From Fibrobacteria bacterium (GTDB taxonomy: Bacteria; Fibrobacterota; Chitinivibrionia; Chitinivibrionales; FEN-1185), in contig JBBIGR010000006.1 of assembly GCA_037447435.1 (NCBI GenBank), positions 94,136 through 158,135 of the forward strand: a stretch of DNA of 64,000 nt. Direction: 5' to 3'. Position numbers and translations under genes: made by a program. The notes below the pieces were generated by a model. It was given only the letters and a program-made list of their open reading frames with translations, ran no database searches and was not told the origin of the DNA. This document shows positions 1 to 64,000 of the stretch, piece by piece. How positions within the stretch are numbered: the stretch's first letter is position 1; every line of letters starts with the position of its first letter.

Positions 1-496
1 CGCCTCAGCAAGCAATGTGACGGCGACAATCACCGGACTGCCGACAAACGGGGATGGAAAGTTCACGGTCGAATGGTATGACACCTGGAATGGCGGGTTT
101 GGCGCTGCGACAACGGTAAATGCAGCAAACGGTACATTGACATTGAATATCGGCACTCTTGCAAACGGAAACGGCACAAGTACCGACAAAGCATGCCGCA
201 TCACAAACCTGAATATTCCGGACAACGTTCTCGCGCATTCAGATAATATACTCGGAGAAAAACAATTCGGGTTCCGCAAAACAGGAAACTTGTTGGCTAT
301 TTTTGGTAACTTTGCCCGTGCAAACCAAATTTCGGTGTCGTTATTCGATATGAAGGGCAGAGCAATACTTGAAAAACATAGTATGAGTATTGTTAATAAT
401 TCCATGGAAATTAGTACCAAAACTTTGCCGTCGCAGTTTTACATCTTGAAGATCAAGGCTGATCTGAGAGTGGAATCGTTTAAAATAGCTTTATAA
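1..496 (+). CDS. C-terminal part of a secreted protein (beta-sandwich plus T9SS-type C-terminal domain), 5'-partial
   Basis: Frame is open to the window edge. VEWYDTWNG beta-rich domain, then ISVSLFDMKGR...FYILKIKAD..ESFKIAL, typical of a type-A C-terminal sorting domain. Confidence 0.75.
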   Translation, partial: ASASNVTATITGLPTNGDGKFTVEWYDTWNGGFGAATTVNAANGTLTLNIGTLANGNGTSTDKACRITNLNIPDNVLAHSDNILGEKQFGFRKTGNLLAIFGNFARANQISVSLFDMKGRAILEKHSMSIVNNSMEISTKTLPSQFYILKIKADLRVESFKIAL

Positions 497-529
497 GTAC
501 CATAAAAAAAAGCCACGAAAACATGGCCG

Positions 530-572
530 CCTCAACCCTATCCCCTTTCCGTAAACGGAGAGGGGAATGAGG
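530..572. repeat. REP-like hairpin repeat, copy 1
   Basis: CCTCA...CCCCTTTCCG-TAAA-CGGAGAGGGG..TGAGG between convergent genes; related to the copies at 24973 and 28770. Confidence 0.65.
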
Positions 573-578
573 ATCGCC

Positions 579-2000
579 TTACAGTTTAGGATCGACGATT
601 GATTGTTTGGACAAACGATACACATAGCTGCCGGATGCGACGGTTTCCAGCGCTTTAAGGCCGGAAGGGTTAACAATTCCGTTGACAATAGTCATTTCGC
701 AAATTGTTTTCCCTTGCAATGTAAACAGTCGTACTTTGAAATTTCCCGAGGCGGGTATTGCCGATTGCCAAGGGGAACGGCCATAGATCCCGTGTTGGAA
801 ATAAAACACGTCTGTTTTCTGATCTGCCGTTTCCATCCGTCCATGCACCGTTTTTGAGACCGACGTCGGAAAATATCCCAAATCGGCATGCGTCAAGGTA
901 GACCATTCGACAAAATGGTCTTCGCTGGTGCCGACAGGGCGGTTTTTGGTCGTCACGAACTTGTCGGTTACCGGAATGGGAACCTTTGCCCGGTACATAT
1001 AATGGTTCCGCCCTATTTCCCATCCGGGCCCGTGGAGATCGTCGCCGCTGCAGCTGACCGCACCGCAGGATTGCCCGACATTGAGCGGCGTTCCTAAAAA
1101 TTGATTCGCCATGAATTCCATGCCCATTGCCAATCGCGGAGTCGTTTGCGCATCCAGTTTGATTCCGTACAAATCAACGCCCTGATGCCAGGCGATTTCG
1201 GCAGCCTGCATCATCCCGATCAGGTTATATTCTTCATGATTGCAATCACGGCACGTTTCCATGACCAGTCCTGTTTTTTCTACCTGATAGGGCAGTAAAA
1301 ATTCATAAAACGCCCTTCCCGCATTGAACTTGGCCGTGTCATTTTCGAAAACACCTATGGCAAGCATTGACTCTGCGGCAGACGAGCCCCAGTTATTGGT
1401 ACGTTTGTCCGCGTAAATTAACTTAGTATAATTATACAAAGTATCCATCATTCCGCAAAACATCGCGATGTCGGCGCTTGCCCACCCTGCGGCACCTTTA
1501 TTGTAATACCGAATGATTTCCGCTCCTGCAATCCACGTCGGAATGACCCAGGCAGCTTCGAGTTGTCTTTGCGCATCGGAAGGAGTCATACCCCTAAACA
1601 CTTTGCTCCACGCATTATAAATCTGTATGGATTTGTCTTTGTTGGCACTGTTTCCGGTAATGACCCATTGCAGGGCATGAGCATAACCTGCCTGAGCGGC
1701 ATCACGGAAATTCGCCTCATCCGCCCCCACTCCCGATGCGACAACCGCTACTTGAGTCAAAGGATTGGGGTTATAGGAAAGGTTTGCATCGTAAAATGAT
1801 TTCATCGTCGTATAGCCGGTTTTCATCGGCGACGCGGCGCTTGCATTGACCGTTGCTTTAATGAAATCCAATTCTTCCTGGGAATTTAAAATCCCCGGAT
1901 GATTGAATTGGCATTGCGCTGAAAAGGCCATATACAAAAACAAAATCAAACCAGAAATTATTATTCTGGTTTGCAATACTCTGATTTTTTTTTCCGGCAT
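579..2000 (-). CDS. Secreted alginate-lyase-fold (PF05426-like) polysaccharide lyase with CTD
   Basis: Signal peptide; FNHPGIL start of the mature domain; NNW and ETCRDCNH motifs; C-terminal KVRLFTLQGK..GSYVYRL. Confidence 0.75.
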   Translation of the reverse strand: MPEKKIRVLQTRIIISGLILFLYMAFSAQCQFNHPGILNSQEELDFIKATVNASAASPMKTGYTTMKSFYDANLSYNPNPLTQVAVVASGVGADEANFRDAAQAGYAHALQWVITGNSANKDKSIQIYNAWSKVFRGMTPSDAQRQLEAAWVIPTWIAGAEIIRYYNKGAAGWASADIAMFCGMMDTLYNYTKLIYADKRTNNWGSSAAESMLAIGVFENDTAKFNAGRAFYEFLLPYQVEKTGLVMETCRDCNHEEYNLIGMMQAAEIAWHQGVDLYGIKLDAQTTPRLAMGMEFMANQFLGTPLNVGQSCGAVSCSGDDLHGPGWEIGRNHYMYRAKVPIPVTDKFVTTKNRPVGTSEDHFVEWSTLTHADLGYFPTSVSKTVHGRMETADQKTDVFYFQHGIYGRSPWQSAIPASGNFKVRLFTLQGKTICEMTIVNGIVNPSGLKALETVASGSYVYRLSKQSIVDPKL

Positions 2001-2099
2001 ATCGCCTCCGAATGTTTTTCATAATTTAACCGTTAAAACAAAAAAATGCGGTCAGGCCCAATGCTTTTATATTCTCAAAGCATTTTTCTTTTGTCGAAA

Positions 2100-2307
2100 T
2101 TTGTATACGGGGAGTTCCCACAATTGGAACCGATTTACTTTTTCTTAATTATCCATGCTAAAACGGTTTTTAACAATCATTAATTAAGAAAAACAGAGCC
2201 CCTATATCGAAAATGTACAGCAACCCCGGGAAAAAGCTATTTACATTTCAATCTGTTTTATATACAAAGCACATAACACCTACATTTGTATACGCTTTTT
2301 GTATACA
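2100..2307. promoter_or_regulatory. Cluster of TTGTATACA-like palindromes (candidate GntR-family operators)
   Basis: TTTGTATACG 2100-2109, TTATATACAA 2258-2267, TTTGTATACG 2285-2294 and TTTGTATACA 2298-2307 in a divergent promoter region. Confidence 0.45.
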
Positions 2308-2417
2308 TGTAATATACACAACTTGTGACTTTTGAACATAAAATTAATGGTTTTATCAATAGCCTTTTCTAATATTTTACCGGTTATTATACATATCAAG
2401 AAAGGACAATATAAGAA

Positions 2418-4619
2418 ATGAACGATTTAAACCGAATAATAAAAATCCTTATCCTTAGTCTTTTTATCCTGCATTCGGCATTTGCTATTGACGATTCCTA
2501 TAAAACCACATTAACAACCCTTTGCGATGCTTTGCTCCCCACTCAAATCACCGACAAGACAAACGCAAATTACGGTGCGCTTATTTGCCCGTCGAAAAAT
2601 CCCGATGTCAACAAAATCCATTCGCGCGCTGCAGAAGCGGTATACCCTTTTGCCGTTGAGTATACCTTGACGGGGAACACAAAATACCGGGACGCGGCAG
2701 TCATTCTGGGAAACTGGCTCGTTACAATACAGGAAACAACGGGAAAAATCGGAGGGTGGAGCGAAGATTGGCCCGATCCGACACAGGCCGGTTGGTATGG
2801 AACAACGGCGGATCAATTGATTTCACTTGCCGGCGCATATCCCATCGTAAAACCATTTCTGAGCGCGACCGAAAGCGCCAACTGGGACAACGCAATAGGA
2901 AAAGCGGCGGACTATGTAAAAGGGAGTTTTCCCGTATCTAATGTAAATTACAACGCGATCGGCGGGGCTGCGCTTTTTCTCGCATCCACGGTCGTGGCAG
3001 CCCCGAAAACATCATGGGTCGCGAAAGCCGACACATTGATAACAAGGAATACGTTCGACAGCATCGGCACCGACAATTTGCTCCGCGGCGAGGGCAAGGG
3101 CGTTGACGAAGGGTACGATATGGCCCAAAGCATCGGCTACGTGGCGTTGTATTCGATTCTTGCGAAAAGTGCCGTTGCCAAACAGAAAGCAGCCGACATG
3201 CTGCACGCGCATTTCAATTTTGTCTATCCAAACGGCTCGGTGGACAATTCCTGGGGAACGCGGTCCTATAAATGGGGCTATGAAAGCGGGACAAAAACCG
3301 CTCCCGGCGTCTATTTCAGTTTTGCATTGCTTGCCGACGTCGACCCGGCCTTTGGTGCGGCCGGATTGCAATGCCTCCAATATCTCGGGACAAAATGCCT
3401 CGACAACGGCTGGGTCACCTACGGTCCGCATGCACATAAACATGCGTCAAGCAATCCGCCGTGCAATTACCAGACATTCGCTCGCGCCCAAAGTATCGCC
3501 CTTGCAATCGAATACGCTCCGTCGGCAACGGCGACTTCACCGTTTCCCGCACAAACATTGAACTGGTACAAATTTTTCCCTTTAATAAACGTTGCGGTCG
3601 TACGGACCAAAAACATCATGGCAACGGTTTCGGCGTACGGAGAAATAAGGACGTATTCTCGCAATACGGTTCCAAAGGGAGGGAGCGTATCCAACCTTTG
3701 GTATACGGGATTCGGCGATAACGGTTACTTGCAATCGTCGTCCGCAACGATTTACACACGAACGGAAACGATGCACATGCCGACCGAAGACAATCCGGTA
3801 CCGCTTCCGTTGACACCTCGAATAGAATGCACCGTGGCCGCATCCTACTACACGAACCTGTTTGAGACAAACGCAACCATGAACGTGACGCAAAACAGCG
3901 ACAATGTCGGCGTCACGACCTCGGGCAAGTTCACATCGCAAACCGGCACCACTGCGGGAATGAATTTCACGGTTTCCAACAAGTTTTTCGATTCCAAGGT
4001 GCAAAAGCAATATTCGGTTTCGGGAGCCGCAGGCTCGTTTAAAATCATTGAACCGTTTGTCAATGATTCCGGAACGGTTTTTACGAAATCGGGAACGAAC
4101 ACCGTTGCGATTACCCCAAAATCCGGACCGACGTGGACATTGACCGTAGACAGCGCGACCGTCCCTTATTCTTTGACAACCGGTACCGATTCGTCGAGAT
4201 ACTGGTGCCCCTTTCCGGGAATCGAAGCATATCCGGCAATCATCGCTTTCACCACGACCAACGCGAATACGCAAACGATAACGCTGTCGATAAGCGGTCC
4301 TGCAAACGTGCCTAGTATGTCGATTGCTACGGATGGTAAATTTCCGAACGCGACTCCCCCCTTAAAACTATTTCCCCGCAAAAACGGTATGATTGGGATT
4401 CAATGTCATCTTGACAAAGAAGCGTTTGTGGTAATCAACGCGTTTTCGATGAATGGAAAACATATAGCAACACCCTATGCCGGGCATCTGAACGCCGGGG
4501 TTTCGACTATTGGTTGGAACGGCAAAGATCCTGCGAATAGACCTGTTACACATGGCATTTGCATTTGCTCAATGAAAATCAACGGAGTACAAGCCGCTTT
4601 GGATATTTTGAGGCTGTAA
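2418..4619 (+). CDS. Secreted hypothetical protein; probable alpha-helical toroid plus beta-sandwich carbohydrate-active enzyme, with FlgD-Ig/T9SS-type CTD
   Basis: 733 aa with a signal peptide. Helical N-half (NVNYN, DEGY, DNSWGTRSYKW), beta-rich C-half, and WNGKD..RPVTHG C-terminal domain. Flanked by lyases and GH88. Confidence 0.6.
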   Translation: MNDLNRIIKILILSLFILHSAFAIDDSYKTTLTTLCDALLPTQITDKTNANYGALICPSKNPDVNKIHSRAAEAVYPFAVEYTLTGNTKYRDAAVILGNWLVTIQETTGKIGGWSEDWPDPTQAGWYGTTADQLISLAGAYPIVKPFLSATESANWDNAIGKAADYVKGSFPVSNVNYNAIGGAALFLASTVVAAPKTSWVAKADTLITRNTFDSIGTDNLLRGEGKGVDEGYDMAQSIGYVALYSILAKSAVAKQKAADMLHAHFNFVYPNGSVDNSWGTRSYKWGYESGTKTAPGVYFSFALLADVDPAFGAAGLQCLQYLGTKCLDNGWVTYGPHAHKHASSNPPCNYQTFARAQSIALAIEYAPSATATSPFPAQTLNWYKFFPLINVAVVRTKNIMATVSAYGEIRTYSRNTVPKGGSVSNLWYTGFGDNGYLQSSSATIYTRTETMHMPTEDNPVPLPLTPRIECTVAASYYTNLFETNATMNVTQNSDNVGVTTSGKFTSQTGTTAGMNFTVSNKFFDSKVQKQYSVSGAAGSFKIIEPFVNDSGTVFTKSGTNTVAITPKSGPTWTLTVDSATVPYSLTTGTDSSRYWCPFPGIEAYPAIIAFTTTNANTQTITLSISGPANVPSMSIATDGKFPNATPPLKLFPRKNGMIGIQCHLDKEAFVVINAFSMNGKHIATPYAGHLNAGVSTIGWNGKDPANRPVTHGICICSMKINGVQAALDILRL

Positions 4620-4670
4620 ATACGCCGGTTGCGTTGGCATGGCATTCGGAAAAGCCCCGAGTGAAATGCT

Positions 4671-6128
4671 TTACTTGTTAAAAATACGGAAAGAGGAAAC
4701 CGTGCGGCCCGTGCCTATTTGCACGGCATAACAGCCGGACGGATAATTTCTTAAATCAAGTACCCGATTCGATTGCGTCTCCGGTTTGGCCAGAATTTTT
4801 TTGCCTGCAAAATCGTACACTGAAATTCCGACCGGTTTATCCGCGGGTGAATTGACAATAAACAAACCTTTTTGTGCGGACGGAATAATTGCCGGCCCGC
4901 TCACAATTGCTTTGCGACCTGTTTTAAGAGCAATGTTATTCGTCGCATCGTCTACGGCCTTGAGACGAAGCAATCCTTCGAGGTAATAATAATCCGCATA
5001 CACGAGCGGGACATCGATTTCCGAGGCCCCGGGCAGGTTTCCCGTCGAATGTTTGAGGATGAAATTACCGTTGGTATTGGGCGCGGCAAAATAAGCGGAT
5101 GACGAAAGACTCGTCAGAATGGCTCGCGCTTTCTGCACATAGGTTGCTTGCTTGACTTGATCGGCAAATCCACTCAGTTCAATAAGGGCCGAAGCTGTCA
5201 CTGCTGCAGCGGAAGCATCGCGGGGCGGATTGGTTGATGCGGGTGCATCGTAATCCCATAGGGGAATGAGGTCGGACGGCAATTTCGGACTGTTGAGGAT
5301 ATACTCTGCGATACGGCAGGCCTGATTGAGATACGCAGTGTCATGCGTTTCTCGGTACATGAACGTGTAACCGTAAAGCCCCCATGCTTGTCCGCGGGCC
5401 CATGACGAGGAATCGGCATAGCCCTGATAGGTTTGCTTGGCAGTGACAGCGCCGGTCGTGGAATCGTAATTGACAAGATGATAACTGCTGTAATTAGGCC
5501 GGAAATGGTTCTTTTTTGTCGTGTTCGCATGGTTAATGGCGATTTTGATATAACTGCTGTCTTTGGATTGTCCGGTAACGTGACACAGCAATTCAAGATT
5601 CATCATGTTGTCGATGATGACCGGATATCCGGTGTAAAAGTCCCAGGATTTGATCGCTTTGACCGTTGAGCGGTAACGGGTGGACAACGACTTGGCACCC
5701 TGCAACAGAACAGCCTCGTATTTGGCTTTGTCGGCAGAAGAAACAAACGGCAGACCTTTTCCGTAACTGCAATACAGAATAAAGCCCACGTCATGGGAAT
5801 TTGTTTTGTATTTTGCGGAATCGAGCGAAAGCGTCCATTGCGACGCGCGGGACTTCCAAACGGAATCCCTTGTGTAATCGTACATTTGCCACAGGCAACC
5901 GGCGAAAAATCCGCTTGTCCAATCGGAATAGACCACGGTTTTGACCGTATTGTTTGCGTTGATGGTGCGAGGAAACGCTTTGGTACTGCTTACGCTTGCG
6001 ACCAACCGGGCCAATTGATTTTTAGAAGAATCGAGCGCAGTTATATAAAAAGCATTTGCCGCATAGGAAGAAAACGACAACGCAACGGCGTAAATACCGA
6101 TTTGGCGTATGATTCGAAAGTTTTTCAT
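4671..6128 (-). CDS. GH88 unsaturated glucuronyl hydrolase, secreted, with CTD
   Basis: SHDVGF, IIDNMMNLELL, SSWARGQAW, RDASAAA and YADYYYLE motifs; signal peptide from ATG 6128; C-terminal ISVYDFAGK..GCYAVQI. Confidence 0.92.
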   Translation of the reverse strand: MKNFRIIRQIGIYAVALSFSSYAANAFYITALDSSKNQLARLVASVSSTKAFPRTINANNTVKTVVYSDWTSGFFAGCLWQMYDYTRDSVWKSRASQWTLSLDSAKYKTNSHDVGFILYCSYGKGLPFVSSADKAKYEAVLLQGAKSLSTRYRSTVKAIKSWDFYTGYPVIIDNMMNLELLCHVTGQSKDSSYIKIAINHANTTKKNHFRPNYSSYHLVNYDSTTGAVTAKQTYQGYADSSSWARGQAWGLYGYTFMYRETHDTAYLNQACRIAEYILNSPKLPSDLIPLWDYDAPASTNPPRDASAAAVTASALIELSGFADQVKQATYVQKARAILTSLSSSAYFAAPNTNGNFILKHSTGNLPGASEIDVPLVYADYYYLEGLLRLKAVDDATNNIALKTGRKAIVSGPAIIPSAQKGLFIVNSPADKPVGISVYDFAGKKILAKPETQSNRVLDLRNYPSGCYAVQIGTGRTVSSFRIFNK

Positions 6129-6181
6129 AGGTTTCCTATGCAGGTAAAAAGTCACACAACCGCACTTGTTCCCCGTAACGC

Positions 6182-7624
6182 CTACCGCGTTCCCTGAACC
6201 ACTTTTTCGCTTCTGACAACCTTATCGTTTTGCATGATGCAGCGGATAAAAACACCGTTTGCCGACGGCGCTTTACCGGCAACGGTATGAATCAGTTTTC
6301 CGGATGCCGAATAATATTTGATTTCCTGGTTTTTGCGCAATAATGAAACATTGCCCACCCCGGTCCCGCTTCCCGGACTTTGCACCTTTGTGGGAGCTGG
6401 AATTGCGAAAAGAGTAAAGTCTCTCAGCGTTTTGATCGATTTTTGGTTCGGCAGTTTTTTCAACTGCTGTTCGTAATAGCTACCGCCGTATTTCAGGGTG
6501 GCCATCCGAAGCATCGGCAGAAATTCGGAATAATCGAACGGGTCGGCCGCAGGATCGACATTTCTTGTCCAATGCACCGCAGAATCGGCATAAGGTGCTA
6601 TGTAATCGATTGCCTTTTTCAGGCTTTGCCCTTTGGGGCCTTTGTAATTCCAAAGGTCTATATTGACAAATTCAGCCATTCGCGCGAGACGGAACATTGC
6701 CTCCAAATTAAAGCACAGATAATGCAACGGCCGCGTACGCGCAGATTCCTGCGGTTGATCCCCGTTTGTATCGATTTGGGTATTTATACGGGTTTTGACG
6801 CCGTTTAAAATAGTCGTTGCAACCGTTGTCTGGCCCAGGTACAGGGCATAATACGCTGCCTGCACATCGTACCATGTTCCATGATTATTCGTCGCATTCT
6901 TTTCCTGTAAAGCCATCGAATTCGTGGAAAGCCAGTTTAAATAGTCGGTGAACCACTTGTTCAGCGTATCGTCGGATGTTTTGTCCCAATAGGGAGTTCC
7001 TTTTAAAAGGCTCACCGCGTCAAGCAAACCCCTGTTGGTGCGGGAGGCAATAATACCCTCCGGACGCCCTGTAGAAACGCCGGGCCAGGCCTGAGCATAG
7101 TTCATATTGGGATTCATTTTAGTTGCGGCATTTAAAAACCAAACCTTGATGCACGTATCTATTTTTTGAGCATATTTCGGATTTTGGGTAAAATAATACG
7201 CAAAGCCCATTTGTTCCATGCATCGCTGCATTGTTTGAAAACGGTTGTCGTCGTAGGCCGGTCCTTGAGTCGCAGGATTTGTTTGTCCGTCTTTTGACAA
7301 ATAGGGTAAGCCATTGCTTTTAGTCGGATCGGGCCATAAATAAATCCCGATCCCGTAAAAATCATGCTTATTACCGCTTGCGCCGACCAATGTTTTATCC
7401 ATGACGGTCCACGGCCCCTGTTGGATCATACTGTCGGCATCATGGATGATTTTATCATAGGAAGTTATGAAGGTGGAATCTTTTGCGGCAAGAGCGGTTT
7501 TAGCCTGTTTCCACACATCGGCATAGTAATTAAATACCTTAAAAGTCGCAGGATCTGCTTGCGAAAAAGCAAACGAAGTGAGACATGCAATACCGCACAA
7601 TGTCAAAATAACCTTTTTATGCAT
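6182..7624 (-). CDS. Polysaccharide lyase, PL38-like (glucuronan/alginate lyase), secreted, with short CTD
   Basis: ASGNKHDF..YLWPDP..GLPY..DGQTNP, MNPNMNYAQ, NNHGTWYDVQ and ESARTRPLHY motifs. Confidence 0.8.
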   Translation of the reverse strand: MHKKVILTLCGIACLTSFAFSQADPATFKVFNYYADVWKQAKTALAAKDSTFITSYDKIIHDADSMIQQGPWTVMDKTLVGASGNKHDFYGIGIYLWPDPTKSNGLPYLSKDGQTNPATQGPAYDDNRFQTMQRCMEQMGFAYYFTQNPKYAQKIDTCIKVWFLNAATKMNPNMNYAQAWPGVSTGRPEGIIASRTNRGLLDAVSLLKGTPYWDKTSDDTLNKWFTDYLNWLSTNSMALQEKNATNNHGTWYDVQAAYYALYLGQTTVATTILNGVKTRINTQIDTNGDQPQESARTRPLHYLCFNLEAMFRLARMAEFVNIDLWNYKGPKGQSLKKAIDYIAPYADSAVHWTRNVDPAADPFDYSEFLPMLRMATLKYGGSYYEQQLKKLPNQKSIKTLRDFTLFAIPAPTKVQSPGSGTGVGNVSLLRKNQEIKYYSASGKLIHTVAGKAPSANGVFIRCIMQNDKVVRSEKVVQGTR

Positions 7625-7866
7625 AAAACGTTCCTTTTTAATTTTAAGATTGCTACGTATTAAACATCGGTGTTATTCGCATAAAATGCTATTGATGATT
7701 GCATCTATTTTATGTACAATAGTCACAATTACACATTTATGAACTATGGTGCTCTCTTTAAAGCATTTTTAAGTATATAACAGCACATGTTTTTTCTATT
7801 ATTTGTTGTTTGGCTGGGTGATCGGCATTATCGGGAAAATTTATCAACAGTTTTGGGGAAAAGAAT

Positions 7867-8565
7867 ATGGCATCGCAAATCCGAATCGACAGAATGCTTT
7901 CCAACCTCGGTTACTGTACGCGCAAAGAAGCAAAAGCGCGCGCAAGGGACGGAAGGATTTTAAATAAAGGTATACTCGTCACCGATGTCTCGGCGCATGC
8001 GGATCCGCATGATATCGTCATGGACGACGAACCGTTGGACCATCCCGACGGCATTTATATTGCGCTCAATAAACCGGCAGGCCTGGTTTGTTCGCATGAA
8101 ACAAGGGACGGCACCAATGTATACAGCCTGCTCCCCTGGCAATGGCTGATGCGGAACCCAAAAGTTTCGAGCGTGGGAAGACTTGACAAAGATACTACCG
8201 GATTGTTGCTTATTACGGACGATACGGCATTTGTCCATCGCATGATAAGCCCCATACACCATGTGAAAAAAGTGTATCTGGTGGAACTGGACAAACACCC
8301 GGACGATTCCCTCATTGCTCAATTTGCAAGCGGTACGATACTTTTGGAAAAAGAAACAAAACCCTGTAAACCTGCAGGCCTTAAAATCCTCGGCAACAGG
8401 CAATGCGAGGTCACGCTTTTAGAGGGAAAATATCATCAGATCAAGCGTATGTTTGAAGCTTTTGGCTATTCGGTGACCAAATTGCATCGGCAAACATTCG
8501 GCAATTTATCCGTCGATGGTATTTTGGAAGGCCAATACGTGGAGTTTGACCCAAAGAGCGTCTGA
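7867..8565 (+). CDS. rsuA: RsuA-family rRNA pseudouridine synthase
   Basis: S4 domain (RIDRMLSN), LNKPAG, GRLDKDTTGLLL catalytic Asp motif, EGKYHQIKRMF. Confidence 0.88.
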   Translation: MASQIRIDRMLSNLGYCTRKEAKARARDGRILNKGILVTDVSAHADPHDIVMDDEPLDHPDGIYIALNKPAGLVCSHETRDGTNVYSLLPWQWLMRNPKVSSVGRLDKDTTGLLLITDDTAFVHRMISPIHHVKKVYLVELDKHPDDSLIAQFASGTILLEKETKPCKPAGLKILGNRQCEVTLLEGKYHQIKRMFEAFGYSVTKLHRQTFGNLSVDGILEGQYVEFDPKSV

Positions 8566-8570
8566 ACATT

Positions 8571-8608
8571 AAAGCCCTGTCTGCCGAATGGTAAACAGGG
8601 CTTTTTTT
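8571..8608. terminator. Intrinsic terminator between convergent genes
   Basis: AAAGCCCTGT-loop-ACAGGGCTTT followed by a T run. Confidence 0.8.
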
Positions 8609-8625
8609 AATGTGACGTTACCCTA

Positions 8626-11600
8626 TTACTGAATAATGCGAACCATTTTCTGAATTCTTCCGCTTTGCGTGTTCAACCTGAGCATATACATCCCTGCCGG
8701 TAAACTGGTAAGAACAGCGTTAGGACCAATTGAGCCCGTAGCCACGATGTTTTTAACCAATGCACCTTTAACAGAATACATCGCAAGTTCATAGGAACCC
8801 GACGCAGGAAGTATGAATTGGATTTCATGCGAATTGACCGATGTCACATCGAGCTTATATTCCCGCATGTGTCGCGTTTGCACAACGTCGGTTGGCAGCG
8901 GTGCGGAAGCACCCATAGAAGCAAGGACACCGTAAACCTTGAATTCGAAAAGAGAATAACCGTAGGCGGTAGTACGCGCCGTACCGTTCATCCGGATATA
9001 CCGTGCGGAACCGCTTAGATTGGTGATATCGTCGGTACGCGCGCCGGTCGCCATATTCGTTTTGGTCGAAATGGCCGACCAGGTGGAACCATCGGTCGAC
9101 ACATCGATCGTGTAGTTCTTGGCGGAAGCAGCTTCCCATGTAAGTGTCACGCGGCTGATAGTATAGGTTGCGCCCAAATCAATGCGAATCCATTGCGGAT
9201 CGCTGAACAGGCTGGCCCAGCGGGTTGTCGAATTGCCGTCGTTGACATTGGATGCTTTGAGAAGCGTGCCGTTATTGGTTTCCTCACTCGATGCCAAAGC
9301 AGTTTTACCTTGCCCTATTTCAACGGGTGCCGGTACCGCAGCGGCAACGTCGAGGTAATTCAGGTTGAACCCGCCGGTGGTCATATTCATTTTTAACAAA
9401 TGATACCCCGCCGTAAGCGTTACCCCCTTGACCGGCAGGTCTTTCCAAACCTGATAGCCGGACGCGTCGGTAGAGGTGAAGGTTCCGATCGTTGCGCCGT
9501 CCACGGTCACGGTCATGGTCTTTGTGCCTGTTCCGCCGCAGGCCATTCTCGCGGTAAGGTCATAGGTTCCCGCCGCGGTAACATTGACATCATAGGCAAG
9601 CCACTCGCCTGCCGAAGTCCAACCGACATCGTACCCCCCGCCGGCATCCTGGGTGGCTTCGATATCCACATTGTCTGTTTTGTAAACGTTTCCGGAATTG
9701 CCCGTCGTCAGATCGTGATAGCCGACCCCTTCGCCGCCGGCATTGTAATCTTCGGCCTGGATGCGCCCCGGTAAAACGACGCCTTTTATGCCGTCGTTGT
9801 CGACAATGGTCAGCGTGGCCGTTGCCGGACTGCCCAAGATTGCCCCGCCGCTCACGGCGCTCAAGGTCAAATTCACGGTTTCATTGCTTTCCACCGCGGC
9901 ATCGTCCGTGATAGGCACGGTAAAGCTTTGACTTGTTACCCCTGCCGCAAACGTGAGCGTACCTGATACCGCGGCGTAATCCGACCCTGCGGTTGCGGTC
10001 CCGTTTGACGTTGCGTAATTGACCGTAACGGATCCGGTGCTGCCGCCCGTACGGTTAACCGTGATCGTTGCGGTACCGGCGTTTTCGTTGACAGAATAAG
10101 ACGTATTGCTGAATGCGAGCGTTCCGGGGACCGGGGTGCTTTTCCCGTAGACCTCGAACGAGTACAGTGAATAGCCATAGGTCGTCGTGCGGACGGTTCC
10201 GCTCATGCGAATATAGCGGGCAGAAGTCGCCAGATCGCTGATGTCGTCTGTCCGGGCTCCGGCAGCCATATTGGTTTTCGTCGATACCGTGGTCCAGGCG
10301 GAACCATCGCCCGACACATCGATGGTGTAATTCTTTGCAGACGCAGCTTCCCAATAGAGAACAACGCGATTAATGGTATTGATTGCGCCCAAATCGATTT
10401 TAATCCATTGCGGATCGGCATACGCGCTCGACCAACGAGTGGTACCATTCCCATCGACGGCATTGGCGGGAATATTGGTGGTGTTTTCATTGCTCGACGA
10501 TGTCACGGCCTTTCCACGCGCAAGGTCGGTCACTCCGTCATTGTCGATAAAAACCAGTTCGATTCCCGTGCCTGTTGCGGGATTGAGGTTTCTGCTGTAT
10601 TGACGGGCTGCGGCATTGTTCCAATGTTCGCAAACGCCAAGACTTGCCAACCGCGTCGTGTTGCTGCTGTGATTGGGATCATAAAAGGTCCCGGAGGGAG
10701 GATTATCGGCCTTAGCTCCTTCGATGAGGTAATCCTCGACTCCCGCCATTTGCGGGTATTTTCGGCTGTCGCCGTCGAGCTGCATGAGATCGAACATAAC
10801 GCTTTCGAGCGCGATCGGGTCCTGGGACCCGAACAAGCTCGACGTCCAGTCGTTGTAAAACGGAAAGGTTGTCCATTTACGGGGCGACACATCGTCGGGA
10901 TGCGCCCCGCTGTACAATCCGTCAACGAGACACAGCATTGTTTTTCCGCCGAGCTGGGCATGGCCGAGTAAATCCACCAAAACGCGATATTTTCCGGAAC
11001 CGGATTGATTGACCGGTAAGGATGTGTGCAGGTCATAATATCCGCTTTGTCCGGGCAGGCGATATAAAGAACCGAAATGGTTTTTTGCCACGCCCGTAAA
11101 TCCCGCCATTGAATGACTCTTGAAATTTGAAAAATTGATGAGGTAGGTGGCGTCGACATAATGCTGCGGGATATAATCCTGCGTAATGCCTGTAGGACGG
11201 GAGCTGAAATACATGGGAACGGACGACTTTGTCACCTTTGTCCTGCCGTTTGTTCCCTGATAATCCATATATTTGATATTCGGGAATTCGGCATGAACGT
11301 AATTGTAATATTCGTTGGGAAACAGGCAAATCGGGTCGCCGATCGCGATATCGGATTGCGCGACGCCGACCACGTTGACAAGCTGACGGAAAAGAGCCAT
11401 CATCATCATCGGGGACGTATTCATGTAATCGATTTTATTGACAAGGCTATAGGTGGATGTGCTTACGTTTCCTTCGGAGTAAATGCAGCCGACCATGTTC
11501 GCTTTAATTGCGATTTTTTCTCCCGCAGTATACCCGACATTACCTCTGCCATGCGTCGAATTGTAATAGCGGATAATCGCATCCCATGCCGCAGCATCGC

Positions 11601-12114
11601 TTGTTTTGCCCGTGAGCGATTGCAAAGTTTGAGACATCATTTTATCGACAGTCGCCTGGTCGGTATGCGAAGTTTCCCACAAATGTCCATTGCCGACGCC
11701 AGCCCAATTCGTGCTCTTTGAGTCATGCGTCCAAACGACGCGGCCGGGCATTGTTCCTTTTGCTGTTCCTACCGGTGCATTTGGCGTAGCAAGCGTTGCG
11801 GCCAAAGCAGGTTTGGACGGAGTGGTGAAAAAAATAGCGCCGAGAACAGCACCCATTAACAGACACCCTGTTGCAACAAGATAACGGGTTTGTTGAAAAG
11901 CCTTACGGGCTTTTTTGAAAAAAACCAAAGAGGAAAGGCTTCCGATCGTCCAAAGAATAAAGGTTGTGGCAATCGGTGCTGCTGCCCGAACGCAAGGATA
12001 ATTGATCCTGCTTGGTTTTGCGATAATACGCACTAAAATCCACACAAGAGAACCAAAACCTAACGTTGAAAAAAGAACAGACATCACAAAGTTATGCTTT
12101 TTGCGCATAAACAA
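8626..12114 (-). CDS. DUF362-domain protein with CBM32(F5/8)-Calx-beta-CBM6-like-CBM32 modules and CTD
   Basis: KIAIKAN and INFSNFKSH..GFTGVAKNHFG (DUF362); two DGN.TTRW.S...PQW..IDLG domains; TATAGSDY..GTLTFAAG (Calx-beta); RIQAEDY..GEWLAY (CBM6-like); GMYMLRL CTD. Start is TTG 12114 or ATG 12108. Confidence 0.82.
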   Translation of the reverse strand: MFMRKKHNFVMSVLFSTLGFGSLVWILVRIIAKPSRINYPCVRAAAPIATTFILWTIGSLSSLVFFKKARKAFQQTRYLVATGCLLMGAVLGAIFFTTPSKPALAATLATPNAPVGTAKGTMPGRVVWTHDSKSTNWAGVGNGHLWETSHTDQATVDKMMSQTLQSLTGKTSDAAAWDAIIRYYNSTHGRGNVGYTAGEKIAIKANMVGCIYSEGNVSTSTYSLVNKIDYMNTSPMMMMALFRQLVNVVGVAQSDIAIGDPICLFPNEYYNYVHAEFPNIKYMDYQGTNGRTKVTKSSVPMYFSSRPTGITQDYIPQHYVDATYLINFSNFKSHSMAGFTGVAKNHFGSLYRLPGQSGYYDLHTSLPVNQSGSGKYRVLVDLLGHAQLGGKTMLCLVDGLYSGAHPDDVSPRKWTTFPFYNDWTSSLFGSQDPIALESVMFDLMQLDGDSRKYPQMAGVEDYLIEGAKADNPPSGTFYDPNHSSNTTRLASLGVCEHWNNAAARQYSRNLNPATGTGIELVFIDNDGVTDLARGKAVTSSSNENTTNIPANAVDGNGTTRWSSAYADPQWIKIDLGAINTINRVVLYWEAASAKNYTIDVSGDGSAWTTVSTKTNMAAGARTDDISDLATSARYIRMSGTVRTTTYGYSLYSFEVYGKSTPVPGTLAFSNTSYSVNENAGTATITVNRTGGSTGSVTVNYATSNGTATAGSDYAAVSGTLTFAAGVTSQSFTVPITDDAAVESNETVNLTLSAVSGGAILGSPATATLTIVDNDGIKGVVLPGRIQAEDYNAGGEGVGYHDLTTGNSGNVYKTDNVDIEATQDAGGGYDVGWTSAGEWLAYDVNVTAAGTYDLTARMACGGTGTKTMTVTVDGATIGTFTSTDASGYQVWKDLPVKGVTLTAGYHLLKMNMTTGGFNLNYLDVAAAVPAPVEIGQGKTALASSEETNNGTLLKASNVNDGNSTTRWASLFSDPQWIRIDLGATYTISRVTLTWEAASAKNYTIDVSTDGSTWSAISTKTNMATGARTDDITNLSGSARYIRMNGTARTTAYGYSLFEFKVYGVLASMGASAPLPTDVVQTRHMREYKLDVTSVNSHEIQFILPASGSYELAMYSVKGALVKNIVATGSIGPNAVLTSLPAGMYMLRLNTQSGRIQKMVRIIQ

Positions 12115-12392
12115 GACGCTCCTTTAAATTTGGTAGGGAATCTGCAGGCTTTTGGCGAATGCCATCTAATATAACGGAATTTTGCCCCGTCTCAACATAA
12201 AAAAAAGTTACAAGAAAAGTCAAGAAAATAATAAAATCGCAATAATTTAATTTTTTTTATAAAAAAGGCAGGAAAAACCAATTTGACAATTCAATACTTT
12301 TTAGTCTTCCATTTTTCACGGAATCGTGGTATAATATAATATAGAAAAGCTCTTTTCAATGTGGAGGTCAACATTTAAAAAAAGGAAACATT

Positions 12393-12821
12393 ATGTGTAC
12401 AAAAATGCATTTAATCGTTTCTTTGAGCATTTCGCTGTTCCTTTTCCTGGTAACGTCAGGATACGGCGACGAGAATACTGCCAATGCTCTTTTCTCCGGT
12501 TTGAACAACAGTTTCGGGTCTTCACAAGGCTCATACCAGGAACAATTTCAAAAAATAACCGGATTTATCCAGAACAATTATGTTCCTCTGTGCATAGTTG
12601 CCGCAATGATACTGGTTTTAACCATAGCTTTTAAAAAGAAAAGCACTTCTTCATTCAAGAAATACTCGCTTTCGGAGGAGCCAGAGCCTATTCTGCCGGA
12701 AAATCCGAAAAACGCCAAAACAGATGATGTTCAAGCGCAAAGCCCGCACACTGCTTTAACCTTTGAAGAAACGGATATCATCAATGAATATTTAAAACAG
12801 AGCGAAAAAGTGAAAAAGTAA
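12393..12821 (+). CDS. Hypothetical membrane protein
   Basis: AGGA RBS, signal-like N-terminus, one TM helix, charged tail. Confidence 0.6.
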   Translation: MCTKMHLIVSLSISLFLFLVTSGYGDENTANALFSGLNNSFGSSQGSYQEQFQKITGFIQNNYVPLCIVAAMILVLTIAFKKKSTSSFKKYSLSEEPEPILPENPKNAKTDDVQAQSPHTALTFEETDIINEYLKQSEKVKK

Positions 12822-12923
12822 CCCCTTCTTTGGAAAACTCCGCATTAGGATATTACATCCCTCTTTTCCACATTATATTTTTGTCTGCTCGGACTTTTAA
12901 CAACAATTTTTAGAAAGCGCACT

Positions 12924-14156
12924 ATGATCACCGTAAATGAAAATTTTTTAAAACTGAAATCTTCGTATTTGTTTTCCGATATAGCAAAACGCGTCAACAC
13001 GTTTAAAAGCGCACATCCAGACCGGGAAATTATCCGGTTCGGCATCGGTGACGTGACGCAACCGCTTCCCAAGGTTTGCCTTGAGGCGTTCCACAAAGCC
13101 ACCGACGAAATGGCCGCCGCATCCTCGTTTCACGGCTACGGCGACGAACAGGGGTATGCATTTTTGCGTGAAAAAATCGCATTGTGGGATTTTCAAAAAC
13201 GCGGCGCGAAAATAAGCGCAGACGAGATTTTCGTGTCGGACGGAGCAAAATGCGACACGGGCAACATACAGGAATTGTTCGCACGGGACTTAAAGCTCGC
13301 CATTCCGGATCCCGTGTATCCCGTTTATGTCGATTCGAACGTCATGGCAGGCAGAACCGGCGTAAACGACCGGGGACGCTACGAAGGCATTTGCTATATG
13401 GATTCGACAAAAGAGAATAATTTCGTGCCGCAGATCCCCAGGGAAAAAGTCGACCTGATTTACTTGTGTTTTCCCAACAATCCGACCGGCGGCACGATAA
13501 CGAAGGCGCAATTGACAAAATGGGTTGAGTACGCACGTGACAGTAAGGCGTTGATTTTGTTCGATGCCGCATACGTGGCGTTCATCCGCGACCCGGCGTT
13601 GCCCCAAAGCATTTATGAAATAGAAGGCGCCGAAGAAGTCGCCATCGAATTCCGCAGTTTTTCGAAAACCGCCGGTTTCACCGGCACCCGATGCGCCTAC
13701 ACCGTTGTGCCCAAAGCATGCAAGGCCTACGATGCCGCCGGCAATACGCATTCCCTGCATGCACTATGGAACCGGCGCCACACCACAAAATTCAACGGCG
13801 TCTGCTATATGGTCCAGCGAGCGGCGGAGGCGGTGTATTCCGACGAAGGGCAACAACAAGTGACCTCGCTCAACGATTATTATTTGGCAAATGCAAAAAA
13901 AATCAAGGAGACAATGATTTCGCTCGGCTATTCCTGTTTCGGCGGCGTCAATGCCCCTTATATTTGGATCGATACCGGCATGGATTCGTGGGTGTTTTTC
14001 GATTGGTTGCTCGATAAAGCGGGCGTCGTATGCACGCCCGGCGCGGGTTTCGGCAAATGCGGCGAAGGCTTTGTGCGGATAAGCGCGTTCAACAGCAAGG
14101 AAAACGTTGCCACGGGATTGGACCGCATCGCAAAGGCCGTACAGGGAACAAAATAG
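12924..14156 (+). CDS. dapL: LL-diaminopimelate aminotransferase
   Basis: [41 protein letters not shown] (PLP Lys), [16 protein letters not shown]. Confidence 0.95.
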
Positions 14157-14164
14157 CCGCCTCT

Positions 14165-14503
14165 TTACAAGTCGTCTTCCGATTCGGCAAGGATGAGGAC
14201 CTTATCCAGGTTCGTTAACTCGAACAGCCGATGCACATACCCCCGGGAATCGGGATTGGCATTGAGAATGACCAATTCCCGGTTTTCCTTTTGCATAAGC
14301 GTATTATAATAGACTATGATGCCCAAGCCGTGACTGTCGACGAAATTGGTACGGCTTAAATCGAGTACGATTTTTTTTAATCCCTTTTTATATAGTCCAT
14401 CGAGCTTTTTCGAAAAACGTTCGACATCGACATCGATGGCGCGACCGATAAGTTCGAGCGTTGCATGGCCTTTGATTTTTTTTGATTTTATTTCAAGCGA
14501 CAT
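14165..14503 (-). CDS. STAS-domain anti-sigma-factor antagonist
   Basis: IVLDLSRTNFVDSHGLG (phosphorylatable Ser) and LFELTNLDKV. Confidence 0.85.
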   Translation of the reverse strand: MSLEIKSKKIKGHATLELIGRAIDVDVERFSKKLDGLYKKGLKKIVLDLSRTNFVDSHGLGIIVYYNTLMQKENRELVILNANPDSRGYVHRLFELTNLDKVLILAESEDDL

Positions 14504-14584
14504 AGGCATCCTGTTGTAATGATTGTTTTGCACATCGGCATCGTCACCGTTAGGGACAATGGGAAAATAGTTTTATACACGAAA

Positions 14585-15829
14585 TCACCGCCACTGGCTC
14601 AAATGCCGTTCTTTTTCGAAAACGTATTTAATAATTTGTTCCCTTTTCCGCTGTTCGATATTGACAAATTGTACATGATGCTTTATAAGCGTTTGGCCTT
14701 TTGCTTCTTTGAGGGTAAGATGGACGATTTTCCCGGTTATTCCCGCAAACGACGTCCCGGGAATGTCGAAATTGATCGAGATAAGATCGTTGAGGCGAAG
14801 CGAAGCTTCATTGACAAAACTCAATCCGCCGCCGCTGATGTCGGACATGCGGGTCGTGATTACCTGGCCGCGCTTGATTTCGCTTGATTCGGGATCTTTG
14901 GTCGAAAGCAGCCGAAACCGAAGCGGCAAACTCGCCTCGATGCGGACATATTGACGCAATTGATTCCGCTTGATTTCCATGGTATGCAAAAGGTCGATAT
15001 TGCCGACGTCTTTGACATTTGCAACCTTTACCTGGACACCGTACAACCCGTCGCTTTGCCGGGCAAAAATAAACCGGACGACCGAACCTTTTTCGATTCG
15101 ATAGACGTCTTCCTTGTCGACATCGTACTGGATAGTGAAGAAAAAGCCGTTATTGTCGACCACGGATACTTTATTGAAAATCGGTTTGCTCCCGTCTCTG
15201 CCGAAAAGAGAACCGCTTTGGCCGATGGCTATATTCCGTGTCGATACCAGCGGATGTTCGAGCGGCAAATGGGAAAAGCCGAGCTTCCTTCGCAGGTCGC
15301 TGAGGAGATGTTCTTCTTTTCCATCGGGCGAGATGCCGGGGTTGCTGCGCGCCAGTTCGTTGACGTATGATTCAACACATTTTTCAAACAGCTGCAAAGA
15401 CTGGAAAATCGTATGGGGTGCCATTACTTTTTCATGACCGATGAGGACGTTGAGCAGATCGCGCTCTTCATCTGTCAATCCATTCCGGGCCGAATTTTCA
15501 AAAAACAAGTCGACGGAATTGATTTTATCCTCGTTTGACTGGCGAAGCGAGCGGACAAAATAGGCAAGCATTCCGATCACAATTGCGACGATCATTCCGG
15601 ACCCGAAAATCAAAACGATAAAAATCCAACCATGGGTCCAATCGGATCGCGTTAGATCTTTTCCCGAAAAAGCATGATTGAGACCGGATACAAATTGCTT
15701 TTCCTGGTCCTGAGCGGCAACAGAGCCCGAACTGTCGACAACCCTGAAAATCGCGGATTTATCACTCGTCGCAACAGTCATAAGCAAAAGCACGGCAACA
15801 ATCGCGATACGCGAAAAGGCATGTCGCAT
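14585..15829 (-). CDS. Membrane-anchored PilZ-domain protein (YcgR/flagellar-brake-like)
   Basis: Signal-like segment and TM helix; RQYVR (RxxxR) and DISGGG c-di-GMP motifs. Confidence 0.82.
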   Translation of the reverse strand: MRHAFSRIAIVAVLLLMTVATSDKSAIFRVVDSSGSVAAQDQEKQFVSGLNHAFSGKDLTRSDWTHGWIFIVLIFGSGMIVAIVIGMLAYFVRSLRQSNEDKINSVDLFFENSARNGLTDEERDLLNVLIGHEKVMAPHTIFQSLQLFEKCVESYVNELARSNPGISPDGKEEHLLSDLRRKLGFSHLPLEHPLVSTRNIAIGQSGSLFGRDGSKPIFNKVSVVDNNGFFFTIQYDVDKEDVYRIEKGSVVRFIFARQSDGLYGVQVKVANVKDVGNIDLLHTMEIKRNQLRQYVRIEASLPLRFRLLSTKDPESSEIKRGQVITTRMSDISGGGLSFVNEASLRLNDLISINFDIPGTSFAGITGKIVHLTLKEAKGQTLIKHHVQFVNIEQRKREQIIKYVFEKERHLSQWR

Positions 15830-15937
15830 AACCAGAAAGACCCCTTTGTGATAATGATTATTCTTTATATAATACTATATTTTATCGTCAGATGTCGACA
15901 GATAGTTTACCGAGTTTTTTTTCACCCGATTTCGTGC

Positions 15938-15965
15938 GCAAGTTTTTTCGTAGAACTACCGATAT
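15938..15965 (+). promoter_or_regulatory. Candidate sigma28 (FliA) promoter for motAB
   Basis: GCAAGTTT-N12-ACCGATAT resembles TAAAGTTT-N11-GCCGATAA; about 150 bp upstream of motA. Confidence 0.45.
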
Positions 15966-16115
15966 AATAAATAGTTAGTGCATACTCGCGCAACAGATGA
16001 TATCATGAATAATAATTTCGGATTTTACCCGAAGATTTGCAATTCTTATATACAACCGAAAACCTTACTCGGCACTATTGCGCTGAAATTCTTTGCGATT
16101 TAAGGAGGTTCGTTC

Positions 16116-16889
16116 ATGGATCCGTCAACCATTCTTGGGCTCATTTTGGGTGTCAGTTTGTTACTGACAGGGTACATCATAGAACACGGTCAATTGGTGG
16201 CGCTCGTTGCCATAAGCCCCATGTTCATTGTATTCGGCGGAACGCTCGGTGCGTGTACCGTACAATTCACGTTAAAGGAAATATTCGGTATCCCCCGTTA
16301 CATTGCCGAATCGATGCAATTGCCCAAAGGAAATGACGCGGCGCTCAAGAAGCTCATAGAAACACTGGTCAATTTGGCGGAAAAGGCGCGGCGTGAAGGC
16401 GTTTTGAGTCTGGAATCGGACATCCAAGGCGAGCTGTCGGACAAGAAATACGATCCCAGCCTTCGCAAGGGACTACGGCTGATGGTTGACGGAAGTGAAC
16501 CGGAACTGATCAAGCATATGCTCGAAAACGAAATATCGATTTACGAAGCAAAGAAAAAACGCGAAGCAGGAATTTTCGAAGCGGCAGGCGGATTTTCGCC
16601 GACCATGGGTATCATCGGAACGGTTATGGGACTCATCCAGGTGCTCGGGAACCTTGCCGATGTGACAAAGCTCGCTCCGGCCGTGGCCGCAGCATTTATC
16701 GCGACGTTGTACGGCATATCATCTGCAAACCTTGTCTTTTTGCCCATCGGCATGAAACTTAAGGGAAAGCTGCAACAGGAAGTGCTGCAGAAGGAATTGA
16801 CTATCGAAGGCGTTATGTCGATACAGGCGGGTGAAAACCCGAGGATACTGAAGGAAAAACTCGACGTGTTCCTGTCGTCCAATAAATGA
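16116..16889 (+). CDS. motA: Flagellar stator protein MotA
   Basis: IVFGGTLGA, AEKARREGVLSLE, PTMGIIGTVMGLI, ATLYG, GENP. Confidence 0.95.
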   Translation: MDPSTILGLILGVSLLLTGYIIEHGQLVALVAISPMFIVFGGTLGACTVQFTLKEIFGIPRYIAESMQLPKGNDAALKKLIETLVNLAEKARREGVLSLESDIQGELSDKKYDPSLRKGLRLMVDGSEPELIKHMLENEISIYEAKKKREAGIFEAAGGFSPTMGIIGTVMGLIQVLGNLADVTKLAPAVAAAFIATLYGISSANLVFLPIGMKLKGKLQQEVLQKELTIEGVMSIQAGENPRILKEKLDVFLSSNK

Positions 16890-16956
16890 TACGGGAAAAG
16901 GATATCGCGGTCGTTCACACGGGATAAAAAAAACCGATTCAAAGTAAAGGTTTTTC

Positions 16957-17712
16957 ATGGCGAGAAAAAAAGAGCATGAGAAGGAGCCGAATGCCGAGCG
17001 ATGGCTTTTAAGCTATGCCGATTTCATTACGCTGTTGCTGGTATTCTTCATCATCATGTATTCCATGAGCAGCATTGACAAAGCGAAATTCGACCAGCTT
17101 GTCCAGGTTTTGAATCAGACATTCGGAGGTAATAAATCCGTTATCTCGATGAATAACAGCGGCATCATGCAGATGAACTTTTATCCGAGCCATTTAAAAA
17201 ACCGGCAGGAAAAAAACCTGTACGTAAAAACGGTTTCCGCATTGCAAAAGGAAATACAATCGAAGGATGTCCGGGTGACCGCCGACGAACGCGGCGTGGT
17301 GATCAGCCTGAATTCGGATTTTTATTTCGCACCCGGTTCCGCAGATCTTTCGGACAGCGCGGAAAACGTACTTGCAAAAGTCGCGGGAATTCTGCAAACG
17401 CAAACGAACGTCATCCGGGTCGAAGGACATACCGACAGTATTCCGATTTCACCCAGCAGTGCGCTTGCCCAGCGGTTTCCATCGAATTGGGAATTATCGT
17501 CGCAGCGCGCTATAAACACGGTTAAAATGCTGGAAAAGCAAGGGCTGCACAAAGGCAGGGCATGCGCCACCGCCTATGCCGATACGAAGCCGCTCAAATC
17601 GAACGACACCGTCGAAGGCCGTGCGGCGAACCGGCGGGTGGAAATCGTGATTATCAATCTGCCCGAAATCGAAAGATTATCGGACGTTGCAAAACCCCAC
17701 GAAGAATTGTAA
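16957..17712 (+). CDS. motB: Flagellar stator protein MotB
   Basis: WLLSYADFITLL with the essential Asp; OmpA-like EGHTD, NWELSSQRA, NRRVEI. Confidence 0.95.
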   Translation: MARKKEHEKEPNAERWLLSYADFITLLLVFFIIMYSMSSIDKAKFDQLVQVLNQTFGGNKSVISMNNSGIMQMNFYPSHLKNRQEKNLYVKTVSALQKEIQSKDVRVTADERGVVISLNSDFYFAPGSADLSDSAENVLAKVAGILQTQTNVIRVEGHTDSIPISPSSALAQRFPSNWELSSQRAINTVKMLEKQGLHKGRACATAYADTKPLKSNDTVEGRAANRRVEIVIINLPEIERLSDVAKPHEEL

Positions 17713-17844
17713 TAACAAAAACGTGCCGGCGCGATACATTTTTGTTATTTCCCATCAGTAAAGTCACAAGATTGTGTTGCACCCCGGCGCATTAAATTAT
17801 ATTTAAAAACTGAAAAAGCTTCACGCTTCCAACAACGGGCGATC

Positions 17845-18066
17845 ATGGATGACAAGAGAGAAAAAGCAAAAGAGTTGGTCCGTATGGCGAACCTTTCGAG
17901 CATCGGTATCGCCCTCATCCTGTGCACGCTCATCGGTTACGGTATGGGATATTTTATTGACAAACATTTCCATACGAAACCGTTTTGCACCATTATTTTT
18001 TTAATCCTGGGAATATGTGCTGGTTTTTTAAATGCCTATAGAACAATTACCAAAGATAGCGATTAG
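17845..18066 (+). CDS. AtpZ/AtpI-family ATP synthase accessory protein
   Basis: Two TM helices, GYFIDKHFHTKP..LILGICAGF, first gene of the atp operon. Confidence 0.85.
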   Translation: MDDKREKAKELVRMANLSSIGIALILCTLIGYGMGYFIDKHFHTKPFCTIIFLILGICAGFLNAYRTITKDSD

Positions 18067-18328
18067 TATTTGTGCCGGATTGGCAATCGGCGCCGCGGAT
18101 TTTGCCGGGCTTGTCGCAACGGTCAAATACTTTACCGCAAAAAACGCAGGGAAAAACATTTTCCTTGCAATCACGGTTTCCGAAATGGTACGATTATTTT
18201 TCGTACTTGGTTTGCTTTTGCTATTGATGATGTTTTCCGGGTTATCGTTCGGCTGGCTGGTTGCCGGTCCTTTGGTCTTGTCGGTTGTTAAGTACATTTA
18301 CGCGTTTAGGAAAATGAAACAACTATGA
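18032..18328 (+). CDS. ATP synthase subunit I-like membrane protein
   Basis: Hydrophobic 98 aa ORF whose stop overlaps the atpB start (ATGA); start uncertain. Confidence 0.6.
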   Translation: MPIEQLPKIAISICAGLAIGAADFAGLVATVKYFTAKNAGKNIFLAITVSEMVRLFFVLGLLLLLMMFSGLSFGWLVAGPLVLSVVKYIYAFRKMKQL

Positions 18329-19020
18329 ACAGCGAACACGAAGTAGTAAATTCGATTCTGCTGGCCCTGCCTCTTCCGGGTTTAACCCATGGCGAAGCGC
18401 TTATCGTTGAATTCACCTGGCTTGTCATGGCCGTAATCATTATCGCAATCACGACGGTTGCGATGCGGCTTAAAACCGTTCCGGGCGGGTTTCAAAATTT
18501 CATCGAACTCCTCACTAATTTCGTCGAGGACTCCCTGCGGGACTTTGTCGGGCCGCTCGGATACAAATATTTCCCTCTTGTCATGACCGTGTTTTTATTC
18601 ATCGGCGTATCCAATTATTTCAGCCTGCTTCCCGGCTGTTTGGCGCCTACCTCGGCAATAAACACGACCGCGGCGTGGGCGATCGTGGTTTTCCTATTCT
18701 ATAATTATGTGGGAGTAACCAAGCAAGGGTTCAAATATTTCAAAAAATTCCTTGGACCGATGCCGGCAATTGCGCCTCTCATGCTTGTCATCGAAATAAT
18801 TTCCGAATTTGCACGGCCGTTTTCGCTGGCAGTGCGCTTGTTCGCAAACATATTGTGCGGTGAAAAAATAATCGGATTACTCTACGGCGCTTGCGGAATA
18901 CTTGTCCCGGTCGTGTGGATGTCGTGGGAAAGCCTCATCACCGCGCCGATTCAGGCCTATGTGTTTTCACTGCTGACGATGCTGTACCTCGCCGGCGCAG
19001 TGGTTGCAGAGGAACATTGA
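18325..19020 (+). CDS. atpB: ATP synthase Fo subunit a
   Basis: PGGFQN, APTSAIN, ARPFSLAVRLFANI (conserved Arg), IQAYVFSLL. Confidence 0.95.
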   Translation: MNSEHEVVNSILLALPLPGLTHGEALIVEFTWLVMAVIIIAITTVAMRLKTVPGGFQNFIELLTNFVEDSLRDFVGPLGYKYFPLVMTVFLFIGVSNYFSLLPGCLAPTSAINTTAAWAIVVFLFYNYVGVTKQGFKYFKKFLGPMPAIAPLMLVIEIISEFARPFSLAVRLFANILCGEKIIGLLYGACGILVPVVWMSWESLITAPIQAYVFSLLTMLYLAGAVVAEEH

Positions 19021-19163
19021 GAAAAAGTTACGTAAGGCCTCACCCTTTTTCCGAGATTTTAGAAGGGCATCCCGAAAGTAACGTTGAGGGAAACAGAGTT
19101 TTAGATACGAGAAAATCATAGTACTTTTAACATAGTAGAATCAAATAACCAGAGGAGGAATAG

Positions 19164-19421
<258 letters not shown>

Positions 19422-19504
19422 TAAAGGCGTAAGCATTCGGTAGTATTATAACGCCGAACGTTTCACTGTACCTACGCATAGTTCCGAACACGAGAGGATA
19501 GCAT

Positions 19505-20002
19505 ATGGATTTTAGTTGGAAAATGATGATTTATCAGTCCATTAACTTTATCGTTTTAATGGTGCTGCTGACATTCCTATTCAATAAATTCATCAGACCG
19601 TTCATGAAAAAACGGGCCGATGACATCAAAAACGCCTTTGTCGAAATCGACAAACAAAAGCTTGAAGTCGAGGAATTGAAAAAAGAATGCAACAATCAAC
19701 TCGACCAAATCAAGCACGGCGCAAAAGCCGAAATCGAAAAAGCCATGATAGAGGGCAGTCATATTAAAGAATCGATAAAGGCCGAAGCAACCAAGGAATC
19801 CGAACAGCTTTTGGAAAAGGCTAAACGGGAAATCGACCAGGAAAAGCAAAAAGCGCTTTCGGAAGTACGCAGGGAAGTTGCAACGCTTTCCATGCTTGCC
19901 ACCAAGCGATTGCTTAAAAAGGAAATCGATGAGTCGACGGATCGTAAACTTGTCGACGATTTTATGGATGAACTGGGAAAAACAGACATTAAAAAGAACT
20001 GA
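19505..20002 (+). CDS. atpF: ATP synthase Fo subunit b
   Basis: QSINFIVLMVLL TM followed by a long charged coiled coil. Confidence 0.93.
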   Translation: MDFSWKMMIYQSINFIVLMVLLTFLFNKFIRPFMKKRADDIKNAFVEIDKQKLEVEELKKECNNQLDQIKHGAKAEIEKAMIEGSHIKESIKAEATKESEQLLEKAKREIDQEKQKALSEVRREVATLSMLATKRLLKKEIDESTDRKLVDDFMDELGKTDIKKN

Positions 20003-20007
20003 TACCT

Positions 20008-20547
20008 ATGCTTAATACATCACTTGCTCTACGATATTCCCGCGCGCTTTTCAAGATATCCCTAAAGGCCGGCAATCCTAAAAAGGTCGCTTTGGAGCTT
20101 ATGGAAATTTCTCGTCTTGTCGATTCGGTGGGAGCACTGAAACGGGTACTTTATCATCCGTCTATAACCCCTACCGAAAAGAAACGCATACTTTCCGAAT
20201 TATTCAAAGCGCAATGCGAAGCGCTGACCCTGCGTTTCCTCGACTATCTTGTCGATAAAAAACGGATTTTCCACCTTACGGCCATTTCGCAGTGTTTTTC
20301 GGCATTGCTCGACACGGAAGAAAACATTTCGAACGTAAAGGTCGAAAGTTTTGCACCGCTTTCGAGCGAAACGCTCGGAAAAATCAAGGAACGGCTTTCC
20401 AAAAGCCTCGGCAAGGAAATCGTATTGACAACAGATATCGTCCCGGAACTTTTGGGCGGCATGCGGATCGTCCTGGGCGACCGGGTGATCGACGGCAGTA
20501 TCGCATTCAATTTGAAAAAAATGACAGAGACCATAACGGCATTTTAG
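20008..20547 (+). CDS. atpH: ATP synthase F1 subunit delta
   Basis: ALRYSRAL, LLGGMRIVLGDRVIDGSI. Confidence 0.93.
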   Translation: MLNTSLALRYSRALFKISLKAGNPKKVALELMEISRLVDSVGALKRVLYHPSITPTEKKRILSELFKAQCEALTLRFLDYLVDKKRIFHLTAISQCFSALLDTEENISNVKVESFAPLSSETLGKIKERLSKSLGKEIVLTTDIVPELLGGMRIVLGDRVIDGSIAFNLKKMTETITAF

Positions 20548-20589
20548 CAACAAGCAATTAGTCGAATACAAATAACAAGAGAGTTGACC

Positions 20590-22095
20590 ATGAACATCAA
20601 ACCAGAAGAAATCACCAGGATTATTCAGAATCAGATCGAGTCGTATGAGACAAGACTCGAAATGGTCTCGACCGGAACGGTGATCCAGGTGGGTGACGGT
20701 ATCGCACGCGTATATGGCCTTGATAAATGTATGTACGCCGAACTTGTTGAATTTGAAAGCGGCGTGCGCGGTATGGCGCTTAACCTTGAGCCTGATAATG
20801 TCGGCGTTGTTATTTTCGGCGACGACACGGCCATAAAAGAAGGTGAAACGGTCCGCTGCACCGGCAAAATTATGGAAGTGCCTGTCGGTGACGAAATGAT
20901 AGGACGTATCATCAACCCGCTCGGGCAACCGCTGGACGGGAAAGGTCCGATCAACGCGACGAAACACCGTTTGCTTGAAGACCGGGCCATGGGTGTCGTT
21001 GAACGTCAAGGGGTGAAAGAACCGCTTCTTACCGGCTGGAAAGCCATTGACTCCATGATTCCGATCGGCCGCGGACAACGCGAACTTATAATCGGCGACC
21101 GGGGTACGGGAAAAACAGCCATTGCCATAGACACGATCCTCAATCAAAAAGGAACCGGCGTTATTTGTATTTACGTCGGCATCGGGCAAAAGCAATCGTC
21201 TATCGCACGCGTCCATAAGGTCCTTGAAGACAATGGCGCTATGGCCTATACGATTATCGTTTCAGCATCTGCCGCAGATCCCGCTCCCCTGCAATATATC
21301 GCACCGTATGCGGGCACGGCAATCGGCGAGGAATTCCGCGATAAAGGCGGTCACGCGCTTGTCATTTACGACGATCTTTCGAAACACGCATATGCATATC
21401 GTCAATTGTCCCTTTTACTTCGGCGTCCGCCGGGGCGCGAAGCATATCCGGGCGATATTTTCAATTTACACGCACGTTTGCTCGAGCGTTCGGCAAAATT
21501 GTCGGATAAGCTTGGCGGAGGCTCCCTCACCTCGCTGCCCATCATTGAAACGCAGGCAGGCGACGTGTCGGCATATATTCCGACAAACGTGATTTCAATT
21601 ACCGACGGTCAGATTTACCTTGTGGGAAACCTGTTCAATTCGGGCGTCCGCCCGGCTATCGACGTCGGTATCTCGGTGTCGCGCGTCGGCGGAAAAGCGC
21701 AGTTCAAGGCAATGCGACAGGTTGCGGGCAAGTTGCGAATGGATTTAGCCCAGTACCGCGAACTGGCCGCATTCGCACAATTCGGTTCCGATCTCGACAA
21801 ATCGGCCAAAGCGCTCATCACCCGCGGTGAACGTATGGTCGAAATTTTGAAGCAGGACGAACATGAGCCAATGCTTTTTGAGAACCAAATCCTCATTATC
21901 GCATCGGCTTCTTACGGGTTGCTCGACGATGTACCGGTTCCCCAGCTTCGCGTTTTGGAAAAGGAATTGGCAAAATTCATGGAACGTTCGCACGGCGACG
22001 TGCTCAAGAACATCCGTGAACAAAAGGAAATTTCCGAAGAAACCAAGAAAAAGCTTATTTCGGCAGTGGAAGAATTTAAAAAGCAACGGATATAA
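20590..22095 (+). CDS. atpA: ATP synthase F1 subunit alpha
   Basis: [18 protein letters not shown] Walker [11 protein letters not shown]. Confidence 0.98.
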
Positions 22096-22098
22096 ACA

Positions 22099-22953
22099 AT
22101 GGCGACCCCAAGAGACATAAAACGCAGGATCATCAGCGTAAAAAATACGCAGAAGATCACCAAGGCCATGCAGATGGTTGCATCGGTAAAGCTCCGCAAG
22201 GCCCGTGACCGTGTTATCGCCGCCAGGCCCTATTTTGAAAAGGTCACAAGCATTGCCCGACACCTGACATCGGCAATTTCGCCCGGTACGTCACCCTATC
22301 TCAAAACAGGCGAGAGTAAAAACCTCTGCCTGCTTGTCGTGGGCTCGGACAAAGGGCTATGCGGTGCGTTCAATGCCAATGTCGTCAAGAAGGCCATGGA
22401 AATCGTTCTTGCCAACAAAGGCAAGAACATAACCATAACGATAGTCGGCAAAAAGCCGATAGAGGCACTCAAACGGAAGCCGGTGACTCTTGGGGACAAA
22501 TATCTGGATATGATGTTCAGCCCTAAATACGAAAGCGCCGAAACTGTCGGCAATAAAATCCTTGCGGATTTTACCAACGGTAGCATCGACGAAGTGATTG
22601 CGGTGTTTAATGAATTCAAACATCCCGCATCGCAAAAAATCACCACGGAAAAGCTGCTTCCCCTGCAACCCATGGAAGAGGAAAAGGGGCCGAAAGCAAG
22701 TTACATTTTTGAACCGTCGGCGGACGAGACGTTTGATGTTTTAATGCCGCAATATGTAAACGGCCAGATTTGGAAAATCTTTTTGGAATCCAATGCCGCT
22801 CAGCAAGCGGCCAGTATGGCAACCATGTATGCGGCCACGAAAAACGCAGGGAAACTCACGGATGCTTTGACATTGTATTATAATAAAGTTCGCCAGGCCA
22901 TTATCACCAAGGAACTTTTGGAAATCGTTTCCGGTGCCGAAGCGCTGAAATAG
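22099..22953 (+). CDS. atpG: ATP synthase F1 subunit gamma
   Basis: KITKAMQMVAS, DKGLCGAFN, RQAIITKELLEIVSGA. Confidence 0.97.
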   Translation: MATPRDIKRRIISVKNTQKITKAMQMVASVKLRKARDRVIAARPYFEKVTSIARHLTSAISPGTSPYLKTGESKNLCLLVVGSDKGLCGAFNANVVKKAMEIVLANKGKNITITIVGKKPIEALKRKPVTLGDKYLDMMFSPKYESAETVGNKILADFTNGSIDEVIAVFNEFKHPASQKITTEKLLPLQPMEEEKGPKASYIFEPSADETFDVLMPQYVNGQIWKIFLESNAAQQAASMATMYAATKNAGKLTDALTLYYNKVRQAIITKELLEIVSGAEALK

Positions 22954-23015
22954 TCATGTATTTCATTAGAACGTTAACAGATGCACATTTTTCATACGAT
23001 ACAGTAAGCAAATAA

Positions 23016-24464
<1,449 letters not shown>

Positions 24465-24537
24465 GATCGGATCAACAACATAAGCGCCCGGTTTTTGTAA
24501 ATCGAAATCCGGGCGCAATCATCCCAATGAGTTTTAC

Positions 24538-24957
24538 ATGGAAGAAAAAAAATATCTTCTTGAAATAGTGACGCCGGAAAAAAAGATTTTTTCCGAAAAG
24601 GATGTGGAGTTTTCCGTTTTTCCCGGTTCCGAAGGCGAACTCGGAATTTTGCCGGATCACGCTCCCCTTTTATCCCGGTTATCTCCCGGTGAAATCCGCA
24701 TTACCCGCAATAAAGCGGTGGAATGTTTGGCGATCAACGGCGGTTTCCTGGAGGTTCGCAAAAATGAAGTTTCGGTTATAACCGAAACGGCAGAGTTTGC
24801 AAAAGATATAAATATCGAGCGCGCCAAGCATGAAAAAGAAAGCGCCGAAGCCCAGGTCAAAAAGGCGCAATCGCCTGCAGAATACAAAGAAGCCGATTTA
24901 CGATTAAAAAAAGCGGAAGCCAGACTTAAAGTCGCCGGAAAAGCCGCGTCGGTTTAG
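24538..24957 (+). CDS. atpC: ATP synthase F1 subunit epsilon
   Basis: LEIVTPEK, GELGILPDHAPL, GGFLEV. Confidence 0.96.
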   Translation: MEEKKYLLEIVTPEKKIFSEKDVEFSVFPGSEGELGILPDHAPLLSRLSPGEIRITRNKAVECLAINGGFLEVRKNEVSVITETAEFAKDINIERAKHEKESAEAQVKKAQSPAEYKEADLRLKKAEARLKVAGKAASV

Positions 24958-24972
24958 AGTACCTTCGGAACT

Positions 24973-25015
24973 CCTCAACTCCCTTTCCCCTTCTCCATTT
25001 ATGGAGAAGGGGAAA
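24973..25015. repeat. REP-like hairpin repeat, copy 2 (after atpC)
   Basis: CCTCA followed by CCCCTTCTCCATTTATGGAGAAGGGG (24987-25012), identical to 28781-28806. Confidence 0.8.
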
Positions 25016-25163
25016 AATAAATACGAATAAAAATCATAACCACTATCGGACCGTCTCATCCATCGCGATGTCGCATTGTGTAATAATGACTTTGCGAAAC
25101 CCGTACTGATGTAGGTATGGTATTCTTTTGTTTGAAAAAAGAGTATTGCAAAGGAGGATACTC

Positions 25164-26219
25164 ATGCGAGCAAAAATCGGCATCAACGGTTTCGGGAGGA
25201 TCGGCAGGCAAGTTTTTAAAGCCATTTTGGAACGGTATGGAAACGAATTGGATATCGTAGCGATCAATGATCTATTTGATACCAAGACGAATGCGGCGCT
25301 TTTGAAATACGATTCCAGCTATGGGATGAACCACGCAAAAATTGAGGCCGCGGACAACGGCAATTTGATCGTGGACGGAAAAACCATTAAGGTATTCGCC
25401 GAAAAAGAGCCGGGAAATATCCCCTGGAGCGATTTGGGAGTGGACGTGGTTATCGAATCGACCGGTATATTTACAGATGCGATTGGAAACCCGGCTAAAG
25501 GGAAATCCGGGGCTTTGGTGCATATCGCAAAGGGTAAAGCGAAAAAAGTGATTATCTCGGCACCGGCGAAAAACGAAGACATCACGATTGTTTTGGGAGT
25601 CAACGACGGGGATTACGATCCAAAAATTCATCATATTATCTCAAACGCCTCTTGCACGACAAACTGTCTGGCTCCGGTCGCTAAAATCGTCCATGATAAT
25701 TTAGGGATAATATCCGGCGTAATGACGACCATTCATTCCTATACAAACGATCAGGTCATACTGGATCAGGGGCATAAGAAAGAACTGAGACGTTCACGCG
25801 CGGCCGGATTAAACATGATACCGACCACGTCGGGGGCGACAAAAGCGCTTGCACTGGTCATTCCGGATTTAAAGGGGAAATTCGACGGTTTTTCGATGCG
25901 TGTTCCGACGCCGACCGTTTCGGTCGTTGATTTTACTGCATCCGTTCAAAAACCGACGACGAAAGAAGAACTGAATGCCCTTTTTACTGAAGCGTCGATG
26001 GACGCGTTCAAGGGCATAGTCGGTGTTACCACAGGAGAATATAGCGACCCGCTCGTGTCCATGGACTTTAAGGGCGATGACCGCTCGGCAATCGTCGATT
26101 TACCGACAACGATGGTCGTTTGCGGAACATTGGTAAAAGTGCTGGCATGGTATGACAACGAATGGGGGTATTCGTGCCGCGTCGCAGACTTGGCGCATAA
26201 GATTGCCTCGTTCATTTGA
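25164..26219 (+). CDS. gap: Type I glyceraldehyde-3-phosphate dehydrogenase
   Basis: [48 protein letters not shown] before ATG 25164. Confidence 0.97.
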
Positions 26220-26533
26220 CAGATTGGGCAACATAAAGTAACCCCTTGTATTTTCATCAGTATGTCGGTTTTTCCCCGGTTACTTCTTGATAAGGACTGT
26301 AAACAACGAGGATACATTTTCTTTTACGCTTATCTGGAATTTCAAGCTATTATTAAAAAAAACGTTAGATTACAAACATATACCCATTTGTTCACAGTTT
26401 AAATCATCGATTCGTGAACAGTCGGGATAGCCCGTTTTCATAGTCAGTTTGTGTTTCGGGGGAATTTAAGCGGTTAGTTACCCGGTTAAGTGAAACAGAT
26501 CAAATTACTTTTTCTTTTTCAGGAGTGTTACTC

Positions 26534-28753
26534 ATGAGAAATGCAGTGTTGGGCATGCTTTTGCTTATTTCCGCGGTTTGCGGACAAAGCGTCTCCATTT
26601 CCGGAAAAGTCTCCAATTCCGGCGGACAAGGAATTGAGGGAGCAGTGGTAAAACTGTTCGCTCAATCCATGGCCTGCACAACCAATGCGGACGGATCGTA
26701 CACTTTGTCGGGATCCACCGGTATAAAGCCGTTTTCCTTGTCTCAAAAATTTAGCAGCATCGCTTATAAAAACGGTTCTTTTATTTTCAAATCGTCCTCT
26801 TTTGGACCTTTGTCGGTACGGCTTTACGACTTGAGCGGCAGAACCGTCGCACGGGTCTTTTCGGGATCGATCAATGCCGGTACTACGGCCATCCCCTTTT
26901 CTCTTGATCGCGTTTGCAAATCGGTGCTCATTTTGCGGGTTGCGATGGCGGGAAATGAGTTTGCCTATACGCTCGTACCCTCGAATGCAAAAACCTTTGA
27001 GATTTCCTCGATTCCTTCTTCACAAGCAGGATTGCAAAAAACATTGGCTACGGTAGATTGGCTGCAGGCAAGCAAGTCGGGCTATGCTGCAGGCATTCAG
27101 CAAATAACCTCTTATAGCGGGGTAATCAATTTTACACTTTCGGCGCCGACCGCCCCGAATTTCGGACCCAATGTAAAGATTTTCGACCCAACGATGTCCG
27201 CCAGCTCGATTCAATCGGGAATGGGCTTTTCGACAAATGAATTCAGCACCAATCGCGTAGCCTGGTTTTTCAAACCCGGAAGCTACAATCTTACGATTAC
27301 AACAAATTACTACATACAAGCCTATGGTCTCGGGGTTTCGCCTGAATCGACCCAGGTGACCGGTGCAGTGCAGAATACCGACGGAGGCCTTACTGCCTTC
27401 TGGCGCGGTGTCGAGGGTTTCACCGTAAACGGAAACGATACATGGGCAGTGTCCCAGGCGGATCCGTTCCGTCGCATGCATATAAAAGGCAATTTGAACC
27501 TCTGCAATAGCGGCGGAAGCGGCGGATTCGTATCCGACTGCAAAGTCGACGGTCAGATAGCTACCGGTTGCCAACAACAATTCTATTTCCGTAACAATAC
27601 TCTCGGAACGGTTAACGCAGGCGGCTGGAGCTTTTTATTTCAAGGTTGCGACAATCCGCCGACCGCGAACTGGCCGGGCGGTTCCATCAGCGTTGTCGCA
27701 AAGACCCCGCTGGTACGTGAAAAACCGTATGTCATTTTTGAGGGCGGAAGCTATGCGGTCTTTGTCCCTGCCTGGCGTACTACGTCGTCGGGAACAGACT
27801 GGTACAACCAAACCCCGCAGGGAGAGAGAATTCCTATCGATCAATTCTACATTGCGCAATCGTCTACCGATAACGCAACGACAATCAACGCCGCGCTCGC
27901 GGCAGGCAAAAACCTGATCCTTTCGCCCGGTATCTATCAGGTGAGTGCGCCCATTCTCGTCACCCGGCCCAATACGGTTGTGCTTGGCCTCGGTATGGCA
28001 ACCCTGAAACCGCAAAACGGCGTGATCGCATTGAAGACCGCGGACGTGCCCGGAATCATCATCTCCAATATCCTATTTGATGCCGGAACCGCTCAATCTC
28101 CTTGCCTGTTGCAAGTCGGCGATTCGGCCAGTACAAGCAATTACAGCACTAATCCTACTATCGTATGCGACATATTCGGCCGTATCGGCGGCGGCGGAAA
28201 CGCCCAGGCCAAAGTCCACGTAATCTTAAACAGCAACTATTCCATTCTCGATCATTGCTGGTTATGGCGTGCAGACCATGGTTCGGGCGCAGGCTGGACA
28301 TCGAATCCCTGCCCCAACGGTTTGATCGTCAATGGAAACAACTGCATCACCTACGGCCAAATGGTGGAGCACAATCAGCAGCATAACACGATATGGAACG
28401 GTAATAGCGGACAAATGTTTTTCTACCAGAACGAGCTTCCCTACGATGTCGCGACGCAGGCTGATTTTAAGGATGGTACAAAAAACGGGTGGTCGGCACT
28501 GTACGTGACACCCGGGGTGACCAAATTTGCCGGTTATAGTATTGGAATTTACTCATACTTTAACCGGACCTATGTCGAAGAGGCAAACGCCATCGAATGT
28601 CCCAAACTGCCCGGAATAGAAATTCATCACGTGGTCACCTTTTCACTGGGGAGCGATCAGGGACAGATCACGCATGTTGTCAATGACACGGGCGCTACGG
28701 CGAAATGGACCGCGACACCGATGATCAGGTTCGGCGATTATATCGGGCATTGA
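26534..28753 (+). CDS. Secreted GH55-like beta-1,3-glucanase with an N-terminal carboxypeptidase-regulatory-like/CTD-like module
   Basis: NFGPNV.IFDP, FWRGVE, WAVSQA.PFRRMHI, WLWRADHG and FYQNELPYD motifs as in actinobacterial-type GH55. Confidence 0.82.
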   Translation: MRNAVLGMLLLISAVCGQSVSISGKVSNSGGQGIEGAVVKLFAQSMACTTNADGSYTLSGSTGIKPFSLSQKFSSIAYKNGSFIFKSSSFGPLSVRLYDLSGRTVARVFSGSINAGTTAIPFSLDRVCKSVLILRVAMAGNEFAYTLVPSNAKTFEISSIPSSQAGLQKTLATVDWLQASKSGYAAGIQQITSYSGVINFTLSAPTAPNFGPNVKIFDPTMSASSIQSGMGFSTNEFSTNRVAWFFKPGSYNLTITTNYYIQAYGLGVSPESTQVTGAVQNTDGGLTAFWRGVEGFTVNGNDTWAVSQADPFRRMHIKGNLNLCNSGGSGGFVSDCKVDGQIATGCQQQFYFRNNTLGTVNAGGWSFLFQGCDNPPTANWPGGSISVVAKTPLVREKPYVIFEGGSYAVFVPAWRTTSSGTDWYNQTPQGERIPIDQFYIAQSSTDNATTINAALAAGKNLILSPGIYQVSAPILVTRPNTVVLGLGMATLKPQNGVIALKTADVPGIIISNILFDAGTAQSPCLLQVGDSASTSNYSTNPTIVCDIFGRIGGGGNAQAKVHVILNSNYSILDHCWLWRADHGSGAGWTSNPCPNGLIVNGNNCITYGQMVEHNQQHNTIWNGNSGQMFFYQNELPYDVATQADFKDGTKNGWSALYVTPGVTKFAGYSIGIYSYFNRTYVEEANAIECPKLPGIEIHHVVTFSLGSDQGQITHVVNDTGATAKWTATPMIRFGDYIGH

Positions 28754-28769
28754 GAACATAATCCATTCG

Positions 28770-28810
28770 CCTCATCCATACCCCTTCTCCATTTATGGAG
28801 AAGGGGTATG
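28770..28810. repeat. REP-like hairpin repeat, copy 3
   Basis: CCTCA..CATA-CCCCTTCTCCATTTATGGAGAAGGGG-TATG; 26 nt core identical to copy 2. Confidence 0.8.
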
Positions 28811-28972
28811 TTATTTCACGTGAAAGCGGTAAATCCTTGTGCAGAGGGCAATGAATTCCTTTGGGGTAACGCCGGCCTTGCAGTCGTTGACAAGCCACGA
28901 GCAAATTTCGAATGCGGCGTGCGTTTCGTTCGGTTCGATATGATCGACCGTGGGAAGCAATGAGAATTCCTT
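28811..28972 (-). pseudogene. C-terminal remnant (or 49-aa mini-ORF from TTG 28960) of an HNH-like nuclease
   Basis: Manual translation: KEFSLLPTVDHIEPNETHAAFEICSWLVNDCKAGVTPKEFIALCTRIYRFHVK*, with a DH...C...N..K pattern. In-frame TAA immediately upstream at 28973-28975. Confidence 0.6.
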
Positions 28973-29018
28973 TTACATCCGGTCAAGAACTAAATTTATA
29001 AGCCGGAAAGGAATTCGC

Positions 29019-29798
29019 ATGAAGAGCATCTTACTCGCCGTAATCATCTTATGTATCAACTGTACGCCCCTAGTCAACAGATTGTCGTTTTTTCCGTCTA
29101 AAGATGAGCACCGGTATGCCCGCACGCCGCATTTTAGAGAACTGTTCATCAAAACAAAAGACGGAAAAACCTTGCAGTCTTTCCTTTTTGCGAACGACAG
29201 TTCAAAAACTATTCTTTTATACTTTCATGGAAATGCCGGAAATGCATCCCATCGATTTCCCGAATTGATCAAATTCGCTGAAATGGGAATAAACGTATTT
29301 GCGGTCAGCTATCGCGGCTTCGGCAAAAGCACGGGCCATCCCAGTGAGAAGGGCATTTATAAAGACGGCATTGCCGCCTATGAATATATTAGGGACACGC
29401 TTAATTTCAAGGAAAGCAATATTTTCATTTGCGGACGAAGCATAGGGACGACAGCGGCAATCAACACCGCAATGGACAAGAAAATAAAAGGGCTGTTATT
29501 GGTCACTCCATTAACAAACGCTAAAGAATACGCGGCGTTCCACGGTTTAGGGTACCTGTCTTTTATTGCCGGCAACGCATTTGACAATATCGGGAAGGTC
29601 AACAAAATTACTTGTAAAGTTATGATAATCCATGGAACCGATGATGAGGTAATTCCCTATTCCCAGGGAAAAAAACTGTTTGATGCCGTTTTGGGCGAAA
29701 AGTCCTTTATCACCATTACAAATGGTACACACAACGCATTGGAACTGCAGGATTCTCTGACCTATTGGACATCGATTCAACAATTTCTGAACAAATGA
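29019..29798 (+). CDS. Alpha/beta hydrolase (ABHD13/Bem46-like), possible lipoprotein
   Basis: YFHGNAGN, YRGFGKSTG.PSEKG, GRSIG nucleophile, IHGTDDEVIP, GTHN. Confidence 0.9.
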   Translation: MKSILLAVIILCINCTPLVNRLSFFPSKDEHRYARTPHFRELFIKTKDGKTLQSFLFANDSSKTILLYFHGNAGNASHRFPELIKFAEMGINVFAVSYRGFGKSTGHPSEKGIYKDGIAAYEYIRDTLNFKESNIFICGRSIGTTAAINTAMDKKIKGLLLVTPLTNAKEYAAFHGLGYLSFIAGNAFDNIGKVNKITCKVMIIHGTDDEVIPYSQGKKLFDAVLGEKSFITITNGTHNALELQDSLTYWTSIQQFLNK

Positions 29799-29827
29799 CC
29801 GTTCCGGGAACGCCCGACAAATTGCTC

Positions 29828-30289
29828 CTACTTCATTGTTGGCGTAATGCCGACCTCGACGCAACTGGCGTAGGAATTGGCGATAAAGCAATTGTCGTGC
29901 GCGCGGGTATGGAGCACGTCGAACTGTTCCTGCGTGGGAGCCTTGCCGTCGGCAAATTTCACCTGAGGGCGCAATTCCACTTTGGTAATGGCGGTTTTAC
30001 CCGAATTGTTTTTCCCGAGCACCGCAACTGCCGCATCGGTATAGGAATCGACCACATAGCCGCGGCGGGAACATAATGCCAAAAAGGTGAGCATATGGCA
30101 ACTCGACAGCGAGGCGGCAAATCCTTGTTCGGGATTGACGCATTGGGGGTTGCCGAAAAAATCCGGAGCCGACGACGCGCATATTTTATTGTCGTTCCCG
30201 AAATGCCAAATATGATCTCTGCTGTATTTTTCATATGTAAAATCATCGGACTTTCGTGTCCATTCGACGCTGATAAGGTGTTCCGACAT
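29828..30289 (-). CDS. OsmC/Ohr-family protein
   Basis: YSRDH, NPEQ..AASLSSCHMLTFL and AHDNCFIANS (two conserved Cys); start at ATG 30289 behind AAGGA. Confidence 0.9.
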   Translation of the reverse strand: MSEHLISVEWTRKSDDFTYEKYSRDHIWHFGNDNKICASSAPDFFGNPQCVNPEQGFAASLSSCHMLTFLALCSRRGYVVDSYTDAAVAVLGKNNSGKTAITKVELRPQVKFADGKAPTQEQFDVLHTRAHDNCFIANSYASCVEVGITPTMK

Positions 30290-30482
30290 TGCATTTTCCT
30301 TTTTTGAAATGTACATAAGATCCGTTGAAAGCCCCTGAGAAACCTCGGAGGATCGCAATTGCAAGCAGATATTTGTCGTGCCGTAAGCTGCCTGAAATGC
30401 GCTCGCTTTAAGGTTCAATTAATAGTATTTTATCCGTTCACCGGCAAACGCTGGAAATATAAAATATACGGAAAAACGCTTC

Positions 30483-31319
30483 ATGATTAAAAATATTACA
30501 CTGACGATGCGCATTTTATGGAAAATTATAACGTTCTGCTTTCTTACCTATGCGGTGGTATTTTCGGTAGCAGGCACCATTGCAATTGTTTACGGCTATA
30601 TGACGTTGACAAAACCCCTGCGGGACGTCCAGTTTTTGATAGACCATAATCCAAAAGAAACCGCATACATGACCATATACCGCGGGGAGCTGCGGGCAAA
30701 AGGAAAGCCCGACACGTTGACCATCAGATTCGTTCCCCTCGATTCGATCGCAAAAAACCTGCAAAACGCGGTCGTTGCTTCGGAAGATGACGGATTTTAT
30801 ACGCACCCGGGGATCGATATCGAGGCGATACTCAAGGCAGCCGAATACAATAGGGAAAAAAACAAGATGGCCAGAGGCGCCAGCACCATTACCCAGCAAT
30901 TAGCCAAAAACCTGTTTTTGGACGGCGATAAGAATTTCCTCAGAAAAGCCAAGGAATTCGGCTACACCCTGCTATTGGAAAAATATTTGACAAAAAAGAG
31001 AATATTGGAACTGTATCTGAATTACGCGCAATGGGGCGAAACGGTTTTCGGATGCGAAGCGGCCTCCCGGATGTATTATAAAAAACCGTGCTCGCATTTA
31101 TCGATTCAAGAAGCCTCGCGCATGGCCGCAACCCTTGCCATGCCCAGCCGCGTAACGCCGCTCAATACCGCCAGCGTCTTTATCCAGAAACGGGTCGAGG
31201 TCATTGCCAATAATTTGTACCGGCGCCATATGATAGACGATTCGGGCTATACCGTTGTTTCGGGCCTTGCCGCTCCCAAAGATTCATCGGACGATTCAAT
31301 GAGCGGCGACGGTAATTGA
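30483..31319 (+). CDS. mtgA: Monofunctional peptidoglycan transglycosylase (GT51)
   Basis: SEDDGFYTHPGID, GASTITQQLAKNLFL, RKAKE, KKRILELYLN. Confidence 0.9.
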   Translation: MIKNITLTMRILWKIITFCFLTYAVVFSVAGTIAIVYGYMTLTKPLRDVQFLIDHNPKETAYMTIYRGELRAKGKPDTLTIRFVPLDSIAKNLQNAVVASEDDGFYTHPGIDIEAILKAAEYNREKNKMARGASTITQQLAKNLFLDGDKNFLRKAKEFGYTLLLEKYLTKKRILELYLNYAQWGETVFGCEAASRMYYKKPCSHLSIQEASRMAATLAMPSRVTPLNTASVFIQKRVEVIANNLYRRHMIDDSGYTVVSGLAAPKDSSDDSMSGDGN

Positions 31320-31336
31320 CCACTGGTACGGTCGTC

Positions 31337-32689
31337 TCACCGTTTTTCGATCCCGAGTTGAGAAATTTTCCTATGTAAATTTGTCCGCTGCAACCCGAGC
31401 ACTTCGGCTGTCCGCGGAATGTCCCAATTGTTCAATTCGAGCTGCGTCGTGACATAGCGCCGCTCGAGTTCGTCCTGGGCCGCGGACAAAAGCATGGGTT
31501 TTGTAAATATCGATTCGGAATCGTTTTTCGCGCCCTCTCCTATTCCTGCCGCATCTGCGCCGCTTATCCGGTTTCCCGCGGACATTATGGCCAAACGTTC
31601 CACGATGTTGCGAAGCTCGCGGATATTGCCGGGAAACGGCTGCGACATAAGCACGGCAAGCGCGTCCTGCGAAAGGAGTTTTTGCGTGATGCCGTTTTCC
31701 CGGCAATACACGCTCAGGAAATACTCTGCCAAGGCGGGGACATCCTCGCGACGCATTGCCAACGGAGGTACATGAATGGGAACCACATTGAGCCGGTAAT
31801 ACAGGTCTTGCCGGAATTTCGACTCTTCGATAAGTTTGAGCAGATCGCGATGCGTTGCCGCAATGATACGGACGTCGACGCGAATGGTTTTCGTTCCGCC
31901 GACCCGTTCGAATTCGCCTTCCTGAATCGCACGCAAAACCTTGGTTTGCGTCGCGAAATCCATATCGCCGATTTCATCGAGAAACAGCGTCCCTTTGTCG
32001 GCACACTCGAATTTTCCTTGTTTCGCGCTTATCGCACCGGTAAAGGATCCTTTTTCGTGGCCGAACAATTCGCTTTCGATGAGGTTTTGCGGTATTGCGG
32101 CGCAATTGACTTTGACGAACGGGCCCGCCGCGCGAGCGCTGTTTTTATGCAGCGCATAGGCGACCAGCTCCTTGCCGGTCCCACTTTCCCCGGTAATGAG
32201 CACCCGTCCGGACGTTGGGGCGACTTTTTGAATTTCACTGTTGATTTTTTGCAATGCGGGGCTTTTTCCGATCATCGCGTAGCGTTCGTCGTCGCGCTGG
32301 CGGAAGCTACGCAATTCGTCGCGATGTTTTTTCGCATCGGCCGCATGCCGCACGATTTGCTTGACTTCTATCATGGACAGCGGCTTTTGCAGGAAATGAT
32401 AGGCGCTGGCCTTTATCGCCCGCACCGCGGACTCGATGGTGCCATGCCCCGAAATCATGACGACCTCGCAGTATTGCGCCTGACCTTTAAGATCGGTCAA
32501 TAAAGTCAGGCCGTCTTTTTTGGGCATTTGTATGTCCACGAGCACGACGTCGGCACCGTCTTCGATAAAGCAGCGCAACCCTTGCTCCCCGTCTTCGGCC
32601 AACATGACGTCGTGACCTTCGTCGGTGAGTATTTCCGCCAGGGTCTTGCGGATATTTTCTTCGTCGTCAACTACGAGTATCTTCGACAT
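31337..32689 (-). CDS. Sigma54-dependent response regulator (NtrX-like)
   Basis: REC domain, [34 protein letters not shown], Fis-type HTH. Confidence 0.92.
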
Positions 32690-33866
32690 GGTACGGATCT
32701 TTCACGTTGAAAAGGATGGTGAAGGCTGTTTTTTCGCCCAACGTGCTTTCGCACGATATTTTACCGCCGTGTAAACTTATGATGCGTTCCGTAAGCGCCA
32801 AACCGATGCCGTTGCCGTGTTTCTTGGTAGTAAAGTACGGCTGAAAAAGCTTTTTCTGGTTTTCCTCGGAAATTCCGCAGCCGTTATCGGCAACCGTGAT
32901 TTGGACGTATTTGCCGGACAGCCCCGCTGTGACCGTCACGCTGCCTTGCCTGCCGCTTTCGGCAATTGCCTGTGCCGCATTCGTAAGCAGGTTCGAAAGT
33001 GCCTCCCGGATTTGGCCTTTGTCTACCTTGACTGCGGGAAGGTCCGGGGCGACAGAACAGGTCACGGGTATCGTGTCTTTGAACAGCGCGCATACGTCGA
33101 CGAGTATGTCCTGCAGGCGTTCGTCTTTGAGCACGGGATCGGGAAACTTCGCGTATTTATGAAACGTGTCGACGAGTTTTTGCATATTATCGATTTCGGC
33201 AAGAATCGTGGCCGTCGTACTTTTCATCACGTCGTCCAGGTCTTTACTTTGGTTTAAATACTTGTCGTACAATCGTTCGGTCGAAAGTTTTATGGGCGTT
33301 AGCGGGTTTTTTATCTCGTGGGCAATGATGCGCGCCACGCGTTGCCAGGTTGCACGCCGTTCGGCCATGATTTTTTCCTGACGGGCGACGAGCAATTTCT
33401 CGCCCATGGCGTTGAAGGCATCCACCAGTTTCCCGACTTCGCCCGAAGCCGTGTTTTCTATTTTATACTGTAAATTATCTTCCGAAAGCATGGCCGTGGC
33501 ATCGAGAAGGTTCCGCAAGGGCCGCGTGATGCGGGAAATGAAGAAATAGCCGACCACAAGGGATAATACCGTCACCGCGGCGATATAGCACATTGTAAAT
33601 AATACGACCTGATGCACGATGCTCTTTTTTAACACTCCGATTTGCCGGTATTCTTTTAATGCAAGCAACGCGTCCTGGCGCACGTCGTCGGTATGAAGAA
33701 GGTCTATGGAAGACGTGAGGGTCTTGTCGATCGCCTCGCTTTCGCCCAATTGGGCAAGCAGCGAGCTGGTTTTGACGTAATATACCCCGAGGGGCAATGT
33801 CGCGATAAGCACGACACACGCAAGGAGCAAAAACGTCTTTGTCTTGAGCGAGCGGTTTCTCATCAT
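32667..33866 (-). CDS. HAMP sensor histidine kinase (NtrY-like)
   Basis: Two TM helices, HAMP, WQRVARIIAHEIKNPLTPIKLS H-box, HATPase. Confidence 0.9.
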   Translation of the reverse strand: MMRNRSLKTKTFLLLACVVLIATLPLGVYYVKTSSLLAQLGESEAIDKTLTSSIDLLHTDDVRQDALLALKEYRQIGVLKKSIVHQVVLFTMCYIAAVTVLSLVVGYFFISRITRPLRNLLDATAMLSEDNLQYKIENTASGEVGKLVDAFNAMGEKLLVARQEKIMAERRATWQRVARIIAHEIKNPLTPIKLSTERLYDKYLNQSKDLDDVMKSTTATILAEIDNMQKLVDTFHKYAKFPDPVLKDERLQDILVDVCALFKDTIPVTCSVAPDLPAVKVDKGQIREALSNLLTNAAQAIAESGRQGSVTVTAGLSGKYVQITVADNGCGISEENQKKLFQPYFTTKKHGNGIGLALTERIISLHGGKISCESTLGEKTAFTILFNVKDPYHVEDTRS

Positions 33867-33869
33867 AGG

Positions 33870-34454
33870 CTATTTTCCCGCTTCCGTCATAAATTGCGAA
33901 CCGGCAAACGATTCGGTTTTGAGGCTCGGCCGTTTATAATTCCAGAAATACATCAAATCGATAGTGTTGTTTTGCAACGCCTCGACCCTTGTTTTGCCGA
34001 GTACGGAATACAGTACGAAATAATACGCTTTATCGCGGGAGAGGTTTTGCGCCGGCGAAACGGGAATCTTCTTGAAACGCGCCGCATCCGCAAGTGCGGA
34101 GTCTACATTGACAAAGTAGACAGTGTCGTTTTGCACGCTGTGAATGATGCGAAACATGCGGGTCGCCAGATCGTAGTCGCATCTGCTTTCGACCGCGGTC
34201 GCGGCGATAACGCTGTCGCTGCCCTGCTGTTTCAAATCGGCAAACATATACAGCAATATCGGGGTTCCCGAAGCGGCAAGCTTTTTTAGCTCGGGCGTAA
34301 AGGCATTTGAAACAGAGCAGCTTACCGAAACGGCACGATTGACTACATGCACGGTCATGCCGGAAATTCGTACCGGTTGTGCATCCGGAGATATGTATCC
34401 GCCCATGAAAACGAGGCTTTTAACCGCTATGATCAGACCTGCGATAAAATCCAT
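33870..34454 (-). CDS. DUF4390-like exported protein
   Basis: Beta-rich exported protein (LAASGTPI, YDLATRMFRI) upstream of the ntrYX-like pair, the usual DUF4390 position. Confidence 0.6.
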   Translation of the reverse strand: MDFIAGLIIAVKSLVFMGGYISPDAQPVRISGMTVHVVNRAVSVSCSVSNAFTPELKKLAASGTPILLYMFADLKQQGSDSVIAATAVESRCDYDLATRMFRIIHSVQNDTVYFVNVDSALADAARFKKIPVSPAQNLSRDKAYYFVLYSVLGKTRVEALQNNTIDLMYFWNYKRPSLKTESFAGSQFMTEAGK

Positions 34455-34590
34455 TTGATTTAACCACGCGCTTCGAAGCGGGATAAGTGGTCCTTGTGAT
34501 TTTACCTACGCTTTGGCGTAGCTCATATTAATATTGCTTCTAAAGATAATCGATATTCACCCGGGTTTTAAAAACTATTCACGCATAAAT

Positions 34591-34622
34591 AAAAAACGTC
34601 CGGCACTGCGCCGGACGTTTTT
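34591..34622 (-). terminator. Intrinsic terminator after serA
   Basis: AAAAAACGTCCGGC-ACTGC-GCCGGACGTTTTT. Confidence 0.85.
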
Positions 34623-34661
34623 CAGACTTGAAATCGGAAACGGTACGTTTAGGAAACGTTT

Positions 34662-35837
34662 TTAGGCGGATTTTTCCAAAACGCGAACCAGGATGATTCC
34701 GCTAATCGCCTTGAGCTTGTTGAGCGTGCCTTCGCCGATCGCACCGTCGATGTCGATGATATTATACGCCAGATCACCTTTACTTTTATTAATCATATCG
34801 GCGATGTTGATTTTTTCCGAGGCTAAAAGAGAAGTAATTTGACCGACCATGTTGGGAATATTGCGATTACCCACAAGCAGGCGCGTTTTTCCCGAGGGTT
34901 CCATTTCGCAATCCGGAAAATTGACCGAGTTCTTGATATTGCCGTATTCGAGGAAATTCTTGATTTGATTGACAGCCATGATTGCGCAATTATCCTCGGC
35001 TTCGGGCGTGGACGCACCGAGATGCGGCATCGGAATGACATTGTCCATTTTAAGCAATTCTTCGTCGGGAAAATCCGTGACATAGGACGAAACGATGCCT
35101 TCTTTGATCGCTTCCTTGAGATCCTCGTTGTTGACAAGTCCGCCGCGCGCAAAATTAAGGATGCGAACGCCTTTTTTCATCAACGCGAATTTGTCTTTGT
35201 TGATCATTCCCTTTGTTTTGTCGTTGAGCGGCAAATGCAGGGTGATATAATCGGACTTGGCTATCAGGCTGTCGAGCGACAATGCCCGTTTGACCGTACG
35301 GGACAATTCCCAGGCTGCCTCGACGGAAATAATGGGGTCGAAACCGGTCACTTCCATGCCAAGGGCTACGGCATCGTTTGCGACCCGAACGCCGATCGCT
35401 CCGAGCCCGATAATGCCGAGACGTTTGCCTTTTATTTCGGGCCCTTCGAAATTCGTTTTGCCTTTTTCGATGAGTTTGGGCACTTCGTCGCCTTTGCCGA
35501 CAAGCGATTTTGCCCAAGCAATCCCCTGATAAACCTTGCGCGACGATAACAGCAATGCGGTGATGACCAGTTCCTTGACGCTGTTGGCGTTTGCGCCCGG
35601 CGTATTCATGACGACAATGCCTTTTGAAGAACATTTATCGATGGGTATGTTATTGACGCCTGCGCCAGCGCGGGCAATTGCCTTTGTCGTTTCGGCGAAT
35701 TTGGTTTCGTGCATATCGGCACTGCGGACAAGCACGGCATCGGGATGCATGATCTCGGATGCGATTTCGTAATTCTCCCGAGGAAAAATTTCAAGGCCTA
35801 TGGTGGATATCTTATTCAAGGTTTGTATTTTGAACAT
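34662..35837 (-). CDS. serA: D-3-phosphoglycerate dehydrogenase with ACT domain
   Basis: ARAGAGVNNI, GLGAIG, NFARGGLV, PHLGASTPEAE, C-terminal ACT; adjacent to serC. Confidence 0.92.
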   Translation of the reverse strand: MFKIQTLNKISTIGLEIFPRENYEIASEIMHPDAVLVRSADMHETKFAETTKAIARAGAGVNNIPIDKCSSKGIVVMNTPGANANSVKELVITALLLSSRKVYQGIAWAKSLVGKGDEVPKLIEKGKTNFEGPEIKGKRLGIIGLGAIGVRVANDAVALGMEVTGFDPIISVEAAWELSRTVKRALSLDSLIAKSDYITLHLPLNDKTKGMINKDKFALMKKGVRILNFARGGLVNNEDLKEAIKEGIVSSYVTDFPDEELLKMDNVIPMPHLGASTPEAEDNCAIMAVNQIKNFLEYGNIKNSVNFPDCEMEPSGKTRLLVGNRNIPNMVGQITSLLASEKINIADMINKSKGDLAYNIIDIDGAIGEGTLNKLKAISGIILVRVLEKSA

Positions 35838-35922
35838 ATGCAGTTCTCCTTTTTTGATTATGTACCCGCCTCACTTCTTTTCCCACATCCCGGTGACATG
35901 AGATGAGACGGTACTAATTAAA

Positions 35923-37005
35923 TTACTTATTCCCCATTTCAAATTTCTTCAGAAATTCCACGAGTTTCTTGACACCGTCGACGGGCATTGCATTGTAAAT
36001 GCTCGCACGTAAACCTCCGACGCTCCGGTGGCCCTTGAGCTGCACCAGTCCGGCAGCTTTTAATTCCTTAAGGCATTTTTCCGTAAGCTCGTCGGTCGGG
36101 AGCGTGAACGGCACGTTCATGAGCGAACGATCGGCTTTGTCGGCAGTGCCTTTGAACATGGCTGAATTGTCGAGGAATTCATAGAGAATTCCCGCTTTTT
36201 CCACATTGATTTTGTACATTGCGGGAACTCCGCCCATGGCAAGCATCCATTCGAAAACGAGCTTTGCAATGTAGATACCGTACGTCGGCGGCGTATTGTA
36301 CAACGACCCTTCTTTCGCATGCACATCGTAATTGAACATGGTCGGCGTGACTGCAAGGGCTTTACCGAGCAGATCTTCACGAATAATAACGACGGTGACG
36401 CCCGCCGGTCCGATGTTCTTTTGCGCACCCGCGTAAATGAGACCGAATTTCGTCACATCCATGGGTTCGGAAAGGATATTGGACGACATATCGGCGACCA
36501 AAGGCACGGAACCGGTTTCGGGGAACGCCGAGAATTTGGTACCTTCGATGGTATTGTTACTGGTGATGTGCACATAGCTTGCCGCAGGATTGAACATTCC
36601 TTTCGTCAGTTTAGGAATATAGCTGTAATTGCGATCTTCGGAGCTGGCCACAACAGTGGCTTTGCCGTATTTCTTGGCCTCGGAAATTGCTTTTTTAGAC
36701 CATGTCCCGGTATTGATGAAATCGGCGCTGCCGTTTTCGCCAAGAAGATTAAGCGGCACCATGGCAAATTGACTGGATGCGCCGCCCTGCAAAAACAGGA
36801 CCTTGTAATTGTTCGGTATAGCCATCAGCGACCGGAGGCTCGCTTCGGCACCGCCGATGATTGCCTCATAATCCTTTGACCGATGGCTCATTTCCATGAC
36901 CGACATGCCGGTGCCGTTATATTCGACCAATTCGGATGCGGCTTTTTTAAGTACCGGCTCGGGAAGAACCGCGGGTCCTGCAGAAAAATTATACACACGC
37001 GCCAT
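35923..37005 (-). CDS. serC: Phosphoserine aminotransferase
   Basis: NFSAGPAVLP, MEMSHRS, DMSS, GAQKNIGPAG, GHRSVGGLRASIYNA. Confidence 0.97.
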   Translation of the reverse strand: MARVYNFSAGPAVLPEPVLKKAASELVEYNGTGMSVMEMSHRSKDYEAIIGGAEASLRSLMAIPNNYKVLFLQGGASSQFAMVPLNLLGENGSADFINTGTWSKKAISEAKKYGKATVVASSEDRNYSYIPKLTKGMFNPAASYVHITSNNTIEGTKFSAFPETGSVPLVADMSSNILSEPMDVTKFGLIYAGAQKNIGPAGVTVVIIREDLLGKALAVTPTMFNYDVHAKEGSLYNTPPTYGIYIAKLVFEWMLAMGGVPAMYKINVEKAGILYEFLDNSAMFKGTADKADRSLMNVPFTLPTDELTEKCLKELKAAGLVQLKGHRSVGGLRASIYNAMPVDGVKKLVEFLKKFEMGNK

Positions 37006-37047
37006 GGTAAACTCCTTTGTAACTGTGTGAATTATTTATAATGTGAA

Positions 37048-37698
37048 TTACGTGTTTTCCGAATCGTTAATCGCCATAAGCGTTGACAGCAACGAACTCT
37101 CGCCGAGCAGGTCCATGTTTCTGAACATGACCGTTTTCCGTATCCGAAGCGAGCAGGGCGAGAAATTGATAATGCCCCTGATGCCGCCTTCGGTGAGACG
37201 ATCGGCTGTTTCCTGCGCCGCTTTTTCGGGCACCGCGATGACGCCGATTTCGATGCCTTTCCGTTTGACCACATCGGCAATTTCGTGAGCAGGGTACAAT
37301 TCGATCGTCGATTTGATTGTTTCCAATTTGTTAATATTGGAATCGAACCCTGCGACAACCATGAACCCCCGGTCGTGAAAATCGCTGTAATGGAGGATTG
37401 CCGTTCCGAGCCGGCCCAATCCCACAACGCATAATTTTCTTTTTCTATCGAGATCCAGTTTTTTCCGAATATGCTCTTTTAATTTTACAACATCGTAACC
37501 GCCGCCGTAATTTCCGATTTCACCCAAATAGCTGACATCCTTACGTATACTGTCTGCTTTTACTCCCAATCGCCGGCCTATGTCGGATGAAGAAACCGAT
37601 ACAACTTTTTCCTGTTCATACCTATCCAATAACCGCGAAACATTGAGGAGACGGGAAAGGGATGGTAATGGAATATCTTTTTTATTTTTACCTTGCAT
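37048..37698 (-). CDS. rex: Redox-sensing transcriptional repressor Rex
   Basis: wHTH (VSSSDIG..IRKDVSYLGEIG..GGGY), VVGLGRLG Rossmann motif, IINFSP; ATG 37698. Confidence 0.93.
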   Translation of the reverse strand: MQGKNKKDIPLPSLSRLLNVSRLLDRYEQEKVVSVSSSDIGRRLGVKADSIRKDVSYLGEIGNYGGGYDVVKLKEHIRKKLDLDRKRKLCVVGLGRLGTAILHYSDFHDRGFMVVAGFDSNINKLETIKSTIELYPAHEIADVVKRKGIEIGVIAVPEKAAQETADRLTEGGIRGIINFSPCSLRIRKTVMFRNMDLLGESSLLSTLMAINDSENT

Positions 37699-37705
37699 AA
37701 GCCAC

Positions 37706-37723
37706 CTGTGATCTGTTTCACTA
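37706..37723. promoter_or_regulatory. Rex-type operator 1, overlapping the rex translation-start region
   Basis: CTGTGATCTGTTTCACTA versus consensus TTGTGAA-N4-TTCACAA. Confidence 0.65.
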
Positions 37724-37835
37724 AATATACAAACTTTTCGTGCCGGCGTCAATGCCTTTCTGAATATTAAAAGCAAAACAGTGTATTAAAACAATAATAT
37801 TAATTGCAACACATTGATATACATAACTACATTTC

Positions 37836-37853
37836 CTGTGATCGATTTCACAA
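37836..37853. promoter_or_regulatory. Rex-type operator 2
   Basis: CTGTGATCGATTTCACAA (TGTGA-N6-TCACA core; also fits a CRP-type site). Confidence 0.72.
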
Positions 37854-37963
37854 AGTTTTGATTTTCAATTAGACAAAGATAATAAAAGTGCCTCTTATAA
37901 CTTTAAACTTTTGTTCATTTCACGTTTCTATACCTATATAGCGGTTCAACTTATTCTTAATAT

Positions 37964-37979
37964 GGGAACAAGTTTTGCT
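37964..37979 (+). promoter_or_regulatory. Candidate sigma54 promoter for the MFS gene
   Basis: GGGAACAAGTTTTGCT with GG(37965-66) and GC(37977-78) at -24/-12 spacing. Confidence 0.35.
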
Positions 37980-38048
37980 CAATACTAACTCAGGAAGCGA
38001 AAACCTAGTATTTTGATCGTGTTGTCCAGGTAGAACCGGAGATCTGAA

Positions 38049-39395
38049 ATGGATAAGACTGCAATGAAGCGCATTCCGATTGCCGTCATCATGCTCGGAG
38101 TCGTCAGCTTATTTACCGATGCTGCCACGGAAATGATTTATCCACTCATTCCGATGTATGTTGCGGCGCTCGGATCCGGAGCGATGATACTTGGCATTAT
38201 TGAAGGCGTCGCAGAAACAACCGCCGCAATGTTGAAACTTGTCAGCGGGATCATTTCCGATAAGATCGGCAAAAGAAAATTGCTGGTTTTGATCGGATAT
38301 TCGATTTCGACCCTGTCGCGTCCGTTTACCGGTGCGGTATCCGCAGCGTGGGAAATCGTATTTGTACGAATGCTCGATCGCGTCGGCAAAGGAATCCGCA
38401 CTGCGCCGCGTGACGCATTGATAGCGTCGGCAGTCGACGAAAGCATCCGTGGCAAGTCGTACGGTTTTCATAGGGCAATGGACAATACCGGCGCCGTAGT
38501 CGGACCGATGCTTGCCATTGCGACGCTCCTGATCGTCATACTCGGTTTCAAAGTAACCGATTCGCTTGTCGCTTTGCGTTGGACATTCATATTGTCCATT
38601 ATACCGGGATTACTTGCGGTTTTAACCATTGTCGTTTTCGTTACGGAGCCCCGAAACGTTATAAAGAGCGCAAAGCCATTTTCTTTTTCATTACGCAATT
38701 TCGACGCGAATTTCAAATCGTTTCTCATCATTATGGTTTTGTTCACTCTCGGTAATTCCTCGGACGCGTTTTTGCTCTTTCGCGTCGAAGAGGCAATTCA
38801 GAAAAACGGCGTCGTTGTCGCAATGGTCAATAACATCCGGCCGTTCCACGACATGCTCGTTCTTTTCGGGAGCCCCGAGAAACAGGCATTGTTGATAAAC
38901 ATCCTTTTCCTGCCGCTTTTGTGGGCGTTTTTCCATGTCATCAAGGTGATTTTTTCAACCCCGCTGGGCGCGTTGTCGGACAAAATCGGCAGAAAAACCG
39001 TGATTACAATCGGATGGTCAATTTATGCTTTTGTCTATTTCGCCTTCTCCTTTTTGACATTGTTGCCCGGCAATGTTCAAATCGCGGCGACGTTTGTCCT
39101 TTTTGCCATTTATGCCCTGTATTATGCATTTTCCGAGGGGACTGAAAAGGCGTTTGTCGCGGACCTCGTTTCGGAAGAAAACAGAGGAACGGCATTCGGT
39201 CTGTATAATTTCGCCATCGGAATTTCCGCGCTTCCGGCAAGCGTGGTGTTCGGCTTTTTATACAGTTTCTTTAATGTAAAGCTCCCCGGCCTCGGCGGCA
39301 GCATCGCCTTCGGTTTCGGCGGTATGCTGGCTTTGATTTCTATGGCACTGCTTTCCGTTATGGTAAGGGAAAAAAGATCGCGCCTCACCCGTTAA
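38049..39395 (+). CDS. MFS transporter
   Basis: About 12 TM helices, SDKIGKRK motif [26 protein letters not shown]. Confidence 0.92.
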
Positions 39396-39405
39396 GGAGG
39401 TCTGT

Positions 39406-39972
39406 ATGAGAAAGGTTATTTTTGCAATCAATAGTACTGCCGACGGTTACTGCAGCCACACGGACGGGATTGTCGACGAGGAGTTGCACGGCTTCTTTTC
39501 CGGGCTGTTGCGAAATGCGAGCATAATCCTCTTTGGCCGGGTCACCTATCAACTCATGGTTCCCTATTGGCCCGACATCGCCAAGAGCCAATCGGAGTCG
39601 GCGGCAATCAACGAGTTCGCTCGGGTGTTTAACTCTCTCGATAAGGTCGTGTTCTCCACGACCTTGACACATGCCGAGGAAAACAACGCGAAAATCGTGC
39701 GCGCAAACGTCGCCCAAGAAGTGCTCGAACTAAAGCAGCAGCCCGGAAAAGACATTGCCGTAGGCAGTTTGAGCATTGCCTCCCAGCTTTCGGCCGCCGG
39801 TTTAATTGACGAGTATCATTTCGTGGTCCACCCGGTTCTTTCCGGTAAAGGACCGCGATTATTCGACACCGTGCCTTTGCAGGAGCGGCTTTTGTTGGAC
39901 TTTATCGGTTTGAAAACCTTTCGATCCGGCGTCGTTGCCCTTCACTACAGAAAGCGAATAACCCCTGTATGA
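39406..39972 (+). CDS. Dihydrofolate-reductase-like (RibD C-terminal) protein
   Basis: [33 protein letters not shown]...[11 protein letters not shown]. Confidence 0.9.
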
Positions 39973-39985
39973 GAGGAGCCGTACG

Positions 39986-40351
39986 ATGAAAGACGTGTAT
40001 GTTGATTTAAAGCAATACTTCAGCCTGATCGATAGCGCAGTTGTATGCGAAGGCAAAGGTGCGCAAGGAATTAAATATGCAAACAAGATATTTGCCATGT
40101 TTTATAAGGGAGATCTTATTTTGAAATTTAGCCCCGAAAGGGTTGTTGAATTAATAAAATCGGGCAAAGGAATTCCACATGCTCCGGGCACCGGAAAACC
40201 AATGAAGGACTGGGTAGCAATTCCTCATGCCAACAGTAAGGCATGGGTAGACCTGGCAACGGAATCTTTTAAATATGTAAACGACCACATAAACAATCGA
40301 GGAAACCATGTACGCTCCCCACGAAAACCGATACGAGTCGATGCGGTATAA
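39986..40351 (+). CDS. Small TfoX/YjbR-like hypothetical protein
   Basis: KIFAMF..DLILKF..RV.ELI..G.G....G.GKPMKDWVAI; GGAG RBS; overlaps the next gene by 44 nt. Confidence 0.65.
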   Translation: MKDVYVDLKQYFSLIDSAVVCEGKGAQGIKYANKIFAMFYKGDLILKFSPERVVELIKSGKGIPHAPGTGKPMKDWVAIPHANSKAWVDLATESFKYVNDHINNRGNHVRSPRKPIRVDAV

Positions 40352-41297
40352 CCGTTGCGGCAAAAGCGGATTGAAATTGCCGGCCATTTCCCTTGGTTTA
40401 TGGCATAATTTCGGCGGAGTTGACAATTTTGATAACAGCCGTTCGATGGCGCTTTATGCATTTGACAAGGGAATCACTTATTTCGACCTTGCAAACAATT
40501 ACGGGCCGCCGCCCGGTTCCGCAGAAGAGACGTTCAGCAACATCCTGCGGCAGGACCTTGGCCGGTTCCGCGACGAACTGATCATTTCGTCGAAGGCCGG
40601 TTATTTGATGTGGCCCGGGCCGTACGGAGAATGGGGATCGCGAAAATATCTTATCGCAAGCTGCGACCAGACGCTTCGTCGTTTGGGCCTGGACTATGTG
40701 GACATATTTTACCATCACCGTCCCGACCCGAAAACCCCGCTTGAGGAAAGCATGGCGGCCCTTGACCAAATCGTCAGAAGCGGCAAGGCGTTATATGCCG
40801 GCATATCGAATTACCCCCCGGACCTTACGGTAAAAGCCGCGGCGATTCTGAAAAAACTCGGCACCCCGTGTCTGATCCATCAAACTTGTTACAATTTGCT
40901 GGACCGCGAAGCGGAACAAGGCCTTCTTGCCACGCTCGGAAAAGAAGGCATCGGCTGCATCGTGTTTTCGCCCCTTGCCCAGGGAATATTGACAAATAAA
41001 TACCTCGGCGGAATACCGAAAGACTCCCGGGCCGCAAAACCGCACGGGTTTTTAAAGCCGGATGACATAACCCCATTGGTTATAAAAAAAGTAGCCGCGC
41101 TCGGCGAACTGGCACAATCGCGTGGTCAGACCCTCGCGCAAATGGCATTGGCATGGGTGCTTCGTCATGCAACCGTGACTTCGGCGATTGTCGGCGCAAG
41201 CCGTATTTCGCATATCGACGACGCAGTCAATACGCTCAAATGCCTCTCATTTACAACCGATGAATTGAAGGCCGTCGATTCGGTGCTTTGCGATTAG
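40308..41297 (+). CDS. gpr: Aldo/keto reductase, L-glyceraldehyde-3-phosphate reductase (YghZ/Gpr/MgrA)
   Basis: GLKLPAISLGLWHNFG, FDLANNYGPPPGSAE, SKAGY.MWPGPYGEWGSRKYL. Confidence 0.9.
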   Translation: MYAPHENRYESMRYNRCGKSGLKLPAISLGLWHNFGGVDNFDNSRSMALYAFDKGITYFDLANNYGPPPGSAEETFSNILRQDLGRFRDELIISSKAGYLMWPGPYGEWGSRKYLIASCDQTLRRLGLDYVDIFYHHRPDPKTPLEESMAALDQIVRSGKALYAGISNYPPDLTVKAAAILKKLGTPCLIHQTCYNLLDREAEQGLLATLGKEGIGCIVFSPLAQGILTNKYLGGIPKDSRAAKPHGFLKPDDITPLVIKKVAALGELAQSRGQTLAQMALAWVLRHATVTSAIVGASRISHIDDAVNTLKCLSFTTDELKAVDSVLCD

Positions 41298-41312
41298 TTC
41301 GATTCTTTGCTC

Positions 41313-42161
41313 TTAAATGGTTTTCCCCGCAGCCCTGAGTTTTTTGCTTATTGCGAAAAATGCCGCAGCAACAAGCAACAGAGCGAGTAACGTCGCGATG
41401 ATGGACGGGCCTGCGGCAAAATCGGCGCGCAACGACAGTTCCAAACCTAATACGCATCCGGCAATACCGATAACCCAGCCGAAAACGACCCGTTGAATCG
41501 TTCCCTTTGCGCTGATCATCGCCGTTATCGCAGGAATGATAAGCAACGAGAAAATCAACAGCACGCCCGCAACCTTTACGGAAGATGTTACCACAATACC
41601 GAACGTCGCATAAAAAACTATATCCCACACCCACAGCCGGACTTTTTGCCGCGTCGCCATTTCGGGGTTTTCTGAAATGACAAACAGTTTTTTACGGCAA
41701 AAGAAATGAATGATGCCGACCGCGGCCACGATAGCGCCCAAGAGTGTAACGTCGTGCCATGAAACCGTTACTATTGTTCCAACCAGCATTTCTTTTATAT
41801 GCTCCGTTCCGGTGGCCGATTTCTCGAGCACCAAAAGCGACAAGGCGATGGCACCTGCATAGGAAATGCCGATCAAAGCTTCCATGGGCGCAACGTTCTG
41901 GCTTTTCCGCAAAAATGCAAACAGCACCGCGCCGCCAAGGGTAAATGCCAGGCTGATGCAGAAATTGAGCACCGGCGCATTTTCACCCCAACCCAGCAGG
42001 ATACCGACACTGGCGCCGAGCGCTGCAATTTGCGAAAGGGAAAGGTCGACGAATATAACGCCGCGCTGGACAACATGGTAACCGAAATAAGTATGGATAC
42101 CCGCCAAAATCAGGCAAACGGCCAACGCCGGCAGCATAAAGGAATAATGAAATATCATCAT
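41313..42161 (-). CDS. Metal ABC-3 family permease (ZnuB/MntB-like)
   Basis: GYHVVQRGVIFVDLSLSQIAALG, EALIG, GVLLIFSLLIIPA; multiple TM helices. Confidence 0.88.
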   Translation of the reverse strand: MMIFHYSFMLPALAVCLILAGIHTYFGYHVVQRGVIFVDLSLSQIAALGASVGILLGWGENAPVLNFCISLAFTLGGAVLFAFLRKSQNVAPMEALIGISYAGAIALSLLVLEKSATGTEHIKEMLVGTIVTVSWHDVTLLGAIVAAVGIIHFFCRKKLFVISENPEMATRQKVRLWVWDIVFYATFGIVVTSSVKVAGVLLIFSLLIIPAITAMISAKGTIQRVVFGWVIGIAGCVLGLELSLRADFAAGPSIIATLLALLLVAAAFFAISKKLRAAGKTI

Positions 42162-42163
42162 GA

Positions 42164-43063
42164 TTATTTTCCTTTGATGGATGTTGCTATTTGTGATATC
42201 GCGGCATCGAAATGATCGAAATACGATTTCGGCGACGCATCGGAACACGACGGCGGGCATTTGACTATTTGAATTCCGGTTTGCCTATTGAGAAACTTTG
42301 GGGCATCGTCTGAAAAATAGGGTTCCTGCAAAATGAACAAAGCCTTTTCGCGCTTAATTATTTCGACAAGCTCGGCGAGATGGTTCCCGGTTGGCGGAAT
42401 GCCGGGAAACGGTTCCACTTTTGCAATGATGGAAAACCCGAACGCATCGGCAAAATATGCCCAGGATGAATGATACGTAATGATTTTTCCCGATTTATAG
42501 GCCTGCAACGACGCTTTCCAACCCGCGATTTTTTGCAGGCATTCTTTTTTAAATTGTTCGAAACGCAACGAATAGGCCGCGCTATTTGCAGGATCAGTTT
42601 TTTGCAACCCGGCAAGGATATTTTGACCTATAATAATGCCGTTTTCGGGATTAAGCCAGTAATGGGGATTACCGAACGGATGCACATCTCCCATCGAGGC
42701 ATCGACTTTTCCCGCAGGTTTTTCGAGTACCGCAATCCCGCTCGAACAATCGATCACCAGAATGGAATTATTCCGCGACCCGTCGAGAATGGCATCGGAC
42801 CATTGGTCCAAGCCCAGGCCGCTTTTCAAATAGATACCCGCACGTGCGACCTTTGCCATATACGACGGAAAAACCTCAATGGAATGCGGATTCGAATTCG
42901 CAGCTGCAATTGCGGTCACTTCCACTTTGTCACCCCCGATATACGCGGCGATTGAGGCAAGGTCGGTAATCGCCGCAACGATACGGACCGGTGCGGCAAA
43001 ACCGGACATGCTCACCGTTAGAACCGCTATGAACCAGGCCGCTCGAATCGTTATCTTTTTCAT
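42164..43063 (-). CDS. Cluster A-I metal-binding periplasmic protein (ZnuA/TroA-like)
   Basis: NPH, DVHPFGNPHYWLNP and YHSSWAYF His ligands; signal peptide. Confidence 0.9.
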   Translation of the reverse strand: MKKITIRAAWFIAVLTVSMSGFAAPVRIVAAITDLASIAAYIGGDKVEVTAIAAANSNPHSIEVFPSYMAKVARAGIYLKSGLGLDQWSDAILDGSRNNSILVIDCSSGIAVLEKPAGKVDASMGDVHPFGNPHYWLNPENGIIIGQNILAGLQKTDPANSAAYSLRFEQFKKECLQKIAGWKASLQAYKSGKIITYHSSWAYFADAFGFSIIAKVEPFPGIPPTGNHLAELVEIIKREKALFILQEPYFSDDAPKFLNRQTGIQIVKCPPSCSDASPKSYFDHFDAAISQIATSIKGK

Positions 43064-43148
43064 GGTATCTCCTTTATGTGTTCCTGTTGCGTTTTACAAA
43101 TTAAGAATTTATTCCATAAGCCCTTTGATCGTCTTCATAAACTCACCC

Positions 43149-44210
43149 TCAGAATTGATGCGCTTTATGCGGTCCCATACTGAACAGTAATTGCATTTCG
43201 ACCGTGTCGTCGGGGCGGCCGCCCGCATTAAACAAATGCTCAAACGCCAATCTGACCATGGTACTTTCCTCAAGCACTGAAAATCCCACAAACGGCTTGA
43301 GGCCGATGTTTGTGTCAGAGGCGTTCCCGGGAGCCTGATATTGCTCGTACAGAACGCCGGCATTGTAATGTCCTTGAAACTGGAAATCGGTGAACGCATA
43401 GAATCCCATACGATTTTCGGCCGTGACGCCCCCCGAAGAATCCCTATTACTTGCGTTCTTATACAACAATTCGGCCTGAAATACCGATTTGACAATTGGA
43501 GATATGGAACTTTTAATTTTAGCATCGGCTCCGATAACCGCGGATTTTGTCTTTGCAACCGGATCATTGGTCCCTTGCGTTGCCGACAAACCTATTTCGC
43601 ACGGCGTAATTTCGCCGATCATGAATGAATTGACAATGCGGCCAAGCCAGCCGAAATTTGCAGAATGCATTGCCGGGTGAAACGAATCACCCTGTAAAAG
43701 ATCGGCTGAAATAATCAGGGAATAGCTTTCCCCAACCGGGATAAGAGCTGATGCCTGCAGTGCCACGTCGTTAAAGCTTTCTTCACCGGGAAGCAGTCGG
43801 GCGATACCGGGATCCATCACATGAGGCGTGCTGATAAACGGATATGAATGCGGATGTGCGGGATTGAGGCGTCCGAAACCGAGCCGGTACTTCCCTGCCT
43901 TTAGCCCTAGGTTAAACGGCAGTCCCCGGATCAGCGATGCATAGGCTTCTTCGATTTCAATGGATTTTGTTCCCAAGGATAAAACAAACGCACCGTTTAC
44001 GTAGGGATTCAATGCCGCATCGAGCGCAAGCTCCGCCTCTCCCAACGCAAGTGTCGGCTTGTTTGGAACCGCCGCGGCACTATCGTTTGTATATTGACCG
44101 ATGACCTGGCCGATTGCGGAGATATCCGGATTGGTTACACCGGCAACCGCACTATGCCAAGCAAAAACGCCTATTGCAATAGATATCGCGAACCAGTTGA
44201 TTTTCAACAT
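43149..44210 (-). CDS. His-motif outer-membrane beta-barrel (putative metal porin)
   Basis: Signal peptide, NPDIS, IEEAY, KAGKYRLGFGRLNPAHPH, amphipathic strands, C-terminal GPHKAHQF; AGGAG RBS before ATG 44210. Confidence 0.75.
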   Translation of the reverse strand: MLKINWFAISIAIGVFAWHSAVAGVTNPDISAIGQVIGQYTNDSAAAVPNKPTLALGEAELALDAALNPYVNGAFVLSLGTKSIEIEEAYASLIRGLPFNLGLKAGKYRLGFGRLNPAHPHSYPFISTPHVMDPGIARLLPGEESFNDVALQASALIPVGESYSLIISADLLQGDSFHPAMHSANFGWLGRIVNSFMIGEITPCEIGLSATQGTNDPVAKTKSAVIGADAKIKSSISPIVKSVFQAELLYKNASNRDSSGGVTAENRMGFYAFTDFQFQGHYNAGVLYEQYQAPGNASDTNIGLKPFVGFSVLEESTMVRLAFEHLFNAGGRPDDTVEMQLLFSMGPHKAHQF

Positions 44211-44361
44211 GGTATTCTCCTGTAAAAAAGGTACATCACGAGCATCCGGTAAAAAGACAAATCGCCTCACCCGTTTCCTTGTATCCCTCTCGGGGTAAAT
44301 TCAGGAAGGCAAAGGGAAATGCTCTTTGAGACAAAACCGGACATGATTGAAAAAAAAGCGA

Positions 44362-44637
44362 CTAGCTATGAACAGGAGGAGCGCGGGTTTCATAAGCGGG
44401 TTTGCAGGATAGTAAGACGTACGTTCGCGTTTTAAGAGCAAGCGCGAGAATTAACAGAATAAATAAAGGGAGTACATTGACAACATTCGGTTCGAAGGAT
44501 TGTTGTTGGGAAATACACAGCGAACACGTATCATGATTACCGGTATCGAGATGAACATGGGTAGGCAATATAACTGCCAAATACAGGCAAAGAAAAACCG
44601 AGGTAAGCGATAAAAAATTTATTGAAACTTTGCGCAT
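44362..44637 (-). CDS. DUF2946-like leader peptide (HxH, CxxC, C-terminal RAPP)
   Basis: Hydrophobic N-terminus, HVHLDTGNHDTCSLC, second hydrophobic stretch, ends YETRAPPVHS*; first ORF of the metal operon. Confidence 0.75.
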   Translation of the reverse strand: MRKVSINFLSLTSVFLCLYLAVILPTHVHLDTGNHDTCSLCISQQQSFEPNVVNVLPLFILLILALALKTRTYVLLSCKPAYETRAPPVHS

Positions 44638-44801
44638 CGTGAGAAGCCGTCCGGCTAACATTGCCATTTAACAACCGCGTTTCAAAACAAGACCTGATTT
44701 AATATATATACATTCGTTTAAAATATTATTATCCATATTAAAAGATTTCGATTTAACTAATACATTTATTTGATACCACAGCGTCGTACCCTGGTATTTT
44801 C

Positions 44802-44842
44802 AAAACGAAACCTTCGCTTTTTGGAGCCAAAGGTTTCGTTTT
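44802..44842 (-). terminator. Intrinsic terminator after the LRR gene
   Basis: AAAACGAAACCTT-loop-AAGGTTTCGTTTT. Confidence 0.7.
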
Positions 44843-44855
44843 ATATGCGTATTAT

Positions 44856-45608
44856 CTATTCGAAATCCTCGTCGTTATTTGCCTTAACCCACTCTTTCAA
44901 TTCGGCATTCATTTTTCGCAAGCCCGCATAGTCGACATCGAACCTTTTAAGCTTGAGACCCGTAACGGTTTGCGGTAAAGTACTTAAAGGGTTTTCTTTT
45001 AGAAATAGGCTTTTAAGCGAATACATCCCCCCAAGCTCCGTCCCCAATGCTTTCAGACGGTTATTGCTTAAGTCAAGGAATTCAAGCGCCTTTAGGTTTT
45101 GCGTTGTTTCCGGAAAATCGCGAATGAGGTTTCCTCGAAGGTTTAAATACGACAAATTTTTTAGATTACCGATAGACAAGGGCACGGTTTCGAGCCTATT
45201 GTTTTGTACGGAAAGATATTTCAAATTTTGAAGGTTGCCGATTTCATCCGGTAAGACCGAAAGGATATTACCGTCGAGTATTAATTTCCGAAGGGATTTT
45301 AATTGGCCTATTTCTTTGGGAAGACTTTGCATGGGTTTGAAATTATAGACCGTGTCATCGACACCTCGCTGTTCCGGATCGGTTCTATCGACTTCCGTTT
45401 TCACTGAAAAATTGAGTGCGACCACGTTGTCGCCGTCAAAATCCGCAATTTTCCAAATTCCCTGCTCTCCAATCCCGATTTTTTCGAGCATGTCTTTAAC
45501 AATAGAATAATCGTTTACGAGCGTTACGGCCTGATTTGATTCTTCGGCAAATACACCCACGGACGTTACAAACACTCCGACAATAGCAGACTCGAATATT
45601 TTTAGCAT
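44856..45608 (-). CDS. Exported leucine-rich-repeat protein
   Basis: Signal peptide; about six 23-aa LPxEIGxLxxLxxLxLxxNxL repeats; AGGAGG RBS. Confidence 0.9.
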   Translation of the reverse strand: MLKIFESAIVGVFVTSVGVFAEESNQAVTLVNDYSIVKDMLEKIGIGEQGIWKIADFDGDNVVALNFSVKTEVDRTDPEQRGVDDTVYNFKPMQSLPKEIGQLKSLRKLILDGNILSVLPDEIGNLQNLKYLSVQNNRLETVPLSIGNLKNLSYLNLRGNLIRDFPETTQNLKALEFLDLSNNRLKALGTELGGMYSLKSLFLKENPLSTLPQTVTGLKLKRFDVDYAGLRKMNAELKEWVKANNDEDFE

Positions 45609-45768
45609 ATTCTCCTCCTTAAAAAAAAACGATCAACACGAATTATTCATAAAACATCCTTCCCTTTCCCATAATGATTACCTAAAGATTACGAGAAAGC
45701 AGCACGAAATAGTCGCCCCCCCCCTGAAATGTGATGCAAATAAAACCCAGTCATGTTATAATTGGTGC

Positions 45769-48700
45769 ATGAAAATAAAGCATTTCAACAAAATGCATAC
45801 GATCGCCGTTTTTTTGATGGCTGTAACAATTGGCGCGCTCTTTTCATGGTGGGCGGCAACAAAAGCCGATCACGAAATGCGTAAAGGTTTACTTCAGCAA
45901 ACCCTCCTCATAGCGCAAACGATCGGTACTGAGAATATCCAGGCGCTTTCGGGCACAAAAGCCGACATTGAAAGCCCCGACTATATCAGACTCAAGGAAC
46001 AATTCTCCGCTTTGCGTTCGACCAATCCGCAATGCCGTTTTGTGTATTTGATGGGAAGGAAACCCGACGGTACCGTATTCTTTTTTGTCGATGACCGTCC
46101 GGTCGGAAGCAAAGATGAGGCGCCGGCAGGCATGATTTACGACGATGCGCCGAAGGAATTCAACAAGGTTTTTTCCACCCGCATCCCCCATACCGCAGGT
46201 CCTTATCATGACAAATGGGGGACGTTCGTAAGTGCCGCGGTGCCGATTTTAGACGATTCGGCAAAACTATCGGCTCAAAGCGTCAAAAAAGAAGACGCCG
46301 TTGCCATGGTCAATAAGGCAGAGGAATTCTACCGCCAATACGGCAAAACGCGTCTGATTAAAGAACTCAACAACCCCATGGGAGAGTTTCACAGGGGCAG
46401 CCTGTACGCGTTTGCATACGATTCGACGATGACGATGCTGGCGCATCCGGTCAAACCCAACCTTGTGGGACAGAACCTTATTGACAAAAAGGATTTGGAC
46501 GGGGGAAAATATTTCCGTAAGGAAATTCAGACGGTCGCATTGTCGGCGGGGAGCGGCTGGGTGGATTATTCGTACGAAAACCCGATCACGAAAAAAATAA
46601 TGCCGAAAACCACTTTTGTAAAAAAGGTGGGCGACGTGATCGTGTGCGCGGGGGCGTATAAAAGTTCGGGAAATCTGCTCGCGGTTCTCGCAATGGACAT
46701 TGACGCAAAAGAATGGAAACTGGACATTGCGGAGAAATCGGCATTGCCCATCGGCCTTATGGTCGTACTGCTCATCGGCATGGCCGCGATTGTATTTGCA
46801 TCACGGAGGATCGACAAAGAGCCCAAACCGGTGCTCAGACGATTATTACCGCCTCTGGCAGCTATTGTAGTATTGGTAACGGCCGGTTTCGGCAGCCTGT
46901 TGTGGATACAACACAGACAAAACCTTGACCGGCAAGTATTTTCCCAAATATCGTCATTGTCAAGCGATTTTCAGACCGCAACCAAACAGCAGGCAATCGG
47001 ATTGTCTGCGACCGTGCAAGCCATAGCCGCAGATCTTGATTTGAAAAAAGACCTTCGCCTCCGTAATATAAGCGGACTGACTGCGATTTGGCAACCGGTA
47101 TTCAGGACTTTACAAATTCAGGATAAGGTCACCCATTTCTATTTTATGGACACCAACCTTACGTGTCTGTTGCGTTTGCATCAGCCGGAAAAACACGGAG
47201 ACACCATAAACCGGTTTACCGCAATCGAGGCACGTCGAACCGGCATGACATCATCGGGGCTGGAACTCGGAACGATGGGCATGCTCACGCTCCGTGTGGT
47301 GCAGCCGGTTTATGAAAATAAAGCCCTTATCGGGTATATTGAAATCGGAAAAGAAATCGAGGACTTGTTGGAATCGTTGCATTCGATTCCGGACATCGAA
47401 ATTGCTGCAACAATCCGCAAGGACTTTTTACATAAGCAGGAATGGCTTGACGGAATGCGTTTATTCGGCAGGAACGCCGATTGGGACAGATTACCGCATA
47501 GCGTCGTGATTTATAGCTCGCTGGGCAGACTGCCGGAGGAGTTTTTATCGTGGGCCGATTATAAAAAAGAAAGTCATGTTCATGCGGAATCGACCCGGGA
47601 AATACGGTACAAACAAAAAAATTGGCGAGTTACCGCATTACCGATAAACGACGCTTCGGGCAGAGAAATCGGCGATTTGCTTCTCATGTACGATATCTCG
47701 AACGAAAAGGCGGATTTTAACCGGATTGCCGTATTGGGCGGAACGGCAATAATCATTTTGCTCGCTCTGCTTTTGGGTGTTATTTATGTTTTGTTGCGAC
47801 GGACCGATTCGGGAATGCGGGAGCAGGATGAAGAGCTGCAAAGAAGCGAAAAAAAACTGAACGCGCTCTTTAGCTCCATGACCGAAATGGTCGTTCTTCA
47901 TGAACTTGTATTTGACGATCGGGGCCAAGCGGTAAATTACCGGATCATCGATACCAATAAAGCGTTTACCGACATCATGGGCATTCAAAAACAGGACGCT
48001 GTTTCAAAATTGGCGACGGAATTTTTCCATACCGAAACACCGCCCTATCTGAAGGAATATTCCCGTGTCGCCATGACCGGCGAGCCGATCAATTACACCT
48101 CGTATTTTGCGCCTACGGGAAAACATTTCTCGATTTCCGTCGTTTCTCCCGGGCAAAACCAATTCGCAACCGTCACCACGGACATTACCGAACTCAAACG
48201 AGCCGAAGAAGCGTTGAGCTCGGCAAAAAAACAAGCCGAATTATCGAGCAATGCCAAATCGGAATTTCTTGCGAATATGAGCCATGAAATCAGAACGCCG
48301 ATGAACGGGGTTTTGGGAATAACCTCATTGCTTTTAGATACGAATTTGAGTGAAGAACAACGAAAATTCACCGAAACGCTGAAAAGCAGCGGAGAAGCCC
48401 TTTTATCTCTCATCAACGATATACTTGATTTTTCGAAAATTGAAGCCGGTAAACTGATGTTGGAAGACCTGGACTTCGATTTACGGTCGCTTATGAGGAC
48501 CGTGAGCACGATGATGTCGCCAAGCGCCGCTGAAAAAGGGCTGCAGTTCGTGTGCGAACCGCCTATCGAAGTACCGACATCGCTCAAAGGCGATCCGTCC
48601 CGATTACGGCAGATATTGACAAACCTTATTGTCAATGCGATAAAATTCACGAATAAAGGCACGGTCGAAGTCGGCGTAACCTTGATGAAGGAGACTGCGC

Positions 48701-49833
48701 ATACCGTGGTGCTGCGTTTTTTTGTCAAAGATACGGGTATCGGTATTCCCAAAAACAAGCAATCGGTCCTTTTTGAAAAATTCACACAAGTAGACACATC
48801 GACCACCCGGAAATTCGGCGGTACCGGTTTGGGACTGGCGATTTCAAAACAATTGACGGAAATGATGGGCGGAGAAATCGGTTTGATCAGTCCTGCGCCG
48901 GGAATGGAACACTTTCCGCAAAGCTCGCCTCTGCGGTCCGAAGAGGGATGCGGCACCGAATTCTGGTTTACCGCACGTTTCTTAAAACGGCCGGAAGAAC
49001 GGCTCGAACCTATTGCAAAACCACCTGACCAATTAATAAAAAACGATGCGGCCATGAAGCAAATCCGCGTTTTACTTGCAGAAGACAATTCCATAAATCA
49101 ACTTGTAGCATTGGGAATCATGAAACGATACGGCATTGTTGCCGACGTGGCTTCTAACGGATCGGCTGCCGTTAACGCATTGGAAAACAAAGAGTACGAC
49201 CTTGTTCTCATGGACATTCAAATGCCGGAAATGGACGGGTATGAAGCGACCCAACGGATTCGCGACCCGCGTTCGAATGTCCGGAATCATCGAATCCCCA
49301 TTATTGCCATGACGGCCAATGCGCTTTCGGGAGACCGGGAAATTTGCTTAAATGCCGGAATGGACGATTATATTGCCAAGCCGATTATCCCTCAAATTCT
49401 CATTGAAAAAATCAATACGTGGGCTAGCGGCAATGCAAAATCAAATTCCGCATCAGAACCCCCATCCGCAGAAACCGATCAGGGGGTCGATACCGCTCTT
49501 TTTAATTACGCTGTTGTTTTGGAACGCGTCATGGGAGATCAAGAACTGCTTAAAAACATTCTGGGTATTTTCATCGATGAATTTCCCAATCAGGTTTCTC
49601 TCATGAAACAAGCTTTGGCCGCCAATGACTTGGCACGTGTCAAATTCCGCGCTCACAGCATAAAAGGGTCGTCGGCCAACGTGGGGGCAACCCATCTGAA
49701 AACGATAGCCCTGCAAATCGAGGAGGCTGCAAAAGCCAATACTGCATCCGCAATTACCGCGCTTATTTCAGACCTTGAAATTAATTTTCAAAAAGTAAAA
49801 TCGGAAATACGGAAATCGTTGCAGGAATTATAA
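45769..49833 (+). CDS. Hybrid sensor kinase (Cache domains-PAS-HisKA-HATPase-REC-Hpt)
   Basis: Four TM helices, Cache-like sensors, FLANMSHEIRTPMNG, GGTGLGL, VLMDIQMP, AHSIKGSS (Hpt). Confidence 0.93.
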   Translation: MKIKHFNKMHTIAVFLMAVTIGALFSWWAATKADHEMRKGLLQQTLLIAQTIGTENIQALSGTKADIESPDYIRLKEQFSALRSTNPQCRFVYLMGRKPDGTVFFFVDDRPVGSKDEAPAGMIYDDAPKEFNKVFSTRIPHTAGPYHDKWGTFVSAAVPILDDSAKLSAQSVKKEDAVAMVNKAEEFYRQYGKTRLIKELNNPMGEFHRGSLYAFAYDSTMTMLAHPVKPNLVGQNLIDKKDLDGGKYFRKEIQTVALSAGSGWVDYSYENPITKKIMPKTTFVKKVGDVIVCAGAYKSSGNLLAVLAMDIDAKEWKLDIAEKSALPIGLMVVLLIGMAAIVFASRRIDKEPKPVLRRLLPPLAAIVVLVTAGFGSLLWIQHRQNLDRQVFSQISSLSSDFQTATKQQAIGLSATVQAIAADLDLKKDLRLRNISGLTAIWQPVFRTLQIQDKVTHFYFMDTNLTCLLRLHQPEKHGDTINRFTAIEARRTGMTSSGLELGTMGMLTLRVVQPVYENKALIGYIEIGKEIEDLLESLHSIPDIEIAATIRKDFLHKQEWLDGMRLFGRNADWDRLPHSVVIYSSLGRLPEEFLSWADYKKESHVHAESTREIRYKQKNWRVTALPINDASGREIGDLLLMYDISNEKADFNRIAVLGGTAIIILLALLLGVIYVLLRRTDSGMREQDEELQRSEKKLNALFSSMTEMVVLHELVFDDRGQAVNYRIIDTNKAFTDIMGIQKQDAVSKLATEFFHTETPPYLKEYSRVAMTGEPINYTSYFAPTGKHFSISVVSPGQNQFATVTTDITELKRAEEALSSAKKQAELSSNAKSEFLANMSHEIRTPMNGVLGITSLLLDTNLSEEQRKFTETLKSSGEALLSLINDILDFSKIEAGKLMLEDLDFDLRSLMRTVSTMMSPSAAEKGLQFVCEPPIEVPTSLKGDPSRLRQILTNLIVNAIKFTNKGTVEVGVTLMKETAHTVVLRFFVKDTGIGIPKNKQSVLFEKFTQVDTSTTRKFGGTGLGLAISKQLTEMMGGEIGLISPAPGMEHFPQSSPLRSEEGCGTEFWFTARFLKRPEERLEPIAKPPDQLIKNDAAMKQIRVLLAEDNSINQLVALGIMKRYGIVADVASNGSAAVNALENKEYDLVLMDIQMPEMDGYEATQRIRDPRSNVRNHRIPIIAMTANALSGDREICLNAGMDDYIAKPIIPQILIEKINTWASGNAKSNSASEPPSAETDQGVDTALFNYAVVLERVMGDQELLKNILGIFIDEFPNQVSLMKQALAANDLARVKFRAHSIKGSSANVGATHLKTIALQIEEAAKANTASAITALISDLEINFQKVKSEIRKSLQEL

Positions 49834-50058
49834 GAACCTTCGGTAAATATAAAAAAGCAGACTCGCCTCCCCTTTGCATTCGCGACGCTTTACGGTAAAT
49901 TTTCATTCCTGATTTCTTTATTGCTTTTTTGCAATAAAAACAATGACAAACAGTGTGCAAAATGATACTATTATTTTTATCCACCCGTATGCAATAGTAC
50001 CGTTAAAGTAACTGTGTATTACCGAGACTCCGTCGCAGTAGGACGGAATGGAGAATAC

Positions 50059-52038
50059 GTGAACACTACAAAACCATTTCATTCGCAACGGTACCATCAA
50101 TTGTTTGAATCTATGCTCGATGGTTTTGCGTATTGTAAAATGATTTATGAAAACGACATCCCGGTTGATTTCATATACCTTCAAGTCAACCATACTTTCG
50201 AGAAAATAACCGGCCTTTCGGATGTAGTTGGAAAAAAGGTTTCCGACATCCTTCCCCATTTGCGGCAAACGAATCCGGAAATATTTGAAATTTACGGAAG
50301 AGTGGCACAATCGGGAAATCCCGAGTTTTTTGAAACTTTCATCGAGTCCCCTAAATTATTCCTGAACCTCTCGGTATTCAGCCCGGAGAAAAACCATTTT
50401 GCAGTAGTATTTGAAAATATTATTGACCGTAAAAAATCGGAGTCTACATTACGGGAGGATGAGAACAAATTTCAAACGCTATTTGAAAACCTTAACGACG
50501 GAGTCGTCCTTGCGTATATGGGAATAGTATCCGAGGTAAACCAGCAACTGGTTTCGATGCTCGGATTACCCGATAAGAACCGGATCGTCGGACATAACAT
50601 CCTTGAGTTCATGACACCGGCATCCCAAGAAAAAGTCAGGGAAAACATCATCAATTTTCATTCGCAGCGAGATTATGAAACCCTGTTGGAATTGGATTTT
50701 ATCCGATCGGACGGTTTCGTCATCACGGTTGAAAAACACGTATCGAGGATTTATATCCATGGAAAAGCCCATGGGTTAAGCGTTCTTCGCGATATTACGA
50801 AAAGGAAACGGATCGATGAGGACTTGCGAAAAAGCGAAGAACGGTATCGCTTGGTTGCGGATTTTACCTACAATTGGGAATATTGGCAAACACCCGACGG
50901 GTTTCTTGCCTATATTTCCCCGTCGTGCATACGAATTACCGGCTATTCCAAAGAGGAATTCATGCAGGACCCTGGACTGGTTTCAAGGCTAGCACATCCG
51001 GATGATCCTGAACAAAAAGCAAATCATTTTCATTTACTTCCCGCGCCCTTCGACAATGACGATTACCATGAAATCGATTTTCCCATCATTACAAAAAGTA
51101 AGGAAAAGCGATGGATATCCCATATCTGCAGAAGGGTTTTCGACGCCAACGGTCAATACCTCGGACGCCGCGTCAGTAACCACGATATTACGGAACGTAA
51201 GCGCATCGAAACGATGTTAAAGGAACGGGATGCGCAATTGCTTCAGGCGGACAAGATGGCCTCTTTGGGCAGAATCGTTTCCGGCGTTGCCCATGAGATC
51301 AACAATCCCAATAATTTCATCATGCTCAATGCGCCGTTGTTATATAAGGCCTGGGAAAGCGCGTTGCCTGTAATAAAATCCCATGCTAAAGAAACGGGCG
51401 ACCTTTTCATCGGAAAAATGCGATTCGACGATTTTTCCGAAAACGTGTTCCCTCTTATAAACGGCATCATAGACGGCAGCAAACGAATCCAGCGGATTGT
51501 CTCGGAACTCAAGGATTACATTCGCCCGGACACTGTCAATGAATGCGGGCAAATCAATTTTGTGAAGGTTATACAATCGTCGATTAGCCTGATGCACAAT
51601 ACGATAACGAAACACCGCGCGGCATTCACCGCATCAATCGGCGATGGGCCGGTATGGATTGGGGGAAACCTTCAACGGATGGAACAAGTCATCATCAACC
51701 TTTTACAAAACAGTTGCGATGCGCTTTTGCCGGACGGTCCCCGATCGATAGACCTCATCCTTGACAATTCAAAAGAAAATGAAATTCTATTGTACGTGAA
51801 GGACTCGGGATGCGGTATAGCAACGCAGGATCTTCCTCATGTAACCGAACCGTTTTTCACCACAAAACGGAACTGCGGCGGCACCGGCTTAGGATTGTCG
51901 ATATCGAATAAAATAATTTCCGATCATAATGGTCAACTTCTCATAGATTCGGAACAGGGAAAAGGTACAACGGTGACAATAATTTTGCCGAGGAAGGGTC
52001 CGCACAATGACGAATCCCGACGCAGTATTAAAACCTGA
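50059..52038 (+). CDS. Cytoplasmic triple-PAS histidine kinase
   Basis: Three PAS/PAC repeats, GVAHEINNPNN, GGTGLGLS; GTG start behind GGAG. Confidence 0.9.
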   Translation: MNTTKPFHSQRYHQLFESMLDGFAYCKMIYENDIPVDFIYLQVNHTFEKITGLSDVVGKKVSDILPHLRQTNPEIFEIYGRVAQSGNPEFFETFIESPKLFLNLSVFSPEKNHFAVVFENIIDRKKSESTLREDENKFQTLFENLNDGVVLAYMGIVSEVNQQLVSMLGLPDKNRIVGHNILEFMTPASQEKVRENIINFHSQRDYETLLELDFIRSDGFVITVEKHVSRIYIHGKAHGLSVLRDITKRKRIDEDLRKSEERYRLVADFTYNWEYWQTPDGFLAYISPSCIRITGYSKEEFMQDPGLVSRLAHPDDPEQKANHFHLLPAPFDNDDYHEIDFPIITKSKEKRWISHICRRVFDANGQYLGRRVSNHDITERKRIETMLKERDAQLLQADKMASLGRIVSGVAHEINNPNNFIMLNAPLLYKAWESALPVIKSHAKETGDLFIGKMRFDDFSENVFPLINGIIDGSKRIQRIVSELKDYIRPDTVNECGQINFVKVIQSSISLMHNTITKHRAAFTASIGDGPVWIGGNLQRMEQVIINLLQNSCDALLPDGPRSIDLILDNSKENEILLYVKDSGCGIATQDLPHVTEPFFTTKRNCGGTGLGLSISNKIISDHNGQLLIDSEQGKGTTVTIILPRKGPHNDESRRSIKT

Positions 52039-53404
52039 AAATCCTATCATCGTTATCGACGACGAGCCGAATTCCTTACAGAGCGTGGATTTGGTATTGC
52101 GAATTGCCGGCTTTAACAATATTAAGACGTTCACCAGCGCCAACGAGGCAATTTCCGTATGGAAAGCCAATCGTTGTTCCGCGGTTATTCTCGACGTGGT
52201 GATGCCCGACGCAAACGGATTAGACGTGCTTAAGGAAATCAAGAGTACGGTGCCAGAGGTCCCGGTCATCATGGTAACAGGTGTCAATGAAATAGATTCC
52301 GCCGTTACGTGTTTGAAAAACGGGGCGCACGACTATCTTATCAAGCCGATTGAATCGGAACGCCTGATCGTCAGCCTGACAAATGCATTATATATTGCCG
52401 AATTGGAAAAAGACTATACCCGTTTATCGGAATGCATGCTTTCGGAAAAACCGAATAATCCGGACAGTTTCAATCACATCATAACCCGAAGTGAATGCAT
52501 GCTGCGCCTGTTCAAATATGTCGAATCGGTCGGCCCCACCGGCCACCCTGTGCTTATCACCGGTGAAACAGGAGTTGGAAAAGAACTCTTTGCCAAGGCG
52601 ATTCATAAGGTAAGCATTCGACAGGGCGATTTCGTCACTGTCAATATTGCCGGCCTTGACGACGCCATGTTCTCCGATACGCTTTTCGGACATGTAAAGG
52701 GTGCATTCACCGGCGCGGACAGCGCGAGACCGGGGTTGATAGAGCAGGCTTTTGGCGGAACGATTTTCCTTGATGAAATCGGCGACCTCAGCGTGCAATC
52801 TCAAATCAAGCTTTTGCGGCTCATTCAGGAAAAAGAATATCGGCAATTGGGAAAAGACGCGATTTTGCCTTGCAACGCAAGAATTGTTGCGGCAACATGC
52901 AGGACATTGGAAGATTTGAATGAATCGACCATATTTCGTAAAGATCTTTTTTACCGTTTGCGAACGCATCATGTCCACATCCCTCCCCTGCGGGAACGCA
53001 AAGATGACCTAGCATTGCTTACCGCTTTTTTTGTTGAAAAAGCCGCTAAAGAACTTAATAGGAACAAGCCTTTTATTCCTCTGGAGCTTTATGATATTCT
53101 CAATGCATATCATTTTCCGGGAAATTTCCGCGAATTGAATGCCATCATTTTCGATGCCATGAGCAATTCGCATAACGGCAAGCTATCGCTTCAATCCATT
53201 CATCAGGCTATCGGAACACATCAAATAAAAACCAGCTCCGAATCGTCCGTTACCTTTAATGCGCAATTGCCAAGCCTCAAGGAAGTTGAGCATATATTGA
53301 TAAGAGAGGCTGTGGCACGCGCATCGGGAAACCAGACCGTTGCAGCCGAGCTTCTCGGCATAACGAGGCAAACGCTCGCCTATCGATTAAAGCAACTTTC
53401 ATAA
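52007..53404 (+). CDS. Sigma54-dependent response regulator (NtrC family)
   Basis: REC, GETGVGKE, intact GAFTGA, FRKDLFYRL, HTH; overlaps its kinase gene. Confidence 0.93.
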   Translation: MTNPDAVLKPENPIIVIDDEPNSLQSVDLVLRIAGFNNIKTFTSANEAISVWKANRCSAVILDVVMPDANGLDVLKEIKSTVPEVPVIMVTGVNEIDSAVTCLKNGAHDYLIKPIESERLIVSLTNALYIAELEKDYTRLSECMLSEKPNNPDSFNHIITRSECMLRLFKYVESVGPTGHPVLITGETGVGKELFAKAIHKVSIRQGDFVTVNIAGLDDAMFSDTLFGHVKGAFTGADSARPGLIEQAFGGTIFLDEIGDLSVQSQIKLLRLIQEKEYRQLGKDAILPCNARIVAATCRTLEDLNESTIFRKDLFYRLRTHHVHIPPLRERKDDLALLTAFFVEKAAKELNRNKPFIPLELYDILNAYHFPGNFRELNAIIFDAMSNSHNGKLSLQSIHQAIGTHQIKTSSESSVTFNAQLPSLKEVEHILIREAVARASGNQTVAAELLGITRQTLAYRLKQLS

Positions 53405-53421
53405 TAGCCTGGTTTTACTCC

Positions 53422-53619
53422 GCACAATTTTTTGCAGACCGCATCCGCCTTATTTCTTTGTAAAGCAATGATTTTCTTGCCGTTTTGCAGGCAGCGATCA
53501 TTTTAAGCATGCAGATTTTTTTGCAGTCATCGCCTCGGTTAACCCAAATTTGATTTCCGGATAACCATTTGATTCATATGCAGTTGCGTCGTTATTAAAA
53601 AACTGGCAGAGTCTTTGCA
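53422..53619 (+). promoter_or_regulatory. Sigma54 promoter with IHF site and two enhancer-like palindromes
   Basis: TGGCAGAGTCTTTGCA 53604-53619; AATCAAATGGTTA (minus strand, 53562-53574) matches WATCAAN4TTR; GCA-N8-TGCAG boxes at 53422-53437 and 53511-53526. Confidence 0.75.
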
Positions 53620-53677
53620 TATTGCATTTAATCAATTGACCACAGGGGACAATGAACCGGGCGGGAGAATTGTAACC

Positions 53678-54775
53678 GTGAAAAGAATACTTCTTGCAGA
53701 AGACGAAAAACAATTAAGCATGGGCATAACGCTCGCTTTGCGAAGCGAGGGATATGAAGTAACGGAAACAAACAACGGCATAGATGCCCTCCATGCGATT
53801 TTGGACAGCAAAATTGCCGGTTCCCCGTACGATATGCTTCTCTGCGATATTCAGATGCCCAAAATGACCGGTGAAGACCTTCTGGAAAAACTCAAAAAAA
53901 TCCAGGCCACTCTACCCACCCTGGTTATTTCGGGATACGGTGAAAAAGAACTTATCGTTCGATTGTTGCGGGCCGGATGCAAGGATTTTATTGACAAACC
54001 GTTTCTTCCCGACGACCTTTGCCGTAAAGTAAATGACCTATTATCGGAATGCTCGAACGATGCTATGGATGCAAAACGCCGGTTAATGCTCTCCATAATC
54101 GGTGAAAAAACCGTACAAGTGGCGCATGATCTTAAAAACATCATCAGCGGAACAATCGGTTACGCAGACATGGCGTTAGACGAAATAGAGCCTGACAATC
54201 CTATAAAGGATAAAATCGAAAAATTGTTAATATCATCGGGCCGGGCTGCCGAGATTTGCCGAGAATTGGTCAGCAAATCCAAGGGAACGGGTAAATCGTT
54301 CCAAATTTCCACAGAGGTAAATTCGCTGGTCCAAAAAATTGCCGCAATACTTTCGGATATAGCGCCGCAAAATGTGACCGTGATTGCGGAAGCGCCATCG
54401 GATCCCATTTGGCTTAAAGCGGATGCAGAACGTTTACAACAGGCCGTATTGAACCTAGGTTTCAATGCATTTAACGCGATGAACAACGGGGGGAAGCTGA
54501 TACTTTCCGTGACGTTGGACCAGGTATATCGCCCTTGCTCTAACACCAAGGACCAACCTTGTGTGATAATTTCGGTACGCGATACGGGGTGCGGACTTTC
54601 GGCAGAGAAAAAAGCCAAGCTTTTCGAAGAATCATTTTCTACCCGTGAAGACGGTTTTGGGTTAGGACTGGGCATCGTGAGCCAAATCGTCATGAAAGAG
54701 CATAACGGATGGATAAATGTGGAATCGGATGTCGGAAAAGGAACAGTGTTCAAGCTTTATTTTACAAAATCATAA
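53678..54775 (+). CDS. REC-histidine kinase hybrid
   Basis: ILLAEDE, CDIQMP, KP; VAHDLKNI H-box; GFGLGLG; GTG start behind GGAG. Confidence 0.88.
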   Translation: MKRILLAEDEKQLSMGITLALRSEGYEVTETNNGIDALHAILDSKIAGSPYDMLLCDIQMPKMTGEDLLEKLKKIQATLPTLVISGYGEKELIVRLLRAGCKDFIDKPFLPDDLCRKVNDLLSECSNDAMDAKRRLMLSIIGEKTVQVAHDLKNIISGTIGYADMALDEIEPDNPIKDKIEKLLISSGRAAEICRELVSKSKGTGKSFQISTEVNSLVQKIAAILSDIAPQNVTVIAEAPSDPIWLKADAERLQQAVLNLGFNAFNAMNNGGKLILSVTLDQVYRPCSNTKDQPCVIISVRDTGCGLSAEKKAKLFEESFSTREDGFGLGLGIVSQIVMKEHNGWINVESDVGKGTVFKLYFTKS

Positions 54776-54880
54776 CGAGAAAAACCAATATACGGCTCTC
54801 GGTCGCATTCGTATCCGGAAATGAATTCGACCGTCTGGGCCAAAAATTTCCTTCCATGAAATCAACGAAAGGATAGCGGT

Positions 54881-57712
54881 ATGTTGAACAAAATCAAGAT
54901 CGGACCAAAATTGATAGGCGGTTTTTTTATAGTCGCAATTATAGCCGGGATAATCGGGGTTATCGGCATTTTGAACCTGAAAAAAATCGATGCCGCAGAT
55001 ACGAAGCTTTATACGAACATGACGATTCCCATTTCATTAATGTCCGACGTATCAACATGTTTTCAACGGGCACGAATCAATTTGAACAATATCGTCCGAT
55101 CCAACGATGCCAGGGACATTCAAAAGTATAAAGGGGTTATCAACGATCTTTCTGCAAAAATTTCCGAGAATATGGATGCATTCGAAAAGCTCATCATATC
55201 GGATGAGATGAAAAAAGCATACGGTGAATTGCAGACTGCCAGGGCTAATTACAAAGAAAATCTTAAAGAAATAATAAACCTGGCCGAAGCGAACAAAGAT
55301 GCCGAAGCATATGCCATTATCGACGGAAAAGGATATGAAAACGCTATGGCCGAGCAGGCGGCAATTGACAAGATAATCGATATGAAAGTATCGGATGCCA
55401 AGAAGACTTCCGATACCAATACCGCGTTGGCAAACAGCGCTATAACCATTATGATAAGCGCGCTTATAATAGGCATCCTGATTGCCTTGCTCCTCGGGAT
55501 TTTCCTCACCACATCCATATCGCAGCCTTTGAGCAAGGGGGTGGCGATGATGGCTGAAATGGCCAAAGGCCATTTGGGAATGCGTTTAAAAATGAATCGT
55601 CAAGACGAAATCGGCGAACTTGCAAATGCGATGGACACATTTGCCGAAAAATTGCAAATGGAGGTAGTTGGCACAATAAAGAAGATCGCGGATGGCGATC
55701 TTTCTTCCAAGGTATTGGCCGCAGACGATCATGACGAAATTTCTCCTGCCATTATAACGGTAATGGAGAATTTGAAAAGTTTAATTTCCGAGTTGAACAA
55801 CATGAGCAAGCAACATGATATGGGCGATATCGATATCGTTATTTCGACCGATCTATTTAAAGGTTCGTATAAAGAAATGGGTGAAAACGTGAACAAAATG
55901 GTGAACGGACATATTTCGGTAAAGAAAAAAGCAATGGCGTGTATCGCAGAATTCGGAAAAGGTAACTTTGAAGCCCCTCTCGATAAATTCCCGGGTAAAA
56001 AAGCGTTTATTAACGATACGATAGAAACGCTCAGGTCCAATCTTAAAAAAGTCAATTCTGAAATCGGAAATCTTGTTAAAGCGGCCGCAGAAGGCGAATT
56101 GGACAAACGGGCAAATGCAGAGGCTTTTACCGGCGACTGGAAACAACTCGTCCTTGGCGTCAACGATACGATTACCAACATCGTGAACCCGCTCATGGTC
56201 ACTGCGGATTATGTTGATAAAATTTCGAAAGGCGTAATCCCGCCCGAAATAACAACCATTTACAAAGGCCAATACAATATTATTAAAAACAACCTGAACG
56301 CTGTTGTCAAGATGATGAGCGAACTTCTTAAGGAAACAGACGCCATCATCAAGGCCGCGGCGGACGGCGATCTCGACAAGCGCGCGAACGCCGACCTGTT
56401 CTTCGGCGGCTGGAAGCAACTCGTATCGGGAGTCAATGACACGATCACCAACATCGTCAAACCGCTCATGGTAACGGCCGATTACGTGGATAAAATTTCG
56501 AAAGGCATTATTCCTCCTGCAATTACGGATATATACAAAGGGCAATATAATACGATAAAGACCAATTTGAACCAATGCATAGAAGCATTAAACGGAATTA
56601 TTGTTGAAGACGGCGGCAAGGTGCTTGAAGCTGCTGCTGAAAAAGACCTGTCGAAGCGTTTGACGCGTACCTATCAAAACCAGTATCAAACCATGAAAAA
56701 CAATATCAACAAAGTCGTAGAAAACCTTGATTCCGCTTTACAGCAGGTAACGCAGGGTACTGAACAAGTTGCCTCGGCCGGGCAACAAATATCCGCGGGA
56801 AGCCAATCGCTTGCGCAGGGTGCCAATGAACAGGCGTCGAGCCTCGAAGAAATTTCGAGCAGCCTGGAAGAAATGTCCAGCATGACGAAACAGAATGCCG
56901 AAAATGCAAACCAGGCGAAGACTCTTGCCGGTGAAGCGAACGCCAACGCGGCGCAAGGCAAGCAAGCCATGGCGCGCATGAGCGATGCAATCAATAAGAT
57001 CAAGGATTCTTCCGACCAAACGGCGAAAATCGTCAAAACCATCGACGAAATAGCCATGCAAACCAATCTTTTGGCACTCAATGCCGCGGTGGAAGCGGCC
57101 CGGGCCGGAGAAGCAGGACGCGGATTCGCCGTTGTTGCGGAGGAAGTTCGAAATTTGGCGCAACGCTCGGCAGAAGCGGCAAAAAATACGGCCAATATGA
57201 TTGAAGAATCCGTAAAGAACGCCGAAGAAGGAGTTGCCATCGCATCGGATGTGGCAAAATCCTTTGAAGCAATTGCAGGCAGCAATAGTAAAGTCGACGA
57301 CCTTATTGCCGAAATCGCCGCAGCGTCCCAGGAACAATCGCAAGGCATCGATCAGGTCAATACCGCGGTTGCTCAAATGGACAAGGTGACGCAGCAGAAC
57401 GCCGCAAACAGTGAAGAATCGGCAAGCGCGGCCGAGGAACTTAGTTCCCAGGCTGAAGAGCTGCAAAAGATGGTGGCCCAATTCACGCTTTCCAACGTGG
57501 AGCAGACGTCATCGGTTCCCATTAAAATTCATCATGATTCGGCAGTACCGATTCACCAGATACCAAAGCTTGACCGTAAGCCGGAACAACGTAAAAGCAA
57601 CGGAAACGGGCATGGCGGAAATGGTAAATCCCTTGCTCATTTCGCAAGCAAGGCGATAAACGCTAAAAACCCGATACCGCTTACGGAGAACGAAGCGCTG
57701 AAAGAATTCTGA
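54881..57712 (+). CDS. Methyl-accepting chemotaxis protein with four-helix-bundle sensor and poly-HAMP
   Basis: Two TM helices, 4HB sensor, repeated HAMPs, [31 protein letters not shown]. Confidence 0.95.
56078..56580 (+). repeat. Intragenic 273-bp (91-aa) tandem duplication of a di-HAMP unit
   Basis: KAAA.G.LDKRANA...[33 protein letters not shown] starts at both 56078 and 56351. Confidence 0.85.
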
Positions 57713-57784
57713 TGTAAACGAAAAAACGCAAGCAAGAATACCGATCGGTGCGGTTATGCCGTAGAAGAATACACGGAGAATCGT

Positions 57785-58216
57785 ATGTTCAAGGTTATGG
57801 TTATCGACGACGACACGATCGTGAACTTCATGCTCGTGAAAATACTGCAGGCCGCAGGATACGATGCCAAAGGCATTGACAACGGCAAAAACGGGCTGCA
57901 ATTATTCGCCGTGGTGCCGTTCGACCTGATCGTGACCGACATAGTGATGCCGGAAAAGGAAGGACTCGAATTCATACAAACGGTTCGAATGGAAAACAAA
58001 TCGATTCCTATAATAGCAATTTCGGGAGGCGGAAAAATTGGCCCTGAAAATTATCTGACAATGGCTCGATATTTCGGGGCTAATTTTACCTTTGAGAAGC
58101 CGGTCGACACGAAACTTTTTTTATCGGCAGTGAAAAAATGTCTCGAAAACGCATCCAATCGCAATGGACAAAACGCGGGCACAACAGCATTAATCGACCG
58201 CCACGGTTCCTACTAA
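57785..58216 (+). CDS. Single-domain response regulator
   Basis: VIDDD, TDIVMPEKEG, IIAISGGG, EKP. Confidence 0.9.
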   Translation: MFKVMVIDDDTIVNFMLVKILQAAGYDAKGIDNGKNGLQLFAVVPFDLIVTDIVMPEKEGLEFIQTVRMENKSIPIIAISGGGKIGPENYLTMARYFGANFTFEKPVDTKLFLSAVKKCLENASNRNGQNAGTTALIDRHGSY

Positions 58217-58233
58217 TAAAAGGAATGACCATC

Positions 58234-58725
58234 ATGATTTACAGGGACACACGCATAAAAAAGGTACCTTTGCAAAACGAGCATGATCGAGAAACAGTCG
58301 AAATTCTTCCCTGTACTTTAGCGGTTGTACGCAATTGCGGAACGCTCAGAACCGTCGTGGGAAGCGGGATATCGGTTTGCCTGTATGACAAACGCAACCG
58401 TTGCGCAGGAATGAACCATTTCCTGTTTCCGCGCATTCTTGATCCGCAAAAAGCGACTTGCCGCTATGGAAACGCCGCGCTTATCGGTTTGTGCACGTTA
58501 CTCAACCATACCGAAATGGAAAGTGAATTGGTCGCCTATATTGCCGGAGGAGCATACTGCGACGAGTTTGAAATGGAAATTGCGGTCCAAAACATTCAGA
58601 TGGCGTGGAAATTCCTGCTGTCAAAGGGTATCCCGATTTATTCGGAATTTGTCGGCGGCCGGTATCAGAGGGAAGCGACTTTTGACATCGAAAACAATGT
58701 TTTTTCGGCAAAAATCATTCAATAA
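58234..58725 (+). CDS. cheD: CheD-family protein with the catalytic Cys replaced by Gly
   Basis: TVVGSGISVCLYD, GMNHFLFP, RYG, AGGA, VGG..QR. Confidence 0.82.
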   Translation: MIYRDTRIKKVPLQNEHDRETVEILPCTLAVVRNCGTLRTVVGSGISVCLYDKRNRCAGMNHFLFPRILDPQKATCRYGNAALIGLCTLLNHTEMESELVAYIAGGAYCDEFEMEIAVQNIQMAWKFLLSKGIPIYSEFVGGRYQREATFDIENNVFSAKIIQ

Positions 58726-58761
58726 AAAGCATTTTTGTAAATTCGTGTATAGCGGTAGGAT

Positions 58762-58796
58762 AAGAGTGAGGCGAAACCCCTTCGTCTCGCTCTTTT
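58762..58796 (+). terminator. Intrinsic terminator after cheD
   Basis: AAGAGTGAGGCGAA-ACCCC-TTCGTCTCGCTCTT followed by TT. Confidence 0.65.
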
Positions 58797-58876
58797 ATAT
58801 TTTCTGCGTGACTTATGATTGTAAATTTACCATTTTCCAAAGGGGGCATTACCTTTTCGCCGATTGGGATTATCTG

Positions 58877-61800
58877 ATGAAAATGAACGGAAACCCGGAA
58901 AATACTGAGGATTCAAACGATGGACATAATGGCCTTGAAACCGATGTAAACAATCCGCAGACGCAAATGAACGGATTCCTTCCCTCGACGCCTTTGGAAG
59001 AGAAGGCATTGGAATCGATACTTCGACTGCTTTTCCATTCCACGCAAATCGATTTTTCGCATTATCGGCAAACCACTGTTTTACGCCGAATAATGAGACG
59101 GATTTCCTTAAATAACAAGACGACCTTTGCGGAATACCTTACTTTCATAGAAAACAATCCGAAGGAAGCCGAATTGTTGTACGACGATCTATTGCTTTCG
59201 CATACCGATTTTTTCAGGGATCCCGAAATTTTCGAAATTCTCAAAAACGCTGTTTTCCCAAAACTCGTTGAAAACCGACCGGCAAAGACGCCGATTCGCA
59301 TTTGGATTGCGGGATGCTCCAGCGGAGAAGAGGTCTATTCTTTAGCAATATGCCTCCATGAATTTTTGGTGGAAAGCAAATCGGTCGCCACGGTCCAAAT
59401 TTTCGGTACGGATTTGAATCTTCGTCATATCACTGAAGCTCGACGGGCTGTTTATCCGGATAAAATCAGGAAGAACATTTCCGAAAAACGTCTCTCGCGT
59501 TACTTTGACCCGGTACACGAAGGTTTGCAGGTTACAAAGCAAATCCGTGAAATGTGCGTTTTTGCCGTACAGGATGTGACGCAAGATCCGCCGTTTCCGT
59601 CTATCGACCTGGTAAGCTGCAGAAACGTGCTCATCTATTTCGACGCGGCATTACAGGAAATCGTCATTCCCCTGTTTCACTTTGCGCTGAAGCCAACGGG
59701 TTTTTTATTGCTCGGAACATCCGAATCCATGAGCAAGTTCTCCGAATTATTCACGCCCGTTAATCAGAACATCAATTTATTCATAAAACGGTCAACCAGA
59801 AACAAAATCCTTTATCGATTTCCGACCGGTAGAACGGCTTCGAAATCGCGAAACGGGCTTGAACAAGTACCGGTTTTATTGACAAACAATCAGCCGCAGG
59901 GATGCATCGACATGAACAGACAAATCGACGCGGTACTCCTGGATTCGTTCGCGCCGCCGTGCCTTGTCGTTGACAACAACATGCAAATCAGGCAATTCCG
60001 GGGAGACACAGCGCGTTTTTTTTCGCCCGCCCCGGGCGAAGCAAGTCTCAAGCTTTCTAAAATGACAAGTGCCGGCCTCATGCCCGACATCTATGTGGCC
60101 ATCGAAGAGGCAAAAAAGAAAAACTGCAAAATACTGAAAGAAAACATCTCGTACAGCCATAAGGATGCCCGCGCATCAATCGACATAGGCGTTATTCCAA
60201 TTCACGATCCTTCGACCGGTATGCCCTGCTTTCTCATAACGTTCGAACCGACGAGCCCCTCGCCTTCATCCGAAAGCTTATTGACCGGCATTACTCCCGA
60301 TGTACAAGGCGAGATCATGCGTTTACAGAATGAATTGCAAGCCACTAAGGAGCATTTACAGTCTATCGTCGAGGAAAAAGACGAAGTAAACCAGGAAATG
60401 TGGGCGGCGAACGAAGAAATACAGTCGACAAACGAGGAATTACAGAGCGTCAATGAAGAGATGGAGGCCGCCAAGGAGGAACTTGAATCGAGCAACGAGG
60501 AATTGATAACGCTGAACGAAGAACTTTGCGAGAAAAACAACGAATTGAAAGCAACCGAGGAAAAATTCAGAAACCTGGTCTGGGACATGCAGGTGGGCGT
60601 GGTATTGCAAGACCCCAACGCGGAATTGCTGCTGTGTAATCCCAAGGCGCTGGAACTTTTGGGCCTTACGGAAAACCAGCTGTTGGAAAAAACATCGTAC
60701 GACCCGGATTGGAATATCGTTCGTGAAGACGGAACCCTGTTCCCCGGTCCACAACATCCGGTTCCTACGGCTATACGGACGGGAAAACCGGTTCGCAACG
60801 TCGTCATGGGCATTTTCCGACCGCTCACGCAGGACCGTATATGGGTGATTGTCGACGCGCAACCGCAATTGAATGACGATGGAACGGTACGTCAGGTCGT
60901 GTGCACCTTTATCGACATTTCGGAACGCAAGAAAGCCGAATTTCAACGCGAAACGGCATTGGCGCAGTTGAACGAACGAAACCAGTTCGTTGAATCCCTC
61001 ATCAATTTAAGTCCGGATATTATTTACATTTACGATATCGACAGCAGTTCCAACATTTACAGCAACGACGGCGTCCAAAATATACTCGGCTTCTCGGCGA
61101 TGGAATTAAAGGAAATGGGGCCGGACATGATATCCCGACTCATGCACCCGGACGATTATTTGATTTACACAAATGAAACTTCCAAAAAGTACGCTGCAGC
61201 AAAAGACAATGATCAAATAATCACTCAGTACAGAATGAAGCATAAGAACGGCCAATGGCGTTGGCTTTTTTCCAATGAGCTGATTTACTTGAGAAAAGCC
61301 GACGGAACGCCGAAACAGATTTTCGGCATCATTCACGATATCACCGAAAGCATACAGGCCAAGGACGAAATTTTAAAGCAGAAAATATTTTTCGAGCAGA
61401 TGTTCACCCAGTCGTCGGTAAGCACGCAGATTCTTGACAAAGACGGATGGTGCGAACGGATAAACCCGAAACTCAGCGATATTTTCGGTGTGAAACCCGA
61501 AAATATCGAAGGCAGGATTTACAATATTTTCAAGGACGAGGCAGTCAAGCAAGGCGGCGTGATACCGCATCTTGAAAAAGTATTTAAAGAAGGTAAAACA
61601 GCTGAATGGGAAGTTTATTTCGATATCGGGATCGCCGCGGATTCCCAGAACATCAGGGTATCCGAGAAAAAGAAAGTGTGGTACTATAACTGGGCCTACC
61701 CGATTTTGGATAAAGACGGGCAATTGAGCCACGTGATAATACAACATACCAATATTTCGAAACGCAAAGAAGCGGAAGAGGCGTTGCGCGAGAGTGAAGA

Positions 61801-63328
61801 ACGGTTTGCAAAGGTGTTCCGCGATGCACCGATATGGATATCGATTACCGATTTGGAAAGCGGCATATATGTTGACGTGAATGAAGAGGCGTTGCGCGTA
61901 TCCGGTTTTACCCGCGACGAGGTCATCGGACATACCGCTGCGGAGCTGCAATGGATTTCGAACCAGGACCGGGAAATAATGATACGGGAAATAAAAACAA
62001 AAGGCAAAATTGACGGTTTGGAAATGAAATTCAGGGCCAAAGACGGCAAAACATTGCACGGCTGGTTCAAAGGCGAACAAATCGTGCTCGGCGGCAAACC
62101 CTGTTTATTGACGGTCACGATTGATATCACGGAACGCAAGCGGATAGAAGCCGAACATGCAAAATATGAACAACAAATGCAACAAAGCCAAAAACTCGAA
62201 TCGCTCGGCGTTTTGGCCGGCGGTATTGCGCATGATTTCAACAATTTGCTCGGCGGCATTTTCGGTTATATCGATATTGCGATGAAAGACTGCACTAACG
62301 ACAATGCCTCGGCATGCCTTTCGAAAGCCATAAACACCATAGACCGGGCGCGCGGGCTCACGCAGCAACTTCTCACCTTTGCAAAAGGCGGCGCACCGAT
62401 AAAAAAAACGGGGGCATTATTTCCTTTTGTAAAAGACACGGCGCATTTCGCCTTGAGCGGATCGAACGTTTCGTGCAATTTCGAGGTTCGGGCCGACCTC
62501 TGGCAGTGCAGTTTCGATAAAAACCAGATCGGGCAGGTCATCGACAACATCGTCATCAACGCTCAACAGGCGATGCCTGCGGGCGGGACAATAGTAATTT
62601 CGGCAAAAAATGTCACTGTGAAAGAGGCGCAACATCCGGTGCTTGCCCAGGGAAATTATGTGGTAATAGCAATAAAGGATAACGGCATCGGTATTCCCCA
62701 CGCTATCATATCCTCGATTTTCGACCCGTTTTTCACGACGAAAACAAAAGGCCACGGTCTGGGGCTGGCCACCTGTTATTCTATTGTCAATAGACACGGC
62801 GGCTATATCGCGGTTGAATCGGAACCGGGGAAAGGCAGCACCTTTTCCGTTTTTTTGCCCGCCGCAGCCGATTCGCCCGACACCGCAATACAGGAGCATT
62901 TCGTAACGCATACCGGGCAGGGGACATTCATCGTCATGGACGACGAAGAAGTAATTCGGGAAACCCTGGGCTCGATGCTCGAATCGTTCGGATATTCGGT
63001 CATTTACAAAGTAAACGGCCACGAAGCTATTGAATATTTTAAAAAAGCCTTTGAGGCCGGCTCCAAGGTTAGCGGAATGATTTTTGACCTGACCATCCCC
63101 GGCGACATGGGCGGCAAAGAAGCGATCAAGGAAATCAGGAAAATCGACGCCGCGGTTCCGGTGTTCGTCGCAAGCGGGTATGCAGAAGACCTTGCAATGG
63201 CAAATCCCACGGAATTCGGTTTTACCGCAAGCATGTGTAAACCGTTCAGAAGGATAGATCTTGCAAAAATGTTGAACAAATGGATGCCGGACACTCACCA
63301 ATCGGGCCATACGCAAAATCACGCATAG
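58877..63328 (+). CDS. CheR methyltransferase-coiled coil-multi-PAS-histidine kinase-REC fusion
   Basis: DFSHYR...LRRI.RR, IWIAGCSSGEEVYS, SCRNVLIYF; EELQS.NEE heptads; four PAS after the coil; GGIAHDFNNLL; REC. ATG 58877 preferred over the upstream extension. Confidence 0.9.
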   Translation: MKMNGNPENTEDSNDGHNGLETDVNNPQTQMNGFLPSTPLEEKALESILRLLFHSTQIDFSHYRQTTVLRRIMRRISLNNKTTFAEYLTFIENNPKEAELLYDDLLLSHTDFFRDPEIFEILKNAVFPKLVENRPAKTPIRIWIAGCSSGEEVYSLAICLHEFLVESKSVATVQIFGTDLNLRHITEARRAVYPDKIRKNISEKRLSRYFDPVHEGLQVTKQIREMCVFAVQDVTQDPPFPSIDLVSCRNVLIYFDAALQEIVIPLFHFALKPTGFLLLGTSESMSKFSELFTPVNQNINLFIKRSTRNKILYRFPTGRTASKSRNGLEQVPVLLTNNQPQGCIDMNRQIDAVLLDSFAPPCLVVDNNMQIRQFRGDTARFFSPAPGEASLKLSKMTSAGLMPDIYVAIEEAKKKNCKILKENISYSHKDARASIDIGVIPIHDPSTGMPCFLITFEPTSPSPSSESLLTGITPDVQGEIMRLQNELQATKEHLQSIVEEKDEVNQEMWAANEEIQSTNEELQSVNEEMEAAKEELESSNEELITLNEELCEKNNELKATEEKFRNLVWDMQVGVVLQDPNAELLLCNPKALELLGLTENQLLEKTSYDPDWNIVREDGTLFPGPQHPVPTAIRTGKPVRNVVMGIFRPLTQDRIWVIVDAQPQLNDDGTVRQVVCTFIDISERKKAEFQRETALAQLNERNQFVESLINLSPDIIYIYDIDSSSNIYSNDGVQNILGFSAMELKEMGPDMISRLMHPDDYLIYTNETSKKYAAAKDNDQIITQYRMKHKNGQWRWLFSNELIYLRKADGTPKQIFGIIHDITESIQAKDEILKQKIFFEQMFTQSSVSTQILDKDGWCERINPKLSDIFGVKPENIEGRIYNIFKDEAVKQGGVIPHLEKVFKEGKTAEWEVYFDIGIAADSQNIRVSEKKKVWYYNWAYPILDKDGQLSHVIIQHTNISKRKEAEEALRESEERFAKVFRDAPIWISITDLESGIYVDVNEEALRVSGFTRDEVIGHTAAELQWISNQDREIMIREIKTKGKIDGLEMKFRAKDGKTLHGWFKGEQIVLGGKPCLLTVTIDITERKRIEAEHAKYEQQMQQSQKLESLGVLAGGIAHDFNNLLGGIFGYIDIAMKDCTNDNASACLSKAINTIDRARGLTQQLLTFAKGGAPIKKTGALFPFVKDTAHFALSGSNVSCNFEVRADLWQCSFDKNQIGQVIDNIVINAQQAMPAGGTIVISAKNVTVKEAQHPVLAQGNYVVIAIKDNGIGIPHAIISSIFDPFFTTKTKGHGLGLATCYSIVNRHGGYIAVESEPGKGSTFSVFLPAAADSPDTAIQEHFVTHTGQGTFIVMDDEEVIRETLGSMLESFGYSVIYKVNGHEAIEYFKKAFEAGSKVSGMIFDLTIPGDMGGKEAIKEIRKIDAAVPVFVASGYAEDLAMANPTEFGFTASMCKPFRRIDLAKMLNKWMPDTHQSGHTQNHA

Positions 63329-63449
63329 CCATCACTCACCCACTCCTATAGTTGAACTATACCCCGTCCGGTCTTCGCTTTTACGAATACCGGCCGGGGC
63401 AGTCTTGTTATACCGATCGGAAAGCTCCGTAAAACGCAGTCTTTTTTCC

Positions 63450-63944
63450 TTACGGTATCACAACTTTGATCACATTGGAACGTACCGGGTTTATATTGAC
63501 AAATACATTCCTGCCGGTTGCCGGATCCGCGTATGAACTATTTATCGATCCGGCATTTGCGGTATAGGCTGCTATGAACATGGTTTGCCCTTCTAAAAAC
63601 CCGTCGTTGACCAGATTAGGCGCGGTCAACGTGATAGACGTGGAATCCACTCCCTTATTGAAAGCCATGACCGTGGCACTCGAGGATCTATAATGAGCAG
63701 GGTCGGACGACACCGATGAATCGGGCCCGAAAAACAGGAACACCCTATAGGGAATGTTCGGATCGGATATCGTGGAATCGGATAGCTTTATTCCGATCCG
63801 CAGTTTGTTGGTATCGGAAGAAGCCCAATGGAAAATGGTTGCCACACTGAACGACGGAATTTGACATAAAAATATCGTGCCCGTCGATTTTGTTCCTGAA
63901 CCGGAAAATTGGAATTGCGTCAACCGTGCGGTCGCATACCCCGG
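63450..63944 (-). pseudogene. Probably 5'-truncated beta-rich exported-type protein
   Basis: Protein-like frame (PGYATARLTQFQFSGSG...SNVIKVVIP) starts right after an in-frame TAA at 63945-63947, with no RBS or signal peptide. Confidence 0.4.
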
Positions 63945-64000
63945 TTATAGTTTTACAGGTAGTTTGATAATATGAATGATGCTTTAATATTCTTTGTATT

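Follow-up and report, generated by a model that had tools for sequence, protein, structure and literature searches.

Gene structure and modular architecture

The gene under study lies on the reverse strand of the analysed window, a stretch of 64,000 nucleotides from a Fibrobacteria bacterium, within an open reading frame that is unbroken from 8626 to 12114 and specifies 1162 amino acids when counted from TTG 12114. The ATG at position 12108, two codons further downstream, is the likelier start, since the sequence AAGGAG is located 10 nt before it and the database protein (P0002) comprises 1160 amino acids. The features of the gene are listed below; the residue numbers of Pfam matches are counted from the TTG.

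12119..12124, (-): Shine-Dalgarno-like AAGGAG, 10 nt before ATG 12108, read from the sequence
8626..12108, (-): complete gene, coding for 1160 aa from ATG 12108
11800..12108, (-): three-helix membrane leader, residues 3-105, from hydropathy; helix pLDDT about 90, no Pfam match
11974..12042, (-): leader core W25-R29...K33-P-S-R36-x-x-Y-P-C41...P47, from conservation in 123 sequences
10534..11799, (-): DUF362 domain, residues 106-527, predicted LarA N-domain fold with family-specific extensions
11497..11505, (-): K204-x-N206, each invariant (132/132), aligning with the LarA Asp72 region
11083..11115, (-): H334-x9-K344, counterparts of the catalytic His174 and the cofactor-tethering Lys184 of LarA
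11026..11028, (-): H363, probable equivalent of LarA His200 (nickel ligand), by spacing
10147..10530, (-): CBM32 (F5/8 type C) module 1, from Pfam; closest solved relatives are the chitosan-binding DD1/DD2
9793..10125, (-): Calx-beta spacer, Pfam match at 664-774 (E 9e-28)
9337..9774, (-): CBM6-type module, from Pfam; match to 2y8k with E 2e-26
8923..9324, (-): CBM32 module 2, from Pfam; 65% identical to module 1
8629..8847, (-): C-terminal sorting domain of T9SS type, weak, with scores below the curated cut-offs

The architecture claimed in the original prediction, consisting of DUF362, CBM32, Calx-beta, CBM6-like, CBM32 and a C-terminal sorting domain, was borne out by the Pfam scan, which detected DUF362 (PF04015) at residues 309-441 with 40.4 bits (cut-off 24), the F5/8 type C (CBM32) family twice (E 9e-45), the Calx-beta spacer and CBM6/CBM35 at residues 812-923 (E 2.5e-14). 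The sorting domain is the weak element of this set, with 18.4 bits for the Por secretion tail at residues 1103-1157 (Pfam cut-off 27) and 21.9 bits for TIGR04183 (cut-off 23). A gene encoding an SprA-family translocon is present in the genome. Searches with Pfam and NCBIfam yielded no GH, PL, CE or AA family domain in the protein. An interpretation as an iron-sulphur protein was discarded, as ferredoxin families were found neither in the protein nor in the lists of the 25 top families compiled for 150 representatives of the family, which omit 7, 19 and 2 rarer families.

At its N-terminus the protein has a conserved leader of three helices rather than a plain signal peptide. The residues W25, R29, P34, R36, P40, C41 and P47 are invariant across 123 sequences, and the conservation of the leader core amounts to 0.72 versus 0.60 for the DUF362 domain. 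The leader ends with Ala-Leu-Ala, which on sequence grounds is a likely signal-peptidase site. A twin-arginine motif is absent before the last hydrophobic helix and is not conserved among 30 aligned leaders; such a motif was found in seven other DUF362-like paralogues of the same genome. Selenocysteine in the leader was considered and rejected, because the TGA codon of the C48 paralogue falls on the invariant Arg instead of the Cys.

Relationship of the DUF362 domain to LarA

The homologous domain extends over about residues 106-527 and is far longer than the Pfam match to DUF362. A similarity to LarA-type folds, which the original prediction had suggested checking, was recovered with the predicted model of this 422-residue domain (pLDDT 97). 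The ten best Foldseek rows all belong to the LarA family, and a structure comparison with 48,161 chains revealed this family as the sole match, with five chains at Z 12.2-13.5 and the next one at Z 5.7. The superpositions on the predicted model yielded rmsd values of 3.2-3.9 over 209-225 aligned residues, with identities of 8-17% in the structural alignments. Accordingly, the DUF362 domain is predicted to fold like the cofactor-binding N-domain of LarA, whose superfamily (Pfam clan CL0471) includes the structures 5HUQ, 7S91, 9EIA, 4NAR and 9Q3J, and both families are assigned to one Pfam clan in the accessible text of a study of the superfamily (PMC11770544). A Foldseek search with leader and domain together again returned LarA alone and no match for the leader, and a complex prediction of leader and domain scored 0.01 against a mark of 0.32, which provides no evidence either way.

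Sequence searches of the PDB with the domain and with a 132-sequence profile gave no significant result, and Lar_N (PF09861) did not match the DUF362-CBM protein at E 0.1. The one Lar_N match of the genome is another gene. Because four of the five structural matches stop at LarA residue 262-288, equivalent to about residue 345 of the model, the substrate-binding C-domain of LarA is absent; the DUF362 domain is followed by CBMs. The protein further differs from LarA by its membrane leader, CBMs and sorting tail.

In a weak alignment (E 0.0048), H334 and K344, conserved in 131 and all 132 sequences, respectively, are in register with LarA His174 and Lys184; the profile match of the domain family to LarA is likewise weak, with a probability of 7%. 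H363, conserved in 129 of the 132 sequences, lies outside the aligned stretch at Lys+19, compared with Lys+16 in LarA, and this spacing suggests that it is probably the equivalent of His200. No conserved His or Arg occupies the columns that this weak alignment assigns to LarA His108 and Arg75, and since both equivalents are missing, the DUF362 domain is not a LarA racemase. Further invariant residues of the family include K204, D260 and K332.

These residues bear on the possibility of an exported enzyme dependent on the nickel-pincer nucleotide (NPN) that would epimerise sugar acids at C2 or racemise them, like the LarA-family gluconate epimerases; its substrates would be aldonates or acids derived from uronates, and its step would follow that of a lactonase. 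The fold and the three key residues fit this possibility, the redox-neutral reaction would require no extracellular acceptor, and K204, D260 and K332 could stand in for the missing residues. It is nevertheless regarded as unlikely, with the His108 and Arg75 equivalents and the C-domain lost, uronate genes linked in none of 94 related loci, and an established mechanism that requires two histidines according to the accessible text of the relevant report (PMC12611868).

Carbohydrate-binding modules and genomic context

The nearest solved relatives of both CBM32 modules are DD1 and DD2 of a Paenibacillus chitosanase (4ZY9 and 4ZZ5; E 3e-31 for module 1 versus 4zy9). The position corresponding to Glu36 of DD1 is a Tyr in module 1. 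A subtilase encoded in the same genome bears the same CBM32 and CBM6 modules, with 51-67% identity. Most DUF362 relatives carry no CBMs; among the 150 representatives, CBM9 is present on nine proteins, CBM6 on six and F5/8 on four. On a tree of 159 sequences, five or more origins can be counted for CBM32/CBM6 fusions and two for CBM9 fusions, which belong to the same DUF362 subfamily. DUF362-CBM fusions, of which the original prediction had called for a survey, are already in print: the accessible text of a report on gut enrichments proposes DUF362-CBM9-dockerin proteins, which likewise combine DUF362 with a CBM and an anchoring module, as candidate carbohydrate-active proteins, with another CBM set and, in that text, no proposed mechanism, fold or cofactor (PMC5742341).

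Two genes of the Alginate_lyase family and a GH88-like gene are located upstream on the contig, and a convergent rsuA-type gene, considered unrelated, lies between the lyase cluster and the DUF362-CBM gene. The three CBM-type modules with a sorting tail, the repeated independent CBM fusions and the lyases near the gene would suit a new CAZyme class that acts with these lyases on a polymer such as alginate, as originally proposed. This interpretation is very improbable: none of the four cluster proteins has a homologue in the 94 related loci, so that the tie to the uronate lyase cluster is unsupported; the CBM32s resemble chitosan-binding and not alginate-binding modules, the same modules occur on a peptidase, most relatives are free of CBMs, and LarA-fold enzymes use small acids.

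The lactonases provide a better functional clue than either the CBMs or the lyase neighbourhood. Among the 94 related loci, an SMP-30/gluconolactonase is fused to the domain in 23 and encoded by a separate gene in 13, resulting in 27 loci overall that span two phyla. The SMP-30 fusions are scattered over no fewer than three distinct regions of the 159-sequence tree, which also contains a fusion to another lactonase family, PF10282, and lactonase fusions are found in four of the 150 representatives. Three genomes from the order of the source bacterium each have a single SMP-30 gene, which directly adjoins a subfamily member, and the arrangement differs in all three. The sole SMP-30 gene of the source genome comes after another DUF362 paralogue, and the DUF362-CBM gene itself has no lactonase neighbour. 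Within the phylum, SMP-30 matches at E 1e-20 are absent from 11 of 17 carriers, 17 of 21 SMP-30 matches are without DUF362 within about 1.5 kb, and a generic DUF362 gene stands beside the other SMP-30 genes at none of these 17 remaining loci. Apart from the lactonase, no conserved neighbourhood was detected across phyla by a clustering that was noisy owing to antisense ORFs. Since relatives are repeatedly fused to or located beside lactonases, oxidation of sugars to lactones is the preferred reading; the same partners also fit the order of reactions expected of an epimerase acting after the lactonase.

With respect to cofactor synthesis, larB, larC and larE all exceed the cut-off in the source genome. 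In the carrier counts, which leave out Bacteroidota, larE is present in 44 of 50 genomes and larC is absent from 24. Within these 24 genomes, larE was detected in 22, larB in all five tested, a PF01969 match in none of those five, and LarA-family genes in 20, several with the full H-x9-K-x15-H motif. Judging from this gene content, nickel insertion in larC-less carriers probably follows a route that is not recognised, and because these carriers also hold LarA-family genes, the gap is not specific to DUF362. Inspection by eye of the ORFs in ten stretches of 16-18 kb around larB or larE from five larC-less genomes showed no gene that could replace larC. In a sample of 151 genomes of the phylum, larC occurs in 18/18 carriers versus 87/133 non-carriers, in the same order it is found in 44 of 50 non-carriers, and in Verrucomicrobiota larE is present in 133/215 non-carriers versus 4/6 carriers. 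With lar genes so widespread among non-carriers, the co-occurrence test is weak, and a lar gene lies nearby in just one of the 94 loci.

Two alternatives draw on these data. In the first, the fold is the same and the domain is probably an enzyme, but its cofactor is not NPN: the conserved His, Lys and Asp residues would instead hold a simple metal ion, a different pyridine nucleotide or a LarB/LarE product without nickel, and the substrate is perhaps a sugar, perhaps not. The larC-less carriers with larE and larB agree with this, as does genome G389 (a near-closed assembly with a contig of 5.96 Mb out of about 6.0 Mb), which encodes a member with all three residues but no larB, larC or larE match. 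Likewise, Bacteroides thetaiotaomicron has DUF362 over the cut-off, yet does not figure among the larC-positive controls, and the CBMs are shared with a subtilase. We consider this alternative conceivable, albeit doubtful, given the LarA-family genes in most larC-less genomes and the use of NPN by all LarA-fold enzymes characterised in the surveyed literature. In the second alternative, the protein would have no catalytic role and would serve at the surface to bind or scavenge nickel, the pincer cofactor or a nucleotide related to it. This would account for retained cofactor-binding residues with half of the catalytic set gone, for the member in a genome without lar genes and for P0122, a membrane-anchored protein with three tandem DUF362 copies. 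It is quite improbable in view of the fusions to two lactonase families, the position before CBMs and sorting tails that is typical of catalytic domains, and the many invariant polar residues outside the cofactor set.

Proposed sugar oxidation at the cell surface

We favour, with a probability of roughly 35%, an exported pincer-nucleotide hydride-transfer enzyme that makes sugar lactones and works like NphT or the glucose-fructose oxidoreductase (GFOR) of Zymomonas; GFOR and the aldose-aldose oxidoreductase (AAOR) of Caulobacter contain bound NADP. NPN or a close variant would be tethered to Lys344, with nickel bound by His363 and His334 as the single base. A small sugar would be oxidised at C1 to a lactone, and the hydride would be handed to a second molecule, in the manner of a dismutase or transhydrogenase, instead of being used for racemisation; a one-way reaction on one substrate is suggested because His108, Arg75 and the LarA C-domain are missing. 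The partner lactonase would open the lactone, and the CBMs may hold the enzyme close to the polysaccharide under degradation. Against this reading stand genome G389, the DUF362 of B. thetaiotaomicron, the carriers that lack larC, the frequency of lar genes in non-carriers and their scarcity near the related loci, the limited spread of lactonase partners, the weak profile match to LarA and the missing Tat motif. Of the extracellular redox enzyme or epimerase originally envisaged, the likely export, the predicted LarA fold and the sugar link through lactonases speak for the claim, whereas action on glycan polymers is unsupported.

After export by Sec, the chain may be retained at the inner membrane by the three-helix leader during cofactor loading; the leader would be cleaved afterwards, and the C-terminal tail would then direct the enzyme to the surface. 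Cytoplasmic loading is hard to reconcile with the lack of a Tat motif and with relatives in which the domain lies deep within long secreted proteins; loading at the outer face of the inner membrane would need an unknown route for cofactor export or sharing. A more far-reaching proposal is unlikely to hold: the subfamily would be the first nickel-pincer enzyme class active at the cell surface, where it would oxidise sugars in partnership with secreted lactonases; a dedicated leader with invariant Arg, Pro and Cys, cleaved later, would serve for loading outside the inner membrane, and many planctomycete hosts would complete the cofactor without a recognisable LarC. If the favoured reading is true, polysaccharide-degrading anaerobes would gain an extracellular class of nickel enzymes, and a rare cofactor would be placed in a new setting outside the cell. 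Two further questions would then arise: by what means a Sec-exported protein receives an organometallic cofactor, and which factor carries out nickel insertion where larA, larB and larE are present without larC. DUF362 is the uncharacterised sister family of LarA, and here a secreted, single-domain, well-modelled member is at hand; as one Lys and two His residues can be named and the lactonase partners hint at the substrate, the proposal is testable with existing larBCE co-expression systems.

According to the accessible part of the NphT report, the nickel-pincer cofactor is produced by many prokaryotes in which no enzyme using it is known, and NphT, a member of the aldo-keto reductase family, converts aldoses to lactone and alditol by the chemistry proposed here, with the pincer cofactor covalently bound on a Lys/His pair; it differs by its unrelated TIM-barrel fold and by being encoded beside larBCE, and the text of the paper does not mention a signal peptide or the periplasm (PMC13524815). 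GFOR and AAOR are also exported sugar oxidoreductases but belong to the Gfo/Idh/MocA family, are exported by the Tat pathway and are unrelated in sequence, and a gluconolactonase gene adjoins that of AAOR, as described in the accessible text of the corresponding study (PMC4628093).

Domain composition of the window protein and its relatives

The reading frame at 8626-12114 (reverse strand) is unbroken, and its start is likelier to be ATG 12108, which is backed by an AAGGAG motif 10 nt upstream and a 1160-aa database record, than TTG 12114; residues are numbered here from the TTG. The fusion of DUF362 to CBM32, Calx-beta, CBM6-like and CBM32 modules, described in the original prediction, was recovered by a Pfam scan that yielded DUF362, two F5/8 type C domains, Calx-beta and CBM6/35. 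For the predicted T9SS-type C-terminal domain, the match to the Por tail remained below cut-off; a SprA-family gene was found in the source genome G000 (5.0 Mb, 99.6% complete). T9SS-type tails have been proposed for Fibrobacter enzymes (PMC6851124, in part).

When the N-terminal 506 residues were used as query, 1773 of the 7991 scored candidates matched, with lengths of 639-2034 aa. A search of 1.84 billion representatives with the full domain (residues 106-527) gave 653 clusters at E 1e-30. The conserved unit of about 420 residues is twice the length of the Pfam DUF362 model. G000 contains 13 Pfam DUF362 matches and two further genes, about 15 altogether, four of which belong to this subfamily. 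The two genes missed by Pfam and found by the subfamily profile are:

G000:C9:42881-44617, DUF362-like gene
G000:C27:58182-59240, DUF362-like gene

Genomes carrying a member are rare in each phylum, with 18 of 151 in Fibrobacterota, 6 of 221 in Verrucomicrobiota and 5 of 241 in Planctomycetota. Among individual members, the 1404-aa protein P0122 starts with a signal peptide, continues with three tandem subfamily domains in which H-x9-K and the later His are retained, and ends in a transmembrane helix followed by a short basic tail; it gives the impression of a eukaryotic type I membrane protein. In P0108, P0048, P0229 and P0238 the domain is fused to a thioredoxin-like (AhpC/redoxin) domain or lies within long planctomycete-type secreted proteins.

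Both CBM32 modules have the chitosan-binding DD1/DD2 (PMC5651945, in part) as nearest relatives, and the CBM6 module is closest to 2y8k. The same modules occur in G000 on a subtilase and on proteins without a recognised catalytic domain. The proposed survey of DUF362-CBM fusions did reveal such fusions, with CBM9 on 9, CBM6 on 6 and F5/8 on 4 of 150 representatives (top-25 family lists, which also give dockerin 9 and Por tail 9), but the majority carry spacers, sorting tails or nothing recognised; DUF362-CBM9-dockerin fusions were flagged already in 2017 (PMC5742341, in part). In 94 related loci, which amount to 1.35 Mb, no homologue was found of either lyase, the GH88-like protein or the 733-aa protein of the neighbouring cluster. 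Since the modules also occur on a subtilase, CBMs are few among the relatives and the lyase cluster lacks homologues in these loci, the reading as a polymer-acting enzyme is weak and very improbable, and the suggested pairing of a glycan-acting enzyme with the uronate lyase cluster is not upheld. A non-catalytic role in binding a pincer cofactor, a related nucleotide or nickel is likewise improbable. A better candidate for a new polysaccharide-acting enzyme than the DUF362 gene lies inside the lyase cluster:

2418-4619, forward strand, secreted 733-aa protein without a Pfam, NCBIfam or PDB sequence match beyond a weak FlgD tail

Predicted fold and conserved residues in comparison with LarA

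A model of the domain was built from a 132-sequence alignment (pLDDT 97, pTM 0.95). The Foldseek check for a LarA-type fold came out in favour of such a similarity, with LarA-family entries in all of the best ten rows (best E 6e-6, TM about 0.33). With an independent structural aligner the top five chains all belonged to the LarA family (Z 12.2-13.5, with 209-225 residues aligned at rmsd 3.2-3.9; next Z 5.7), four of the five matches ending where the N-domain of LarA ends. The kinship itself is already known from the Pfam clan common to DUF362 and LarA (PMC11770544 and PMC7955657, both in part).

The nickel-pincer nucleotide (NPN) of LarA is bound by Arg75, Lys184 and His200, and catalysis involves Asp72, His108, His174 and Lys298 (PMC7583248, in part). 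A weak profile alignment (E 0.0048, probability 7%), with 20 homologues from 30 loci on the LarA side, placed H334 on His174, K344 on Lys184 and N206 on Asp72. K204, N206, K344 and N345 are invariant (132/132), and H334 (131/132), D260, H363 and D381 (129/132 each) and K332 (128/132) are nearly so; by its spacing, H363 is a candidate nickel ligand. The predicted fold and the residue comparison indicate that the domain would work like the cofactor half of LarA, yet it falls outside the LarA family. An aldonate epimerase is an unlikely alternative, as the same weak alignment contains no counterpart of His108 or Arg75.

A literature search, mostly at listing level and largely of papers outside subscription, found no cofactor or reaction assigned to DUF362. 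Neither the main text of PMC13524815 nor seven of its 12 readable supplements mention the family, but the five others, the main supplementary PDF and the co-occurrence tables could list it; both supplements of PMC7583248 lack it as well.

Lactonases, cofactor genes and the proposed reaction

The lactonase family SMP-30 (PF08450) was detected on 64 of the best 120 of the 1773 matches, mostly from one lineage, and on only 3 of the 150 representatives, with the PF10282 lactonase on one. A tree of 159 sequences (the 150 and 12 added, six of them for lactonase tails, with 3 of the 162 left out as partial) placed SMP-30 fusions in at least three separate positions, its deep nodes being weakly supported. 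SMP-30 occurs in 27 of the 94 loci, as a fusion in 23 and as a stand-alone gene in 13; three motifs, which we take to be the calcium site, are retained in 33 of these 36 occurrences. SMP-30 is not a promiscuous appendage, because six planctomycete genomes encode only 2-4 SMP-30 genes each, the fusion being confirmed by position in three.

Among 28 additional carriers, 13 contain SMP-30, and of the 21 matches four directly adjoin a subfamily member or are fused with it; three of these four are the sole SMP-30 gene of a Chitinivibrionales genome, placed upstream, downstream and convergent. The sole SMP-30 gene of G000, with a signal peptide, follows another DUF362 paralogue, of the Tat type (G000:C25:2747-5972, L005), which has Asn at the position of His334, as in the single-histidine LarA group. 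As evidence against the lactonase link, no SMP-30 match was found in 11 of 17 Fibrobacterota carriers, and the DUF362 gene of the window has no neighbouring lactonase. As lactones open spontaneously, a lactonase partner may be optional.

A single base, an open site without the lid of LarA and the lactonase partners would point to one-way removal of hydride from C1 of a sugar, the hydride being passed to a second molecule. This tentative reading, to which we assign roughly one chance in three, would favour the redox enzyme over the epimerase of the original prediction. NphT likewise performs NPN-dependent hydride transfer, whereas its fold is different (PMC13524815, in part); GFOR and AAOR carry out the same transfer in the periplasm, and AAOR adjoins a gluconolactonase gene (PMC4628093, in part).

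The NPN genes larB, larC and larE are each above cut-off and scattered in G000, and their retention could be accounted for by its single LarA homologue (G000:C2:199965-201236, L021), which resembles 4NAR. Read by eye, the neighbours of the latter resemble genes for uronate isomerase, gluconokinase and 6-phosphogluconate dehydrogenase. Fifty carrier genomes, picked from 80 loci with one locus per genome and longer contigs favoured, contain larE in 44, larC in 26 and LarA-family genes in 43 cases. The 24 without larC include 22 with larE, 20 with LarA-family genes and 22 labelled as planctomycetes, in the main one lineage. G049, a single 7.5 Mb chromosome (L102, L103, L122), encodes larB, larE, three LarA-family genes and five subfamily members. 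In this genome and in G017, G019, G020 and G032, no LarC was matched by TIGR00299 or PF01969, larB and larE are above cut-off, and four of the five have LarA-family genes. Such planctomycetes may insert nickel with an enzyme that is not recognised as LarC, or may use a cofactor free of nickel.

In Fibrobacterota, larC is present in 18/18 carriers versus 87/133 non-carriers, with at least three genomes of this sample also belonging to the 50-carrier set; within Chitinivibrionales alone, 44/50 non-carriers also have it. Verrucomicrobiota showed larE in 4/6 carriers versus 133/215 non-carriers, and all of three additional planctomycete carriers have larE. A lar gene lies near a subfamily member in only 1 of the 94 loci. 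The link of the subfamily to the NPN genes is suggestive, not proven. A cofactor other than NPN, a possible but rather doubtful alternative, is favoured by the nearly closed genome G389, whose member has intact residues, yet in which no lar gene was found. Two carriers have an SMP-30 gene in the vicinity of larE, at distances of 1.4 kb (G262:C36:10822-13754) and 3.2 kb (G649:C91:46517-51188).

The N-terminal leader and other genes of the window

The domain is preceded by a three-helix membrane leader, and 105 of the 150 representatives start with W-x3-R-x3-K-P-S-R-x2-Y-P-C, many others being truncated or equipped with other export signals. Conservation is higher in the core of the leader (0.72) than in the domain (0.60), and the leader has no Pfam match. 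Of the 33 leader matches in 20 genomes, all those checked stand directly before the domain (G049 5/5, G000 4/4), and none of 81 matches in the 94 loci is on any other protein. The leader was modelled as three long helices (pLDDT about 90); together with the domain the pTM is 0.88, versus about 0.8 estimated for an unplaced leader, which is a weak hint only. It lacks a twin-arginine motif. Since a sorting tail is incompatible with an uncut inner-membrane anchor, we infer that the leader is cleaved after Ala-Leu-Ala at 103-105 and that its role is transient, the simplest such role being cofactor loading. In the C48 paralogue, the leader contains an in-frame TGA at the invariant Arg (G000:C48:13742-13744, L168) in an otherwise open 1460-codon frame, representing either a nonsense change or an assembly error.

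Further genes observed in the window are:

26525-28753, forward strand, 742-aa open reading frame without a Pfam match at E 1e-8
40308-41297, forward strand, aldo-keto reductase
14585-17712, PilZ-domain membrane protein and motA/motB-like pair, followed by an ATP synthase operon (operon read by eye)

Follow-up and report, generated by a model that had tools for sequence, protein, structure and literature searches.

The locus described here raises the question of how a ribosome working on a small leader ORF could govern the translation of an operon whose first AUG lies 151 nt beyond the leader's stop codon. It is found in a 64,000-nt stretch of DNA (hereafter the window) from a Fibrobacteria bacterium (GenBank assembly GCA_037447435.1, contig JBBIGR010000006.1). 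The initial annotation had proposed that the codons of a C-terminal Arg-Ala-Pro-Pro (RAPP) motif double as the anti-Shine-Dalgarno (anti-SD) of the next gene in a long-range stem enclosing two further helices, and that a ribosome paused at the motif would free the ribosome-binding site (RBS) by the logic of SecM and MifM.

All the genes concerned lie on the minus strand. The leader ORF (44362..44667; 101 aa from its first ATG, with alternative starts at 44661 and 44637) encodes a putative arrest peptide of the DUF2946/CruR/CutF-like type and is followed by genes for an outer-membrane beta-barrel of 353 aa (43149..44210), a ZnuA-family (cluster A-I) metal-binding protein (42164..43063; PF01297, E 2.5e-47), which scores below every NCBIfam equivalog cut-off, and an ABC-3 (ZnuB-like) permease (41313..42161; PF00950, E 7e-33). 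The barrel is without a Pfam family match, and its model (AlphaFold, pLDDT 90.5) has a porin-like fold, with porins as its nearest solved folds in Foldseek (chitoporin, Omp32, DcaP; TM about 0.6). A GTG at 44270 was considered as its start and ruled out, since homologue alignments begin at the ATG at 44210. The barrel represents an unannotated porin family of 635 homologues with two conserved His motifs, one of them at the very C-terminus, and judged by these sequences the family is a candidate metal-selective porin. In 15 of 15 first-neighbour proteins scanned it is ZnuA that follows the barrel; no ATPase gene follows the permease in the window, and a scan of 32 neighbour proteins found none.

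The leader is probably the start of its own transcript, because a putative terminator (44802..44842, no strand assigned), a perfect inverted repeat of 13 bp whose ends carry A/T runs, sits between the upstream LRR gene and the leader. No Zur/Fur box is evident in the AT-rich region upstream of the leader, and the genome has one Fur-family gene. Rfam covariance models gave only two matches over 43900-45000, both far below gathering scores. A U8 tract (44350-44357, minus strand) comes directly after the leader stop, behind a 3-bp mini-hairpin; as an intrinsic terminator it was rejected, since it does not score as one. T5 runs at most 25 nt from the leader stop occur in only 7 of 116 loci, six of which are among the closest relatives.

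The leader is very probably an arrest-type regulator of the porin operon. Its N-terminus is basic and then hydrophobic (judged by eye from the alignment), with a signal- or anchor-like segment at about residues 17-34 (44566..44619), and further on come a likely metal site, His37-x-His39…His45-x-x-Cys48-x-x-Cys51 (44515..44559), and, 43 residues from the CxxC, the RAPP motif itself (Arg95-Pro98, CGC GCU CCU CCU, 44374..44385), after which only three codons remain. The 3' end of the ORF (44388-44362) thus reads ACC CGC GCU CCU CCU GUU CAU AGC UAG, for Thr-Arg-Ala-Pro-Pro-Val-His-Ser-stop. Only Met1, both Cys, the Arg and both Pro are invariant in 35 aligned leaders, with His37 nearly so. An R[AGS]PP leader ORF lies upstream in 175 of the 189 loci with a barrel match; the motif is RAPP in 87, RGPP in 23 and RSPP in 6 of 116 loci, a tail of two residues follows it in 78 of 116, and the spacing between CxxC and RAPP is tight in 99/116 loci with CxxC (49-52 residues from CxxC to the first Pro, 10th-90th percentile of 99 loci). 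The window's peptide is without a match to Pfam PF11162 (DUF2946) at E<=1, and 17 of the 35 aligned homologues match it at E<=0.1 (best 3.3e-6), so that it is the motifs and the homologues, rather than the Pfam score of the peptide, that mark the leader as DUF2946-like. PF11162 was also sought, for a test on proteobacterial DUF2946 leaders, in two sets of genomes, neither of which had a hit (0 of 5, 0 of 52), and a plasmid search gave three weak records. Like the CruR/CutF leaders, this one is shorter than 150 aa, probably first in its operon and co-directional with metal-homeostasis genes, and its motif stands where RAPP/RGPP arrest peptides have theirs, close to the stop codon of a small, putatively exported protein. 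No clear Shine-Dalgarno precedes any of its three possible starts (44640-44700).

Leaders of this kind also occur elsewhere. The same genome has a second RAPP/CxxC leader (L221, G000:C74, about 11530-11784), which precedes a 451-aa distant barrel paralogue and for which no SD switch is predicted (opening cost 3.1 -> 3.5 kcal/mol). In Fibrobacter-type genomes (L222-L261) the same leader type stands before a small His-rich lipoprotein of unknown family, and a further subgroup (L066, L149, L153, L156-L164, L174, L177, L183) has Cys-x-Cys plus His in place of CxxC, with the same barrel family downstream.

The complementarity on which the initial annotation was built is exact. The anti-SD strand of the outer helix (H1), CUCCUGU (44372..44378), is made of bases 2-3 of Pro97, the whole of Pro98 and bases 1-2 of Val99, and it faces ACAGGAG (44217..44223), the porin SD, which sits 6 nt before the AUG at 44210 and is complementary to the genome's own 16S 3' end (contig C75). 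The two inner helices were likewise located correctly: the 5' strands of H2 (44347-44342) and H3 (44341-44336) together span 44336..44347, their 3' strands (H3 44250-44245, H2 44240-44235) span 44235..44250, and H2 has one G-U pair. All three helices are in the predicted MFE and centroid structures, with pair probabilities over six window choices of 0.67-1.0 for H1, 0.35-0.66 for H2 and 0.95-1.0 for H3, and H1 is lost when the Pro-Pro-Val stretch is blocked, so that in silico a sequestering stem overlaps the footprint of the stall. The rest of the spacer is predicted to form a long irregular inner hairpin (44251..44327), and a hairpin of -7.6 kcal/mol, which a ribosome on the leader would leave untouched, is predicted over the porin start codon (44192..44213). 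The spacer has a folding z of -1.29 (25 of 200 shuffles equally stable); for the whole region z is -0.61 over 44200-44400 (47/200 shuffles as good) and -1.99 over 44185-44385 (7/200).

The 7-bp match by itself is weak, and only modestly beyond chance at this locus. The genome has 1,131 SD-bearing starts, and 20% of them equal or surpass the cognate RBS in pairing with the Pro-Pro stretch, as do 36% of the 573 with GGAG, because CCUCCU is a universal anti-SD, as described in PMC12697547; when the spacer is dinucleotide-shuffled, H1 still forms (P>0.5) in 136 of 150 cases. The choice of codons is nevertheless uncommon: the long ORFs of the genome hold 1,480 Pro-Pro pairs, of which 4.7% are CCU-CCU, and none of the other 15 synonymous codings is predicted to be as repressive (RBS opening 11.9 vs 5.6-8.5 kcal/mol).

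The family gives better evidence for a switch. From 190 loci we dropped 1 without a barrel match, 14 without a leader (several of them cut by contig ends), 11 with an unmatched barrel N-terminus, 6 without a start, 33 redundant and 1 unusable, which left a non-redundant set of 124. A barrel tree, from which 8 paralogue loci were left out, arranged the other 116 in 58 independent sister pairs. A second set of 70 further loci lost 28 as redundant, 2 without a next ORF and 1 without a leader; a locus from the unpublished genome G199 was left out, as were two long-spacer loci from the computation of opening energies.

The first Pro codon of the motif (44377-44379 in the window) is CCU in 74 of 124 loci, where 13 are expected from the Pro codons of the barrels and about 24 (summed) from first-Pro-of-pair backgrounds. 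CCC is avoided there (11 vs about 40 expected), the excess of CCU is found in GC-rich genomes (31/48 vs 2.9 expected), and it recurs in the second set (24/39 vs 6 expected). We first took this enrichment as proof of an anti-SD, but do not count it for the switch, since CCU is as frequent beside an RBS without GGAG/GAGG (20/33) as beside one with it (75/122) and persists in the Fibrobacter-type loci (9/15, vs 6/74 of downstream Pro codons), whose RBSs are mostly without a GGAG core. The bias possibly reflects a constraint of the RAPP arrest on P-site decoding or slippage.

A sister-swap test, in which RBSs are exchanged between sister pairs, separates co-evolution from the built-in match between Pro codons and an SD. 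In the stretch from -3 to +18 relative to the first Pro, the leader paired better with its own RBS in 38 of the 58 pairs, worse in 15, and equally in 5 (Wilcoxon p 1.7e-5); p fell below 0.01 in only 3 of 22 stretches along the sequence, all of them overlapping the segment from Pro to stop, and was at least 0.099 in the other 19. The asymmetry is present in low-GC pairs (16 vs 9), in high-GC pairs (22 vs 6) and in the 34 GC-matched pairs (23 vs 8). It comes from the codons that follow Pro-Pro (+6..+18, 38 vs 12) and not from the Pro codons themselves (0..+6), which show no co-variation with the SD (14 vs 14 pairs) and whose wobble bases partner it in 31 of 91 GGAG loci against 28.3 expected. 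In the same 91 loci, and in the register proposed by the initial annotation, the first and second base of the post-Pro-Pro codon form Watson-Crick matches with the bases 5' of the SD 44 and 30 times, against 33.5 and 20.7 expected (GC-binned permutation, p 0.005 each, uncorrected for kinship). In 68 of 96 loci the barrel RBS is a better pairing partner for the Pro stretch than the RBS of the next gene, and in 25 a worse one. Part of the sister-swap asymmetry may be compositional, since some controls lean the same way: an upstream stretch of 14 nt (-60..-46) gave 37 vs 17, a coding stretch 33 vs 16 and the RBS of the next gene 21 vs 12, all with smaller mean effects. In five Fibrobacter-type loci (L222, L227-L230) the codons right after Pro-Pro match their different, GAGAG-type SD, and the seven Fibrobacter-type sister pairs decide nothing (4 vs 1, control 5 vs 0). 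Covariation, by which the initial annotation proposed to check its stem, is found in the codons after Pro-Pro, which track their own RBS, and not in the Pro wobble bases.

Predicted folds are less uniform. Of 124 loci, only 32 are predicted to pair the SD with the Pro core and 58 to pair it with a wider footprint (-12..+17); for the closest 18, counting the window, the numbers are 4 and 7. With -8..+15 covered, the SD is predicted to become cheaper to open by more than 1 kcal/mol in 67 of 114 loci (mean 1.9), as against 22 (mean 0.2) with the next 23 nt covered instead. The spacers tend to be more stable than their shuffles (z<-1 in 73/108).

The closest homologue (L111, 77% barrel identity) tells which parts of the structure are kept. 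It has H1, lengthened to 10 bp, around a spacer that is unrelated to the window's in sequence and fold, and H2 and H3 are not conserved in it, which makes H1 the kept element and H2 and H3 an interchangeable scaffold. A search of 81 genomes at the DNA level returned only short weak matches to the spacer and no homologue, so that covariation on H2 and H3 could not be counted. As the spacer shuffles showed, H1 forms in silico without them, and they lie 32 nt and more downstream of the stall, outside the cover of the stalled ribosome. We reject H2 and H3 as conserved elements. The hairpins at the porin start also differ in sequence between the window and L111.

We lean, with moderate confidence, towards reading the leader and H1 as a stall-operated translational switch of which H1 is the main output at this locus. 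Published toeprints and structures of RAPP stalls, as described in PMC10951233 and, for CruR, in PMC12992588, place both Pro codons in the P and A sites, and by analogy arrest is predicted here with Pro97 in the P site and Pro98 in the A site; a ribosome so placed has the entire 5' strand of H1 beneath it, which upholds the idea that a paused ribosome would cover the anti-SD. That the pause would also free the RBS is predicted for the SD, whose computed opening cost falls from 8.2 to 2.7 kcal/mol when the anti-SD stretch is blocked, but only in part for the whole initiation region (11.9 to 9.4 kcal/mol, predicted), because the start-codon hairpin stays and may cap expression in the ON state. 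A ribosome arrested on Pro97/Pro98 would keep the anti-SD strand occupied, so that translation of the porin and metal-ABC genes could proceed; with no ribosome on the Pro codons, H1 would close over the folded spacer of about 150 nt and mask the porin SD. In B. subtilis, pairing with a distant anti-SD is reported to repress translation in vivo (PMC12697547). The sensor would be the His/CxxC segment of the nascent chain, which lies about 45 residues away from the stall and has probably crossed the membrane: under metal shortage the arrest would be kept and uptake stay on, and metal bound at the exported His/CxxC would bring release and closure of H1. We infer this direction, the polarity of CruR with an output of the CutF/SecM type, because an importer operon requires arrest under shortage and release on metal binding. 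The metal would most likely be Zn, our best guess because of the ZnuA and ABC-3 neighbours, with Mn, Fe, Ni or Co possible; the PDB matches of the binding protein mix Zn, Mn and Fe binders. The arrest may be specific to the ribosomes of certain species (PMC7897499, as far as its text describes).

A different output is conceivable for the same leader. In CruR, as described in PMC9426467, where the leader likewise precedes an importer across a spacer of 162 nt, the mechanism shown is Rho-dependent termination: the C-rich site at which Rho would load, in the last part of the leader, is kept covered by the stalled ribosome, and once the ribosome is released Rho can terminate transcription in the spacer. 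At the present locus SD pairing would then be secondary, or a by-product of C/U-rich codons, although both devices can coexist. The genome has a rho gene, in the 124 loci C is preferred to G as the third base of the last 14 leader codons, the first fifth of the spacer has 36% C vs 24% G, and the CCU bias does not depend on SD type, all of which fits such attenuation. The CruR rut site is, however, unstructured, whereas the spacers here are more stable than their shuffles, and nothing in Rho loading would lead one to expect post-Pro-Pro codons that track their own RBS, so that we regard Rho attenuation as unlikely, if worth keeping in view. The same localised co-variation weighs on the idea that H1 is incidental, any CCU-CCU pair being complementary to a standard SD, with CCU kept for reasons of decoding or stalling and the leader coupled to the operon in some other way (other helices, mRNA stability). 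This idea accounts well for the unspecific match (20-37% of own-genome RBSs) and the persistence of H1 in spacer shuffles, for CCU at the first Pro of Fibrobacter-type loci, and for the 14 of 18 close loci without predicted Pro-core pairing. It sits badly with co-variation confined to the segment from Pro to stop, with the 10-bp H1 of L111 and with the five Fibrobacter-type loci in which the anti-SD has moved to the post-Pro-Pro codons and matches a different SD, and we hold it to be rather improbable.

The polarity might also be the reverse. CutF behaves in that way with the same RNA logic (PMC9973294; bioRxiv 2025.02.05.636593, as far as their texts describe), and here metal binding would prolong the arrest and induce the operon for metal excess or cofactor loading; the operon is without an ATPase gene, which leaves import a putative function. 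Yet the genes code for parts of an uptake system (porin, ZnuA-family binding protein, ABC-3 permease), and inducing these under metal excess would do harm, which makes the reverse polarity very improbable in our view.

If the preferred reading, a stall-operated switch with H1 as output, is carried over to the family, RAPP leaders of the whole porin-ZnuA family, in Fibrobacterota, Elusimicrobiota, Eisenbacteria and others, would use their stall-site codons as a long-range anti-SD, an extension that we make tentatively and think possible rather than probable. Pro-Pro would give a constant core that pairs with the universal SD, the two codons after it would adapt the match to the cognate RBS, and the spacer would be a freely changing folded scaffold. 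One motif would then serve both as arrest signal and as RNA switch, in a zinc-type translational sensor placed outside the cell, and silent mutations could probe the switch while leaving the peptide unchanged. Long-spacer RAPP leaders without a local hairpin (ApcA, ApdA, ApdP and many DUF2946 leaders) would have an explanation for how they reach their targets: for the first three PMC7897499 reports that no SD-sequestering hairpin was found, and the gap in coupling that it and PMC9973294 leave, as far as their texts go, would be simply answered. Metal-sensing arrest peptides would extend from copper to ZnuA-type uptake, and an unannotated porin family would be given a function. Since it is already established that a stall can free an SD, the gain would be a new arrangement and not a new principle.

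Known systems resemble the locus in different respects. In the literature covered, mostly the text of open papers, we found no statement that RAPP codons serve as an anti-SD. The stem-loops drawn for cutF-cutO and uDF_RQH-secDF2 may themselves involve the Pro codons, in which case the arrangement would be less new. Gill et al. (PMC12697547, as described there) show that a short anti-SD hundreds of bases away can pair with an SD and block initiation in vivo; their stretches are engineered, mostly downstream of the RBS, and act as a constraint, not as a natural switch gated by a ribosome. The comparison with SecM and MifM made at the outset holds for the device, an SD-sequestering stem under a stalled ribosome, and less well for kinship, the closer relatives being the metal-sensing leaders CruR and CutF. 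As described in PMC7897499 and PMC10987492, stalled ribosomes block such stems in SecM-secA, MifM-yidC2, VemP and uDF_RQH-secDF2, with related RAG/P and RAP/P arrest chemistry (PMC10951233); these peptides are described as monitoring Sec or YidC, controlling translocase genes and having no metal site, whereas the genes downstream here are a porin and parts of a metal ABC system. CutF-cutO of Rhodobacter capsulatus, as described in PMC9973294, shares a DUF2946-like leader, exported in CutF and putatively so here, and a stall that frees an SD held by an anti-SD, as would be the case here. CutF differs in its CxxxC and PPP motifs and in that it stalls when Cu is bound and controls detoxification (PMC9973294; bioRxiv 10.1101/2025.02.05.636593); its stem-loop is described as intergenic, unlike the present anti-SD, which lies in the stall-site codons and reaches across 151 nt, and in the text of PMC9973294 its authors expect stem-loop unfolding for short spacers only. 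CruR (Bp2923, DUF2946/PF11162), upstream of bfrG in Bordetella pertussis (PMC9426467; arrest shown in PMC12992588), comes nearest in layout, as far as these texts describe it, with an export signal (putative here), a CxxC about 45 residues before a C-terminal RAPP (43 here), a long spacer (162 nt, here 151), an outer-membrane importer downstream and arrest expected to mean uptake on. It acts through Rho-dependent termination and writes its RAPP in frequent codons, and the present locus differs from it in the extra His, the porin and ZnuA/ABC-3 genes, the CCU codons and the predicted SD-masking helix. The locus is thus CutF- and SecM-like in its output and CruR-like in its layout and expected direction, and it is no monitor of Sec or YidC.
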